Assembly: GCA_026023565.1 (NCBI GenBank)
Contig: JAPETS010000039.1
Coordinates: 124,001 to 188,000 of the forward strand
From: Cirrosporium novae-zelandiae
Taxonomy: Eukaryota
Direction: 5' to 3'
Length of the DNA: 64,000 nucleotides
The position numbers and the translations under genes were made by a program. Below the pieces are notes generated by a model. The model had not been told where the DNA came from. It ran no database searches and worked only from the letters and a program-made list of their open reading frames with translations. Shown one piece after another: positions 1 through 64,000 of the stretch (position 1 is its first letter; the number at the start of each line of letters is the position of its first letter).

Positions 1-202
1 ATTACTGCACATCTGATCCCTTTACCCTCCCAAATGAATCCCAATAAGGCGGAACATAAAGCTCATTATGCATTAGGGAATGATTTGAAATTCGGAGAAA
101 AGTACCCCTGTGATGAAAAGGCTGTGGCTGAAGCAAGGTATATGTACAAGTCCGAGTCAAGGAGTAGTCTTCTAGGCGATGTAGCATTTCATACAATTGC
201 AT

Positions 203-1004
203 TTACCGGGGAAGTGCTTTTGGTTCCCAAGCGCTGTATTTGGATTTTGTCCTGTGTTTCATGGTTAATGCCCGACACCGAAAACCGAGAATACCCAACA
301 TACGTAGAATATGGCCGATATGCTGCTCGTGTAGCCGTCAGGTTGGGAATATGAGTAGGTAACTCCCAGGCTCTTATGCCAGTTTGGAGAATCCGGTCCG
401 AAGGAGGGGCTTTATCGACCATATATGAAATCCATGCGTGCCTGGCAACCTTTTCTAAGTGTTCTGTCGATATATAAAAGGCGTTGAAGATGAACAGCTT
501 ACCAGCCAGGTTCGATTTGATCACTATTACGGGTTAGTCTAGAATAGCACTCAGGATTCAACTCATGATAAACCTACGGTTGAAAATCCTTGTTCTTAAA
601 ATCCACCCATCGTGTCCGAACTGTAGATAATTTAGCGCGGAGAGAAGTGGCAATTGATGTTGATTAAGCTATACGAGGTAATTCTTCCTCCAGATTCTCA
701 AAGTATTTGTTTCCATAGCGATCTGTACCAATCAAAGTTCCAGCTTTGGTATCGCCTGAACCACAGTAAGTACGACGACAGGATAAACATCAATGAATGG
801 CTCACCCATATACTATAAAAATCACGAAGAAATTCCATCAGTATGGTGATTCCAGACTGGACCAGTATCAGTTTCAACATACCTGCATTTGGTGGCCAAA
901 TTGCTAGAGAGTCGTCAGTACCATGAATATACTTTGACAGGACAGGGCCTCACCTTCAGACCAATTCTCCGCAAGTTACGCAGCGTACGTGAAATAGTCG
1001 ACAT
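203..1004 (-). CDS. NDUFA12: NADH:ubiquinone oxidoreductase subunit NDUFA12 (N7BM), 8 exons including a 7-nt microexon (806-812)
   Basis: Spliced translation MSTISRTLRNLRRIGLK-QFGHQMQ-YMG-DTKAGTLIGTDRYGNKYFENLEEELP-LRTRWVDF...QIEPGWHAWISYMVD...AWEPKALPR*. GTDRYGNKYFE, RTRWV and EPGWHAW are NDUFA12 hallmarks; introns are GT-AG. Confidence 0.92.
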
Positions 1005-1198
1005 CCTTGATGTTTAAGGAGTGGAGTTTGTTGAAGTCCGAATAGCTACTTGTTGACGTTGAAGTTTCCCTCGTCGTCGCAGTTCAGCCGGAGATGTCGG
1101 CGTTGCACTCTTGGGCTCTCCACCCAACCTAATAACCTTCAAGCAGCTTTTCTTAGTCACGTTAACTACCAAATCCTTCCCTTGAGCGATTCTTCATA

Positions 1199-2850
1199 AT
1201 GATAGCCCGGCGTCTAGGTGGAAGCATTCTACGTCGTCAAATGTGTCCATGTCGGTCCTGGAAACTATCTAGAGGGCGTCGGTACTATTCTTCACCTCCA
1301 CCAATTTCCAATGGTGGACCACCACCCTCTCCATTATCCGTACTTTCTGGAGTGACCTCAGAGCTCGATAAGATTGCTCCGAAATTTGAGATCCAGGGCA
1401 GTCAGATAAAGGTATTGGAGACGCCTGCGGAGTTCTATGAAACACTAAAAGGAAAAATACTAAATGCAAAGTCGAGAATCTTTCTCTCAACGCTTTATAT
1501 TGGCAAAACTGAACATGATCTTATTTCTTCAATCCGGACATCTCTCCTCAAAAATCCCAATCTTCATGTCTCGATCCTCACAGACTGCCTGCGTGGAACT
1601 CGTGAAACGCCGAACCCATCATGCGCTTCTCTTCTTGCTCCTCTCGTGAAAGAATTTGGTTCTGAGAGAGTAGAGATTAGGATGTACCATACTCCCAACC
1701 TGACCGGCCTCAGAAAAAAGACAATCCCACAAAGAATTAATGAGGGGTGGGGCCTTCAACATATAAAACTGTATGGTGTGGATGATGAAATAATAATGTC
1801 TGGGTGTGAGCTCCCTCCCCTCAATCAACTCCCCAGCAGAAACCCTAACCATTAAAATCGGATGTATATTTCAGAGCGAATCTTTCAAATGATTACTTCA
1901 CCAATCGTCAAGATCGCTATCATGTTTTCTCTTCAAAGCGCATCACGGATTATTTTGCTCGCATGCACCACGCCGTTTGCAGTCTTAGCTACTCCGTACT
2001 CCCAGAACCGAAAAATGAAGCCGGATATGCCCTCACATGGCCTGTCTCAAACAAGGCGCCCTCTCCTCTCTCCTCGCCCAAGAAGTTTATATCCTATGCC
2101 ACTAGCATTTTAAATCCCCTAATTCAACCCTTCACCAGCACACCCACATCCGGCGCGCCATCCGCAGCCGACACGCTAATATATCCCCTTTCGCAATTCA
2201 CTCCTCTCCTACAACCAGACACCTCCACCGAACACCTGGGCATCCTAACGCTCCTCCGCATGCTATCCAATCCCGTGTTCTCAAAATCCAGCTGGATCTT
2301 CACGGCTGGATATTTCAACATCCACCCCCAATTATCATCCCTCCTGCTTTCCTCGGCCTCAGCGCACGGAACCGTAGTAACAGCCAGCCCCTGGGCAAAC
2401 GGGTTCTATGGATCCAAAGGCGTGTCAGGAATACTACCCGCAGCGTACTCTCTACTCTCACGCCGATTCCTAGATCGAGTATACCACTCCGGCCGCAAAG
2501 ACCAAATCTCCCTAAAAGAATGGCGAAAAGGCACGGTCGGCGAACCCGAGGGCTGGACCTACCACGCTAAAGGCCTCTGGATAACACTCCCGCAGGAAAC
2601 AAACCCTAGTATCACACTTGTGGGTTCCTCAAACTATACCAAGCGGTCCTACTCACTTGACCTGGAAGCAAACACCCTGATCGTAACCCGCAACGAGGAA
2701 CTTAAAAGGAGACTGGGCGAGGAAACCCAGTGGCTTCAGAAACATGCAAAGACGGTTGATAGAGACGAATTCGCAAAACCCGAACGGAGAGTACACCTGC
2801 ATGTTAGAATTGCCATGTGGATTGTCACGTTGGTGGGCGGGGCGTTGTGA
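1199..2850 (+). CDS. PGS1: CDP-diacylglycerol--glycerol-3-phosphate 3-phosphatidyltransferase (phosphatidylglycerophosphate synthase), mitochondrial; 1 intron (~1805-1874)
   Basis: ORFs 1199-1855 and 1963-2850 join. PLD-like motifs QHIKLYGVDD..MSGANLSNDYFTNRQDRY and TYHAKGLW..VGSSNYTKRSYSLDLE; Arg-rich mitochondrial presequence. Confidence 0.93.
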
Positions 2851-3621
2851 CCGTCTATGTCTACTATACCTATATATTAAGGACTATTCTATCCCTAAAA
2901 TCCTGGGCGATGGATGTACGATAAGCAGATAAAGGAGCTAAGGACGAGGTAGGTAGTAGATCTCGCTATACTTTTAAACTCTATTCTAACCTCATACTCC
3001 TTCCTACCTTAAAATCATGTCATGGACCATCCGGCATAATAACCTATACTCGATAGAAAAAAGCACCTTATAAGATTGAAAAAACAAATTCGAATATGTA
3101 ATACTGATTCAACTACTTCTAATTCGTCTAATAATTAACTATTTTTCTTCAATTATTTCCTATACCTCTATCCGACTACATACATACCTACATAACCCCC
3201 AAACATGCAAACATCAATCTCCCCATCCCATTTTTATAAATCTATCCTTTCCAAAAAAAGAAAAGGGAATAAAAAACCTATTCTACTTCTACTAAACTAC
3301 ATATATCCTATCCCTTATGTAAAGAATTACTAAAAAAAATATATAATAAACATAAAAAAACCCTAACTAACTAACTAAATAAAAAAAATATAACCATAAA
3401 TTTCTAATTAGAGAAGCGAAAATTCCTATATCTCTATCCCATTCTTGCGTCAATCATGCTTTGCAAGCCGTTCTCCACCTCTAGCATGTATGTAGATTTT
3501 TATAAAATCAAGATGAATATAGACTAAATGTAATTTGATATTATATCTTACCCATCCATTATTCATCCATTTATTCAACCAATTAACGAACCAACCAAAC
3601 CAATTATGTATCCATTTGAAC

Positions 3622-3650
3622 GAAGAAGAAGAAGAAGAAGAAGAAGAAGA
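3622..3650 (+). repeat. (GAA)n microsatellite in AT-rich intergenic DNA
   Basis: gaagaagaagaa... about 9-10 units visible. Confidence 0.9.
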
Positions 3651-4025
3651 AAAAGAGAAAAAAAATCCAACACCAAATCTCCAAACAGAAAAAGAAATCT
3701 CGATTCATTTCAATAATGACAATTATCAACGATGATGATATAAAAAGTACCGTTATTTTTGTTTCCATTGTTTTAATTTAAAACACTCCCCCCCACCCCC
3801 TAAAGTTCCAAATCCTATCCTGTATCCATTTTTTGTCCCAATTCCCATAACTCATATATACCCATTATCCATCCCATTTCCCGATAAACGCCCATATACT
3901 TGCTCATTTCAAGGGATAGGAGGCTGGGTGGAGAGAATAGAAATAGAAAATTATCCATCCAATTACCATTAAAAAGGAATAAAAGAACACCCTCACCGCC
4001 ATTATTAGCATTATTAGGTACCACA

Positions 4026-6650
4026 TCACATGACAATGCACTCCCTCTCCGGCTTCTCCTTCTCTTTTCGCTTGCTTCCATGTCCCTGAAGATAATGTTT
4101 TCCAAGTTCCCCTGTCCCACCACGGCTGCGACTTCTTGCCTTTTTCTTTTTCCCCTTATCCTTCTTTGATTTAAAATTTGTCCCATCAAGGTCAAATTGA
4201 TTGGCAATTTCAACTGTCGGTGTTGCGTTGCCACTGAACATGGCGTCTTCGTCGCCGGGAGGGTGTTCAGGCGAGTCTGGGGTGTTTTCTAATTTGTTGT
4301 TGGAACCAGGGAGTCGGATGTTTAGACGTGGGAAGGTTCCGCTTTTTCGCTTTTCGTCATTTCCGCGCATGCTTGACATAAAGATTGAGATTCTAGAGCC
4401 TCGTCTAGATACTACGTTATTAGATGCATTTAGGCTGGTATTGCTATCCACCGAAGGAATATTAACGTCGGCTGGGCCATCCGTAGATGCTGGTCGGGGA
4501 TTTGTAGTACTATTTACACTTGTCACGCTAGTTGTACTAGGGGCCTGACTTGGTCTTCGGCTTTCTTGGTCATCTTCAGGGGGAGTGGGAACTTCAGAAA
4601 TTTCAATTGAGGGCCTTTGAGCGGAATCTGAATTAGAAGACTGGCCGCTGATAGTAGAGAGCCCGACACCGGAATCTCGCTCCGATTCAGCGTATGATGG
4701 GGGCAGTTCACCAACATGGCCAATACCCAAGTCATCTTCAATTGGATGGACTTGGTAGAAAAGGAGATATGGCGATTCACGTTCGAGGGCTTCATGAATA
4801 TCAACAACTGTGACGCGATCTTTAGCAAGATCGTCAAATAGAAGCCATGTATCTTCTCCTTTAGCAATATGTGGTCGTCCAGAACCAGCCGAGCCATTTT
4901 GTGTATGTGCATTAGGACAAGAACCCCTGACGAGAGAGATGTAGTGACCTGAATTAACCTGAGTTCCTCTATGACAAACAGCCGACTGCAATGAGAGTTC
5001 GAAGTTGCCATAAAGTGGACCATTGTCATTCATCTGATCATCTTGGATGAAATGTGGGAGGGCAATATCCACAGGTATATCAATTCGAGTACTAAGGCGA
5101 GTCGGAGTACCATCAAGTTTCATAGAATACCGTTTTAAACATATGCCGAGTATAGGTCTTGTTGATGAAAAATGCGCAGCAACCTGAGCGTCTGTGTCTG
5201 GAGTATTGTCGGTATACCATGCTATTATATGATGTTAGTGTCGAACAGCTACGAAAGGATCAAGGACATACGGATCAAACGATAAAATTGCCAAGCAGGC
5301 ATCATGACTTCCTTGCGGATAGTGCCTCTTCTCCGGGTCGTCCGAGTACGTTCAGAGTCAACTGAACTCTTTTCCAAAATATCACTAGTTTCCGGAAACC
5401 ACCTTGGCTGGATTATACTAGACGCGCGTGGTCTAATGGAGACTGTCGGCGGCACGGGAGTACTAGGTGCAGAACTAGTGCTTAAAACGCTCGAGGCTGT
5501 GGGAGAATCTGGCCTACTTTTCTCTAAATCCAAGGACTCTATGTGCATGGCTGCACCTTTCATCGAATCTATAGACTTCATTGAAGCAATTGTGCCCTGC
5601 CTTTCGAGATACCGTTTCACCTCGATCCGGTTATTAAAGTATTCCTCTAAACATTCCTCAAGTGTAATGTCTTGAGCTTCGCGTGCGTGCTGTGGTATTG
5701 CTACTTCGAGAAGGCGTTCGTTGACAAATTTGTGATCATCTGTAGCATCTTCCGTGCCAGTATGAAATATATCCATCTTAAGCGTGAGGAGCGGTAGTTG
5801 CAATTGGCCGGTAATAAAACCGAAGGCTTCTGAGGCATCCTGCTGAGCAATATCCCGTGCTGCTCTCCAACCACATACTGCCAGCGCCTCTTGCAGATGT
5901 TCGGTGATATCTGTAGTGATCAATTTCCCTGATCGTAACATATTAACCCATAATCTTAGGAATGTAGACAAGCGTTTCCTAGGCTCGTCATCGAATGTGT
6001 TATATAAAATAGCCTCGAAATTCCCTAGTCGGGCAAACATGGCGAAAAGTAATGCATCGAGATAGCATGTGGTATTTTGCCTATTTTCCGCTCCCAAAAG
6101 TTTGGTTTCTGGGTTGTAGTCGCGCACAATTCCTTCCATAGCATCTTCATATAGCACTAAGAGTTCGTACGCCTTGTCTACATCGCCTTCCGAGTACTTG
6201 GTACGAAGGGCATATCGACATTGTGCTTCTTTTAGGTCTGCGACGCCCAAACGGTTAATCTTCTTTGCCAAGGCCTTGACCTTCTTTTCTTCATCCTTAT
6301 CCGCCGCTTTCTCGTCCACAGGTGCGCTGAATATCTGACGTAGAGAAGAGTTGCGCAATTCTTTAGAGGAAGCCTTGAGAGTACAACACCTAGTTAGCTT
6401 TATGCATGGTGAGAAAGACGTGATAAAAGGTAATAGTCGTATCATTACGATAGGTGTATGATTTTAGACATAGGGAATCTCAGGAATAGCCCAAGTACAG
6501 AAATGGCAGCACGAATCAAAAAGAAAAGTTGATCAAACTGGATCGCAGTGTATCAATGTTAATAGCTCGCGGAGGGGTACCTGCCTTGTTCTGGTGCCTG
6601 GTATTGGGATGGCGGTCGCGTTTGCTCAAGAAGCGATTTAACCCATTCAT
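4026..6650 (-). CDS. Ubiquitin C-terminal hydrolase (peptidase C19, CYLD-like fungal subfamily) with C-terminal CaaX (CIVM)
   Basis: Cys box GAENRQNTTCYLDALLFAMF, QQDASEAF, His box VCHRGTQVNSGHYISLVR and WLLFDDL..YLLFYQ. Exon 1 MNGLNRFLSKRDR from ATG at 6650; intron near 5220-5266 joins ORFs 5249-6445 and 4026-5123. Confidence 0.88.
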
Positions 6651-8632
6651 CCTAGCTTAAGTTATATAGCATCCAGCAAATGCCTTAGAAATTATTCTCG
6701 TGGCCCAAATATATTCAATGTAAATCACAATGTAAATCAGGCTGAGATTGGTAAAGGTGGCGTGTGTGTCTTGACTATGGTCTGGAACGAAGGGGAGGTA
6801 GCATTTCCGAAAAGACTGGGAGGAATATATCCTGAGTCCTGTATTTTCAGTATTTTCAGTTGAGGCATGAATGGTTGAGAAGAGTCAGTCGGTCATATAT
6901 TAGAATTAATTAATCATTAGGTACAACAGTTAATCAACACCATGCGACTTTCTCGGTCACGGCCACTTAGCTCTCCGTTGTATTGCTGGATGTCTGACAC
7001 TGAGAACCTAAGGCGCCAAGTGGCCCGATGTGCAGCCACAAACAGTGACACACGGTGGCACACAGTGGCACGGACAAATGAACATGGTCAGTTCCGGGAG
7101 ATGTAGCTATTATTAACTTCGCAAGTTTACTTACTGTAAGTACTATGTATATATCATTTACATGTTTTCCTTTCAATGCTTTACTTCATTGCCTCGTTAC
7201 ATTCCGAGGCATCAGACCTGACACTCATGACAAGAAACATTCCTACCTATCCAGATGGAGATCCAGAATCCGGGGTAAAGGTTCGGCGAATACGGCTCTA
7301 ACTCAGCTCCGTATCCCAGGATACAGAAAACCCAACCTCTAGGCCAATAAACATAGTGAAAGTACTAATCTATAGTCTATCATACTCGATTAACTTTAAG
7401 AGGGTTTCTCTATTAGGAGTTACCGTGGTAAATGGTCTAGAAGCCCCAAGAGTGTGCGCTCTATCATCATAAAGAAACGCGCCGAACCCTTTGACAAATT
7501 CTCGACACTGTTCGGAGGCGATCTTGGGGTTCAATTGAGAAGATCCTATCCTATTCACGCTGTCAATATTTCCTCAACGCTAGAAAGTATCCATCTTTCA
7601 AGAATACTTCATGGCTAAGCAAAACAACAAAAAGTTTACCCATTCTTGGGCGCGGACCCCTCTTGGTAACTTGAGAGTCCTGTAGGAATGGAATAAAAAA
7701 TTTTAATGTCTAAACAGTCTTCGACAACTTCTTAGCAACTTCATGTCTACTCTATCTATTGGGGGTTGGAGGTTGGAGGTTGGAGGCGTCTTGTAGCATG
7801 TCGAAGATAAGTGAAGTTCTGAGTACAACATACTTAGAAGAATCGTTAATCAGTTAGAATTTGGGTAGGTATGTAGCACTATGATCAATCAGTTATTGTT
7901 AACGTGTAAGTTCTATAGTGGTGTTATAGCTTTCTTGTGTTTGAACCTACTTCTAAGTTAGGGGCTCAGACATCAAAGGTAAATGTCCTATTCAACACAG
8001 ATATATATATATATTTGGGCATTGTGTTTTCTTGATTTAGTGTTCTAAAGTTTGCACACAAGCACCGCAAAAAGACCAAGAAGCAAAACGCCAAAGAGGC
8101 GGATATATGAAGAGAAACAATGGGGTCATTAAGAATAACATCCATAGAAAAGGCAATACAGAACTCGGCAAGCATGAGATAGTCTTTAAGGTTGATGTAT
8201 ATGGTAACGTTAGGGATACACAATTTATTCAAAGAGTTCTTTCCGGTATATAAATTGGGATAAAGTAGCTGGTTTTGTGAAGAGAATAAAATTTTCATTA
8301 GCAAGTAACATCGGATATCACGAGACCATTTTATTCTAATATTAATTTAGATGGACGTGTATGTGACCTACATTTCAAAAATGATAGCGTACAGTAACAT
8401 GGGCGCCGTCTATTGCTTAATATTCAGATTGGAGCAAAACAAATGCCAAAGTTAAATATCCAATACGAAGGGCCCTCAGACTCACATGACAATTTATTAC
8501 TTTCGGTGCAAGTGCTTCATCAATATTATGGCATAATCTTCTCCAAACCCAAACACCGTTCTTTGATTCCAAGTCAATTTCTCATACTCCTTTCTAACTC
8601 CTTCGATGAACATCCACCTATATTCACCTATA

Positions 8633-9635
8633 TCAACCAAGTCGTACATTAAAACTACCACGGAAACGCCACGACATGCTAGAATATCCTTCTTCACTTT
8701 GCTGTTGGGGTGATGATGGGACCCCAGAAGACATCGAAAATACCTGCTGCCATGCTGCTGTGCCGTTGCTAGTGCGTCCTGACGTTGCCCTGGCATATCC
8801 AGATCCATCTGGAGAAACCCATTCGTGGCTTTGTTGCCGAGGTGTGAAATTGGAACCTTCGGACATATTAAACAGTTGCTGCCATGCCGCTTTTATGCAG
8901 TTAGTACCTCAGCTAAAGGAATAACATCTAGTATTACTTACATGAGTTATTCTGCATCCCTGTTCTCCTTGTGTGATGGTTTATATTCGGGTCTACTGTA
9001 GGCTCATCAAAAGAGGAGGAGGGCCTTGTGGCAGGTCTTTGTTGAAAATGCGAGGAGTCATGAAAGCGTCGAGGGAATGTATTACTATGTCTAAATTTTT
9101 GCATCAGTATAGAAAGCTTGGGTAGCACAAGAGCCCGATCATACCTGCCCTGAGAGCCACCAAACATAAATGGATCATCGTACATGGCACCAAAATTGCT
9201 TCCCATACCCCCCGTTCGACCACCCATAGTGTCCAGTCTTTCATCCATCTGACTCATCATAGCATCGAAATCATCCATACTCCTCTGCATAGCAGCGAAT
9301 TCAGCATTCATGGATTGGTTGAAAGTATTAAGCGTGTCGGAAATATCATCATTCCCAGTATACACTGCTGGTGGAAGTGTCCGAAGTCTGTCGTATTCAG
9401 CCTTAGATTGAGGATTTGAAAGTGTCTTAAATGCTTGGGTGATTTGGTCGACGGTATAGATGGTCAATTCGGTGGGAGGCTGAACATCAGATGTAGAGCC
9501 TTGAAGCTTGTCGGGATGATTCTTTAGGAGAGCTCGATGATATGCTTGCTTGACCTTCTGTGGGGTAAGCTCATCTTCATTGTTCGGGTCAAGGTCGAGA
9601 ATCTTGTAATAGTCTTCTAATGTTTCCGTAGCCAT
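8633..9635 (-). CDS. DnaJ/Hsp40 J-domain protein (Dph4-like J domain, divergent low-complexity C-terminus)
   Basis: DYYKILDL..AYHRALLKNHPDK..YTVDQITQAFKTLSNP..AEYDR. Introns 9091-9144 and ~8891-8938 (GTAAGT..TACTAAC..AAAG) connect to frame 8633-8866. Confidence 0.75.
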
Positions 9636-10141
9636 GATTGATCCGTAACTTTATTAGATATTAAATGACGTGTTTTGGCTTTCGCTTGCTTGAATTTGAA
9701 GTAATATGCTGATAATCGGATATAAGTTTGCTGAGATTTCAGGTAGAAATGGGCTTCTCCATATCAATCGTTAAATCACGTTAAAGGTGAAACAGGCTGG
9801 GGGCAAATGAAGGTGCGTTCTCGGTGACGTGCAAGCCTCGATAGTCCGACAACTTGAATACAGTCTGAAGTACCTGAATACCTTACAATGCTTCACTTCA
9901 TTACAAGCTCGCTCTTGTTTTGTTTGCGGGATAAAAAACAGGGGTGGAGATCGAAGTCCGTCATGTTATGATGTTGTGCATACCAGGTAGATTACAATAC
10001 ATAATTAGTCAATACAAAGGTTTACTAATTTAGAGTTGTATACAATACGGCTTTGACGTAAAGTATCCTGATACCAACAATACAATGAGCAGCAAACGAG
10101 CTTTATAGTAGTTCTCTCCTCCTACGTTTTTCCTGATCACA

Positions 10142-10901
10142 ATGTCTACCAATCCAGCTATCCCGCTAGCTGAGACGCTACAATCAGCCTCTATCGATTC
10201 CCGCCCCTCTCCATCTCACGACATCAACCCCTCAACTGCAGCCTCCAAGAGGACCCCTGTAGAACCGCATTCACTTAGCAGAAGCAGCAGGAGTAGCAGC
10301 ATATCTTCTTCAGTTCTTAGGCCTATACCACGAAAACATAACTTACCACCATTACCTGATCTAAGGTTCGAGCAGAGTTATCTAAGGAGCATAGAGGGTG
10401 CGGAGGGCTGGGGAAAGATTGGGTGGATTACTGTAAGAGATCAGGTATATCTATAAACTCTATATCTTCCCCAAGCCATGGGCTATCTATCGCAATGGGA
10501 TAATCAAAAACCGAAAATAAAATAAAAACTAATACAATTCCTACACAGGTTCTTCTCCCCCTCGCCCAAGGCACGCTCTGGACGCTCCTGCTCTCCGGTT
10601 GGCGTTATTGGAATGGTTCCTCAGAATTCAAAGGCAAAGGCATCGGCGCCATCATCCGGCGTTGGTGGTGGAAGATTAATAACTGGAAGATCCCATCTAG
10701 CTACAACCCTAGCAATAGCCAGCAAATAGCATGCGATGTTGAGGAGGTAAGATTCTAATAATGATCATCTTTATATTAATATTACTTCCATTGTGTATAG
10801 TGGTATGTGACGGATATTATCTTCCTGGACTTACCAATGAAGCTAATCCACTGGAACTCTAGAACTATACAAAACAATTGATGGAGTGGATTGACGAGTA
10901 A
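10142..10901 (+). CDS. DUF1770 fungal membrane protein; 3' exon uncertain
   Basis: LPPLPDLRFEQSYLRSI..WITVRDQ|VLLPLAQGTLWTLLLSGWRYWN motif; intron 10445-10548; a second intron starts at 10747 with an ambiguous acceptor. Confidence 0.75.
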
Positions 10902-11477
10902 CCTTGATGTCATGACCAGAATATGTTGGGTAGTCATATAGGACATTAGGATTGGAGTTAGGAGCAGTTTTCTAGCACGCAATAAGGAAGATTTACCTAG
11001 CGGGAATACAATATCACTACATTAAACATGTACAAAGCTTAGGAGGGATCAGGCCATGTGCCCTCTGTAGAAAAATTACGAGACATAGTCTATTGATATG
11101 TTCCATATCAAATGGAGACAAACTTTGATTAGGACCTCAATTGGTCCAGACATAAGGACCACAATCATAACATATGCTTCAGCAGAAAGAAGCTCGGTTA
11201 TCTAACCTCCATGGCATGGAAACCCAGAAACCCCACACTAGGCTCAAGTTTCTTCTAGGTTAGTCATGACATAATATCCCCCATAAAGACCATGTATCAT
11301 TTCAACGCCTTACTCCTAGTATAAATGAACTCCTTGGATACTCACAATACAATCACACGAAACATTTTGTTTATGAAACGACTCTCAAACTCCCGGCCTT
11401 AGAAATATTAGATCTGGAGAGATACTTGTTGAATTTCTATATGGGCGCAGTAGCCTGGACGGAGCCTACTAAGCGGA

Positions 11478-13576
11478 CTAAGCAGGCGAAACAGGAGATG
11501 GCTGAAAGACCTTTTGGGGACGGCCAGCTGGCTGGACAACGATTGTTGAGTCTAGCTGGTTAGCAAAAGGGAAGCCATGATTCTCTCGGTGAGCAGGGAT
11601 TCGCTCATCGATTTTATTGATTTCCATTCGCGTACCATCTTCAGAGCCCCCGTTTCCATTGACAAGGCCATTCATATCCTGTGAGATTTTAGAGTCCTCC
11701 GCGGTCAAGTTTGACTGATTATCTTTCTTAGAGGCAGCAGCACTAGATTTTCGATACCTCAGAGATACCATAAGATGGCTTGGTTTCCCATCTAAATCGT
11801 TCTCATCATCTGTCATGTTCTCATCTTCTGAACCCTCTTCATCACCGTTTTGGTCCATGTCATCGTAGTCGTCACCATCCCACTCCTCGCCACTTGAAGC
11901 AGCCTCAGATTCGTCGTCCATCTCGTCGACGTCATTGTAACCTTCAATGTGAGCACCTACAACCTTCAATCTTCTGCGCTCATTCAAAGCCTGTGCCCTT
12001 CCGCTTCTGGTAGCTCTCCCGTTTGAAATTGGCTCCTCGGTGCCAGCATCGGAAGCTTCTGCACTTACCTGTCCGGCTCGGCCACTGAGTAAGCTCTCGC
12101 CATATGCACCGCCGACTCTGGACTTGACACGTCGACCACTGGCCGTATAAGTAGGCCCGGAAGGTTCTGCGGGAGTGCTAGAGTGAGAATGGCGAGTTCT
12201 TCTTTCGCCTAAAGCTTCGGCGATTTCATCTTCCTCATCGGAAAATGTATATTTGAGTTTTTTCCCACGAGTTCGGCCTTCGTAGAGTGAAAACCCTGGT
12301 TGGGGACGGGAAAACTGGGCTTTTCGGGCAAGACGATAATCACGGCGCTTGCGCTTCTACATAAAAAGGATATTTAGTGATATGGATTAAAGAATTTGGA
12401 AATTTGTAGGAGTATACCTCTTCTGAAGCCTCAAACCTGGGGATAGCGTTGGTCATTTTTTCTGCCAACCGCTTCGAATGTCCATTGCCATCAGCCCTCA
12501 ACTTATCTGCCAGGAGCTTTAATTCGTCTATATCTGAAGCTACACTAAACCAGGTAACCTTCTTCAACGCAATGTTGGATTCTCGGTAGACCCGGAAGTT
12601 GGTATCATCTTGGCCCTCAACCAGCCAGTATCGTCTCTTGTCACCATCACGGCCCCAGGATTGGACAGACAGAGGTTGGTTCAAGTCATCTTCCTGACGT
12701 GATCGTTTGTATGAGCTTTTAATTATGGTTGATACGGCTTCGGAAGATGATAAGGACCACAGAATAAGCGTTCGGAGAAGAGTGAGCTAGTAGAGCGAGT
12801 TGTTAGCAAGAATATCCAATATCTAGCGTATATGAATTTGCACCTACTCGTTCAATATCTGACATTTTGTGGAAATTGTTGCCCCCATGAAGTGGATTGC
12901 GCCCATTCCATGCTGGAGGCCATTGGCCGGCATGTGTTTGAACGGCTTCCTCCAACGCGCGATGATAATGCCCTCTTCTAGAAAACAATATCAACATTAG
13001 TAAGCGATCCATTAATCTCAATATCTTGTAGTTCATAGAAACCAGAACACGGGCCCTCCATCATTCGTGAAGTATCTAGTATTGGTGTAACTCACTCGGG
13101 GTCCTTTTTGCGATTTAACACCAATCCAAGGAGCGCGCATAGCAGTCTCTCGACTTGCTCATTTGGTATATCGTCTGCGACTCCTCTCTCGAGTTCCTGA
13201 GGCCCGAAGGTGGGTACCCCTTTAGCAAAGACTGGCGCGAATCGCGAACGAAACATGACAATGAACTATAACACCATATGTTAGTCCTACGCCTAAAGCC
13301 AACATTCCTCGCTGAAAATTGCGATGAAGCTCTCAATTATGACTTCAGAAATGTAAGACTCACGGCAATATATTCATTGTCTGCTAACACATAGTCATGC
13401 GGTGGTGAAGCTGGGCGTTTTCGGGGTGGGGTCGAGGGCTCCCTTTTCTGAGGAATAGGTCCCTTCTTACGCTCAAAGTATTTATCGATCGTTCCATCGC
13501 GGATAAGAGATTTAGGTGGAGCCTCATCATCTGTTGATGGTAATGAAGAAAGGGAAGAGCTGTCTGAAACTGACAT
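11478..13576 (-). CDS. WHIM1-domain chromatin protein (Ioc3/ISWI accessory-like), multi-exon
   Basis: Exons encode SPPHDYVLADNEYIA, FIVMFRSRF..FGPQELE..LLCALLGLVLNRKK, GHYHRALEEAV, LLRTLILWSL, WGRDGDKRRYWLVEGQDDTNFRVYRES and FSLYEGRTRGKKLKYTFSDEE; acidic tail. Confidence 0.78.
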
Positions 13577-15178
13577 CTTTTCGCGGACGTGGGTGGTTGA
13601 TGTCGCTAAAGTGGAAAAGTGAGGTCCACTATGAACTTGGAGGGAAGTGAAGTGGTTAAGTTATGGAACTACGAGCTACGACAAGCGCGGCTGATCCGCG
13701 CGTAATTGCTTAAAAGAGTTTCAAGGACGCCAATGGCAATGCCTTGATCAAAGATCTGGTCATCAATATTCACGAGCTTGAGGAGGAAAGGTCAGAGAAC
13801 CCAGATATTACGTCGCTCATCTATTCATGTCCATTACCTATCGTAACTTGGCTTCGCGAAGAATAAGTATGATCCATCACTCTAATTTGATTTCTGACAA
13901 CAAAGAACAGCACCTGCCATCACAAAACTATCGTATCTTAGCAGTAAGTTCTTGCACCAAGGTGAGAGAAACAAATAGTACGATGATCGATCGGTTTATC
14001 GATAGGCCGTGTGACGGAGGTCTCTAAGAGAATACTATTATCTGTAATCGCCGGGTCATAGAAGCTTACTGTTGGGGTGATCAGTTGATACTCGCGACTT
14101 GAAACTGAGTACTGGCATACCTACACATCTGCCAAAGCTCGGCTGCAAACGAGACTGAGTTCAGCCTTATGACCGTGCCCAGAATCAATCAAATCCAAAA
14201 CATAATATCGCCACTATCGCAGGAGAGTCAAGAGACAGCATGTAGCTGTCGCCAACCCCCAAATTCAAAAGCCTTGATTAAGAAATCCATGATTGCAAAT
14301 GATACTGAAGTGTGGTAGAAAACCTTAGTATATTGATCCCATAAGATAGAATAGTAATAACAGTAAACAATAAGATGTAAAGCGATATAGATATAAAATA
14401 ACTCGGTAAGCCGATATACTTGCATAAGGCAGGAGATATAGATGATGGACAATGGCCATAAAACCCAGAGTCTACTGCAGTAACAACGCTCATAGGCAGC
14501 AATACCTCCTTATATCAACTAAACAGCCTACCACTGATACCGAGAGTAAAGTTCCTGATGAAAATGCACCTTCATGTTGTACATTTGATGCAGGGAGAGT
14601 GGTGACCCAAGATTGGTGTCGAAGACCACGGGTGGGAACACGTGGAACCCAGATATGACAGAACCACAAAATTAAGAAAGGAATTTCCCAGCATCAATTT
14701 TTTCAAGAGTAAGAGGGCAAAACTTCTACAATATGAACACAGAATGTATACCATAGTGTAACGTGCATCAGGACGGTTTATCATGAGCCAAATGAACATG
14801 TTGACTCCATCGAAAGTCAGAGGAGCTCTTGCATAAGATGAGTAAATATTTTTCATGTTAGATTTGATGATCCCGTTGAATATGGGATATGTTTATACTA
14901 TTCCTTGATAGTAGAAAGCTGATGAAGTTGAAAATAATTATCATCAGGTTTTCGCGGACCAGCTCTCTGAACCGAATCGACTAATCCGCATCCGGCTAGA
15001 CTCGCGTTTGGCGCGCCCTCATTCCCACACAACGACCTCAATCACCTCAATCGTCAAATTGAAAAGTCCAGGCTATCAACTCCCCGACGACACAACAGAA
15101 GAGACGTAAGAGCTGAACATTCTTCAACATTTATTCCTACAAGATTGAATATCTAACTTCATACTTTCTCAGGACAAG

Positions 15179-16071
15179 ATGGGTCGGGTTATTCGTAATC
15201 AGAGGAAGGGCCGTGGCTCCATTTTCAGTATGTTCACACATTCGCCAGCGATAATTATCACTCTAAAATATGAAATGATCTAACAATATTTTCTCCTCTT
15301 AGCTGCACACACACGTCTCAACAAAGCTCCTGCTCAATTCCGCACCTATGATTATGCTGAGCGCCATGGATACATTCGTGGTGTAGTTAAGGATATCATC
15401 CATGACCCTGGACGAGGTGCTCCTCTCGCAAAAGTAACCTTCCGCGATCCTTACCGATTCAAACTGCACACCGAGACCTTCATCGCCAACGAGGGCATGT
15501 ACACTGGTCAGTTTGTATATGCTGGCAAGAACGCTGCTTTGACGGTTGGAAACATTCTGCCTTTGGGGAGTGTACCTGAAGGTACCGTCGTCACAAATGT
15601 TGAAGAACAGGCTGGAGATCGGGGAGCGTTAGGCAGAACCAGCGGCAATTATGTTACTGTTATTGGACACAATCCCGATGAGGGAATCACCAGAGTAAAG
15701 CTCCCAAGTGGTGCCAAGAAAGTTATTAAGAACACTGCCCGAGGAATGGTTGGAATTGTTGCTGGTGGCGGAAGAACTGACAAGCCTCTCCTGAGTACGT
15801 ATCAATCAACGGTTTCTAATAAGGATGGTACTAAATCACACTTACAGAGGCCTCAAGAGCCAAGCACAAGTTTGCCGTCAAACGCAACTCTTGGCCCAAG
15901 ACTCGTGGTGTTGCTATGAACCCTGTTGACCATCCTCATGGTGGTGGTAACCATCAACATATCGGAAAAGCTTCCACTATTTCTCGACAAGCAGCTCACG
16001 GTCAAAAGGCTGGTCTCATCGCCGCCCGGAGAACAGGTCTATTACGGGGTACTCAAAAGACAAAGGATTAG
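15179..16071 (+). CDS. RPL2: 60S ribosomal protein L2 (uL2/L8); 2 CDS introns plus a 5'UTR intron (~15106-15172)
   Basis: [88 protein letters not shown]. Confidence 0.98.
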
Positions 16072-17411
16072 AGTACTTCTTCTTTTGTAGCGGGGGATAG
16101 CTGGGGTGACTGTGCTTTTCTGTATGGTGCAATCGGGAAACGACATGAGGAATTATGGTTGCACGCTCCGGTTGAAAGTGATCATGGCCGGTTGATGCGA
16201 TATGCTAGTCCTGGAATATGAAAGACAAAATCCTAAGATTTCTTTTCACTCTGCTTTATCTAGGCATGAGCCCTGACCTAGCAACTTAGAAGCCTGGGGT
16301 AGAAAAAGATCAAGTCTTCGGGAAGCCCCCTAGAACTTTTCCCCCGCATGCTCGCACAGTACAAGTGGCTAACTTCCAGGGCTTTAAAAATATGTAATCT
16401 AAGAGACAGGGGGAGCTCCACCCAAGACGTATGACCCAAGCAAGAATCCGCTTTCATTCAAGAGCCACCGCTTCTCCATCAACTTTTATTCCTATCTTTG
16501 AGAACGTCAGAGTTATTCAATCTTGGGAATTGGAGAATAATAGATAATAGATTTTTTTTTAGACCAAAATGAGTACTGAACAGTATTAACAATATTGAGG
16601 AAGATGATGAGAGTCTAGGGTGTAACCACTTCGATCTTCGCCAGCCGACGCACTGACGAATTCTCACGTGTAGTCTAGATTCCGGCTATACTCAGAGCGA
16701 TTGAGGCGCCGATAAATAGAGTACTAGCTTGGTTGTATACATACCTATCTATATACTAAGAAGCCAGATCGGATATTACGACCATTGCTTTTTTTGGAAA
16801 GCTTTGAAGACTAGCGATCGTGTTAATCTAATAATATATACATACATACCACAGTAGAGAAACTAGGAAACCAATACGATTATGAAATACTTGGAAGTTA
16901 ACATTTTACAAGTTGAGAGAGAAAGGAATGGGGTTACGATGTAAGACAATACAATGATAGGAGATGGTCATCTCTCCGGGTACGTTGACGTATTTAGCCC
17001 CAACGGCTTCAAAAGGCACTGTGGCACATTGGAAGCTGCCCACTGTCCCATATCTACCGCCCAAGGCCAGTTGGTCCCTGCCCACTTGGGTTTCAAGACC
17101 CCGTTGCAGGCTTGAGATGAATCCACCTCTATTCTTGCAATTAGCGCTCATTCAACATTCCACGTAGACAGGAGGACTCCAGCCTCACTTCATTTCAAAT
17201 TAGATGCGTTTTCTTTCTTGTTGTTCCAAATATCGAACTTCATCTCCTTAACTCCTTTGTTCCCTGATTCTACTCTGAAGCTTACTTTCTCGAACCCCTC
17301 CAACAGCCGTCAAACTTGCATTCCATCAACCTAAACATCCATTTTTTGCCTTTCGTCAGTACGACTAGGACACTTCATCTAATTCATATCACCTCAACCC
17401 TACACGACGAT

Positions 17412-18929
17412 ATGAATGTCAACAAGAAGCTCGACCGCTTCAAACAGTGGGGAAAGGAGCGGATGGGCGGGGAAGCGAAAACAAATGTATCCGATGAATT
17501 CAAGGCTCTTGAGATGGAAATGGCACTGAGGCATGAAGGTTTGCCAATGATTTCTTAATTCTATCGAGGACTACTCTGATAATCGCATCTCAGGCATGGA
17601 ACGTCTTCAGAAATCTATGAGTTCGTACGTCAAGGCAATGTCCAAACGAAACGAGGGGGAAGATAGAGAAAAGACGCTTCCAGCAGCCCATATGGGTAGT
17701 ACTATGGTTGCTCATGGAGAAGAATTTGATAATGACTCGGAGTTTGGCCAGTGCCTCATTGGTATGCACGGCGCTTCGAATATATTGCCCATTCCCTAAT
17801 AACTGTAATAGGTATGGGCCATACAAATGAGCGAATCGCTCGGGTTCAAGAGAACTACGTTGCAAATGCCACTTCTAGCTGGCTAGAATCTCTCGAGAGG
17901 TCACTCGCTCAAATGAAGGAATATCAGGTGAGTGCCAACTCAATTTTTCATAAGAAATATTAGCTCCAGGGTGGATTTAGGGCTAACATTGTTCTAGGCC
18001 GCGCGAAAGAAGCTGGAGAATCGTCGTCTTGCCTATGATGCTGCGCTTGCTAAGATGCAGAAGGCTAAAAAGGAAGATTTTAGGGTCGAGGAGGAATTTC
18101 GTGCTCAGAAAGCTAAATACGAGGAATCGAGTGAAGAGTGTTACCGAAGAATGCAAGATATTAGGGAGTGTGAATCGGACAGCGTTGCAGATCTGACAAC
18201 ATTTTTGGAAGCAGAGTTGGCATACTATGATAAATGCAGGGATCTCTTGATGAATCTTAAAAGAGAATGGCCAGCTGTGTAAGTTTGGAGAGACCACCCG
18301 AGGAAAGCTTACTGCTAACACTATCCAGACAAAGTCGAGATGATGATCGCTCATTCCGAACTCATCGACCACGGTCAAATACTGCACATTCATATCGGGA
18401 GCGTTTCAATGCTGTTGAGGAGGAAGAACCCCCGGTTCCAGAGCCAGCTCAGCGTCCATCTATCCGTAGCCGTACTTCCTCCAGTCAAAATGTTAACGAA
18501 TCTCCACGCAAAGGCCTTCCAGGTATGGAGTTCAGGAGAACCTCTACATTCGAGGGGCCTACACAACTCCAACAGGATTCTTCCCCCTTGCCTTCTCAAC
18601 GGCTTGCACGTGTTACCAGTGACTCTCACACTTTGCCAACTCGTGGCCAACTTCGGCCCGTAAATCGAATATCTTCTTACGATACGTCGGAGGATGGCAC
18701 ATACGGTAATAGTCCCGATCGCGGCTATCGAGAAAGATCTGTTTCCCCCGCCACATCCCATGCGAGCAGTCTATCCAGGAAGGCGAGCTCTACTACTTTA
18801 AGTGGTCAACCTGGTTCCGCGAAGAAGATGCCTCCACCACCTCCACCCTCCAGAGCTAAGAAACCCCCACCTCCGCCTCCCCCCATGAAACGAAGTGCTT
18901 TGAGCACCAGCGATGTAAGATATGCTTAA
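17412..18929 (+). CDS. BAR-domain protein with proline-rich C-terminus, 5 exons
   Basis: MNVNKKLDRFKQWGKERMGGEAKT..FKALEMEM..WLESLERSLAQMKEYQ|AARKKLENRRLAYDA..KAKKEDFRVEEEFRAQKAKYEE, then PPPPPPSRAKKPPPPPP. Confidence 0.85.
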
Positions 18930-20055
18930 GTTACTTTCAGTGTTGGCAATAAACCAACCACAGTTGAAATGGACATTGCAAGTGTAAGAATATCATATGG
19001 ATTTCCCAAAGCAAAACGTGCGGTGCTATATCTCGGAATGGCTTATTAGGATTATGAGACAGCCTTAGCTATTCTCCGCGGCCTTCACATGACATCAGTT
19101 GTGAGTTCACAATAGTCCTGCTTGAAAGTCTCGGGATTTATCCTGCGATGGGAATGAAGGAATTTACAGGCGTGCAAAGTTACTCCACGACATTTAGCAT
19201 TATACGAGCTGGCTTGTGGCATGAATGGTGTAGGTCAAGGGGAGCAAGACTTCCTACATGGGCCTTTGAGACTTGACAAAAATAAAAAAGCTAGGATCTT
19301 CGGGTGGCATGGACTGGGTAAATTGGATGCATGGAAGTCGGCTACTGGTTTAGTAAGAAGGGTGGGATTCACTTAGGAAGTACAAGTATTAGAAATGTGA
19401 ATTCTGGTTGCTGAGTACCTTATTACATTACATGTACATGAAGTTGTATTATTTCACGCATAGAAACGGGTATACTTGCAGCCGAGGGAAAAAGCTAAAT
19501 TAGTTTTAGGTCTGTAAAAGTAAAGAATGTCGGCAAAACATTGTTCCCGTTAAGCGACTTTCTAACCATCTTACACCTTCTTCCTTTTGCAAGACGTTGC
19601 CCTCCAGTCTGCTGAATCGTTGAGGACGACACGCCGCGAAACCCCTCCTTCCCCGTCGCCAAAAGTCGAAGACCATCAACACGATAATTTCGGCGCGTCT
19701 TTCTACCCACCAACACTCCGCCAACGGGCCAAGGCCCATTGTTTAGCACCTTCCTTCGCTCCCCTTGCAGATTTTCCAATTCGCGCCAGCCTTGGGTCAC
19801 CTTCATCCATCCACCGGAGTAGACCTGAGAACATCTCCCTCTCCGCGCATCAAAATATTCCCGCCCACCTCTTTCTCTTCCACTCGTTATATGCGCCCCA
19901 ACACAACAACCACGCCCTCCCCTTCCCGCGCCTACCTTCCGCCCTACTCGCTCGTTAGCTATACCTAAAGCTTAAGCCTCAACAGAGCAATCTCAATACG
20001 GAAGTTGGAGAGCTTGGACACCTCAGTCACCACCACCCCAGCCTTTCCATTCACC

Positions 20056-20414
20056 ATGGCTTCAGTTCAGCCGCCCCCGAATATGATGCATGGCGGGTCC
20101 CATTCCCTGACTTCCAAATTAACACAACAGGAAGTACAACAAGTATACCAAGTAAGATTTTCTCCCTTTGCCTATTATATCCAATCACCCTCAACCTTAG
20201 TAACCATCAATTTTTTTCAACAATTCAGTACTAACATGATGACAGAAATACAAGCAGATGAAAGAACAAGGTGTTCGCAATGATGATCCTGAATTCATCA
20301 AGGCGCACAACTTACTTTCTGCCATAACTCAACAACAAGCGTTTCTCAAACAGAGACAGACCGTTGTCCAACAGCAGCAGCAAGCTCAACAGAGGTTACA
20401 TCAGCAGCAACAGC

Positions 20415-20463
<49 letters not shown>

Positions 20464-23400
20464 TATACAAAATGGAACAACTACAGATGGTACGGCAACC
20501 CTCAATGGTCATCTTGGCCACTATTCATCGTTTCTTCTCCCCCCTAACTCGAATGTTTTCTTAGGCCAATATCCACCTGAACCCAATGCTTCGGCTGCCC
20601 AAAATGTTTCGAACTCTTCTGCTCAGCAAATTGGAACCCCATCAGGCGCGCAGAAAGCCCCCATGCCTGCACACAACAGCTTTACACCGGATCAGTTAGC
20701 TATCCTTCGGAATCAGATCATGGCATTCAAGGCGCTGTCTAAGAATGCACCTATTCCCCCTAATATTCAAAGGCAACTCTTCGTGTCACATAACAAGCAA
20801 TCCCCTACTCCTGCCCAAAGATTGGCAGCTGCTAGAGATAGCCTTGAGGATCAATCTCAGTCACAAGATGAATCAAAACCTGGAGCTACCAGTGGTGAAC
20901 CATCAACGCCAGCTACTCATGTTTACAAAACCTTTACCTCACCATATAAACTAATGAAACCTACCATCAGCTATTCAGATCATAAACTTCGCAATCACAG
21001 GCCATTCATCTCCAGCCTTATGCCGGAGGGCGTGGATGCCGATCGCATTCGAGAAGACCAAGAACGAATAGTCTACAATCGCATTATATCTCGGAGAACG
21101 GAATTAGAGCAACTTCCTGCCACCATTGATGGTGCTGTCAAATTGAAGAGGCTTATCGAATACAAAATGTACAATCTTATAGCGAAACAACGCAACCTTC
21201 GACGATTGGTAAGTCAGGAGATGGTTTCTCAGGACAACCTTGCCAATACTGTTAATCGTTCTATGTATCGTCGACCAAAGAGACAGTCTGTGAGAGAAGC
21301 CAGGATCACTGAGAAGTTGGAAAAACAGCAGCGAGACGCTCGCGAGTCCAAAGAGAAGAAAAAACAGACGGACTATCTTCAATCCATTATAGATCATGGT
21401 ACAGAGATTTTGACAAGCGCCACCAACACTCGTTCCCGGGCACAGAAACTCGGTCGTATGATGATTCAACACCATCAGTATATGGAAAAGGAAGAGCAAC
21501 GGAGAATAGAAAGGACAGCAAAACAACGTCTGCAAGCTTTAAAAGCGAACGACGAAGAGACGTATCTCAAACTCCTTGGTCAGGCCAAAGATTCTCGTAT
21601 TTCCCACCTTCTGCAGCAAACGGATGGCTTCTTGAAACAATTAGCCTCTTCTGTTCGACAACAGCAGAGAAATGCTGCCGAGCGATATGGCGGTGATGCT
21701 TACTTTGAAGAAGATATCGAAGAAGATGAGGACCTAGAAGAAGATGAAGAGGGAGGTCGTAAAGTTGATTACTATGCAGTTGCTCATCGTATCAAAGAAG
21801 AGGTTAAAGAGCAACCTGGTATCCTCGTCGGCGGAACTCTGAAAGAATATCAAATCAAGGGCTTGCAATGGATGATTTCTTTGTACAACAACAACCTCAA
21901 CGGTATACTGGCAGATGAAATGGGTCTCGGAAAGACTATTCAGACTATCAGTTTGATTACTTACTTGATCGAGAAAAAGAAGCAAAGCGGTCCATTCTTG
22001 GTTATTGTGCCTCTGAGTACGCTTACCAACTGGAATTTGGAATTCGAGAAATGGGCACCATCCGTGAACCGAGTTGTCTACAAGGGTCCACCAAATACCC
22101 GAAAACAGCAGCAACATCAAATTCGTTATGGGAATTTCCAGGTTCTGTTAACCACGTATGAGTATATCATCAAGGATCGGCCGGTATTAAGCAAGGTTAA
22201 ATGGGTTCACATGATCGTTGACGAAGGCCATCGAATGAAGAATGCACACTCAAAGCTTAGTAGCACTTTGACTCAATACTATATCACTCGCTACCGGCTG
22301 ATCTTGACAGGTACGCCTCTTCAGAATAATCTGCCAGAGTTGTGGGCCCTTCTCAATTTCGTGCTCCCTACTATATTTAAATCAGTCAAATCCTTCGATG
22401 AATGGTTCAATACACCATTCGCCAATACTGGTAGCCAAGATAAGATGGAGCTATCAGAAGAAGAACAGCTGCTTGTTATTCGGCGTCTACACAAGGTTCT
22501 TCGACCCTTCTTGCTACGTCGTTTGAAGAAGGACGTCGAAAAGGATCTGCCTGATAAACAGGAGCGTGTCATCAAATGTAGATTCTCTGCTCTCCAAGCT
22601 AAGCTATACAAACAACTTGTCACCCATAACAAAATGGCTGTTAGTGATGGTAAGGGTGGTAAGACTGGAATGCGTGGTTTAAGCAATATGCTTATGCAAC
22701 TTCGAAAGCTTTGCAACCACCCCTTCGTGTTTGAGCAGGTCGAGGATGAAATGAATCCAGGCAAGCTTACAAATGATCTGATATGGCGTACGGCTGGCAA
22801 GTTTGAACTTCTGGACCGGATTCTACCCAAGTTTAGAGCATCGGGTCATCGTGTCCTAATGTTTTTCCAAATGACACAGATCATGAACATTATGGAAGAT
22901 TTCCTCCGCTTCCGTGGCATGTATTATCTCCGCCTTGATGGATCAACCAAATCCGATGATCGATCTGAGCTTTTGAAGCTTTTCAACGCACCAAATTCTC
23001 CATACTTCTGTTTCTTGCTTTCCACTCGAGCTGGTGGTCTCGGTCTCAACCTTCAGACCGCAGATACTGTGATCATCTACGACTCTGATTGGAATCCTCA
23101 TCAAGATTTGCAAGCTCAAGATCGTGCCCATCGTATTGGACAGAAGAACGAAGTTCGCATTTTAAGATTGATTAGCTCAAATTCTGTTGAAGAGAAAATC
23201 CTTGAGCGTGCCCAGTTCAAGCTCGATATGGACGGCAAAGTCATTCAGGCTGGAAAGTTCGACAACAAATCAACAAACGAGGAACGTGATGCCTTGCTCC
23301 GAACTCTACTTGAAAGTGCTGAGGCTGCGGACCAGTTAAATGATCAAGATGAGATGGATGATGATGACTTGAATAAGATCATGGCAAGATCTGACGAAGA

Positions 23401-24511
23401 GGAAATCCTATTCCAGAAAATGGATGAAAAGCGCCACAAAGAAGACGCGTACGGTCCTAACCATAAGTATCTTCGTCTTATGGGAGAGTCCGAACTTCCT
23501 GAGATTTATCTTACCGATGATAACCCTGTTGAAGAGGTACACGAGGAAGAGACTTATGGTCGTGGTGCTAGAGAAAGAAAAGTGATGAAATATGATGATG
23601 GCCTTTCTGAAGAAGCTTGGCTTCGAGCCGTTGATGATGATGATGATACTATTGAAGCCGCCGTTGCACGCAAAGAAGCCAAGATGGAAAGAAGAAAAGC
23701 TAACAAAGAGAAAAGGAGCAAGAGAACATCAGGTGTCGATAGCGAGTCCCCTGAACCTTCAAGGGAAAGTTCCGAAGCTCCTTCCGGGAGAAGGAGAAGA
23801 GGAAAGTCATCCTCTAAACGAAAAATTGAAGAAATCGAGGAAATTCCACCACCGTCTAGAGGACGTAAGCGTGCTCGTGCTAAAAGCAACATCGATCCTC
23901 TTAGCAATTCCGAACGTGATACTCTGCAAAAGATTCTTGATACCACATATGATACTCTTATGGATTATGAGACCCCCATTGGTGGCCGGCTTTTAATCGA
24001 TCCATTCTTAGAACCACCTTCCAAGCAGCTATATCCTGACTACTATGTTCTTATCAAGAAACCGATTGCCATGGATATCATCGGCGAGAGAATCAATCAG
24101 AAGCAGTATACGCATACCAGGGAATTTAGGGAGGATATCTCATTAATGTGCAATAACGCAAGGACCTACAACGAAGATGGCAGCATGCTATATCAGGATG
24201 CCATTGAAATAGAGGTATGTTTCTGTTTCTCCATCTGCATCTTAACAACTAATGTTTCCTGCCAGAACTTTGTCCTCCAAAAACTCCGCGAAGTCACAGA
24301 AGCACATCCAGAGTTCGCCGACTTTGGGGATGACTCCACCTCTATGGCAGATGGACAATCCACTGCCGCGGTCTCCTCTAGTGTTGGTACACCTCTTGCC
24401 TCTGGGGCTAGTTCACAAAAACTCAAACTTACATTTAATGGTGCGAATGGCGGAGGCAAGGATGGGACCACTGCAAATACCAGTGAAAGGGAGATGAGTG
24501 ATGATGAGTAG
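20056..24511 (+). CDS. STH1: SNF2-family ATPase of RSC/SWI-SNF (Sth1/Snf21): QLQ, HSA, DEGH helicase, SnAC, bromodomain
   Basis: QLQ (FTPDQLAILRNQIMAFK), [43 protein letters not shown], bromodomain YPDYYVLIKKPIAM..NARTYN. First exon from ATG 20056, intron ~20152-20245. Confidence 0.95.
20370..20461 (+). repeat. (CAA/CAG)n coding microsatellite giving a polyglutamine tract in STH1
   Basis: Long pure caa run (~20415-20461) encoding part of a ~20-Q tract. Confidence 0.92.
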
Positions 24512-26523
24512 AGAATGTTGTGGGTTTTTATTTCTTCTATTGTTTTCCATATATGGTTTTACACATTGGCAAGGGCGCTTGGAGGATGCAATATTTCAGG
24601 TTCGGCTCGGTCGTGGTTACTTGTTACCCCTATTCCATTTTCAACTCATTAGAACGATAAATGCAACGGATGCATGGACTCATTGGTAAGTTTTGTTACC
24701 TGATGGTCTGGGTAACGCAAGAACTTCGATTCAGAACATGTGGTACACATTCATGAAAGATCAAAGGGAAGATATTCGATGGTATGGCGGACGGCCTTTT
24801 TTCTTTCTCTTCTTTTTTTTGTCCTTCTTACTTTTTTTGTCTCTGCCTTTCTCATACTTGGGGAATTGGCACCTATTGTGACAGATAGCTAAGTTAGACT
24901 AACCACACCTTATTAAGTTGAGTTGTATGATAAAAAGACCGGCAAGCAAGCATGCTAATTTATATTATCTTGAAAAGTTTTTTTTTTGAAGTAACAGTTT
25001 CAGTTTCTTCACGTAGTAGTGTTTTATGGATTTAGTGTTTGAAATGGCTTTGGGGAAAAAGTGAGCTGAAGTGACAGAATTGACCGAATTGACTGTTCAT
25101 CATTTTTCCTTAGGCTATGTAGATACGCACAGAGGATCACGATATTTATTCTCTATATTTTAAGAGGGTTGGCTTGGTTGATATAATCGATCATGATAGT
25201 AATTACTCGGATATAAGGAACAGAATCGAATCCCATCAATAGTAGAAATTTTATATATATTTGCCTATATAGTCTATGCCAAGCGTTTTTTCTTTTTTAC
25301 TTTCGTATGTCATCCTAGGTCACTAGTATAGTATATGTATCTAGTTCTTTAGATGAATAGAATAGATGAGTCTTGTATCTGTGAATCATTTTACTTTGAA
25401 GGGTAAAATTCGCTAATATAGCTACAACACAAAAGATCCTTTAACTATATAACTAGATATGTAATTACGTGACCATTGTTTTGAGACTATTTCTTGTTTT
25501 GATTAATTACTTAAGGAAATCTGGAAATGAAATATATTGGTTTGAGTTATTGGAAGTACGGTAGGTGTTCCATGGAGGCTGCTCCATAGACTGTTATAGA
25601 GATGATGGAGAGAGCCTCAATAACCAGGAAGAACACAAAGGAGACAGATATACCTAGGTAATTAACTAACAGGTTATTTTTTATTTTTTTCTAGTTGATG
25701 CTGGACAACAACAATCCACGCATGCTCCTTCCTTCCTAACTACAGTGGTTAGTTATATGCATGCATGCATATCTATTTTATCCCATACTCCACAGTACCT
25801 AGGTATGTACTGTATAGGATTTACCGAGCACCCTTGTCTCTTTTTTATTTTTTTATTTTTTTTATTTTCGAACATCCATGGGCTATGGCCCATAATTATG
25901 ACCCTTTCCTTTTTTCCGAACAGACCAACGTAGGCAGGCCCTGGGCCCCCCTTGACCGACCGACCTTCCCTCGGAACAAAACACACAGAATTTAAGCTCT
26001 TTTGTTTATCCGTTTTATTAATTACCCTTTGAGTGAGTCTCAAGAAGCCCTAACACTACTCCTAACTCGAGCTACTAAATATACTTGTTCATCAGATCAG
26101 GTCAGTCGGATCACAGAGCTTAGCAGCTTAGCAATCCTTGGCTATACGTGTGCTCGATAAAATAATAGCATCTCAGTTCATTGTCATCAGGCTAGATAGA
26201 TAAAACATTCAAAACCACCCTCGCTCAGAAATCCACAAATGATGATATGTATTCCTGTTGTTTATGTAGGTTATAAACAGTTTAAGAACGGATGGACAAT
26301 TGGCGATATGATCGCTAGCTGACTTATTTAAAGTTATAGAGACACAGACGCATACATACACAGCATACAAAGGAACAAAAACCAGAGATCTGACTCTCCC
26401 ATCTTTGCTTTGCGCCGCCGTTTCCCTTGCCGTTCCACGAGAGATAATGTAGGTAAGTATATGTAGAGTTAAGAGACGAGGGAGGGAAGACCCCATCTAG
26501 AGAAGACTGTAGGTTCCTCTACT

Positions 26524-27911
26524 CTAGATGAGGTCTCTCTTTACGAATTGCTCATGCAACGCCTTGCCAAGCATGGCAGGACTCCTCTCCACGATTACAC
26601 CCGCACTCTCCAATGCCGCGATCTTGCTAGCAGCGTCTCCCTTTCCTCCGCTGACAATTGCACCTGCGTGACCCATTCTCCTTCCTGGTGGTGCACTCAC
26701 ACCTGCAATGAAGCTCACGACTGGTTTATCCTTGACATTGAACTCTTTTAGGAATTCGCTTGCATCCTCTTCGGCGCTCCCACCAATCTCACCGATCATG
26801 ATGATACCGTCGGTTTCATCATCCTTCAAGAAGACTTTCAAGCAGTCGATGAAGTTAGTACCAGAGAAGGGGTCGCCACCGATGCCCACAACGAGGGACT
26901 GGCCAAGGCCAGCCTCTGTCGTTTGGTTCACGGCTTCATAGGTTAGGGTGCCAGAGCGGGAGACAATGCCCACGCGGCCGCGCTTATGGATGAAGCCAGG
27001 CATGATGCCGATTTTACATTGGCCCTATGTGCGTAAGGTTGTTAGTATTTAAGTAACGGGCCAGGAGGCTTCATGGGGGTGGAAGAAGCGTTGAGGAAAT
27101 GCATACAGGAGCGATGATACCGGGGCAGTTGGGGCCAATGAGGCGGGTCTTGTTTTGTGTTTTGAGCAAGTCGGTAACACGAACCATGTCTATTTAAACA
27201 TATCCATTAGTCCGAACTATACTTGTTGGTTGCTGGGTTGTTGGGAACCGATGTACCATGTTGTGGAATGCCCTCGGTAATACTACGAATTTCAACTGTT
27301 AGCCGGCGAGTTCAGACATTATTCCTTTGCACCAGGACTTACCAAACTACCAGCGGAATTTCTGCTTCAACAGCCTCCTCAATACTCTTTGCGGCGAAGG
27401 AGGGTCTGTAGGACAGGAAGAATGTTAGAAGGGTTCAATTGAGATTCCGTAGATGTTAGAAATTGTGCGCTCACGGAACGAAGATTGCTGAGGCGTCGGC
27501 ACCGACTTCCTTTACTGCGTCTCTAACGTGTGCAAAGACCGGTTTGCCTAGGTGTAGTTCTCCAGCTTTCTTGGGGTTTGTGCCGCCGACGATGTTTGTT
27601 CCTAAGGAAGTTCAGACGATTGCGCTTGGAGCAGGAATATTTACTTTCATACCATAATCCAAAGCCTATATTTCGCCGGAATTAGTCCTGATGTTTCATG
27701 AAGCTTCTTAAAGGAATATATTTGGGTGGCATACCTGTTGAGCATGGAAAGTGCCCTGCTTGCCGGTAAAACCTTGGTAGATGACCTTAGTAGCACTGGT
27801 GATCCGCAGGTTATCGACAGTGGAAGCATATGGAGAATTGGAAGTGGCATAGCCTCTTGTCTTAGAGACAGTCTTCAAAGCCGACAAGGCACTTTTTCTT
27901 AAACACTGCAT
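26524..27911 (-). CDS. LSC1: Succinyl-CoA ligase alpha subunit, mitochondrial; ~7 exons including a 13-nt microexon
   Basis: [81 protein letters not shown] (phospho-His). Confidence 0.96.
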
Positions 27912-28317
27912 GGTGAAAATTGAGCGAATTTGGAGGAGTTGAGAGTATCTGGAAGAAAAGAAATGCAAGAAGGTCTAAGAATGGGAGAGCTTACCCAGAT
28001 ATTCCGTACAGATGATGAGCCCAAGGGCCGCCTGCTTAGTTTTCCCGCGACGCCGACCGATAGCCGTCAATCACGTGCACTTATCCACCTTGGCACCTGC
28101 ATACCATGGTCCATGGGTCCATGACCACTTGCATCACACCAACTAGAAAGTATTTCAGTAATTATGCAAACTAAACAAACTAGACAAACTAAACTGACCC
28201 CGCAGGCCAATAAGCCAATCGCCATCATCGAATAAAATATTCTTTTACAGCCCACCACCCTCAACCCTCCGAACATTTATGAGGATCAAGAACAACATCA
28301 ATCAACTACATTCAAAG

Positions 28318-30145
28318 ATGGCTACAGAGACTATGACAATTCCTATGGGCCTAAAAACAAGGCTCTCAAAGGAGGCCAAGTCAAAGCTAGCCCCAGAGCC
28401 CGTAAGGACAATGCAATGTTGCGCTGATATCGCAAGCGCTTTAATTAAAGATTTCGAGGAGCAGCAACAAGATGAATCAAAACCCAGAAAAGATATAAAT
28501 CTCAATAGTCTTCGGGGGCAGATGTCGAGAAAATATAGATTAAAGTCACAGCCGCCACTGACGGCGATTATTGCTGCTGTTCCAGAACACTATAAGAAAT
28601 ACATTCTCCCGAAACTTATAGCCAAACCTATCAGTATGACTCTTTCTTTTTGCGCGCATGTACATATCCGAAGTTCGCACTTGAGGATGGCAATGCTAAC
28701 AATGCTTGCATTTAGGAACCTCATCTGGTATTGCAGTGGTTGCTGTAATGTGCAAACCCCATCGATGCCCTCATATCGCATACACCGGTAATATTTGTGT
28801 CTACTGCCCCGGAGGACCAGATTCGGACTTTGAATACTCTACGCAATCATACACAGGTTATGAACCAACCTCAATGCGAGCCATCCGTGCTCGCTACGAT
28901 CCCTACGAACAGGCCCGTGGCCGAGTTGACCAAATCAAGTCATTGGGTCACAGTGTCGATAAAGTTGAATACATTATTATGGGTGGTACATTCATGTCTC
29001 TACCAGAAGACTACCGTGATATATTCATAGCCCAACTCCACAATGCCCTATCAGGCTATCAAACCTCAGACGTAGACGAAGCAGTCGAGGCAGGAGAAAT
29101 GTCCAGTATTAAATGTGTCGGCATAACCATTGAAACCCGACCTGACTACTGCCTCGACCAACATCTCAGCAGCATGCTTCGTTACGGCTGTACACGTCTC
29201 GAAATTGGTGTGCAATCACTGTACGAAGATGTCGCCCGCGACACCAACAGAGGCCACACGGTTGCAGCAGTCGCAGAAACCTTTAAGCTAGCCAAAGACG
29301 CCGGCTTCAAAGTCGTCAGCCACATGATGCCTGATCTTCCTAACGTCGGGATGGAGCGCGACCTTGACCAATTCCGAGAGTATTTCGAGAATCCCGCTTT
29401 CCGAACTGATGGTCTGAAGATCTACCCCACGCTCGTAATCCGCGGGACCGGGCTCTACGAGCTCTGGCGCACAGGCCGATATAAGAACTACACCCCCAAC
29501 GCCCTCATTGACCTTGTCGCTCGCATCCTCGCACTCGTGCCCCCTTGGACCCGCATCTACCGCGTCCAACGCGACATTCCCATGCCACTCGTAACCTCAG
29601 GCGTAGAGAACGGCAACCTGCGCGAACTAGCCCTCAGCCGTATGAAAGACTTCGGAACCACATGTCGTGACGTTCGCACGCGTGAAGTAGGCATCAACGA
29701 AGTAAAAAACAAGATCCGCCCCTCACAGGTAGAGCTCGTCCGACGCGACTACGCCGCCAACGGAGGTTGGGAAACCTTCCTCGCCTACGAGGACCCAAAA
29801 CAAGATATCCTAATCGCGTTACTCCGGCTCCGAAAATGTAGTACTACGCACACGTTTCGCCCTGAATTGACGGCGCAACCTACGAGCCTGGTAAGGGAAC
29901 TGCATGTTTATGGGTCTGCGGTCCCTGTGCATGGGCGGGATCCAAGAAAGTTTCAGCACCAGGGATACGGGACGTTGTTGATGGAGGAGGCTGCCAGGAT
30001 CGCAAAAGAGGAACATGGCAGCGAAAAGATTAGTGTCATTTCGGGTGTCGGGGTTAGGAGTTATTATGCTAAGTTGGGGTATTATTTAGATGGGCCATAT
30101 ATGTCGAAGATAATTGGGGGGAAGGATGATGAAGATGATGAATGA
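28318..30145 (+). CDS. ELP3: Elongator catalytic subunit (radical SAM + GNAT acetyltransferase); 1 intron (~28634-28715)
   Basis: [76 protein letters not shown]. Confidence 0.97.
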
Positions 30146-31270
30146 ATGAATGCATGAATGAATATAAAAGTGAATGGGGAATTGGATTCAAAAAAATTGA
30201 AACCAGCGTTTTTTTTTTGGTCAGGCTTCTACGTCGCATAGATCTTCAATGGCCAGGGGTATACACACACATACATGCATGATATGAAGGGGTAAAGAAG
30301 AGAAGAGAAAAGAAAATATGCGTTAGATATTATATATATGAAAAAAAGCATTCGGTAAACATGATGCAAGATATGAAAATGAGAAGGAGAAGAAGATATC
30401 ACCTCAACAAATCCAAAATCCAAGCATCTACTACTAAATTAGTAGGTATAGTACTATCCCCCAATGCTCAAATCCAAACCCAACGTCCTCCTCCTTTTAA
30501 GAATGTTCCTAAGGAGGGAGGTAAGGCAGACCATAAAAATATATACGGTATTGAAATAATTAAAATACACTTATTAATTATTTGGTTTGGTTGATTAGAT
30601 CCTGATTGAGAGGGGGATGTAAGATGTAGGGAGCTGCTATTGTTGATGAGTGTGGTATATTTACTTAGAGAGATAAGTGTTTAGAGAATTAGATTAGGAA
30701 GGGGGGATCGTGGATCACCTTCAACCCTGCGCAAGTAGGGAAAACGTTCATGGGGATAGGGTTAAAAGGCATTTAGTAAGATAACTAAATCTTTAGTAGG
30801 CCTCATCGTCCGTCATCGAAAAGAGTTTGTGTTCTATCAGAAGGCCCTCCTGAAATAAGTCCTCGATAATAGATGTAGTACTTGGTGCTTAGCTGTGAGA
30901 ATATTGACCAAGTATGTCATAGTCTAGTATTATTATAGGTATCTCGGTCTAATGGTCAAACCAGCAGGCAATAAACAAAAAAAGGTAAAAATGAATACCA
31001 GAATGTTTCCATATTCATGGTGCCATGCCGTTCCCATTATGGCCCCCAAAATATAAATATACATCTTCTTCAACGCCAAATTGTGTCCCGAAAAAACTCA
31101 TGCGCTATGCAGGAGGGCAAATGGTCCAACCCCATGGGAATTTAAACAAAGCCTGTAATTGTAACCTCCCTGCTTCCATGTGCTTTCTGAAGACATTTCT
31201 ACCTTTCCTGCGCCTAGGACTTAGTATCTGAATGTGTGTTTTATGTAATGCCATAAGGGGGTGTTTTTGT

Positions 31271-31833
31271 TTAATTTAGAGCAATTTGGCCCCGACGGCT
31301 CTGCCGAACGTGGAGGTATGCTTGGAAACCACAAAAGACGAGGAAGATCTATTAGGGGTAGAATGTTAGCGACTCCCATTTTGAGGTGACTGGTGTATCA
31401 AAAACAGAGGAGGTTGATAATGAGTAATCCACCGAAAGGAGAAAAGGAGAGAGACGTACAGCATATACAGTCACAGCTGAGAATACCGTAGCAGCCACAG
31501 CAGCACCATCTGTTGGGCTTGATGTTGAGCCCATCATGGTGTGATGATTATTCTGTTACACGCATAGCCATCAGCATTGATTATTCATTTTATAAATTCC
31601 CATCAACTTAGATCTATTATTCTCCTCCATCATTCGAAGACATGGGATAAGTTCAATATTGTTGGATATAAACATACTTTGAACAGACTGCCGATAATGG
31701 AGAGAAATATAATGGCGAAGACGGAGATGACAACGCTATCGAGTATATCAGCACCAATTTCCCCATCTAAATCATCAGATAAAGAATAAACGAACCATGA
31801 CCATGCGTTCATAGCTCCTACGACGGGCTTCAT
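31271..31833 (-). CDS. V-type ATPase subunit f / RNaseK-like small two-TM protein, 4 exons
   Basis: Spliced MKPVVGAMNAWSC-VVISVFAIIFLSIIGSLFK-NNHHTMMGSTSSPTDGAAVAATVFSAVTVYA-IFLVFCGFQAYLHVRQSRRGQIALN*. Two hydrophobic helices and AVxVY..FLVFCGFQ match the RNaseK/subunit f pattern. Confidence 0.82.
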
Positions 31834-32389
31834 GATGGCGGTATTTGGCGGGGATGGGAGATAGGTCCTATCGCTATCCTTTAAACCGAATGCGAATTTT
31901 CGGCCGTAAGTTATGTCAAGAAGAATGAGAGTCTTTTTGAGTGAGAGCTAATTTATTATGTAGTAGAATAACGAGGGAATCGAGATGTTGTGGGAGTTGG
32001 GAGTGACGGATGAAGTTGAGCTGGTAGAACCTTGTGACGATTGCAGCGAGAAGTTAGAAGTTCCAGATACAGACTAGGACGCTTTCGGATAGATATTTAC
32101 TGCAGTAGAGTAATTACGACGCGCGGTAGGGATTCTACCTTAATAATCTATTTTTATTTTATTTTTTACCTCTGAATCAAGAATAAAAATTCCTAGGATT
32201 GATTTCAATAATTTTATATTTTAGGCTTCTGTTCTGCTGCTCATTAACATCATAACCTGCTGGAGACCCGGCAGCCAGAGCTTTATTGCTAATTACTCTC
32301 AAAGATCTCCGAATCAAGTCCGAAGTCGTTTAACAGTGGAACTCATATCCCCACCAATTTTCCCTACCGCAAACATAAAATGCATCAGC

Positions 32390-33351
32390 TCAAGTAGCTT
32401 TGTTCTTTCCCCGGTTCCATGCAACGCAGTCCTCGAACTTGACTCCACTACCTCCGAATATGTCCAGAGCACTTCCAATAGTCAAATCGACTTTTCCACC
32501 ACTGATTTCTTCGACTCTGTCCAAGTCTTCAATACGTCTGCTTCCTCCAGCATATGTGACGGGTTTGGTACACCATTCTGCGAGATTTCGGATTAGATCT
32601 TCATCAATACCTTGTTGGAGGCCTTCGTTATCCGCGGCGTGAATCAGAAATTCCGAACAGAAGGGTTCGAAACCCTTAATCGTATCTAGATGTCTTCATT
32701 AGTTAAAAGAGAAAGGGACAAGCCTGCTCGAGCGGTAAGTTAACGAAGCTTACGCTTAGAAATTTCTGTGTCTGTAATCGTTTGCCATTTATTCATAGCG
32801 ACAAACCATTTATCTCCCTTTTTTCGACAGCTCAGGTCTATAACGAGCTTGTTCTCATCATCATCAAGAGCGTGAAGAACCGAGGCGAGGCGTTCTATGG
32901 AGAATATGGCGTTCGGAAAGAGGTAAGATGTGACGATTACCTACTACGGTTTCAATCATCAGTGTTATCTTTGTATAAGTAATTTGAACAGTGGCTATTC
33001 CAGTAGTATCAAATGGGAGCATTTGCAGTATCCTGAAAGACTATTGTTCACCTTCTCCGCTCCCCAATTGATCCATTGAGCAGCATTTTCGTCGTTGATA
33101 CCACCACCAACCTGTAAGCCATTAGGCCATGCTGCTAGAGCTTCTTTAGCAGCATCCTCATTTCCAGGCCCAAGCATTATGACATGAGCCCCAGAAATTT
33201 CATTGTCACGGTAGAGCTTTGCAAAATGACCTGAAGGTTGGGTAGAGACATGGTTGGTTTTAAGAGCTGTTGAGTCGTCTGTCAACGTCCCACCAACAAT
33301 TTGCTTGACCTGACCAGAATGAAGGTCAATACATGGTCTGAATCGTGTCAT
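32390..33351 (-). CDS. HIS6: ProFAR isomerase (histidine biosynthesis), 2 introns
   Basis: [93 protein letters not shown]. Confidence 0.96.
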
Positions 33352-33592
33352 GTCGAAATTCTCAAGTTCTCGATCAATCCAAGAGCAGAGCTTTGAAGAG
33401 TTACCAAGTAAGAGCTTTGAGAAGATTTGTCAGTCTAGTGGGGGACCTTGGAGGACCGATGACGATAGATAGAGTATTAGATTTAAGGTTTCCGCGGCTG
33501 ACTAACGTCTAACCTGATTCTATAAGCTTCAACTGGCGAAATATTTTTATTAGTAACGAGCAAGATATCATCGCGAATAAACCAAATTAGCA

Positions 33593-34483
33593 ATGATGTT
33601 GGGGAAACGGAAGAGAGAAGCTACGGTACCTCGGAAGGCCGCAAAGGATGTTTCTACTTCCGTTAACCAAAAAGAAAATGAAACTCGGGAAAAGTTAAGA
33701 CTATATTTCGAATCACAATTTCAACCTCTAGAAATCTCTAAACCTGCGATATCTTACCATGACCCAGCACAAGAAGAAGCAGATGAAAGCGAAAATGATA
33801 GCTCTAGCTGGGATGGGATATCAGAGAATGAAGAATCCACGGTGGAGGTGATTTCATATGAAGAATCTGGTGGAGATCCTGATCTGCAAATTTCAAAAGA
33901 GGAATTTAGGTCCTTCATGGTATATTTTTGGAACTACCCTGAACTAGAAACTAATACTGACCTTTTTCAATCGCAGTCATCCAAGCCACCAACTAGTGAC
34001 TCACAAAAGTTATCAAAAGCCAAAATAAAAAATCCCAAAGATGAAGCTCAAGATGAAGCCGATGATGCCACCAATTTGAAGAATGATTTATCTCTTCAGC
34101 GACTATTGCGAGAGTCTCATTTACTTGATCAATCATCTATTTTTTCTCCATCTGGGTCAAATAGACATAAAGCTATCGACATTCGACTGCAATCGCTGGG
34201 TGCAAAAAATTCTATCCTAATCCAAGAGAAAATGCCCATGTCCCAACGCAAAGGGATAATCGCTAAAGCTGCCCATAAAGAGGACTTCCGGAGACAAGAG
34301 GCTAGAGAGAATGGAATTATTCTAGAGAAGGTAGTGAAAAGGAAAAAAGATAACTCGCATCGAGACAGAGGAGTTGGCGCTCCTGGGGTAGGACGATTCA
34401 AGGGGGGTACCCTCAAGCTGAGTAGGAATGACATAGCGGAGATCCAAGGACCAAAGAGAACATCGAAGAAAGGCCGTAGATAA
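33593..34483 (+). CDS. FAF1: Faf1-like 40S ribosome biogenesis factor (DUF4602); probable 57-nt intron 33920-33976
   Basis: MLGKRKR, NLKNDLSLQRLLRESHLL, QEKMPMSQRKGI, EARENGIILE, RDRGVGAPGVGRFKGGTLKLSRNDIAEI. Confidence 0.82.
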   Translation: MMLGKRKREATVPRKAAKDVSTSVNQKENETREKLRLYFESQFQPLEISKPAISYHDPAQEEADESENDSSSWDGISENEESTVEVISYEESGGDPDLQISKEEFRSFMVYFWNYPELETNTDLFQSQSSKPPTSDSQKLSKAKIKNPKDEAQDEADDATNLKNDLSLQRLLRESHLLDQSSIFSPSGSNRHKAIDIRLQSLGAKNSILIQEKMPMSQRKGIIAKAAHKEDFRRQEARENGIILEKVVKRKKDNSHRDRGVGAPGVGRFKGGTLKLSRNDIAEIQGPKRTSKKGRR

Positions 34484-37400
34484 TGCGACGCACCTCGCTT
34501 TTTAGCTGTATCTTTTCATCGAAAGGCCGTCCACCTTTCGGGGCCTTGTCGTATCAAGCTCAGTGATACAATATGACTGTTCCGGTTCATGGTATGAACA
34601 CCAAATTCAGTACTAGAACCAGGTTCCAGGTTCCATACATTATTTGGATATAATTTCCTTCCAGCAATCCGCGCAGTTGTGTACTTACAAAACCCAGGCA
34701 ATTGAAGCGTCAAACAAAAGGAGAGTTGGGACCCTAGCTGCCTCGAGCAACTATGGCAGTACTGAGAGTAGCAACTTGAATATCTTCCTTGAACAGATAC
34801 TGATCCAGGTATTTTCTAATCACCAAAAATGAAGTTGAAGAAATTCAACTTGAATATCAATTTCGACACACAATGGCACATGAGTTGCTGAGATCCTCAG
34901 GAGACGCTGGCAAAGGTGCTGTACTGATAGCGGGAAAACAGTCCAACAAGATGCTTTCGATATATTTCCTGCTTCGTTCTAGTGAAGAGGGCATATTACT
35001 GGCTAACCTCCGATTGCTCTTAAATAGTCTGAGTTTTGTATAAATGTTTTTCTTTTCAATTCTTTAGCTATTGTATTTCTCTCTAAATTCTCTCGTTATA
35101 TTTTTTTGAATCGTAGCCGTCGTTCCCCAAGATCCTGTTTATTATCTCTCTACCACGTCTAACTAGATCTGCTCGTCGTAACCTACCTAGGATTATTAAA
35201 CGTTGCCTTTGCCAGTCTCACTCCATCCTTTGTCTCTTCCTCTTTACCAGAGACAACGAGTCCTACACGTTATTTACAGGCCAAATCGATTGTAACCCTT
35301 AAATTCGTTGGCAGACTGAGACAACTACAACTACTATCCTTTACTCCTTACCGGTCAAGTCTTCATGAATGCATCTTGGTTGCCCAATCCTCCAACATCA
35401 ATGTATGAGCCTATCAATTAATGTTATTGTGGTTGCTACATACGCGTCATGTCTTGGCTTTTTATACATCGAATTCCTAAATAGTTCATCAGTAATCAGT
35501 CACATGTCCCTCTTATCCACGGCACTGATAGACACCTTTCGAAACTGGGGCATGCAATCGATTCTGCTATTTTTAAGTCATTCACCCACAAACCCCAAGC
35601 TCTACCGTACAACACCATATTTTCCACACAATTTAGATAACAATTACCCCTTCAGTCATTATCTCTAGTCAAATTGACATTATACCACCGTTTCATATTG
35701 TCTATATTTGGACAACTGTCAATCTAGAACGTCCCGAGGACCTAGCCTTTAGGGCCAAATTGAAACCATGAAACCAAGGCTCAAAGAGAAAATCACTCTC
35801 ATCACCATTCTGATGTTTAAAATATTACTCGTCTATGGCCAATCTTCCAAAGATACACATTCTGAGAGCGTTATCGTCACCACTAATGGCGGCAGCAACA
35901 CTACGGTAAACTCGGGATAATCAATCCTTAGTCCATTACTATAATTGATAACGTTGTATGATCGGCTCGCTCCATTATACCATTCCATTATTCGGAAGTA
36001 TGAAAATACGGAAATAGGAGTAATATCCCTAGTGTGGTTTGTCTATAATGATCTTGACTAATGTTGCTTGAATCTACGCTTAGGTGGAAGACTTAATTGA
36101 TACTAAAAACCTTTATAGACTTGATGATGTTGGAACATGTCCTGCCTGATATTTGGATATATCTTTCAACGAGAATCATGGTGGATATTGCAATGTAGAC
36201 TGGAATGACCAAACCTATGCGGAGATACCGCCCTCCTAACCTAATTATGGACATATAAACTGGTAGAGTGAGGACTTGGGTTGATAGTGGGGAGGTTGTT
36301 GACAGCGAGGTATTTCTTAAATAGGTTATAGGCTGGCTCGACAGGTGGGTTCTAGGAATCTAGGATATGGTTGTCAGGTCACCACCACCACGGCTACCAC
36401 CCACCAGCTCTCTGGTCATGATCTCATTGATAATAGTTACGAATCTCTCAAGAACTTCCTAAATACTCTTAGTTACACAAGTTACACCTTACAACTCACA
36501 AAAATAGACAATTAGTTTGTCGCACCATTTATCTTCTTCTTCTCGACTTCCAGCTCTCTGCAACCTTTGACCTCATCACGTTCCGTTCCTCCACATTTAA
36601 TGTTACTTTTGTACCATTATCGGGGAGTATGGTGGAAAAGAGGTCATTGACCGGACTATAACTTAACTGGATTTGAGTAAACTTGAGCAAGACCCCCTCC
36701 ACCTTGGACGCTTTTTGTTGTTCCTGCATAAGCTCCAAAGACGGGAAAGTTGTGCCTTTGGGCCTAAATAAACTAAGGTGGTACCTAAATATGAAAGAAA
36801 AGAAAAAGGTGCCGTGACTTGCAGTAGTGGGATTGGTAGAAGGGTTTCATAATTTTGGGTGGCTAACAACTAACAAGATGGTTCTGCTTGTCTACCTAGG
36901 TAGCTTGGCAGTCTTTGTTCTCAAAAGCGTTATTTTCTTCTTCTTTGCTTTTGAAGAGACAGTGCACTGACTACTAGCTAATATGTTACGCCAACTTACC
37001 TAGGTATCTAATTGCTTGAATCAGTGCCTATCCGATTATAACGATATCAATTTATATCACCGGGAACCAGTGGGATTCTCTTCCTTAATATATATTCAGC
37101 TTTGAATAAGAGTCTTTGTTCTATTATTCGGCGGTTGTGGCTGGTAAAATACTGATTGGTAGTGATTGGTTACTTCAGACGTGTTTCGGAATCTTAAGGC
37201 ACCCAAGGGTTGGGTTTTGCTGACTGGATTTTCGGGTATTTTCCTCTTTTTAGATATTCAGGGCGAGACGCGCTGAGTTTATTCTCATTTTTCCAGCCTA
37301 CAAATACATATTCTAATAGATATTGGCTTTTGTGCCATGATGGTAAAATTCTATTATTATTATTATTATTATTACTATTTATTATTATGTACATTTTGAT

Positions 37401-40400
37401 TCTTTCATCTTTTGATCATTTGGACCATTTATCCACGTCTTCTGGTTTTAGTTCCTCTTATTAGGCTCTTAGACTCTTCTGGGTAAACCTCGCTTTCTTC
37501 GCTTTGTGATGATCAAACATTAGGCGCTGGTCTCAAGTCCATGAGTCCCATGGATGGAATACACCTCATTTCTAGCAACCTTGACCTTGTCAACTTGGTG
37601 ACTTTTTTCTTTAATCCCAGCAGTTACTGGTTCTCGATGTGGTCTTTTGAGAAACTCCCAGTTTTTTTTTATCCAAGTTATTGCTCTTGAGTAGGCTGCT
37701 CCCTGAGGCACCATCACTACAAGCATTGAGATTAGCAAATGGAAAATACCAAAAAAAAAACAATTAGTGAAACCCTGATGATAAGCTGTAGACATTGTTT
37801 CAGCTGTCTAGGTTCAAGTCCAGATATCTTGTCGCCTTATTCTGGTCATGATGAGAGACAAGTTTTTTTTCAAATTTTTTTTCATACTCTCAGATGAAGA
37901 TAAAGAATTTTCAAAAAGGCAAACACAAATGTGTTACTAATTGACTTCGTGGTGGTATCTGTATCCCGCATTCAAAGAAAGACATAATTCTGTTTCTCGT
38001 TTATAGCTTAAGCTTGGGATTTACTATCGTGTTATCCACGCAATTCATAATTTTCGGGTGTCGTACTGTAGACATTTGGACATTGGGCCTAATCGACAAT
38101 CATGGTGTGATCGAATGATATTAATGAGCAGATTGCCGATGGTTGAATGAGGTCCAAGGTCTACTGGCCCACTGGCCCACTGGCCTTTGTTTTTTTTGTT
38201 TTTTTTGCTTTGATTTGCCCACAACCCGTACCTCCGCGCGCACAAGCTTTGGGGACACGGATATGGATGCCGATGCATGTTTGGACAATGAGAAGGTACT
38301 GTGGGCATTCAAGGGTAAACTCAGGCCAAAAGGCAAGGTCCGAAGTTTGCATCTTTTGCCAAGACTTGCACAAAGGGCATCATGCTGCTGTGCATTTTTC
38401 ATCATCACATTCGTAAATAGATATCGGCTGTCATTAGACTTATCTAAGCTACTCAGATAATTATATTGCCTAGTTATTCTATCTTTAAGACATGATGCTA
38501 TTTTCCCCAGGTTTGATGTTTGACATTTACGACCAAGCCAACTCTTGCCCGTGTTTTGAAGCAGAAGCGAGTTGATAGGCCGAAGGGAAGGACCGATGGA
38601 TTCCTTCTAGATGTTGCAACGAGGTTTTTGGGAGGTTTGGAATTGGACCTGGTAAGATCTGAAGCGCGTTTCAGACATGAAGTCAATACTTTAAGACATT
38701 GTTCCTTTACACCAGAACCATAATCCTAGCCATATCACCCAGTCACAAGCTTTGCCGAAACCCATCATACATTGGAACATTGCCATGCACGCCATGCTCA
38801 TTCAAGCGCTGAACTGTACCAAACAATATTATCCAACTATCCAAATCTCACCGGACTATGGATGACCCTATAACCGAATAAGACTTAACAACGCTGACGC
38901 TTTTTTTCCGTTCAAGGTGGTCAGCAATAAATATGTTTATTCAAATCAATTGATGAGGATTGAAGAATTGAAATAATTAGATGTCCTGTGTGGATGTGGA
39001 TGTGGATGTGTGGATCAGGGTCACTTGAACATTGACCACTGATTAAGGGTAGGATGCACATGTACTTTGGATTGGCCCTGCATGGGTTCCATGACAGCAT
39101 ATCAGGATTCTGAGCACAGATACTCTCTCTGGTATCCGCCAGTGACTTCCTGGTGGGAGGCTTGAACACTGCTTTCGCGGGATGTGGTCGCTGTCCCTCA
39201 ATACTCCTATCACTCCAAGGTACTCAATCCCTCGGAATGAGAGGGTATACGTGTCGCCTGCTTGGTAATTGCGACTGCAACGCTGTATTGTCCTCAGTTG
39301 GGGGAGATGTACACACAAGCATAACTGTTATGACATATTCCTAAAAGAAAGGTTCTCATATGATAAATAGGAGAAGTTTAGGAGGTTATCGGAGAATGGG
39401 TATTATCAGGTATGGAATATTACCTTTTGTGGTAATACCCAAACAGGAACAAGTCCGGATTTGATTTGAAAATTACAAGGGTGGACCGAGGTAAGAGTAA
39501 TACAGTACGGTACTTGCGAGACCGAATACGCGCTTACTAAAGTAGTAATCTAGGAATTAGGCTCGATGATGGTCGATTCCATACAATAACCTAAAAGATT
39601 TATGTGGAATTAGGGCAAGTTCGAAAAGTTGAAAGTATCAATACACATAGTAACTAGTGGCCGTCGACTCCACATCTTTCAAAGGGCCCTCTTTTTTGAT
39701 TCCCCTACCGAGCATGGTTTGGTTCAACCTTGAAGGGTTCCTGAATTCCTGAGGACAACGGGAAGCTTCTACGGCGCCGGGGGACAAAAATAATGTCAGG
39801 TTTATTCGGAAAAGAGTTAGTATGGGCCGTTGGAGGAGTAGAGAGCGGAGGGATTTATCAATTTTATCAGGGATCTGGGGGGTTGTGATCTGCCTGGAAA
39901 AATTCTAGTACCTGAGGCCAAGGTATAAGGCAACAACTCACTGCCAGGTACTAACTAAAGTATTCTCCGCTATTGATTGCAATCTTCTTTCCCCTAGGTT
40001 CCAACTAGCCATCTTTCCCATCTTCTCAGGTAATTGTGGATCTTAATAACTTGGGGTTTTACGAGTTTGAAGGTCTAGAAAAGAGAAGGAGTGAAATATC
40101 GGAGAATAACTACCTGGATATTAAGATAATCTTCTTTATTTCTTTATTTTCTTCATAATCGCCACAGTCTCATGCCTAGAGAGTGGAATAAAATCTTCTT
40201 TGAGATGAATTAATTTATCAAGGTTCTTCTGGAAGAGCTAAGAAATTAAGAAATTTAAACAGAATTATGAACTAGAGGAGAAATGATAGGTTTTACACTC
40301 GACAAAGAAAGTAGGGGCTACGACTACTTTTATGAAGATTACAAAAGTATTAACGTTTGCAAACTATTGTCAATGATTATCAATGGATTATCCGTTTCAA

Positions 40401-41865
40401 TAGTAAGAAAGCAAGAGAAGTTTTGGATGCGAGACATGAGAGCAAAGAGAAAGTCTTGCGTGCACATGTCCGAACCAAGGGAACCAAGGGGACGAAGGGA
40501 TCCAAGGGATTTACAGAAATCCACAAAATGTACAAAAGCAGAGTCAGCGTCCACAGCCAGGGGGACAAGTAGTCTTACCGGGCTTAGTTTAAGGATAGTT
40601 GACCAAGTTCTAAGCCTGTTAGGTCTAATAACCCTTGGTGAATCCTTGTAAAGGTTGAACAAGAAGCCCTGGGGCTTTTAATCCCATCTTCCCATCATTC
40701 CCTCTTTTTCCCCTCTAACTTGAGTTAACTTACTTGATTGATACTTGGCTAGATGTGTCTCTAGGTACTTGACTACTTTTACAGATACTTTACAGGCATT
40801 ACAGACATTACAGGTTTTTTTTTTTTTTTTTTTTCGCAAAGGCTTAAAGTTACCAAGAGAAAAGAAAAGAGAGAAAAAAGCCCAAGCTCACTAATCGAAC
40901 CTATCGAACCTATCAAACTTCATCGCCCATCGCCCATTGCCCGCCCAATCACCCACCACGTCCCCCCGAGTGCCCCCCCTCCCCCCCAAACTCATCCTTA
41001 CTCGTCAAAATCCAACAGACAGGGCTCGACAGAACAACTTTTAGCAGCCAAACTCGTCAATTCGCCTATTTTCCCACTTTACCACTTTACCCAAAAGTCA
41101 CCCACCAACGTCCCTCCCTTTCCCGCCCATCAGCAAATCTCAAACCAAAAGTAGCCGACTGACCGACGACCTCTCTAAAACCCCCTCCCCCCATATTCCA
41201 GGTCCCCCGTCTCAAAACTTCCCAAAACTTATTCCTAACTTATCTTCCCTCCCCTTCTGATTCTTCGTCGCCGTTATCCCTTCTTAACTTCTCCCCCCCT
41301 ACGACCATTTCTCTATCCCACACATTTTTACAATTTTCAGTTCTGTATCGCTGTGCCCCAGAATTGGATTTTGCTTTCTTCATCTCACCTTCGTTTCCTC
41401 CCTAACTGTGGCCGTAATTTCTCCCAACGTCGTTCTACCGGAATTCCCTGTGACTGGACGGGCTGGCCTGCGCTTCTCACTTGCAACTTACAACCAAACT
41501 GGTTCTGCGACAACCACCTATTCCCACCATTATCAATTATTATTTGCGTCCGCGACGCCAAAAATAAGAGGGCAGGTTCCTCTAAATCAATCAAATTATT
41601 TCCTCCTGACGATACATTCCTCACCATTCGCTACATATCTTGATCCCTCGACTACCATTCTCGTGTCGCATAGTCTTTTTCGAAGCCCCGAACATCTCCC
41701 TGCGATCTAGGCCGGCGAAGACTTTCCTAACGTTCCTCCACCTTAATTGTCTGACAATCGTCTTAAATTCTATCGGTTGGAATCCAATATCGCAGCAGGC
41801 TATATATGAGAATTGATTACTTAGTTTGCAATTGTGTGTGATATTATAATTATTTAGACCGGAAG

Positions 41866-44309
41866 ATGTACCCGGCGCACCATGCAGCGATGGCACCGCC
41901 ACAGAAGCCAGAAACCTTTATGCTCTCTAATGAAGCTCAACAGAGTTTACCTCAGGATGCCCAGGTAGCGCTGCAACAGGTTGACAATCGTAAGTTTGCC
42001 CTGTGATCCTATTTGGAATTCGCGACAAGACAGCCTCACTGCATTGCAGAAAGCATGTAGCTATCCGAATGTTGCCGAGCTGATTATCTATGATAGTGAA
42101 ATATTTTCTTATTTCTGCTCCTGTCGATTGGACCCCAGATCAATGTATTCGTAGATTCCTTCTACCAACCGGAGAATATGTTTCATGTGTGCTATGGTAT
42201 GGTTGTTCTAAAAAATGAAATTGCCTGGAGAAGCCGGCGCGAAGAACATCATCTGACGGGATTGCAGGAACAACCTTTTCCACATCTCGGGTACCGATAT
42301 CGTGCGATGCCTATCATTCCGTTTCCAAGCTTTTGGACGACCAGTTCGAAACACCAAGAAGTTTGAAGAGGGTATTTTCTCGGATCTGCGAAACTTGAAA
42401 GCTGGGACCGATGCATCGCTCGAAGAACCAAAAAGCCCTTTTCTCGATTTCTTGTACAAGAACAACTGTATACGAACGCAAAAGAAGCAGAAGGTATTCT
42501 ACTGGTACAGCGTGCCGCATGATCGGCTGTTCTTGGATGCTCTAGAGCGAGACTTGAAGAGAGAAAAGATGGGTCAGGAAGCTACAACGATTGCCGTCAA
42601 CGAGCCGGCTCTGTCATTCGAATTCGATTCTTCGCAATCTCTATTCGAACAACTTACAAAGGCTCAACAAGCGAACACTTCCTCTTTCGCTGCTAATGCT
42701 AGTGCCACCTACACCCAACCATCCCCCCCGGAAATTAGGGCAGCAGACCCGATGCCACCTCCCCAGATGCCACCTTCAACCATGGCCATGATGCAGGAAG
42801 ATAATCGCATGATGGCATATTCTCAGATGCCTGTGACCCATGGCATGACGGTTAGCTATGTTAAGCCAGAGCAAGATTATGGGTCGCAAATTACGTACGA
42901 TCGGAATGGCATTGCGCTTGGTAGAGTGCACCAGAGGCATGCATCGATGCCCTCGTACATGGAGTATTCTCCTGCTCCATCATTTGTATCATCGCATTAC
43001 GACGACTACAGCAATCGAGGTATTTCCTACGAACCTAATACCCCTCCACAACATGCCTTACCTCTCGCAGCTGAACCGGCTTATATCGCAAACGAAGATA
43101 CTGGCCTATATTCTGCCATTCCAGATCTTGCAGCATCTGCCTACGGAGGAATGATGCCGATACCCGCTTCAAGCCTTGGTGGTCTACAATTTTCTGCTGC
43201 CACTCGTACGTTCCCTGGTGGAAATGTCTATTCAGTAATTGAAGGCTCGCCAACCTACAAGCAAAGACGGCGACGCTCATCTATCCCCCCCGCTGTCAGC
43301 ACCGCCGTCGCCGCAAACCTTGCCAATGGCCAAACACATTCCGTCCATCGCTCCAGTGATTTGCGTCGATCAGTTTCAAGTTCAGTAAACCCGGTGACAG
43401 AAGCCGAGGAGCCAATACGCGCTTCGCCTGCAGCTACGATGGCTAGTTATCCTTCTATGATTGGCCAACAAAAAGAGCTTTTGGAACTTGCTTCACGGCA
43501 TGGAACCCCGCTGTCAACCCTGGAGGGTAGCCCAAGTCTAAATCCTTTGGCTGTCATCAATCAGCAGGATGACTTTTCGCATTTGACCAATGGCGAATTA
43601 TCTGAGGCCTCGGTGCATACAAGCCCAGCGGCTGCAGTCCGCCCAGAACGACCAGGCCCTGTGCGTCGAGCTCGGAGTGCTACGATGATGGAGTTAGGTC
43701 CATACCCGCACAAATCACATTCCTGCCCGATTCCTACGTGTGGACGGCTGTTTAAAAGATTGGAACATCTGAAACGGTATGTCTGAATCTCTATTTTTAC
43801 ACTGAAGCATTTTGTGAAGATGCTATTTTTGGTTTCATTCATTTATTTGGTTTGATTGTCATTTGTTTCCAATTTCTGTAGCCGCCTGGCTGACCGGGCG
43901 CCTAATTTAGGCATGTACGCACGCATACCAATGAGCGGCCCTACATCTGTCCTCATTGCAATAAGACCTTCTCCCGGTCCGACAACTTAGCACAGTAAGT
44001 TGTATTCGGCGTCTAAAAATAGTTAGGGTGGAACTAATTGTTATTGGCAGACACCGTCGCATCCATGAACAACAACAAAATGGCGAGTTCCCACCTTATA
44101 ATAGTGAGGAGGAAATCGAGAATGAGGAAAATGAATTTGGCTCTCTAGAAGAAGAACCTTCCCCAAATTCGGATCAAGGCTTCATTCCCACTAGTATTGC
44201 TACAACGATGGCCAATATAACCTCGATGCCGGTGTCAACTGTTGGGTATTCAAATAATCCAATGGCGAGTCAACTGGTTACAGCGCAGATGCTACAACAA
44301 CCACTGTAA
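41866..44309 (+). CDS. STE12: Ste12-like transcription factor (STE domain + two C2H2 zinc fingers), 5 coding exons
   Basis: [133 protein letters not shown]. Confidence 0.97.
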
Positions 44310-46112
44310 TCGTGGTCTCATGATTATGGATGGATGGTCTAGATGGCCCGAATCTCTCTTTGGCGGATATGTATGATAATCTTGTTAGCTTCGATGAGGT
44401 GTGATGATATGAAAACAACTACCGAGTTTCCTTCGACTTGCGACACGGTTTAATTCAACTCATGTCTACTCCACCACATCTCATCTCCGCCGCACGTTTC
44501 AGCAACATGGATAGTCCGCATTTATTTCCAAAGTAGCGGATTTTCGACAAGCTATCCTTTTCGGATACATACTTTCATCTCATCCTCTGGCATCGAGTCG
44601 CTGCTCTATCAGATATCGACATCAAGTCGGCTATTGGAGCTTGGATGCCAGGTGGCTCACGAGGTTCACGAGTCTCCCAATTTTTTTTCGATTGTTATGC
44701 AATTCCAATGTTATCTTCTCTCCTCTTCAGCTATTTGGTCAACACTGGCATATGATTTCATCTTGGCACATTTTCTTTTATGCGTCTCCTGGTGGCTGAT
44801 CTTGATTTGCATACTTCGGGCGTGGAACTCATTTGTATCACTTGAAAACCTTAGCATTGCGCATTCCCTTCTTAGCCATACGCTGTTTTATTTTCTAGCG
44901 TGCGCGTCCATGCGGATTCAGCGACATTGCTGGAACAAGCTTTTGAATACCTTTGATAAATGCTCAGAACAGCACTTTCGATGAGCTTCATCTCCTTTCT
45001 ACAATAGCAGAAGGTGAAAGGAATGGATGGGATTGATTGTGAAGGACCAAGGCCAGGAACGAAGGGAAGGTCCGGGGTGGGCAAAGTGAATGGAATGATA
45101 GATGGACAGGCTATGATAGGCAAGGAAAAGGGTGGCTAGGGTGGACTCTGGATGCGTGGTTCACCATGGGCAATAAATGTCTTACAACGAAATTTTTCTA
45201 TCTACTTTTTCCTGATACTTTCAAAGATTTTTTTATTTCCTTTTAAAACTATTCTCTAAGTATTTATTACTATTATTATGGCTGATAGATGAGGCTGGGT
45301 TGAGTTGGGGATGGAATGGAATACAAGGAAGGCCTCTGGACTAAACAGGACGAGGTCATATGAAGAGATGGATGAGGGATATCGAGATATAAGCAGATAG
45401 CTTAGGAAGGTGAATGCAATCGAATTACTGAATGTTCAACTTTTTCTTTCCAATTTTTCATTCTAACTTGCAGGTCTTCCGGGATTGATTACTTCAGATA
45501 CCCGAACTCATTCCGTGATATGACCACTCTCTGTTATTTGTTGGGTCTTTTTGGATGGTTTCCTAAAGCTCCGATTTTTTGCCGGCAATTCCGAGGTAAG
45601 GTCCGAAAATTTGGTTGTTAGAATTACATAATCCTTCGTATAGACTTTTTTGCTCTTACAGATACTTAACACTATTAAGTTTTGCTGTAGAAAGTTTTTT
45701 CCCCCAACCTTTTGGCAATGATAGAAGATTAGAAAATTATATGTATGTGATCTAAACTCTTCCTTTAAAAAAAGCAATGCAAATGGAAGACCGATAAGGA
45801 TGCATTGTTAGGCCTAGAACCAATCAGATATGGTAATATTCGGCTTACCACAATGCCAGGGTCAAGTGTGTCGAGGTTCTCCGCACGCTTAACGTAAGCC
45901 CTGACGATCTCTTTACTCATTAAACGTCAAGATTTCACTTCCCATCAATTTCACACTAACCTACTCGCCATTGAGCAGAAAACCCCCACTCAGAACATCT
46001 CTCATCTCACTTTTTCTCCTTCAACTCTCAACTCCATTGTATTTTCATCAATTCGCCATATATCCTCCACTCTTGACCATTGCTAATAAAACATAAAAAA
46101 AACCTGGCCAAG

Positions 46113-48010
46113 ATGGAAGCCTTGCTCCACCAGTCTCGCGCCATGTGCCCTTTCCTCAAGAAGACGTCCCCGTCTACCTTGAGGGCCCTTTCCACTGCGA
46201 CTCCTCGTCAGGCTAGTCCTGGCGGGGGAGCCATGTCTAACTTACAGGTCATTGCTCGTCGCTGCCCTGTCATGGGCAAGGCACTTGCTGTGCAAAGCGC
46301 TCATAGCAATCGAGTCTTGCTCAGCGCCGCCAAGGCCTATAGTGGAAGGGCCTCAATCCATACATCCAGGCCAAAGGGGGCAAATGTTGCTACCGGGGTT
46401 TCGGGGAAGCCTCATCAAGGTTAGTAGGGCAATGAGGACATAATTTCTCCTAATGAAGTGGCTGATTTCGTTGGTATATAGCTCCCCTCCCTCGTGTGAC
46501 TCAGACCACCGCTTGTAGCCGTGACCAAAATCTTGGAGTTGGTCCTAAACCGGCTGCCCCAGCAACTACCAAATATGATTATGACGGCTTCTATAACAAT
46601 GAGCTGGATAAGAAGCACAAAGATAGATCTTATCGCTACTTCAACAACATCAATCGAATGGCTAAAGAATTCCCTCGAGCCCATATGGCTACTATGGAAG
46701 AAAAGGTCGATGTATGGTGCTCGAACGATTACCTTGGAATGGGTAGGAACCCTCATGTTTTGGAGAAAATGCATAAAACTATTGATATGTATGGTGCTGG
46801 TGCTGGAGGAACTCGTAATATCTCCGGCCATAACAGACATGCTATTTCTCTTGAGGCTACATTAGCAAAACTTCATGCCAAGGAAGCGGCTTTGGTCTTT
46901 TCATCTTGCTATGTGGCCAATGATGCTACTTTGGCAACATTAGGAAGTAAGATGCCCAATTGTGTCTACCTTTCTGATGAATTGAATCATGCTTCCATGA
47001 TTCAAGGTATTCGCCACTCCGGAACCAAAAAGATCATTTTCAAACATAACGATATGGTTGACCTGGAAGCGAAGCTAGCTTCCCTCTCCCCTGAGTGCCC
47101 CAAGATCATCGCCTTTGAGAGTGTTTATAGTATGTGTGGTTCCATCGCTCCTATTGAAAAAATCTGTGATTTGGCTGAAAAGTATGGCGCTCTCACTTTC
47201 CTTGACGAAGTTCATGCTGTTGGTATGTATGGACCACATGGTGCTGGTGTTGCTGAGCATCTTGACTATGACGTTTACGCATCCGGTGGCAATACCAAGG
47301 GCACAGTCATGGATCGCATTGATATCATTACTGGCACTCTCGGTAAGGCTTATGGTTGTGTCGGTGGTTACATTGCAGGGAAAGCCAACATGGTCGATAC
47401 AATTCGGTCTTTGGCACCTGGATTCATTTTTACAACATCTCTTCCACCTGCAACCATGGCCGGTGCTCAAATCGCAATAGAATACCAGGAGCAATACCAA
47501 GGCGATCGCCGCCTTCAACAAATGCACACTCGTGCAGTGAAACAAGCTCTCAGTGAAAAGAACATCCCAGTTATTCCTAATCCCTCACATATCGTTCCCT
47601 TGCTAGTTGGTAATGCCGAACTTGCAAAAGAGGCTTCCGACATGCTTCTCGAAGACTATAACATTTACGTCCAAGCAATTAATTACCCAACTGTTCCAGT
47701 TGGACAAGAACGCCTGAGAATTACTCCTACACCTGGTCACACCAAAGCTTTCCGAGACCACTTGGTTGAAGCCCTTGAAGGTGTCTGGAACCGCTTAAAC
47801 CTCAAGCGTACCAGTGACTGGGCTGCCGATGGTGGGTTCATTGGTGTAGGCGTCAAGGATGCCAAACCGGTTGAGCCAATCTGGACAGATAAACAGCTCA
47901 ATCTGAATAAGATTGAAGGAACGATGAAGGCCGGTGGGGCTATTAATGATAGCATCCTCGAGAAAGAACTAGGTGGTGTTGCCCCTAAGCCCATTTCTGC
48001 TGCTGCTTAG
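46113..48010 (+). CDS. HEM1: 5-aminolevulinate synthase, mitochondrial; 1 intron (~46420-46480)
   Basis: [71 protein letters not shown] (PLP lysine). Confidence 0.97.
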
Positions 48011-50189
48011 ACCAATCTATGAGTAGTGTACTACCTTGGATTGTCTTTTCTGTGCCATTGGTATAATGGGCTGATTATATTTGGTGATGGATTTTCCGTT
48101 TTGATCCCATAACTTGAAATTCTCAAGGATGAAAATTTTTCAACCAACTACAACCATGTATTTGAACATGTGTTGATATACATTCATTCGTTTATTTATA
48201 ACACGCTTGTCTAGGCATTGATCAATTAATTTATGATCTACCTAAGCTTGAATTTAGGATCAGACGACTACGTTCGTACGACTTAATATACGATTGTTTT
48301 ACTTCCTCTCCAATTTTTGCAACCCTATTTTTATTTTTCTGGACATGATAAAACAAAATGTGTATGCCTGTTGTGGTTGTAGCCTAGTAGTCTTTTAACA
48401 TAACCCTTTTGTCTAGGAAATCATTTAGCTAACAAGCTGTGACAGTCAACATTGATAGATGAATGGACAAGCCCAAGCCGATTCTAAGACTATACTAAAA
48501 TTTATAGCCATATATCGTAACTTTTCAATTCCAGTCCCACCCTTGTCCTATACCCTTTCATGCATACGATAAACACCCCCCCCCCTTCCCTCTTCCACTC
48601 TAGAAGTAACAATTCACGAATCTATTACCCAGCTTTTGAATATATACTAAAGCGCTTTATTTAGCCTTGGGTGGTCAAATGAGCTAGGAATAATAACAAA
48701 TGGTTCCGCTGCTGCTGAAAAAGGTGTTCGGTGTAAGAATTCATTTCTTTACACCAGTGCCCCACGTAGATAATTATGAAAGACCTATTTTTAAGTAAGT
48801 CCTAAAATGGAAATAAATTTTGAACTTGGTATGAGGAATGGATTATTAGATTGATTAAACTAAGGGAGGGGAGGAGTTATGTCTCGTTGGGTCTGTAGAT
48901 AATAGATGGCTTATTTGGTTTGATCTGTTCTTTTTGCTGGATGAGATAGTAGGGGGAGGAGGAGAAGGCAAAGAGAGATAAACCCCCGCATAAACATAGC
49001 ATATCTTAAAGAGCGACCTCAGGGACCAAATCTCCGACAATGACGCTCTTGATTAGGGTGCTTGAGATAAGGTAAGAACTCAAGTCCAGTGCCCAAAGAC
49101 ATGGCCCATAGTATGTATAGTTTTGTTTTTAATTGATAGGGAGACCGGCAGCAGCAAGGTAAAGAAAGGAAAAGGATACAGAAAATACGAAAGGATAAAT
49201 TGGAAACATTGAAAAAATAATATATGGCTTTTTTGAAATATATATAATGTCTTGAGAGCGTTGAACTTTTCACACACAAAGTGATGAAATCATGATGAAA
49301 ATTAAAAGTTGAAGGTTCGGACAGACGGTCAAAACCGAGTTCAAACTTCACAATAATTATATCAAAAAAGTCTTACAGTCGCTGAAAGTTGTGCCGTTCG
49401 GGCACCCAACTGATGACCCACTTCATTTGTTTTTTATTGCTGTCATTACTTCCTCCTTCAAAGCAGAGAGACTTACTAAGGTTGCGCCTAAACACTCCCT
49501 ATTCCGAAGCCTCTCTCGTGAATGAAGCCTTGGTTCTATTTTATCGTTAAGGGGATTCTGGTAGGACTCTCAAGGAATTTTTTTGGTTTATCGCCTTAAG
49601 TATTTAGAGGCGCTATGATTCTCATGTTTATTAAAAAAGTAGTGTGGGTCTTCCAACACCTTGAGGGTGCATACATATATATGTAGCAGTTGACAATCTG
49701 CTGCTACCTTCAAGTCGCGAATATTAAGAAGAAGATGGAAGCGGTGAAATTGAGGCAAAGTCGAGATGGTTGGACTTGTTACTTGATAGAGTGATTCAGG
49801 CGACCAAGAAGCGATCCAGTAATGAAGCTCGGAAACTAATTGAAACTCGAGAACCTTTCTGGTGTTTTCTCGGACTTTGCGAAAGTGGTGTGTTATGAGG
49901 TAAGCATGGTGAGGGAGGTGTGGTAATGTAGTTTATATAAATCGGCAGCATCTCTAATTATGGTAATCTATCCGCCCTCATAGGTCGGGGGTTGAAGTCT
50001 AGATACCTGAGGCATCAATTAAAGGTCAGACTTAGGTGAGATAAACCGAACCCCCGCCATACATACAAAGTGAGAGTGAGAGTGATAAATGTTTTCTTTT
50101 CGATGCCCCGCATAGTGCCAGAGTAAAGATATAAAAAAAATTGAATTTTTTTTCCCCCAATAGAATTATTGAAAAAGACAAAGGGAAAT

Positions 50190-51923
50190 ATGGAATATGA
50201 TGCAAAGACCCGTGAGTCCTTCGATTTCTATTGTTTCTTGAACAATATATTGATGTTGGTTCTTGGTGTAGCACCCTATAGCACCGGCGACAAAACTTCC
50301 TTCGCCTTCGTCTCCGCGCGCGATCGATGGCCTATAATCATTGTAGGACAACTTCCCCTCAGAAAAATTCCTTATTCGGACAAGCATTCAATTGACAAGA
50401 AGGCAACGGTAGACTGGCGCAATCGACGATGTCCACCGCGCCGTGGGTGAGATAACCGATCCAGCCAAACATGCCGATGGCAAGAGAATCATTGAGAAGT
50501 TGGCGACGTTAAAATATGAAGTGCAACATGATAGGCAGTTGACGTAAGCTTTGTTCTCTCACCTAGTTGAGGTCTACTCATTAGAACTTATGAAGGGCGA
50601 CGGGAATGTGTTGCTAAGGAGAGTGAGATTTAATATATAGACCCCTTGAGGATGACGGTGAATCCGACGTGGAAGATTATAACAAGGAGCTTGCAGCTAG
50701 GGGAAATCCTACCTGGTTCGATGTGTCATGGTTATATTCCGAATGCTATCTCTACCGGTAAATATTTCCCCCAATGTTGTTCATGCTTCCCATCAAACTG
50801 ACCCTCCCTCCTAAGCCGCATAAACACATTCTTCACCCTATCCACCTACTGGAAATCCTACGATGTCTTTTCCGCCCAAAAAATCAGCACATTCCGTTCC
50901 TCGAGGCCGGCTGTCCTGGAACTCGCCGCCCGCTACAAGGAGCTCTCGGAACAGCTCACGCACGAAGCATCCTCGGAGCATGATAAGGCAGCAGAAGAAC
51001 TCTTATTCGACGAAATGTGCGAAATCTGCCTCTGGGGAAACGCGACCGACCTCTCTCTGCTCACGAGCTTGACATACGATGACATCCAGAAGCTGCAAGG
51101 CTCACAGGCGCGCAAGGACTCGGAAAAAAACATACTCGTTAACGACCTCCCGGCCGCCTACCACGTGCTGAAATCCCTTCAGAAATCTAACCCCTCGACC
51201 TCGGACACAGATCTCGATGCCCGAAGGGTCGACATCATCCTCGACAACGCAGGCTTCGAACTCTATGTTGACCTCATCCTCGCAGGGTTCCTGCTGGCCT
51301 CCAACCTCGCCACCTCGGTGGTGCTGCACCCCAAATCCATGCCCTGGTTTGTGTCGGACGTACTGCCGGGAGACTTTTCCGCCCTGCTCAATGCCCTCGC
51401 TGATCCCCAAACCTTCTACTCCTCCCCTTCCTCCTCAACCACGGGAACAGCAACCCCACCAGGAACAAAAACACCCCCGCTAACCCCAGCCGAAACCTCC
51501 TCCCTCCAATTCCTCTTCCAACAATGGAGCACCTACCACTCCACAGGCCGTCTCCTCATCCGCCCCAACCGCTTCTGGACAACCGCGCACACCTACTGGC
51601 GCCTGCCCCACCTCTCCCCCTCCCTCCACAAAGACCTCCAATCCTCCGTCCTCGTAATCTTCAAGGGGGACCTCAACTACCGAAAACTCGTCTGCGACGC
51701 CGACTGGGATGTTTCGGTGCCGTTTAACCAGGGGTGTGGACCTTTGGGGGAGAAGGGCAGCGGGATTAGGGTTCTGGCCTTGAGGACTTGTAAGGCGGAT
51801 ACGGTTGTGGGGTTACCTAGGGGGAGGGACGAGGAGCTGAGGGGGGGTAAGAAGGAGAGGGAGTGGAGCTGGAGTGGGAAATGGGCGGTTGTGCAGTTTT
51901 GGGATGGGAAGGAGGAGGCTTAG
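50190..51923 (+). CDS. DUF89/ARMT1-like damage-control metal-dependent phosphatase, ~5 exons
   Basis: MEYDAKTP|PYSTGDKTSFAFVSARDRWPIII, WFDVSWLYSECYLYR, CLWGNATDLSLL, DIILDNAGFELYVD, PWFVSDV, IFKGDLNYRKL, ALRTCKAD. Confidence 0.92.
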
Positions 51924-52040
51924 GGTATGAGTGGGTAGTATGGACACTTGGAATTTAGCTGGTTGGGTTGGGTTGGATTGGATTGGTGAACAACCCTCCC
52001 CCCTCTCTTCCCTGATAATATGACATGGATATGACCACCC

Positions 52041-52043
<3 letters not shown>

Positions 52044-52078
<35 letters not shown>

Positions 52079-52127
52079 ATATCCCCTACGAAAGCTACGA
52101 TATTAAACAGATAGACACACCCAATAT

Positions 52128-52160
<33 letters not shown>
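52044..52160 (+). repeat. (ATACCC)n and (AGAC)n microsatellites
   Basis: ccatacccatacccatacccataccc..., then gacagacagacagac... Confidence 0.9.
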
Positions 52161-52624
52161 AAATCCAACTACATGAAGTTTTCTTTTTTTTTAACAAAAA
52201 AATAAAGCTGATTCAAATGGGATCTACAGTGTAGGTATTTAAGCAAGAAGGTATGGAATTCAAGCATATGGAATCATTTATTCATTCATACATGGGATTT
52301 TTTTACAAAAAAATAAAGCCGATTCAATGGGATATACAGTGTATGTATATAGGGTATTTAGGCAACAAGGTATGGAATTTGCAAATCAAATAAGTAAGTA
52401 AACCCCATTCCCCCCCAAGCCCCCAGGGCTTGGTTTGGATTTAATAAGCTAGGTCAGGCTGAGGCATATATCATATTATATCAGAGCACCTTTCCTCCCT
52501 TTCCTTTCCTTCCCTCCTCTCCTCCATACCCCCGTGACTAGATAAAAGTAGCTAACCCCATTCCCTCCCAAAGCCAGCCCCCTCCCCCCTCAATCATCCA
52601 TCCATCCATTCACTTCCAACCTCA

Positions 52625-52954
52625 TCATCCCTTCATCTTCCTCTTCTTCTCGCACGCCTGCCCTGGAAGAAAACACCAACCGTTTTCGAGATCGGAGATA
52701 AAATCCGACGAGTCCTCTTCTTCGCGTTTCTCGTTTGAGGAGGTCGTGGCTTCTACCTGGATGAGTATTGGGAGATCGGTGGGTATTTGTGGTTGGGAAG
52801 GTGGGGTTGTTGTGATGAGGGTGGTGGGGATGTGGGAAGGGGTTGAGATGGTGGTTGAGATGGTAGGGGGGAGAGGGATGGCGAAAGAGGTTGAGAAGGT
52901 CATAGTGGTGAGGATGTAGAGGGTTGTGAGGATGGTGGTGGTGGTGAGAGGCAT
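52625..52954 (-). CDS. ppgA: Alpha-factor-like peptide pheromone precursor (PpgA/Ppg1/CCG-4 type), single repeat
   Basis: Hydrophobic signal-like N-terminus (..TSFA|IPLP), Thr/Pro pro-region, Kex2 site NEKR, and nonapeptide WCFLPGQAC followed by E-KKR, matching the WCxxxGQxC pheromone consensus. Confidence 0.78.
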   Translation of the reverse strand: MPLTTTTILTTLYILTTMTFSTSFAIPLPPTISTTISTPSHIPTTLITTTPPSQPQIPTDLPILIQVEATTSSNEKREEEDSSDFISDLENGWCFLPGQACEKKRKMKG

Positions 52955-54045
52955 ATTTCGTTTGTGATGGTTAGATGGTGTCGAAGTCTAGAGGGGTTTG
53001 CCGTAATTAAAAAGGGAAGCTTGAGGGATTGTAGGTGATACTGTTGGTTTAGTTGGTTAGATCATGGGTCTTTTTTATGAATAAATGAAGGGATTTAGGC
53101 ATTGGCTTACCGCAAGTTCTTGGCTAGCTGAGTAGATCTCTTCGATTCGATTCAATTAATTGATGTCACCGTGAGCACGACGTCTGTTGTGCGGTTTGCT
53201 TGAGATGATCGATGGTAGTGTGGCGGGGGTATTGGCTGGTCTGCTTCTGTTTATGCGGACGATATCCTTCTCTCTCCGATTGTAGTAGCTAAGATCAAAA
53301 TCTTAGAAGATGCAAAGACCACTTGCCACAATGTCTGGCAGTCGATTTAATCTGTCTATACCCAACCGGATATTTATACTTATTTCTATCCCGCCCTTGG
53401 GGGGTCTAGGTAGAGTAAATAGATAGCATGGGCGCTCTCAAGTCTCACGTCTCAAGTACGCACATGCATACACGCAGTGAAACCTGACTGAAGTCGCAGT
53501 AGTACCAACACGATGTCCCCTTTGTACGAAACGTAACGTTAGGACAACCAACTTTTCCTGCTCTTGGACGACAAGAGGGTTTGGGGTTTAGAAATTTGGA
53601 TATGGGTATGATCATGGGTGGTGGATAGTGGATATTGGATCTGAGGGAGTAATGGTAGTGTAAGCAAGTGGATAGATTTGACGCAGTAGTGGTGGAGCGG
53701 GATTTGCCACACTTACCCAGTAGATTGAGATGGGGTGATGTGGAATGAGGTGATATTCTTTGAACCAGCCAAAGTGTTGTTATTGTCAATGAAGCAGTAA
53801 GATAACAATGATGAAGCTGCAAATGATGAAAACGGCGATGTGAGTTTGCCTTTGTCTTTGTAGATCCGTCGTCGTTGTGATTTATAAGAAGCGAATTGTC
53901 CGACAGTTTATGCTTCTTCTTCAAGAGGAGTAGTAGAAATGCAATGAGATAAGTAAATTGATCACATAGAAAAGAAGGAGAAAGGAGGAAGAGGAAGTAG
54001 AAGAGGAAATCTATCTTAAATATGTAGTAGCAAGGATTGCTGGTG

Positions 54046-54572
54046 CTATTGATTATTGATTATTGACACTTGGGAGAGGATGAGAGAGGCTTTATCAAGT
54101 ATGAGTATATCTCGATGGGTGAGTTTGGGGGTGCGGTTTGATGAAGTTGGGCGAGCAGAATAGGGGTGTCAATATCACTAATTATTTCTTATTGACCTGA
54201 CAGGCAGGAGAGAAAAAAATGCAAAAGCTGCCTCTTCGGTGGTTAGATATATCATGTCAATAAGCCAACCAGCCCTATTAGCCAAAGTTGGTGAGGCAGG
54301 AACCTGAATTTTGTCTATTTGTAGCTATGGTCTTGAATGGGTATCCACCTCAGTAATTGCCATAGGTAAGGTGGATAGGCGTTGCTAAGTCCAATGTATA
54401 CGGTCCTTGAAGAAAAGAGAAATGGTTCAAAAGTATATTAGTAGGAGGATTCGACCTAAATCTTTGAAGACGAAGTCGTAGAGTCCTAAAGGTGACTTGA
54501 ACTGCTTTCATCTCATCTTGGATTGAGATATACCACTCGATTCGGTTCAGAGTAACGAGAAGAGTCAATAAG
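54046..54572. promoter_or_regulatory. Cluster of TATTGA/TCAATA elements upstream of the pheromone gene (candidate MAT1-1-1 sites)
   Basis: CTATTGAT-TATTGAT-TATTGAC (54046-54067), GTCAATAT (54168), CTTATTGAC (54188), GTCAATAAG (54256, 54564). Confidence 0.45.
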
Positions 54573-55812
54573 AGAACCGAACTGAGTTGACCTGTCTTGA
54601 TGAAAATGTTTAAGAGTTAAGAGTGAGATAATAAGAGTATGTACAACATGTTGAGGCAGTCTGATGACTAGATCGTAGAAGAACTATTTCCATAGGCTAT
54701 CGATCTATCCAACCTCACAAAGTAAATGAATACTTTAGCTACGCTATGTTGTTGACATGGCCCTGGTCGAACTAAATCACCTAGATAAATCAATCCTTGC
54801 CATACTATTTTGCATCTGGAAGGCATTTAAACAAATCCAAGTTTAGAATGGAACGGAGGTTTGATTAGAAAATTGGGTGGTTGGGAGATTTACTGTGGTA
54901 AGAAGGAGTTGGATGAAATTTAATAATGAAAGGATCCAGTTTAGTTCAGCTGCATATACAAAATCCAAAGGTATGAACATAGTTCAAATCCTAGATTTTG
55001 TTATGCAGATGTCAAATTTTACTACAATAACGCAAGGAAGTAAATAAACAAATAAACAAACAAACAATCTATCCTATCTTATCTTCCATCTCCCATCTCT
55101 TTTACCATACTGTACCCATACGCATACCACATCCCCACCCACAATTACAATACCTACAAGTTTACAACTAAACCAAACGTGCCAAACCAAAAAATCGGAC
55201 CCTTAAACTCCACTCCACCGATAAGAAAAAAAAAGAAGGGACGCATGATCTACATTGCTTGCATTGCATGCATTAGCGTATTTTGAACGCGTCTAGAAAC
55301 TGAAAAAGACACATGTTCGTCCGCACACAGATGGGAATGGGAATTTGCAAAAAAGAAAGAGAAAAGAAAAGAAAAGAAAAGCCCTACTACCGACGTATTT
55401 AATGTAGTACGGCGACAATATTGTTATTGCTATAGGAAAAAAAAAAACTTATATTTATATACTTACTAAACAATTTTTTTCTTTTTTTCTCTGAGAAAGT
55501 TGTGGTTGCACTTTATCAACTAAAAAAAGATCCCGCCCATTAGCTAGTAAGTGTATAGTATATATTTATTTACACATACATATAGAAAGAAGGGATCTCC
55601 TTGATATGAAACTCTTCATACATATGTGGTGGGTGAGTGTGTGTGTGACCCTAGTTAGACTTTTGTTTCTCTTTTGGCTACTGGCCGCCGTCATGTAGAT
55701 TCAAGTTTTGGTTTTTACCTGTGTGTATGTGTATGTGTATATGAGGTGAATATAGCATGGTATTAAATGAATTGATTAATGGGAAAGGCAAATGTTTTTT
55801 TTACATACGTGC

Positions 55813-55846
55813 ATACATACATACATACATACATACATACATACAT
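55813..55846 (+). repeat. (TACA)n microsatellite
   Basis: catacatacatacatacatac... Confidence 0.9.
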
Positions 55847-56797
55847 GTAGTAAGACAAATGTTTCAGCTCGTTGGATGAAGGGGGGAAAGAGAAAATAAA
55901 ATGTTTAAGGCTGGGGATTAAGATTTAAGTTGGTTGGATATATACATGTACACGTATGTAAGGAAGCAGGGAGGAAAGAAAAGAGGAATAATTAATTAAT
56001 TCATTCATGTCTCAGAGTGAAAAAGAAAAGAAATTATCTAATTCCCCTGGTTGTATAGACAACTAAGTCCATGAAGTAGTCATCAATTACTTTTATAGGT
56101 ATTAATTTACTATAACACGTACCGTATATACATCATATCGGCGGTGAATCTCTAATCCCCCTTCGTGCGTTTTCGTTGTTCTTGACAGTGGGTAAACCGA
56201 CCGGTCGGGGCGGCTGGCTGGCTGGCTCACTCACCGCCGACCTACTGTACAAGTACAGCACTTGCCCGACCCAAGCCCGAACGATTCGGCGGTCACGACC
56301 ACCCACGGGCCTTTAGGCGGCGGCCCCCCGGCTGGAAAGAAAAAAATTTACTTTTTTTCAAAGTAGGATTTACGATGTGGTGTGGTCGGTTATCGATAAC
56401 TATAATAATGATGATCATGATGATCATGATGAGTAAAATAGACTACCTAGGTATATTGTCGAGATTCTTTGATTACATACCTGTTGGACTACAAAATATT
56501 TAGATGACGATGACAATGATGGGAGACTCTGTGTTATGTTATTTTATTTTGCTCCCAGTAAAAATACAAATGTTAATGAAATTTCAATTGTGCGTGCGTG
56601 CGTGCGTGCAATCAATATGCCCAGCCCTATCCAGTAGGTATCTCAAAAGACAGCCAACAATAAAAATAAAAATACAGTCCCATCCTTTTGTCAATGCAAA
56701 TGCCAATTCCCAACGCCAATTTTCAATTGTTCCAGGAGCTCAGTAGACCAAAAACATAGCTTGCTCGGAATAGATACCCCATTGCCAATCATATGCT

Positions 56798-57814
56798 TTA
56801 TCTCACAAGTCTCCTTCCTTTAATACTCATGCCCTCTCCATCAACTAACCTCTTCCATCTTCCTTTTATAGTATCCCTGGAGCATCCCACTTGACGTGCA
56901 CACTCCTCCCATTGTTGGTCCGAAAGTTGAATTTTCGAGAGAAGTAGAGCAATGAGACGTTTGTCTGTGGATGGAGTCCAGGAAAGTTGTTGGATATACT
57001 CCGGTGATGGTGAAGGTGTTGGGTCTTCATCGTCGTCATCCTCTGGATATAGTTGAAGATTGGCGTTCTCGGGTTGGGGTTGTTCGTGCCGTTCAGCTTT
57101 TGCGGGAGTGGAGGGTGTGACGTGTTTACGAGTTTGAAGCGGTGAACATACCGGAGCTGACATGGCATAAGACAGCTCATCCTTCGTCAGCCCTAGCGGG
57201 AGATTTTCAGAGTTGCGGATGCTTCGTCGTTGCTTTGGTGTTCTTGGTGGTTCGGTTAATTTAACCTGTTTTCGAGGCGATGCCTTGTGCTGTTGGTTTT
57301 CGTGAATGCCCTTCTTTGTAGCAATTGTATCCTTCGTGAGGTCATCAACATCATCTCGGCACCTTTTGATCCCTTTAGGTACAGAAATCTTAGGCTTAGA
57401 GGTAGTGGTTGCATCTTGTAGTCGCTTTGATGCGAGCCGCACAGGGGCAGGCATCGCAACGCTTGTGCGCCTTGGTGCAATGATCACGGTAGGTGTGAAT
57501 GGTTTAGGTAGTGGAATAGGTGCGGCAGGAAGGAGTGTTCGTTTTGCGGCGCCAGTAGAGGGTGTATATGTCACGCGCGCATTGTGCGATGGCGATGGAG
57601 AAGGAGGAGCGGCAAACATGCATTGCTGTTGGAGGAGTCGACATGCAGAATAGACACGCGAGAGGGCATCGGAGTCATCTTTAGAAGGTCGAGAAGGCAT
57701 GGAGGAAAGATAAGGTGTCTTCGGAGTAGTCGGTGCCTGCATGTTGTTGATGTTGTTGATCTGATTGTTGCCAGAGCACCTGGGAAGGGCCGAGGGTAGA
57801 AGCATTGCTTTCAT
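56798..57814 (-). CDS. Hypothetical Ser/Thr/Pro-rich basic protein with C-terminal Myb/SANT-like domain
   Basis: Intronless 338-aa ORF; WTPSTDKRLIALL..QQWEECARQVG.SRDTIKGRWKRL has Myb-type Trp spacing. Confidence 0.72.
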   Translation of the reverse strand: MKAMLLPSALPRCSGNNQINNINNMQAPTTPKTPYLSSMPSRPSKDDSDALSRVYSACRLLQQQCMFAAPPSPSPSHNARVTYTPSTGAAKRTLLPAAPIPLPKPFTPTVIIAPRRTSVAMPAPVRLASKRLQDATTTSKPKISVPKGIKRCRDDVDDLTKDTIATKKGIHENQQHKASPRKQVKLTEPPRTPKQRRSIRNSENLPLGLTKDELSYAMSAPVCSPLQTRKHVTPSTPAKAERHEQPQPENANLQLYPEDDDDEDPTPSPSPEYIQQLSWTPSTDKRLIALLLSKIQLSDQQWEECARQVGCSRDTIKGRWKRLVDGEGMSIKGRRLVR

Positions 57815-59661
57815 GATAAATATTCAATGTGGACGTGGTGATGATATCGATAAGAAGTTGTAGATATAGCTGAGATATATGATGATGCCTTTCTTAGTCA
57901 CGATCTCTTAGGTGTATGCGCGTTTTGTCACGGTGGAAGGAGTTGATGATCAAGATAAAGAACCAAGCGCAAGATTGCGCCAATTTCTTAATCCGGCGCA
58001 ATCGATCAATTTTTTCGGGTCGCGAATTGAATTATGACAGATCCAAGGGATTGGCGCAATATATATGGTTAGGCGATGATTGTGTGTAGATGATAATGCA
58101 CTTGATAGAAAGGATTGTTTGTAAACAATAGATGTGTGTAGTGTTGATAGTTGCAAAGGGAAAGGAAGAGGGATCGGGGAAGAATGGGAATTGGGGACAG
58201 AAGAAGGGAGCTTGGGTCCTTTGCGACAGGACTCACTAAAAGCCAGTGGGCCTTAGCTTTTGGCCCTACTGTGCCTACTTGTGGGTTACTAAGTGTCCGA
58301 GCCGAATAGTCTTCACTGGTCCTAGTTACACCCTTAGCTCATCTTAGTTCATCTCTTTTCTATTTCTTATTCGTCCAACCTCGTACTTTCCACTTACCAG
58401 TTGATACCAGTTGATACTAGTGAACCTTGCTGGTCCTTTGAGGGTCCTTTCCATCTCCCAATGCTATCCCAGTTGCTATCCCAGTACTCATCTCAACACC
58501 AACTCCTAGATTGCATCCTAGCCTGCGAATTGGCCTGAGGTGGTCACCAGGTGGCCTCAGGTTTTCAAGCTGAGGTCATAGGTGTATGAAAAACCTAGAA
58601 TATAATACCGATAATACCGTATCCTATTCAGGTACACCCACATGAGGCCATTCAGAACTGCCTGCTGTCATCGGGAACATATTTGTCTCAAATGACGTTG
58701 GGAGCAGAATGGGGACGTTGATCTATTGTAGATTATAGAGATAGCCTATAGCCTGCCACGCCTGTGGGAGTCAATGGTCGTTGACGTGTACGTTTGATGA
58801 ATGGACATGATGGATTGCTCGGTGTTGATTTTGTGACAAGTGCCTGGTTGTTAGGGTGTTACTATCGCATCATTCTATGGGGAATTAATATCTGCAGCCC
58901 GGTTCTAAGACTCATCACCTCCCTCAAATTCAATGTCAAAAGGTAATATGTACAGTACATGCCCCAAATCCCCACAATCTATACCATCGAATACATTAAT
59001 TAGGCAAGCAATAAGCCCTCAATTCCTCTCCCTAGCTTGCATTTTGATGAGGGGATGAGGGATTTACAGAACCCCATTCGAGACAGCTCAGCCACCAAGC
59101 ATGTCAAAAGCTCCACTTAACGCGTCGACGTGTCTAACACGCGACAACCTCGCGACTTTATACTTTGGTGCTTTTGACGTGTCTGCCTGTCATACGATAT
59201 CAACCCCCAAATCTTTACTTTAGTAGTACGCTTGCAGCAATGTCGATGCCAATGCCATAAAAGATACTGAGACTTAGGGATTTATGCATATGAAACAATC
59301 TCATTCTAATTTGTTTTGTTTGAATAATGTTGTTTAATAATTCAGTATAGTGTGTAATGTAAAGCCCTCCCTCGCAGTTCACCAGCGTCCTCTAAAAAAA
59401 CAGCTGTCCAGGTCCTCATGTAAGGTAAAGAGGTACCTGTACTTAACGTACAAGACTGCAAAATTTCCATTTGGATGAAACCCTCTCTCCCCACCTATTC
59501 CCTTTATTGCCTGTCCTTCATATCCATTGTCCTTCGCCATTCTGACCAGGTGAAAATAATGTACACGGCCACCATAACCACAATTAAAATATCAATAGAA
59601 CACGATAAGACAGGATAAGAAAATTGACTTGGTTGTCGTTGAATCGATGACTCCCCTCTTT

Positions 59662-62600
59662 TTAGAATGCGCCGTCTACCTCTCCATCGGCTATCCTTAA
59701 CCTTTCCTTGGTAGTCTTGGCTCTTTTACTTGGACCTTTCCTTGTTCCGCCCCTGCCTCGTCCTCTGCCAGGTATATCGGCAGGGAGAGGATGATGATTA
59801 TCAGAGACGGGTGTATTGATACCGGAGGGTTTATTGCTACCATCATCGAAGTTGCCCTCGCCTGCTGATCTGTTAGCTTAGAGCCCGGGAGATTAAATTA
59901 GTGACACGAATCGGGATGCAATTACCTTCGTGATACATCTCGTCGAGGGATAGCCCTCTGGCCCTCTTGCGACCCGCAACCTTCTTTCCAGCCTTTTTCT
60001 GTGTCTCATCTATGGCATTTTCTGCTGCCTCTTTCTCTTTCTGCTCAATGAGTTCCGCTTCATCATCATCGGCCAGCCACATAGCAATATCTTTAGTTCT
60101 GTTCTCCCTGCTACGAGTGTTGAAATCGACGTGAGCGCCAGCACCGCCAGAAATGACAACCCGTTGAACTTCTTCCTTTTGAAGAGCACGTTTCCTGATG
60201 CGCTCTTCGATGGTCCCACGTGTGATCATACGATAGACGGTAACCTGTTTGGTCTGACCAAGACGATGAGCACGATCCATTGCTTGGGAATCAATGGTTG
60301 GGTTCCAGTCCGAGTCGTAGAAAATAACAGTATCCGCTGAAGTAAGGTTGATACCCAAGCCACCTGCTCGAGTGGATAAAAGGAAGATAAAGATCTCTGG
60401 GCGAGTTTGGAAGTCATGGACTGTATCTCTTCGATCCTCGAGCTTTGTGGAACCATCAAGACGAAGATATTTGTAGTTCCGATATGTCAAATATTCTTCC
60501 ATTAGATCAATCATGCGAGTCATCTGGAAGTAGAGTAGTACACGATGGTTGTTATTCTTGAGTTCACGGAGTAGGTCATCGAGTTTAGCCAGCTTGCCGG
60601 AATCAGTAACAAAGCGGCGCATTGAGGGAACACTAATATTGGTATATCGAGTCTGTTCTGAGATTGGTGGTGGTAACATTCGAGTAACAGGGAAGGATGC
60701 AGGGTCCACCTGTTTCTCGAGTAATGCTTGCTCTTCTTGCTCAAACACATCGAAGAGTGCTTGTCGCATAGGAATATTGAACACCTCATTCTCCCTCTCC
60801 ACAATAGAATTTTGATCGGAACAGATGATTTCGATAGGTGGTGCAGAGGCAGCAGGAGTAGCACATTGTTCTAACCGGAATAGACCTCGATCATGGAAAG
60901 AGGTAGTTGACACTTCTGTTAGATCAATAAAACAATGTTCAGTTGTTGCTTCAGCTAGTGGCATCCAATTATTACGCTCGACGATGTTGAAGAAAGCATG
61001 AACAGGGGTAAACTTGGAATTTTCATCCTCCTCATCGTAGATGACATTCAATCTTCCAAGGCTGTTTGACTTCTTGCTGAGATCGACAGCACGTTGGAAT
61101 ATATCCTTCTTTGAACTTTGGTGAAGTTCACCCGGAGATGTATCGGTAAAACGTAACCACGAGAATGCCTCATTTTCTTTCATACTTTGTCGAATATTTT
61201 CCGGAGTCCAGATATTCATTAGATTGCGAATATATCTCCCCCGGAAGCCTGCTATCTGGTTGTCCGGGCCGGGGACATCGATTCGTCCAGCTGAACTGCA
61301 AAGCATGCGCGGCAAATCGTACTTAATAGGATTGTGAATTGAATATCCAATGGTAACATCATGACCTTCTCGTATGAAGGATGCAGTTTGGGCAAATGTA
61401 GCAAACGACAGTGGTGATGTCGTCTCCGCTCGTTCGAATAGGTCGGGATGGTTGCACACTTTCCGGAATTGCATGACCAAGTTCATCAGAGTCGCTGTAT
61501 CATCTTGATCTCCCACCGAGGCCTTTTCAATGAGATCCATAATGCTGATCTTGTTACGAAGATTAGCGTAGTATGCTCGTTGCCGGTAGGTAAGATCACA
61601 GAAGACATCCTTCTCAACCTTGTCACCAAGCTCCTTTTGGACGTGTTTCTTGATACGACGTAGCATAAATGGTTTAAGGATCATGTGTAAACGTTTGAGT
61701 TGATCTTCGTTGAGTTTTGTGTTGCTCTGGGCATGACTTTCGATATCTTTAGAGAACCAGTCACTAAATTCATCATGAGAATCAAATAGAGTTGGCATAA
61801 TAAAATGTAATAGAGCCCACAACTCTTGCATGTTGTTCTGGATTGGGGTGCCAGTAAGCAAAAGCCGATTACGACAGTGGAAGCCAAGAAGGTTCTTCCA
61901 TCGTGAACTTTGAGAAGACTTTATTGCCTGAGCCTCGTCCAGAATCATGTATTGCCATTTGATTTTTTGGAAATACTGAGTATCCTGAACAACCAGTTGG
62001 TAGGAGGTGACTAAAACATGAAATTCCGAGGACTGAGTATAAGTTATATGCTTACGGTCCCAAAACTTCCGAAGAGTCTTTCGATCCTTTGCATTACCCC
62101 AGTAAGGAAGTACTTTCAAGTCAGGAACGAATTTGGTAATTTCCTGTTGCCAATTGTGCAATGTAGACGCTGGGGCAATGACTAAGAAAGGACCCCAGAT
62201 GTTGTGTTTCTCTGCAAGATAAGCCATGACGGATATTGATTGAACTGTTTTCCCGAGACCCATTTCATCGGCAAGGATACCATTAATGCCTTGCTCGTAA
62301 AGATTAACAAGCCAGTTGAGACCTTTAAGCTGGTACTCCTTCAACTGGGCGGTCAGCATCTTGGGTTGCTCGACATCCATATCACCCAAACTCGTAGGAT
62401 TCTGGAAGTTCATCTCCCCCTCATCAAATTGAGCCATTTTGTTCTCCTCTTCGCCGTTAAATGCCCTGGCCCTGTCTTGGGCCTGCTGTACAGCTTGCTG
62501 AGCATTTGCCATTGCAGCCTCCTTAAGCGCTGTTTCATCTTCGGCATCAAAGTCAAGGTCTTCAAAATTAGTGACTTTGGTTCCGGGCTTAACACTGTCA

Positions 62601-64000
62601 GGCAGGGTAACGGTATGCGCGGCAGGTTTTGTGGTAATTTTTTCATGAGTAGCAGCCGAGACGCTGTCTGTAGACCTTTCTACCTCGTCAGTTTTGATCT
62701 TACGTCCAATAAAATGGGAATATAGCTCGGTTTGCGAGATTAAGAAGTTCAGCTTCCTCTTCTGCCGATTGGCTTCACGATCAGCTTCAGCCTTCTTCGC
62801 GTTCTCGAGTTCTTGCTTCTCAGCTAAGCGACGCAGATCCCGCTCTTCTCTCTCATTGCGTTTCCAGAAAGACATCATCTCTCGCATAGTCCTCTTGGCA
62901 CGCGCTTGAATTTCTTTGACACTCTTGTTTGTCTTGAGTTGCCATCTTCGAGCTTCCTTTGAGGCGAGTTGGGCAGTCTTTCGCAAATTAGATGTCCTAA
63001 CCGTGGTAGAATTATCCTTAACGCGGGCAACTTTGGGGATGTCTTTCCGAGCAAGATCTCTCCAGATTTGGTCATAAATCTGATTGTATCCCTTGGAAGT
63101 GTAATTGACCACATTCGCTGCCGGTGCTGGAGAAGGTTCGCTAGGTTCAGGCTCTACTGGTTCCTTTAGTTCTTTTGGCTCCTTCTTCACTACCTCCTTC
63201 TCCTTTGGAGCTTCTTCTTTCGGAGCAATATGGACAAGGTCATCTGTGGTACCTGCACGTTCCATAGCGGCATAAGCGGCAGCGGCTCTATCCTTTTCAC
63301 TTTGCTTCTTCTCTTTCGATTTCTTGGGTCTGGTGCTAGTGGTTTGCCTTCCAGATTTCCTCCTATTAGGTTCCGGAGTAGCGTGGCCATCCATGTGAAA
63401 TGAGCTCATCGTGCCTCCTTCTAGGTTCGGTGCTAGTGGGGTTACCTCACGAATCTCTTCAGGAGCGTCGCCTCGGTCAAGAATCTTTTGAGTATTTCTA
63501 GCCTTCTTCTGCGCCTTGGAAGCTTCCTTCAAGAATCTTTCACGCTCCGCTTCATCCTCACATTGTTGTGCTTTCTCTAGAGCTTCTTTCTCCTTTTGTG
63601 TCTCTTTGTGAACAGTGGCCTCACGACGTCGTTTCCGTTGCATGTCTTTCTTGCGTTCTCTATCGGCAAGAAGATCCTTCTTTTGTACTTCTAGTTGAGC
63701 AGCTTGTTCAAGACGCTGACGGAAGAGGGTCTTTGTACCACGCTTCCTAAACTCTTGGCTGAACTGAGTCGCGTAGGCAATTCGCCGGCGCTATTTCAAG
63801 TCAACAATTAAAATAGACAAGTAGGTTTCGTCGTGCAACACATACCTTTCGTTTCCCAGCCTCGCTCGCTTGAATTTCAAGTTCGCGCTTCTTACTCTTC
63901 GATTGGTAGGCTTTGCGCTCATCCTCGAACTTAGGAGAATCGACATCGCTAAGCTCCATGACATCAATTCGAGCCATGGCTTTTGAAACCTTCTCTTTCT
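59662..64000 (-). CDS. INO80: INO80 chromatin-remodelling ATPase (5' end outside window); introns ~63792-63845 and ~59863-59924
   Basis: DBINO ([48 protein letters not shown]), [19 protein letters not shown], split ATPase insertion, [20 protein letters not shown]; last exon GEGNFDD..VDGAF*. Confidence 0.97.

Follow-up and report, generated by a model that had tools for sequence, protein, structure and literature searches.

On the minus strand of a 64-kb window of DNA from the wood fungus Cirrosporium novae-zelandiae (the window being the whole stretch that was analysed), we observed a short open reading frame (ORF) at 52625..52954 that starts with an ATG, spans 109 codons plus a stop in a single continuous frame, is preceded by an in-frame stop 11 codons 5' of the ATG and ends in two consecutive stop codons. 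This ORF is the sole candidate gene in a gap of 4.9 kb, and the 3' ends of both flanking genes face this gap. The flanking genes, the ORF and the segments of its translation are as follows (with the basis of each assignment within the ORF in brackets).

50802-51923, plus strand: exon of an ARMT1-like (DUF89) gene, 3' end toward the ORF
52625..52954, minus strand: whole ORF, candidate alpha-type pheromone precursor (translation, residue map, phmmer matches to named pheromone precursors)
52880..52954, minus strand: residues 1-25, signal-peptide-like start MPLTTTTILTTLYILTTMTFSTSFA (hydrophobicity; presumed role in secretion)
52730..52879, minus strand: residues 26-75, Thr/Pro/Ser/Ile-rich pro-region (composition)
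52724..52729, minus strand: K76-R77, distal Kex2-type dibasic site (sequence)
52679..52723, minus strand: residues 78-92 (E78-G92), acidic leader EEEDSSDFISDLENG (BLASTP)
52652..52678, minus strand: residues 93-101 (W93-C101), core WCFLPGQAC (motif searches, phmmer, BLASTP)
52640..52651, minus strand: E102 followed by K103-K104-R105, proximal C-terminal Kex2/Kex1-type site (sequence; CxKKR layout as in the Schizothecium protein described below)
52625..52639, minus strand: residues 106-109, tail KMKG, and stop (sequence)
56798-57823, minus strand: Myb/HTH-like gene, 3' end toward the ORF

The preliminary description of this DNA had proposed a small intronless ORF composed of these elements, and in the residue map each of them lies at the place given there. 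The hydrophobic start ends in SFA|IP, with Ser and Ala at positions -3 and -1 ahead of IP, and the N-terminus lacks a basic residue; within the hydrophobic stretch (residues 8-20), the best 13-residue Kyte-Doolittle mean is 1.56, compared to 2.07-2.30 in the two homologous precursors described below. Threonine accounts for 22 of the 109 residues and proline for 12, and the pro-region is possibly O-glycosylated. The leader contains seven acidic residues and no basic ones, and neither an X-Ala nor an X-Pro dipeptide occurs in it in register, which bears out the earlier statement that these 15 residues are not a Ste13 substrate. Downstream of the core, the C-terminal dibasic site that is expected of alpha-type precursors is present as E102-K103-K104-R105. 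The C-terminus (KMKG) contains no CAAX box, so the ORF does not encode an a-type or hybrid-type precursor.

The exact ORF sequence is absent from approximately 15 billion collected proteins, and no self-match came from either the word-index or the exhaustive search. Over 99% of its length, the exon of the ARMT1-like gene shares 99% identity with M1834_006180 from Cirrosporium novae-zelandiae, the next best match being 66% identical, and this protein of the adjacent gene, from the same bin, is in NCBI as a MAG hypothetical protein. Given that the adjacent protein is present in the collections whereas the ORF is not, the ORF apparently was missed by gene callers, as the preliminary description had anticipated for genes of this type. 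The one-core gene of Paracoccidioides is reported to have been missed or mis-annotated by gene callers as well (PMC3464258). Between 52955 and 56797, no Pfam match was detected in any frame, including a 204-codon frame upstream of the ORF, and Rfam produced no match at 48-58 kb. A gene for a Ste12-type pheromone-response transcription factor is located 9 kb from the ORF, whereas the gene for the Ste2/PreB-type receptor lies outside the window.

An exhaustive phmmer search with the ORF against 1,835,955,588 representative proteins yielded three matches at the cut-off of E<=0.001 (P0121, P0122 and P0123). P0121 (E 4.9e-5, five matched stretches), which bears the UniRef name 'Mating pheromone' and comes from Schizothecium vesticola, contains five units with the sequence WCVLPGQPCF or WCVLRGQPCF. 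P0122 (E 6.5e-4, seven stretches), which is named 'pheromone precursor 1' in NCBI and comes from Fusarium albosuccineum, carries units of the WCVWPGQPCW type, with seven or more cores. Both proteins match residues 81-106 of the query, that is, the core with its flanks. The third, a protein of 959 residues rich in Ala, Thr, Ser and Val, was rejected as a spurious match made through the low-complexity stretch 24-99.

The scores of the real ORF range from 35.9 to 39.9 bits, with the best single stretch at only about 12 bits in a local rerun; since the 36-40 bits sum five to eight copies of one short match, they represent, in effect, one similarity of approximately 16-27 residues. Shuffled queries stayed below 30 bits in all 200 permutations of the whole sequence (maximum 4.5) and in all 200 of its last 32 residues (maximum 7.5), and the similarity to pheromone precursors is not compositional. 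In a direct BLASTP comparison with the Fusarium repeat units, the alignment extends over 27 residues (pairwise E 2e-5) and takes in the leader, the core and the dibasic site together, with ORF residues 80-106 (EDSSDFISDLENG-WCFLPGQAC-EKKRK) aligned to the first Fusarium unit (EADAKAVADLDKR-WCVWPGQPC-WKAKR), and the other units align in a similar way; the Schizothecium units align over 21 residues with 57% identity.

The core itself has the properties by which alpha-type pheromones are recognised in the literature, namely, a length of 9-14 residues, two cysteines around a central GQ (or PG) turn and, usually, a WC start (PMC10569646; PMC3068285), and the six residues of the published consensus (W, C, P, G, Q and C) are retained in it. 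In seven of nine positions, it is identical to each of two Leotiomycete cores, WCGRPGQAC from Sclerotinia borealis and WCGLPGQPC from Botrytis elliptica and B. deweyae (Table S3 of PMC10569646), and in six of nine positions to WCTRPGQGC, the receptor-validated peptide of Paracoccidioides and Histoplasma (PMC3464258). The peptide WCFLPGQAC was not found in the literature searched, and neither was the exact string WCHLPGQGC that the preliminary description had quoted as an Aspergillus peptide.

Other searches were negative. No relevant Pfam match was obtained for the ORF, its two overlapping frames, P0121 or P0122; Pfam has no family for the Pezizomycotina class of alpha-type precursors. Word-index protein searches, with the ORF as the query and with an alignment of the ORF and the Paracoccidioides 9-mer, each produced five candidates, none of which scored. 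The best score in the ESM Atlas (0.77, to bacterial lipoprotein clusters) was below the useful level, and a metagenome scan with the protein query gave 593 pattern stretches of which none was confirmed. Two metagenome loci, L001 and L002, that were picked up by a degenerate DNA pattern for the exact 9-mer were dismissed as chance matches because both are repeat arrays with 60% GC and stop codons around the match. Thus, beyond the similarity of the core, no relatives of the ORF were found in the protein collections and metagenomes searched, which we attribute to the isolation of the lineage (Xylobotryomycetes, Xylobotryales, Cirrosporiaceae in the NCBI taxonomy). The phmmer and BLASTP matches, along with the core, suggest that the alpha-factor-like precursor proposed previously is most likely a homologue of the Ppg1/PpgA class.

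Canonical precursors are expected to contain several tandem cores, and the ORF contains one. A six-frame regular-expression search of the window found WC...GQ.C only at 52652-52678, in agreement with the single copy described before, and no second or decayed core was found in any frame at 51900-54100. The preliminary description considered the single copy unusual; this assessment is overstated given the published one-core precursors of Histoplasma and Paracoccidioides (PMC3464258), of nine Erysiphaceae species with one repeat each (PMC10569646, section 20, Table S3) and of the Ceratocystidaceae, the precursors of which are reported to include 'between one and thirteen' cores (PMC13037118).

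The structural oddity of the ORF is, rather, the presence of Asn-Gly in place of the proximal Kex2 site. In the BLASTP alignments, N91-G92 occupy the place of the KR that directly precedes the tryptophan in canonical precursors, so that the aligned segments read DLENG-WC in the ORF and DLDKR-WC, EDKR-WC and EEEKR-WC in the Fusarium and Schizothecium units; at the corresponding place, some Schizothecium units have Asn-Pro or Ser-Pro after the KR. A single base change would turn the codon of N91 (AAC) into a Lys codon and that of G92 (GGT) into an Arg codon. Neither a Kex2 site nor the Ste13 dipeptides (X-Ala, X-Pro) that are expected directly before the core are found there, and the KR nearest to the core is at 76-77, with the 15-residue leader in between. 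Since the alignments place this leader opposite the acidic spacers between the repeats of the Fusarium and Schizothecium proteins, it is the counterpart of an ordinary acidic spacer. With Asn-Gly in place of the proximal KR, the release of the N-terminus of the core is not explained.

The sequence excludes an intron by which the leader could be spliced out or the KR brought next to the tryptophan, because the leader is only 45 nt long and there is no AG ahead of the TGG; a 94-nt GT...AG interval (52755 to 52662) was also considered and rejected, for its removal would shift the frame and delete the core. In sequencing run X1, one contig covers the stretch with an identical sequence, a word depth of 361 and no variant; since this DNA may itself derive from X1, this support is not independent. 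Runs X2 and X3 do not cover the stretch.

Upstream of the ORF, three kinds of candidate features were recognised.

53785..54571, no strand assigned: seven matches to YYATTGAB (MAT1-1-1 consensus) within 787 bp, 831-1617 bp upstream of the ATG
53371..53378, minus strand: TATAAATA, putative TATA box at a distance of 417-424 bp upstream from the ATG (predicted from sequence)
53041..53110, minus strand: possible 70-nt 5'-UTR intron, GTAAGC ... CTAAC ... CAG (predicted from sequence)

The MAT1-1-1 consensus, (T/C)(T/C)ATTGA(G/T/C), was defined on the ppgA, preA and tomA promoters of Aspergillus fumigatus, in which ppgA is reported to be a direct MAT1-1-1 target (PMC8022922). Three of the sites upstream of the ORF form a tandem 7-bp repeat at 54046-54067, and all four exact copies of TTATTGAC in the window fall within 53785-54571. 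Over the whole window, YYATTGAB occurs 31 times compared to the expectation of 37.6, and seven of these 31 occurrences are in the cluster. Seven sites per 800 bp were not reached in any of 300 simulated windows that kept the local composition; when the tandem triple is counted once, five places are left, and 11 of the 300 simulations reach this number. In 53785-54571, ATTGA comes out on top of the 30 permutations of the core, occurring seven times where the mean is 0.41 and the maximum five (for TTGAA). The identification of this cluster as a set of putative MAT1-1-1 sites is suggestive, the consensus coming from Eurotiales, which belong to another class. The Ste12-type element TGAAACA, with 11 occurrences in the window against 13 expected and the nearest one 2.9 kb upstream, lends no support.

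Taken together, these observations are best explained, with a probability that we regard as reasonably good, if the ORF encodes a working single-core precursor of a peptide sex pheromone of the alpha type (the class of Ste2/PreB ligands) in Cirrosporium novae-zelandiae. The intact KR ahead of the leader, the KKR after the core and the lack of a CAAX box all favour a pheromone; the Asn-Gly before the tryptophan, the weaker hydrophobic core of the start, the E-values that sum over repeats, the other open frames, the count of only five promoter places once the tandem triple is merged, the searches that turned up no relative of the ORF and the lack of a known sexual morph in the Cirrosporiaceae (PMC6712537) detract from it. 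A functional precedent for a one-core precursor exists in Paracoccidioides, the peptide of which activates PreB in yeast (PMC3464258). Under the general scheme of alpha-factor processing (PMC10569646), the hydrophobic start would send the precursor into the ER, with signal peptidase cutting after Ala25, and the Thr/Pro-rich pro-region, probably O-glycosylated, would travel to the Golgi; Kex2 would cleave after KR77 and after KKR105. Kex1 would then remove the basic residues, leaving the 25-residue peptide EEEDSSDFISDLENGWCFLPGQACE (that is, EEEDSSDFISDLENG-WCFLPGQAC-E). With no Kex2 or Ste13 site at Trp93, either this N-extended acidic peptide would be secreted as such or another protease would strip the leader to produce a 9-10-mer. 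Transcription probably would be driven by the MAT1-1-1 alpha-box factor through the upstream cluster of ATTGA cores, and the peptide would signal via a PreB/Ste2-type receptor. These steps are modelled on the established pathway of yeast and filamentous fungi (PMC10569646); the arrangement of the segments and the resemblance to known precursors are what was observed for the ORF.

Several other explanations have to be weighed against a working pheromone gene. That the motif and the frame came about by chance in CA-rich, low-complexity intergenic DNA that contains no gene at all seems very unlikely to us, even though some observations point that way. Three overlapping frames of 120-126 codons are open over the DNA of the ORF (the two others having 125-126), which is due to the CA-rich, low-complexity nature of the stretch, so the length of the ORF is by itself weak evidence. 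Likewise, the motif alone is not decisive because the base composition of the window implies, by simple arithmetic, about one bare chance occurrence of WC...GQ.C per 35-Mb genome; the failure of the protein and metagenome searches to find relatives also would fit a chance origin. The case for a gene is made by the combination of features: the core lies near the C-terminus of an ATG-started frame, has KKR behind it (at +2) and an acidic spacer with KR ahead of it, and, together with these flanks, makes up the very stretch over which real precursors can be aligned, and two of the three significant matches among 1.84 billion proteins are pheromone precursors. Furthermore, the back-translated motif has a single match on both strands of the 64-kb window and none in 100 shuffles, WC...GQ.C did not occur on either strand of 20 Mb of simulated sequence, and the shuffled proteins scored no more than 7.5 bits.

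A true homologue in the process of decay, from which an active pheromone is no longer made, with Asn-Gly having replaced the Kex2 site at Trp93 and one core left, is a more serious alternative, although still a rather unlikely one. The alignment of N91-G92 with the KR of the Fusarium and Schizothecium units, through codons one base removed from those of Lys and Arg, is what decay could produce, and the weak hydrophobic start (1.56), the single core with no remnant copies nearby and the description of the Cirrosporiaceae as 'Sexual morphs unknown' (PMC6712537) are compatible with it. Against decay, the frame is intact from the ATG to the stop, the core has kept its six consensus residues and both remaining dibasic sites are preserved, and the MAT1-1-1-type cluster still is present upstream; moreover, many fungi once deemed asexual are reported to keep working pheromone genes (PMC5307856; PMC3464258). 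A different secreted product, such as a small Thr-rich, mucin-like protein or the precursor of a Kex2-processed or RiPP-type peptide that is not a Ste2/PreB ligand, has only a very slight probability. Half of the protein is rich in Thr, Pro and Ser, and Kex2 sites around a short cysteine-containing peptide are part of the layout of KEPs, the repeat proteins that are processed by Kex2, too (PMC7329392); however, the ORF consists of a single unit without repeats and so falls outside the KEP definition given in that source, none of the 47 ORFs scanned, out of 52 that run from stop to stop over at least 90 codons at 38-64 kb, showed a DUF3328 or other tailoring-enzyme domain, and the specific similarity of the protein is to alpha-pheromone cores only. 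Finally, an alpha-pheromone route that dispenses with both the N-terminal Kex2 site and Ste13 could be envisaged, in which the 25-residue peptide would serve as a pro-pheromone, activated by an extracellular protease or by cleavage at the labile Asn-Gly bond, or as the ligand itself, with the nearby Ste12-type gene hinting at a linked mating module; we find this proposal doubtful.

If the ORF is the working alpha-type precursor that we favour, its close counterparts include Paracoccidioides PBalpha and Histoplasma capsulatum PPG1, which also are small precursors with one WCxxPGQxC core and a KR site and which come from fungi in which no sexual cycle had been observed when they were reported, as Cirrosporium likewise has no known sexual morph (PMC3464258; PMC6712537). 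In Paracoccidioides, cleavage at the KR reportedly 'would release the mature pheromone', whereas in the ORF the KR stands 15 residues before the core; the Paracoccidioides/Histoplasma gene has a 79-bp intron whereas the ORF is continuous; and the Paracoccidioides peptide activates PreB whereas the peptide described here is so far a predicted product of conceptual translation (PMC3464258). In the Erysiphaceae, the atypical genes resemble the ORF in encoding a single putative mature peptide that contains a GQ turn but lack recognisable Kex sites and a leading Trp-Cys, in contrast to the ORF, which has a full WC...GQ.C flanked on either side by Kex2-type sites (PMC10569646). Processing sites that do not adjoin the cores have been described in Hymenoscyphus repandus (PMC10569646, section 20), and the loci of alpha-pheromones are reported not to be syntenic beyond the genus or family level (PMC13037118). 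The a-type precursors and the hybrid-type HPP1 are, like the ORF, small and often unannotated, and HPP1 also has Kex2 sites, but they end in a CAAX box whereas the ORF has a signal-like start and ends in KMKG (PMC3068285).

The Schizothecium and Fusarium precursors, which represent the canonical multi-repeat Ppg1/PpgA/Ccg-4 type, share with the ORF a hydrophobic start (in the ORF, a putative signal), acidic spacers, a core of the form WC-x-[LW]-PGQ-x-C and, behind it, a dibasic site. They differ in having five and at least seven cores, each directly preceded by KR or by KR plus X-Ala/X-Pro, compared to the single core preceded by Asn-Gly in the ORF, and the last residue of their cores is Phe or Trp whereas in the ORF the second cysteine is followed by Glu and a Thr/Pro-rich pro-region of 50 residues is present. 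In Saccharomyces cerevisiae, MFalpha1 consists of a signal, a pro-region and units released by dibasic cleavage, with acidic residues after the KR. This overall logic is common to MFalpha1 and the ORF, with a putative signal in the latter, but there is no sequence similarity between them, and Pfam, which does include MF_alpha families, produced no relevant match; furthermore, MFalpha1 has four cores and X-Ala repeats for Ste13, in contrast to the one core and no X-Ala repeats of the ORF.

The ORF described here adds a member with a small structural peculiarity to an established group of genes and leaves the current understanding of fungal pheromones unchanged. It is another example of the short pheromone genes that are overlooked by gene callers, and the occurrence of Asn-Gly in place of the proximal Kex2 site makes it a natural test of the need for N-terminal processing in alpha-type pheromones. 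If real, it would give the class Xylobotryomycetes its first candidate pheromone gene, as far as the literature and protein collections searched extend, and would be a genetic hint that Cirrosporium keeps mating signalling or employs the peptide in cell-to-cell signalling of another sort.

When examining the surroundings of the candidate alpha-type pheromone precursor ORF (core WCFLPGQAC), we observed that a gene for a Ste12/SteA-type transcription factor, the regulator on which the pheromone response pathway ends, lies about 9 kb away. Genes on this side of the ORF and elsewhere in the window include the following.

20243-24511, plus strand, Snf2/Brg1-type chromatin remodeller gene (HSA, QLQ, SnAC and bromodomain)
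42257-43783, plus strand, gene for the transcription factor of the Ste12/SteA type (match to the STE domain of Pfam, PF02200, E 3.3e-48)
46466-48010, plus strand, large ORF of the class I/II aminotransferase fold (PF00155, E 3e-71)
59873-63790, minus strand, INO80-type chromatin remodeller gene (DBINO domain)

Between the Ste12/SteA-type gene and the pheromone ORF, there are only the aminotransferase-fold gene, which we infer from its sequence to encode 5-aminolevulinate synthase, and the ARMT1-like (DUF89) gene; the linkage of the transcription factor to the pheromone ORF may be coincidental. The single window includes two SNF2-family chromatin remodellers, one of the Snf2/Brg1 type and the other of the INO80 type.

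The intergenic regions flanking the pheromone ORF contain several repeats.

51955-52080, 3' intergenic, short-unit repeat, with two minus-strand frames that read (Gly-Met)n and (Tyr-Gly)n
55802-55850, long upstream intergenic region, TACA tetranucleotide repeat
around 55470-56030, same upstream region, AT-rich imperfect inverted repeats surrounding the TACA repeat

YYTTGAAB, which carries one of the 30 permuted versions of the ATTGA core used as the clustering control, has 5 of its 57 matches in the window within 53785-54571, the same stretch that harbors the ATTGA-core sites, and ranks second among these permutations in clustering there.

Outside this genome, the 9-mer WCFLPGQAC was matched on two metagenome contigs, L001 (2001-2027) and L002 (1348-1374), both with a GC content of about 60% and with identical translations around the match. 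The matches appear to sit within a regularly spaced repeat array, and we rejected them as pheromone relatives, considering them chance occurrences of the 9-mer inside this apparent array, with no relation to the pheromone ORF.

Two minus-strand elements precede the ATG of the ORF.

53041-53110, minus strand, putative 70-nt intron, 87-156 bp 5' of the ATG
53371-53378, minus strand, TATAAATA, 417-424 bp upstream of the ATG

The sequence of the putative intron (GTAAGC ... CTAAC ... CAG) has a textbook fungal appearance and, together with TATAAATA, would provide the pheromone ORF with a predicted spliced 5' UTR.
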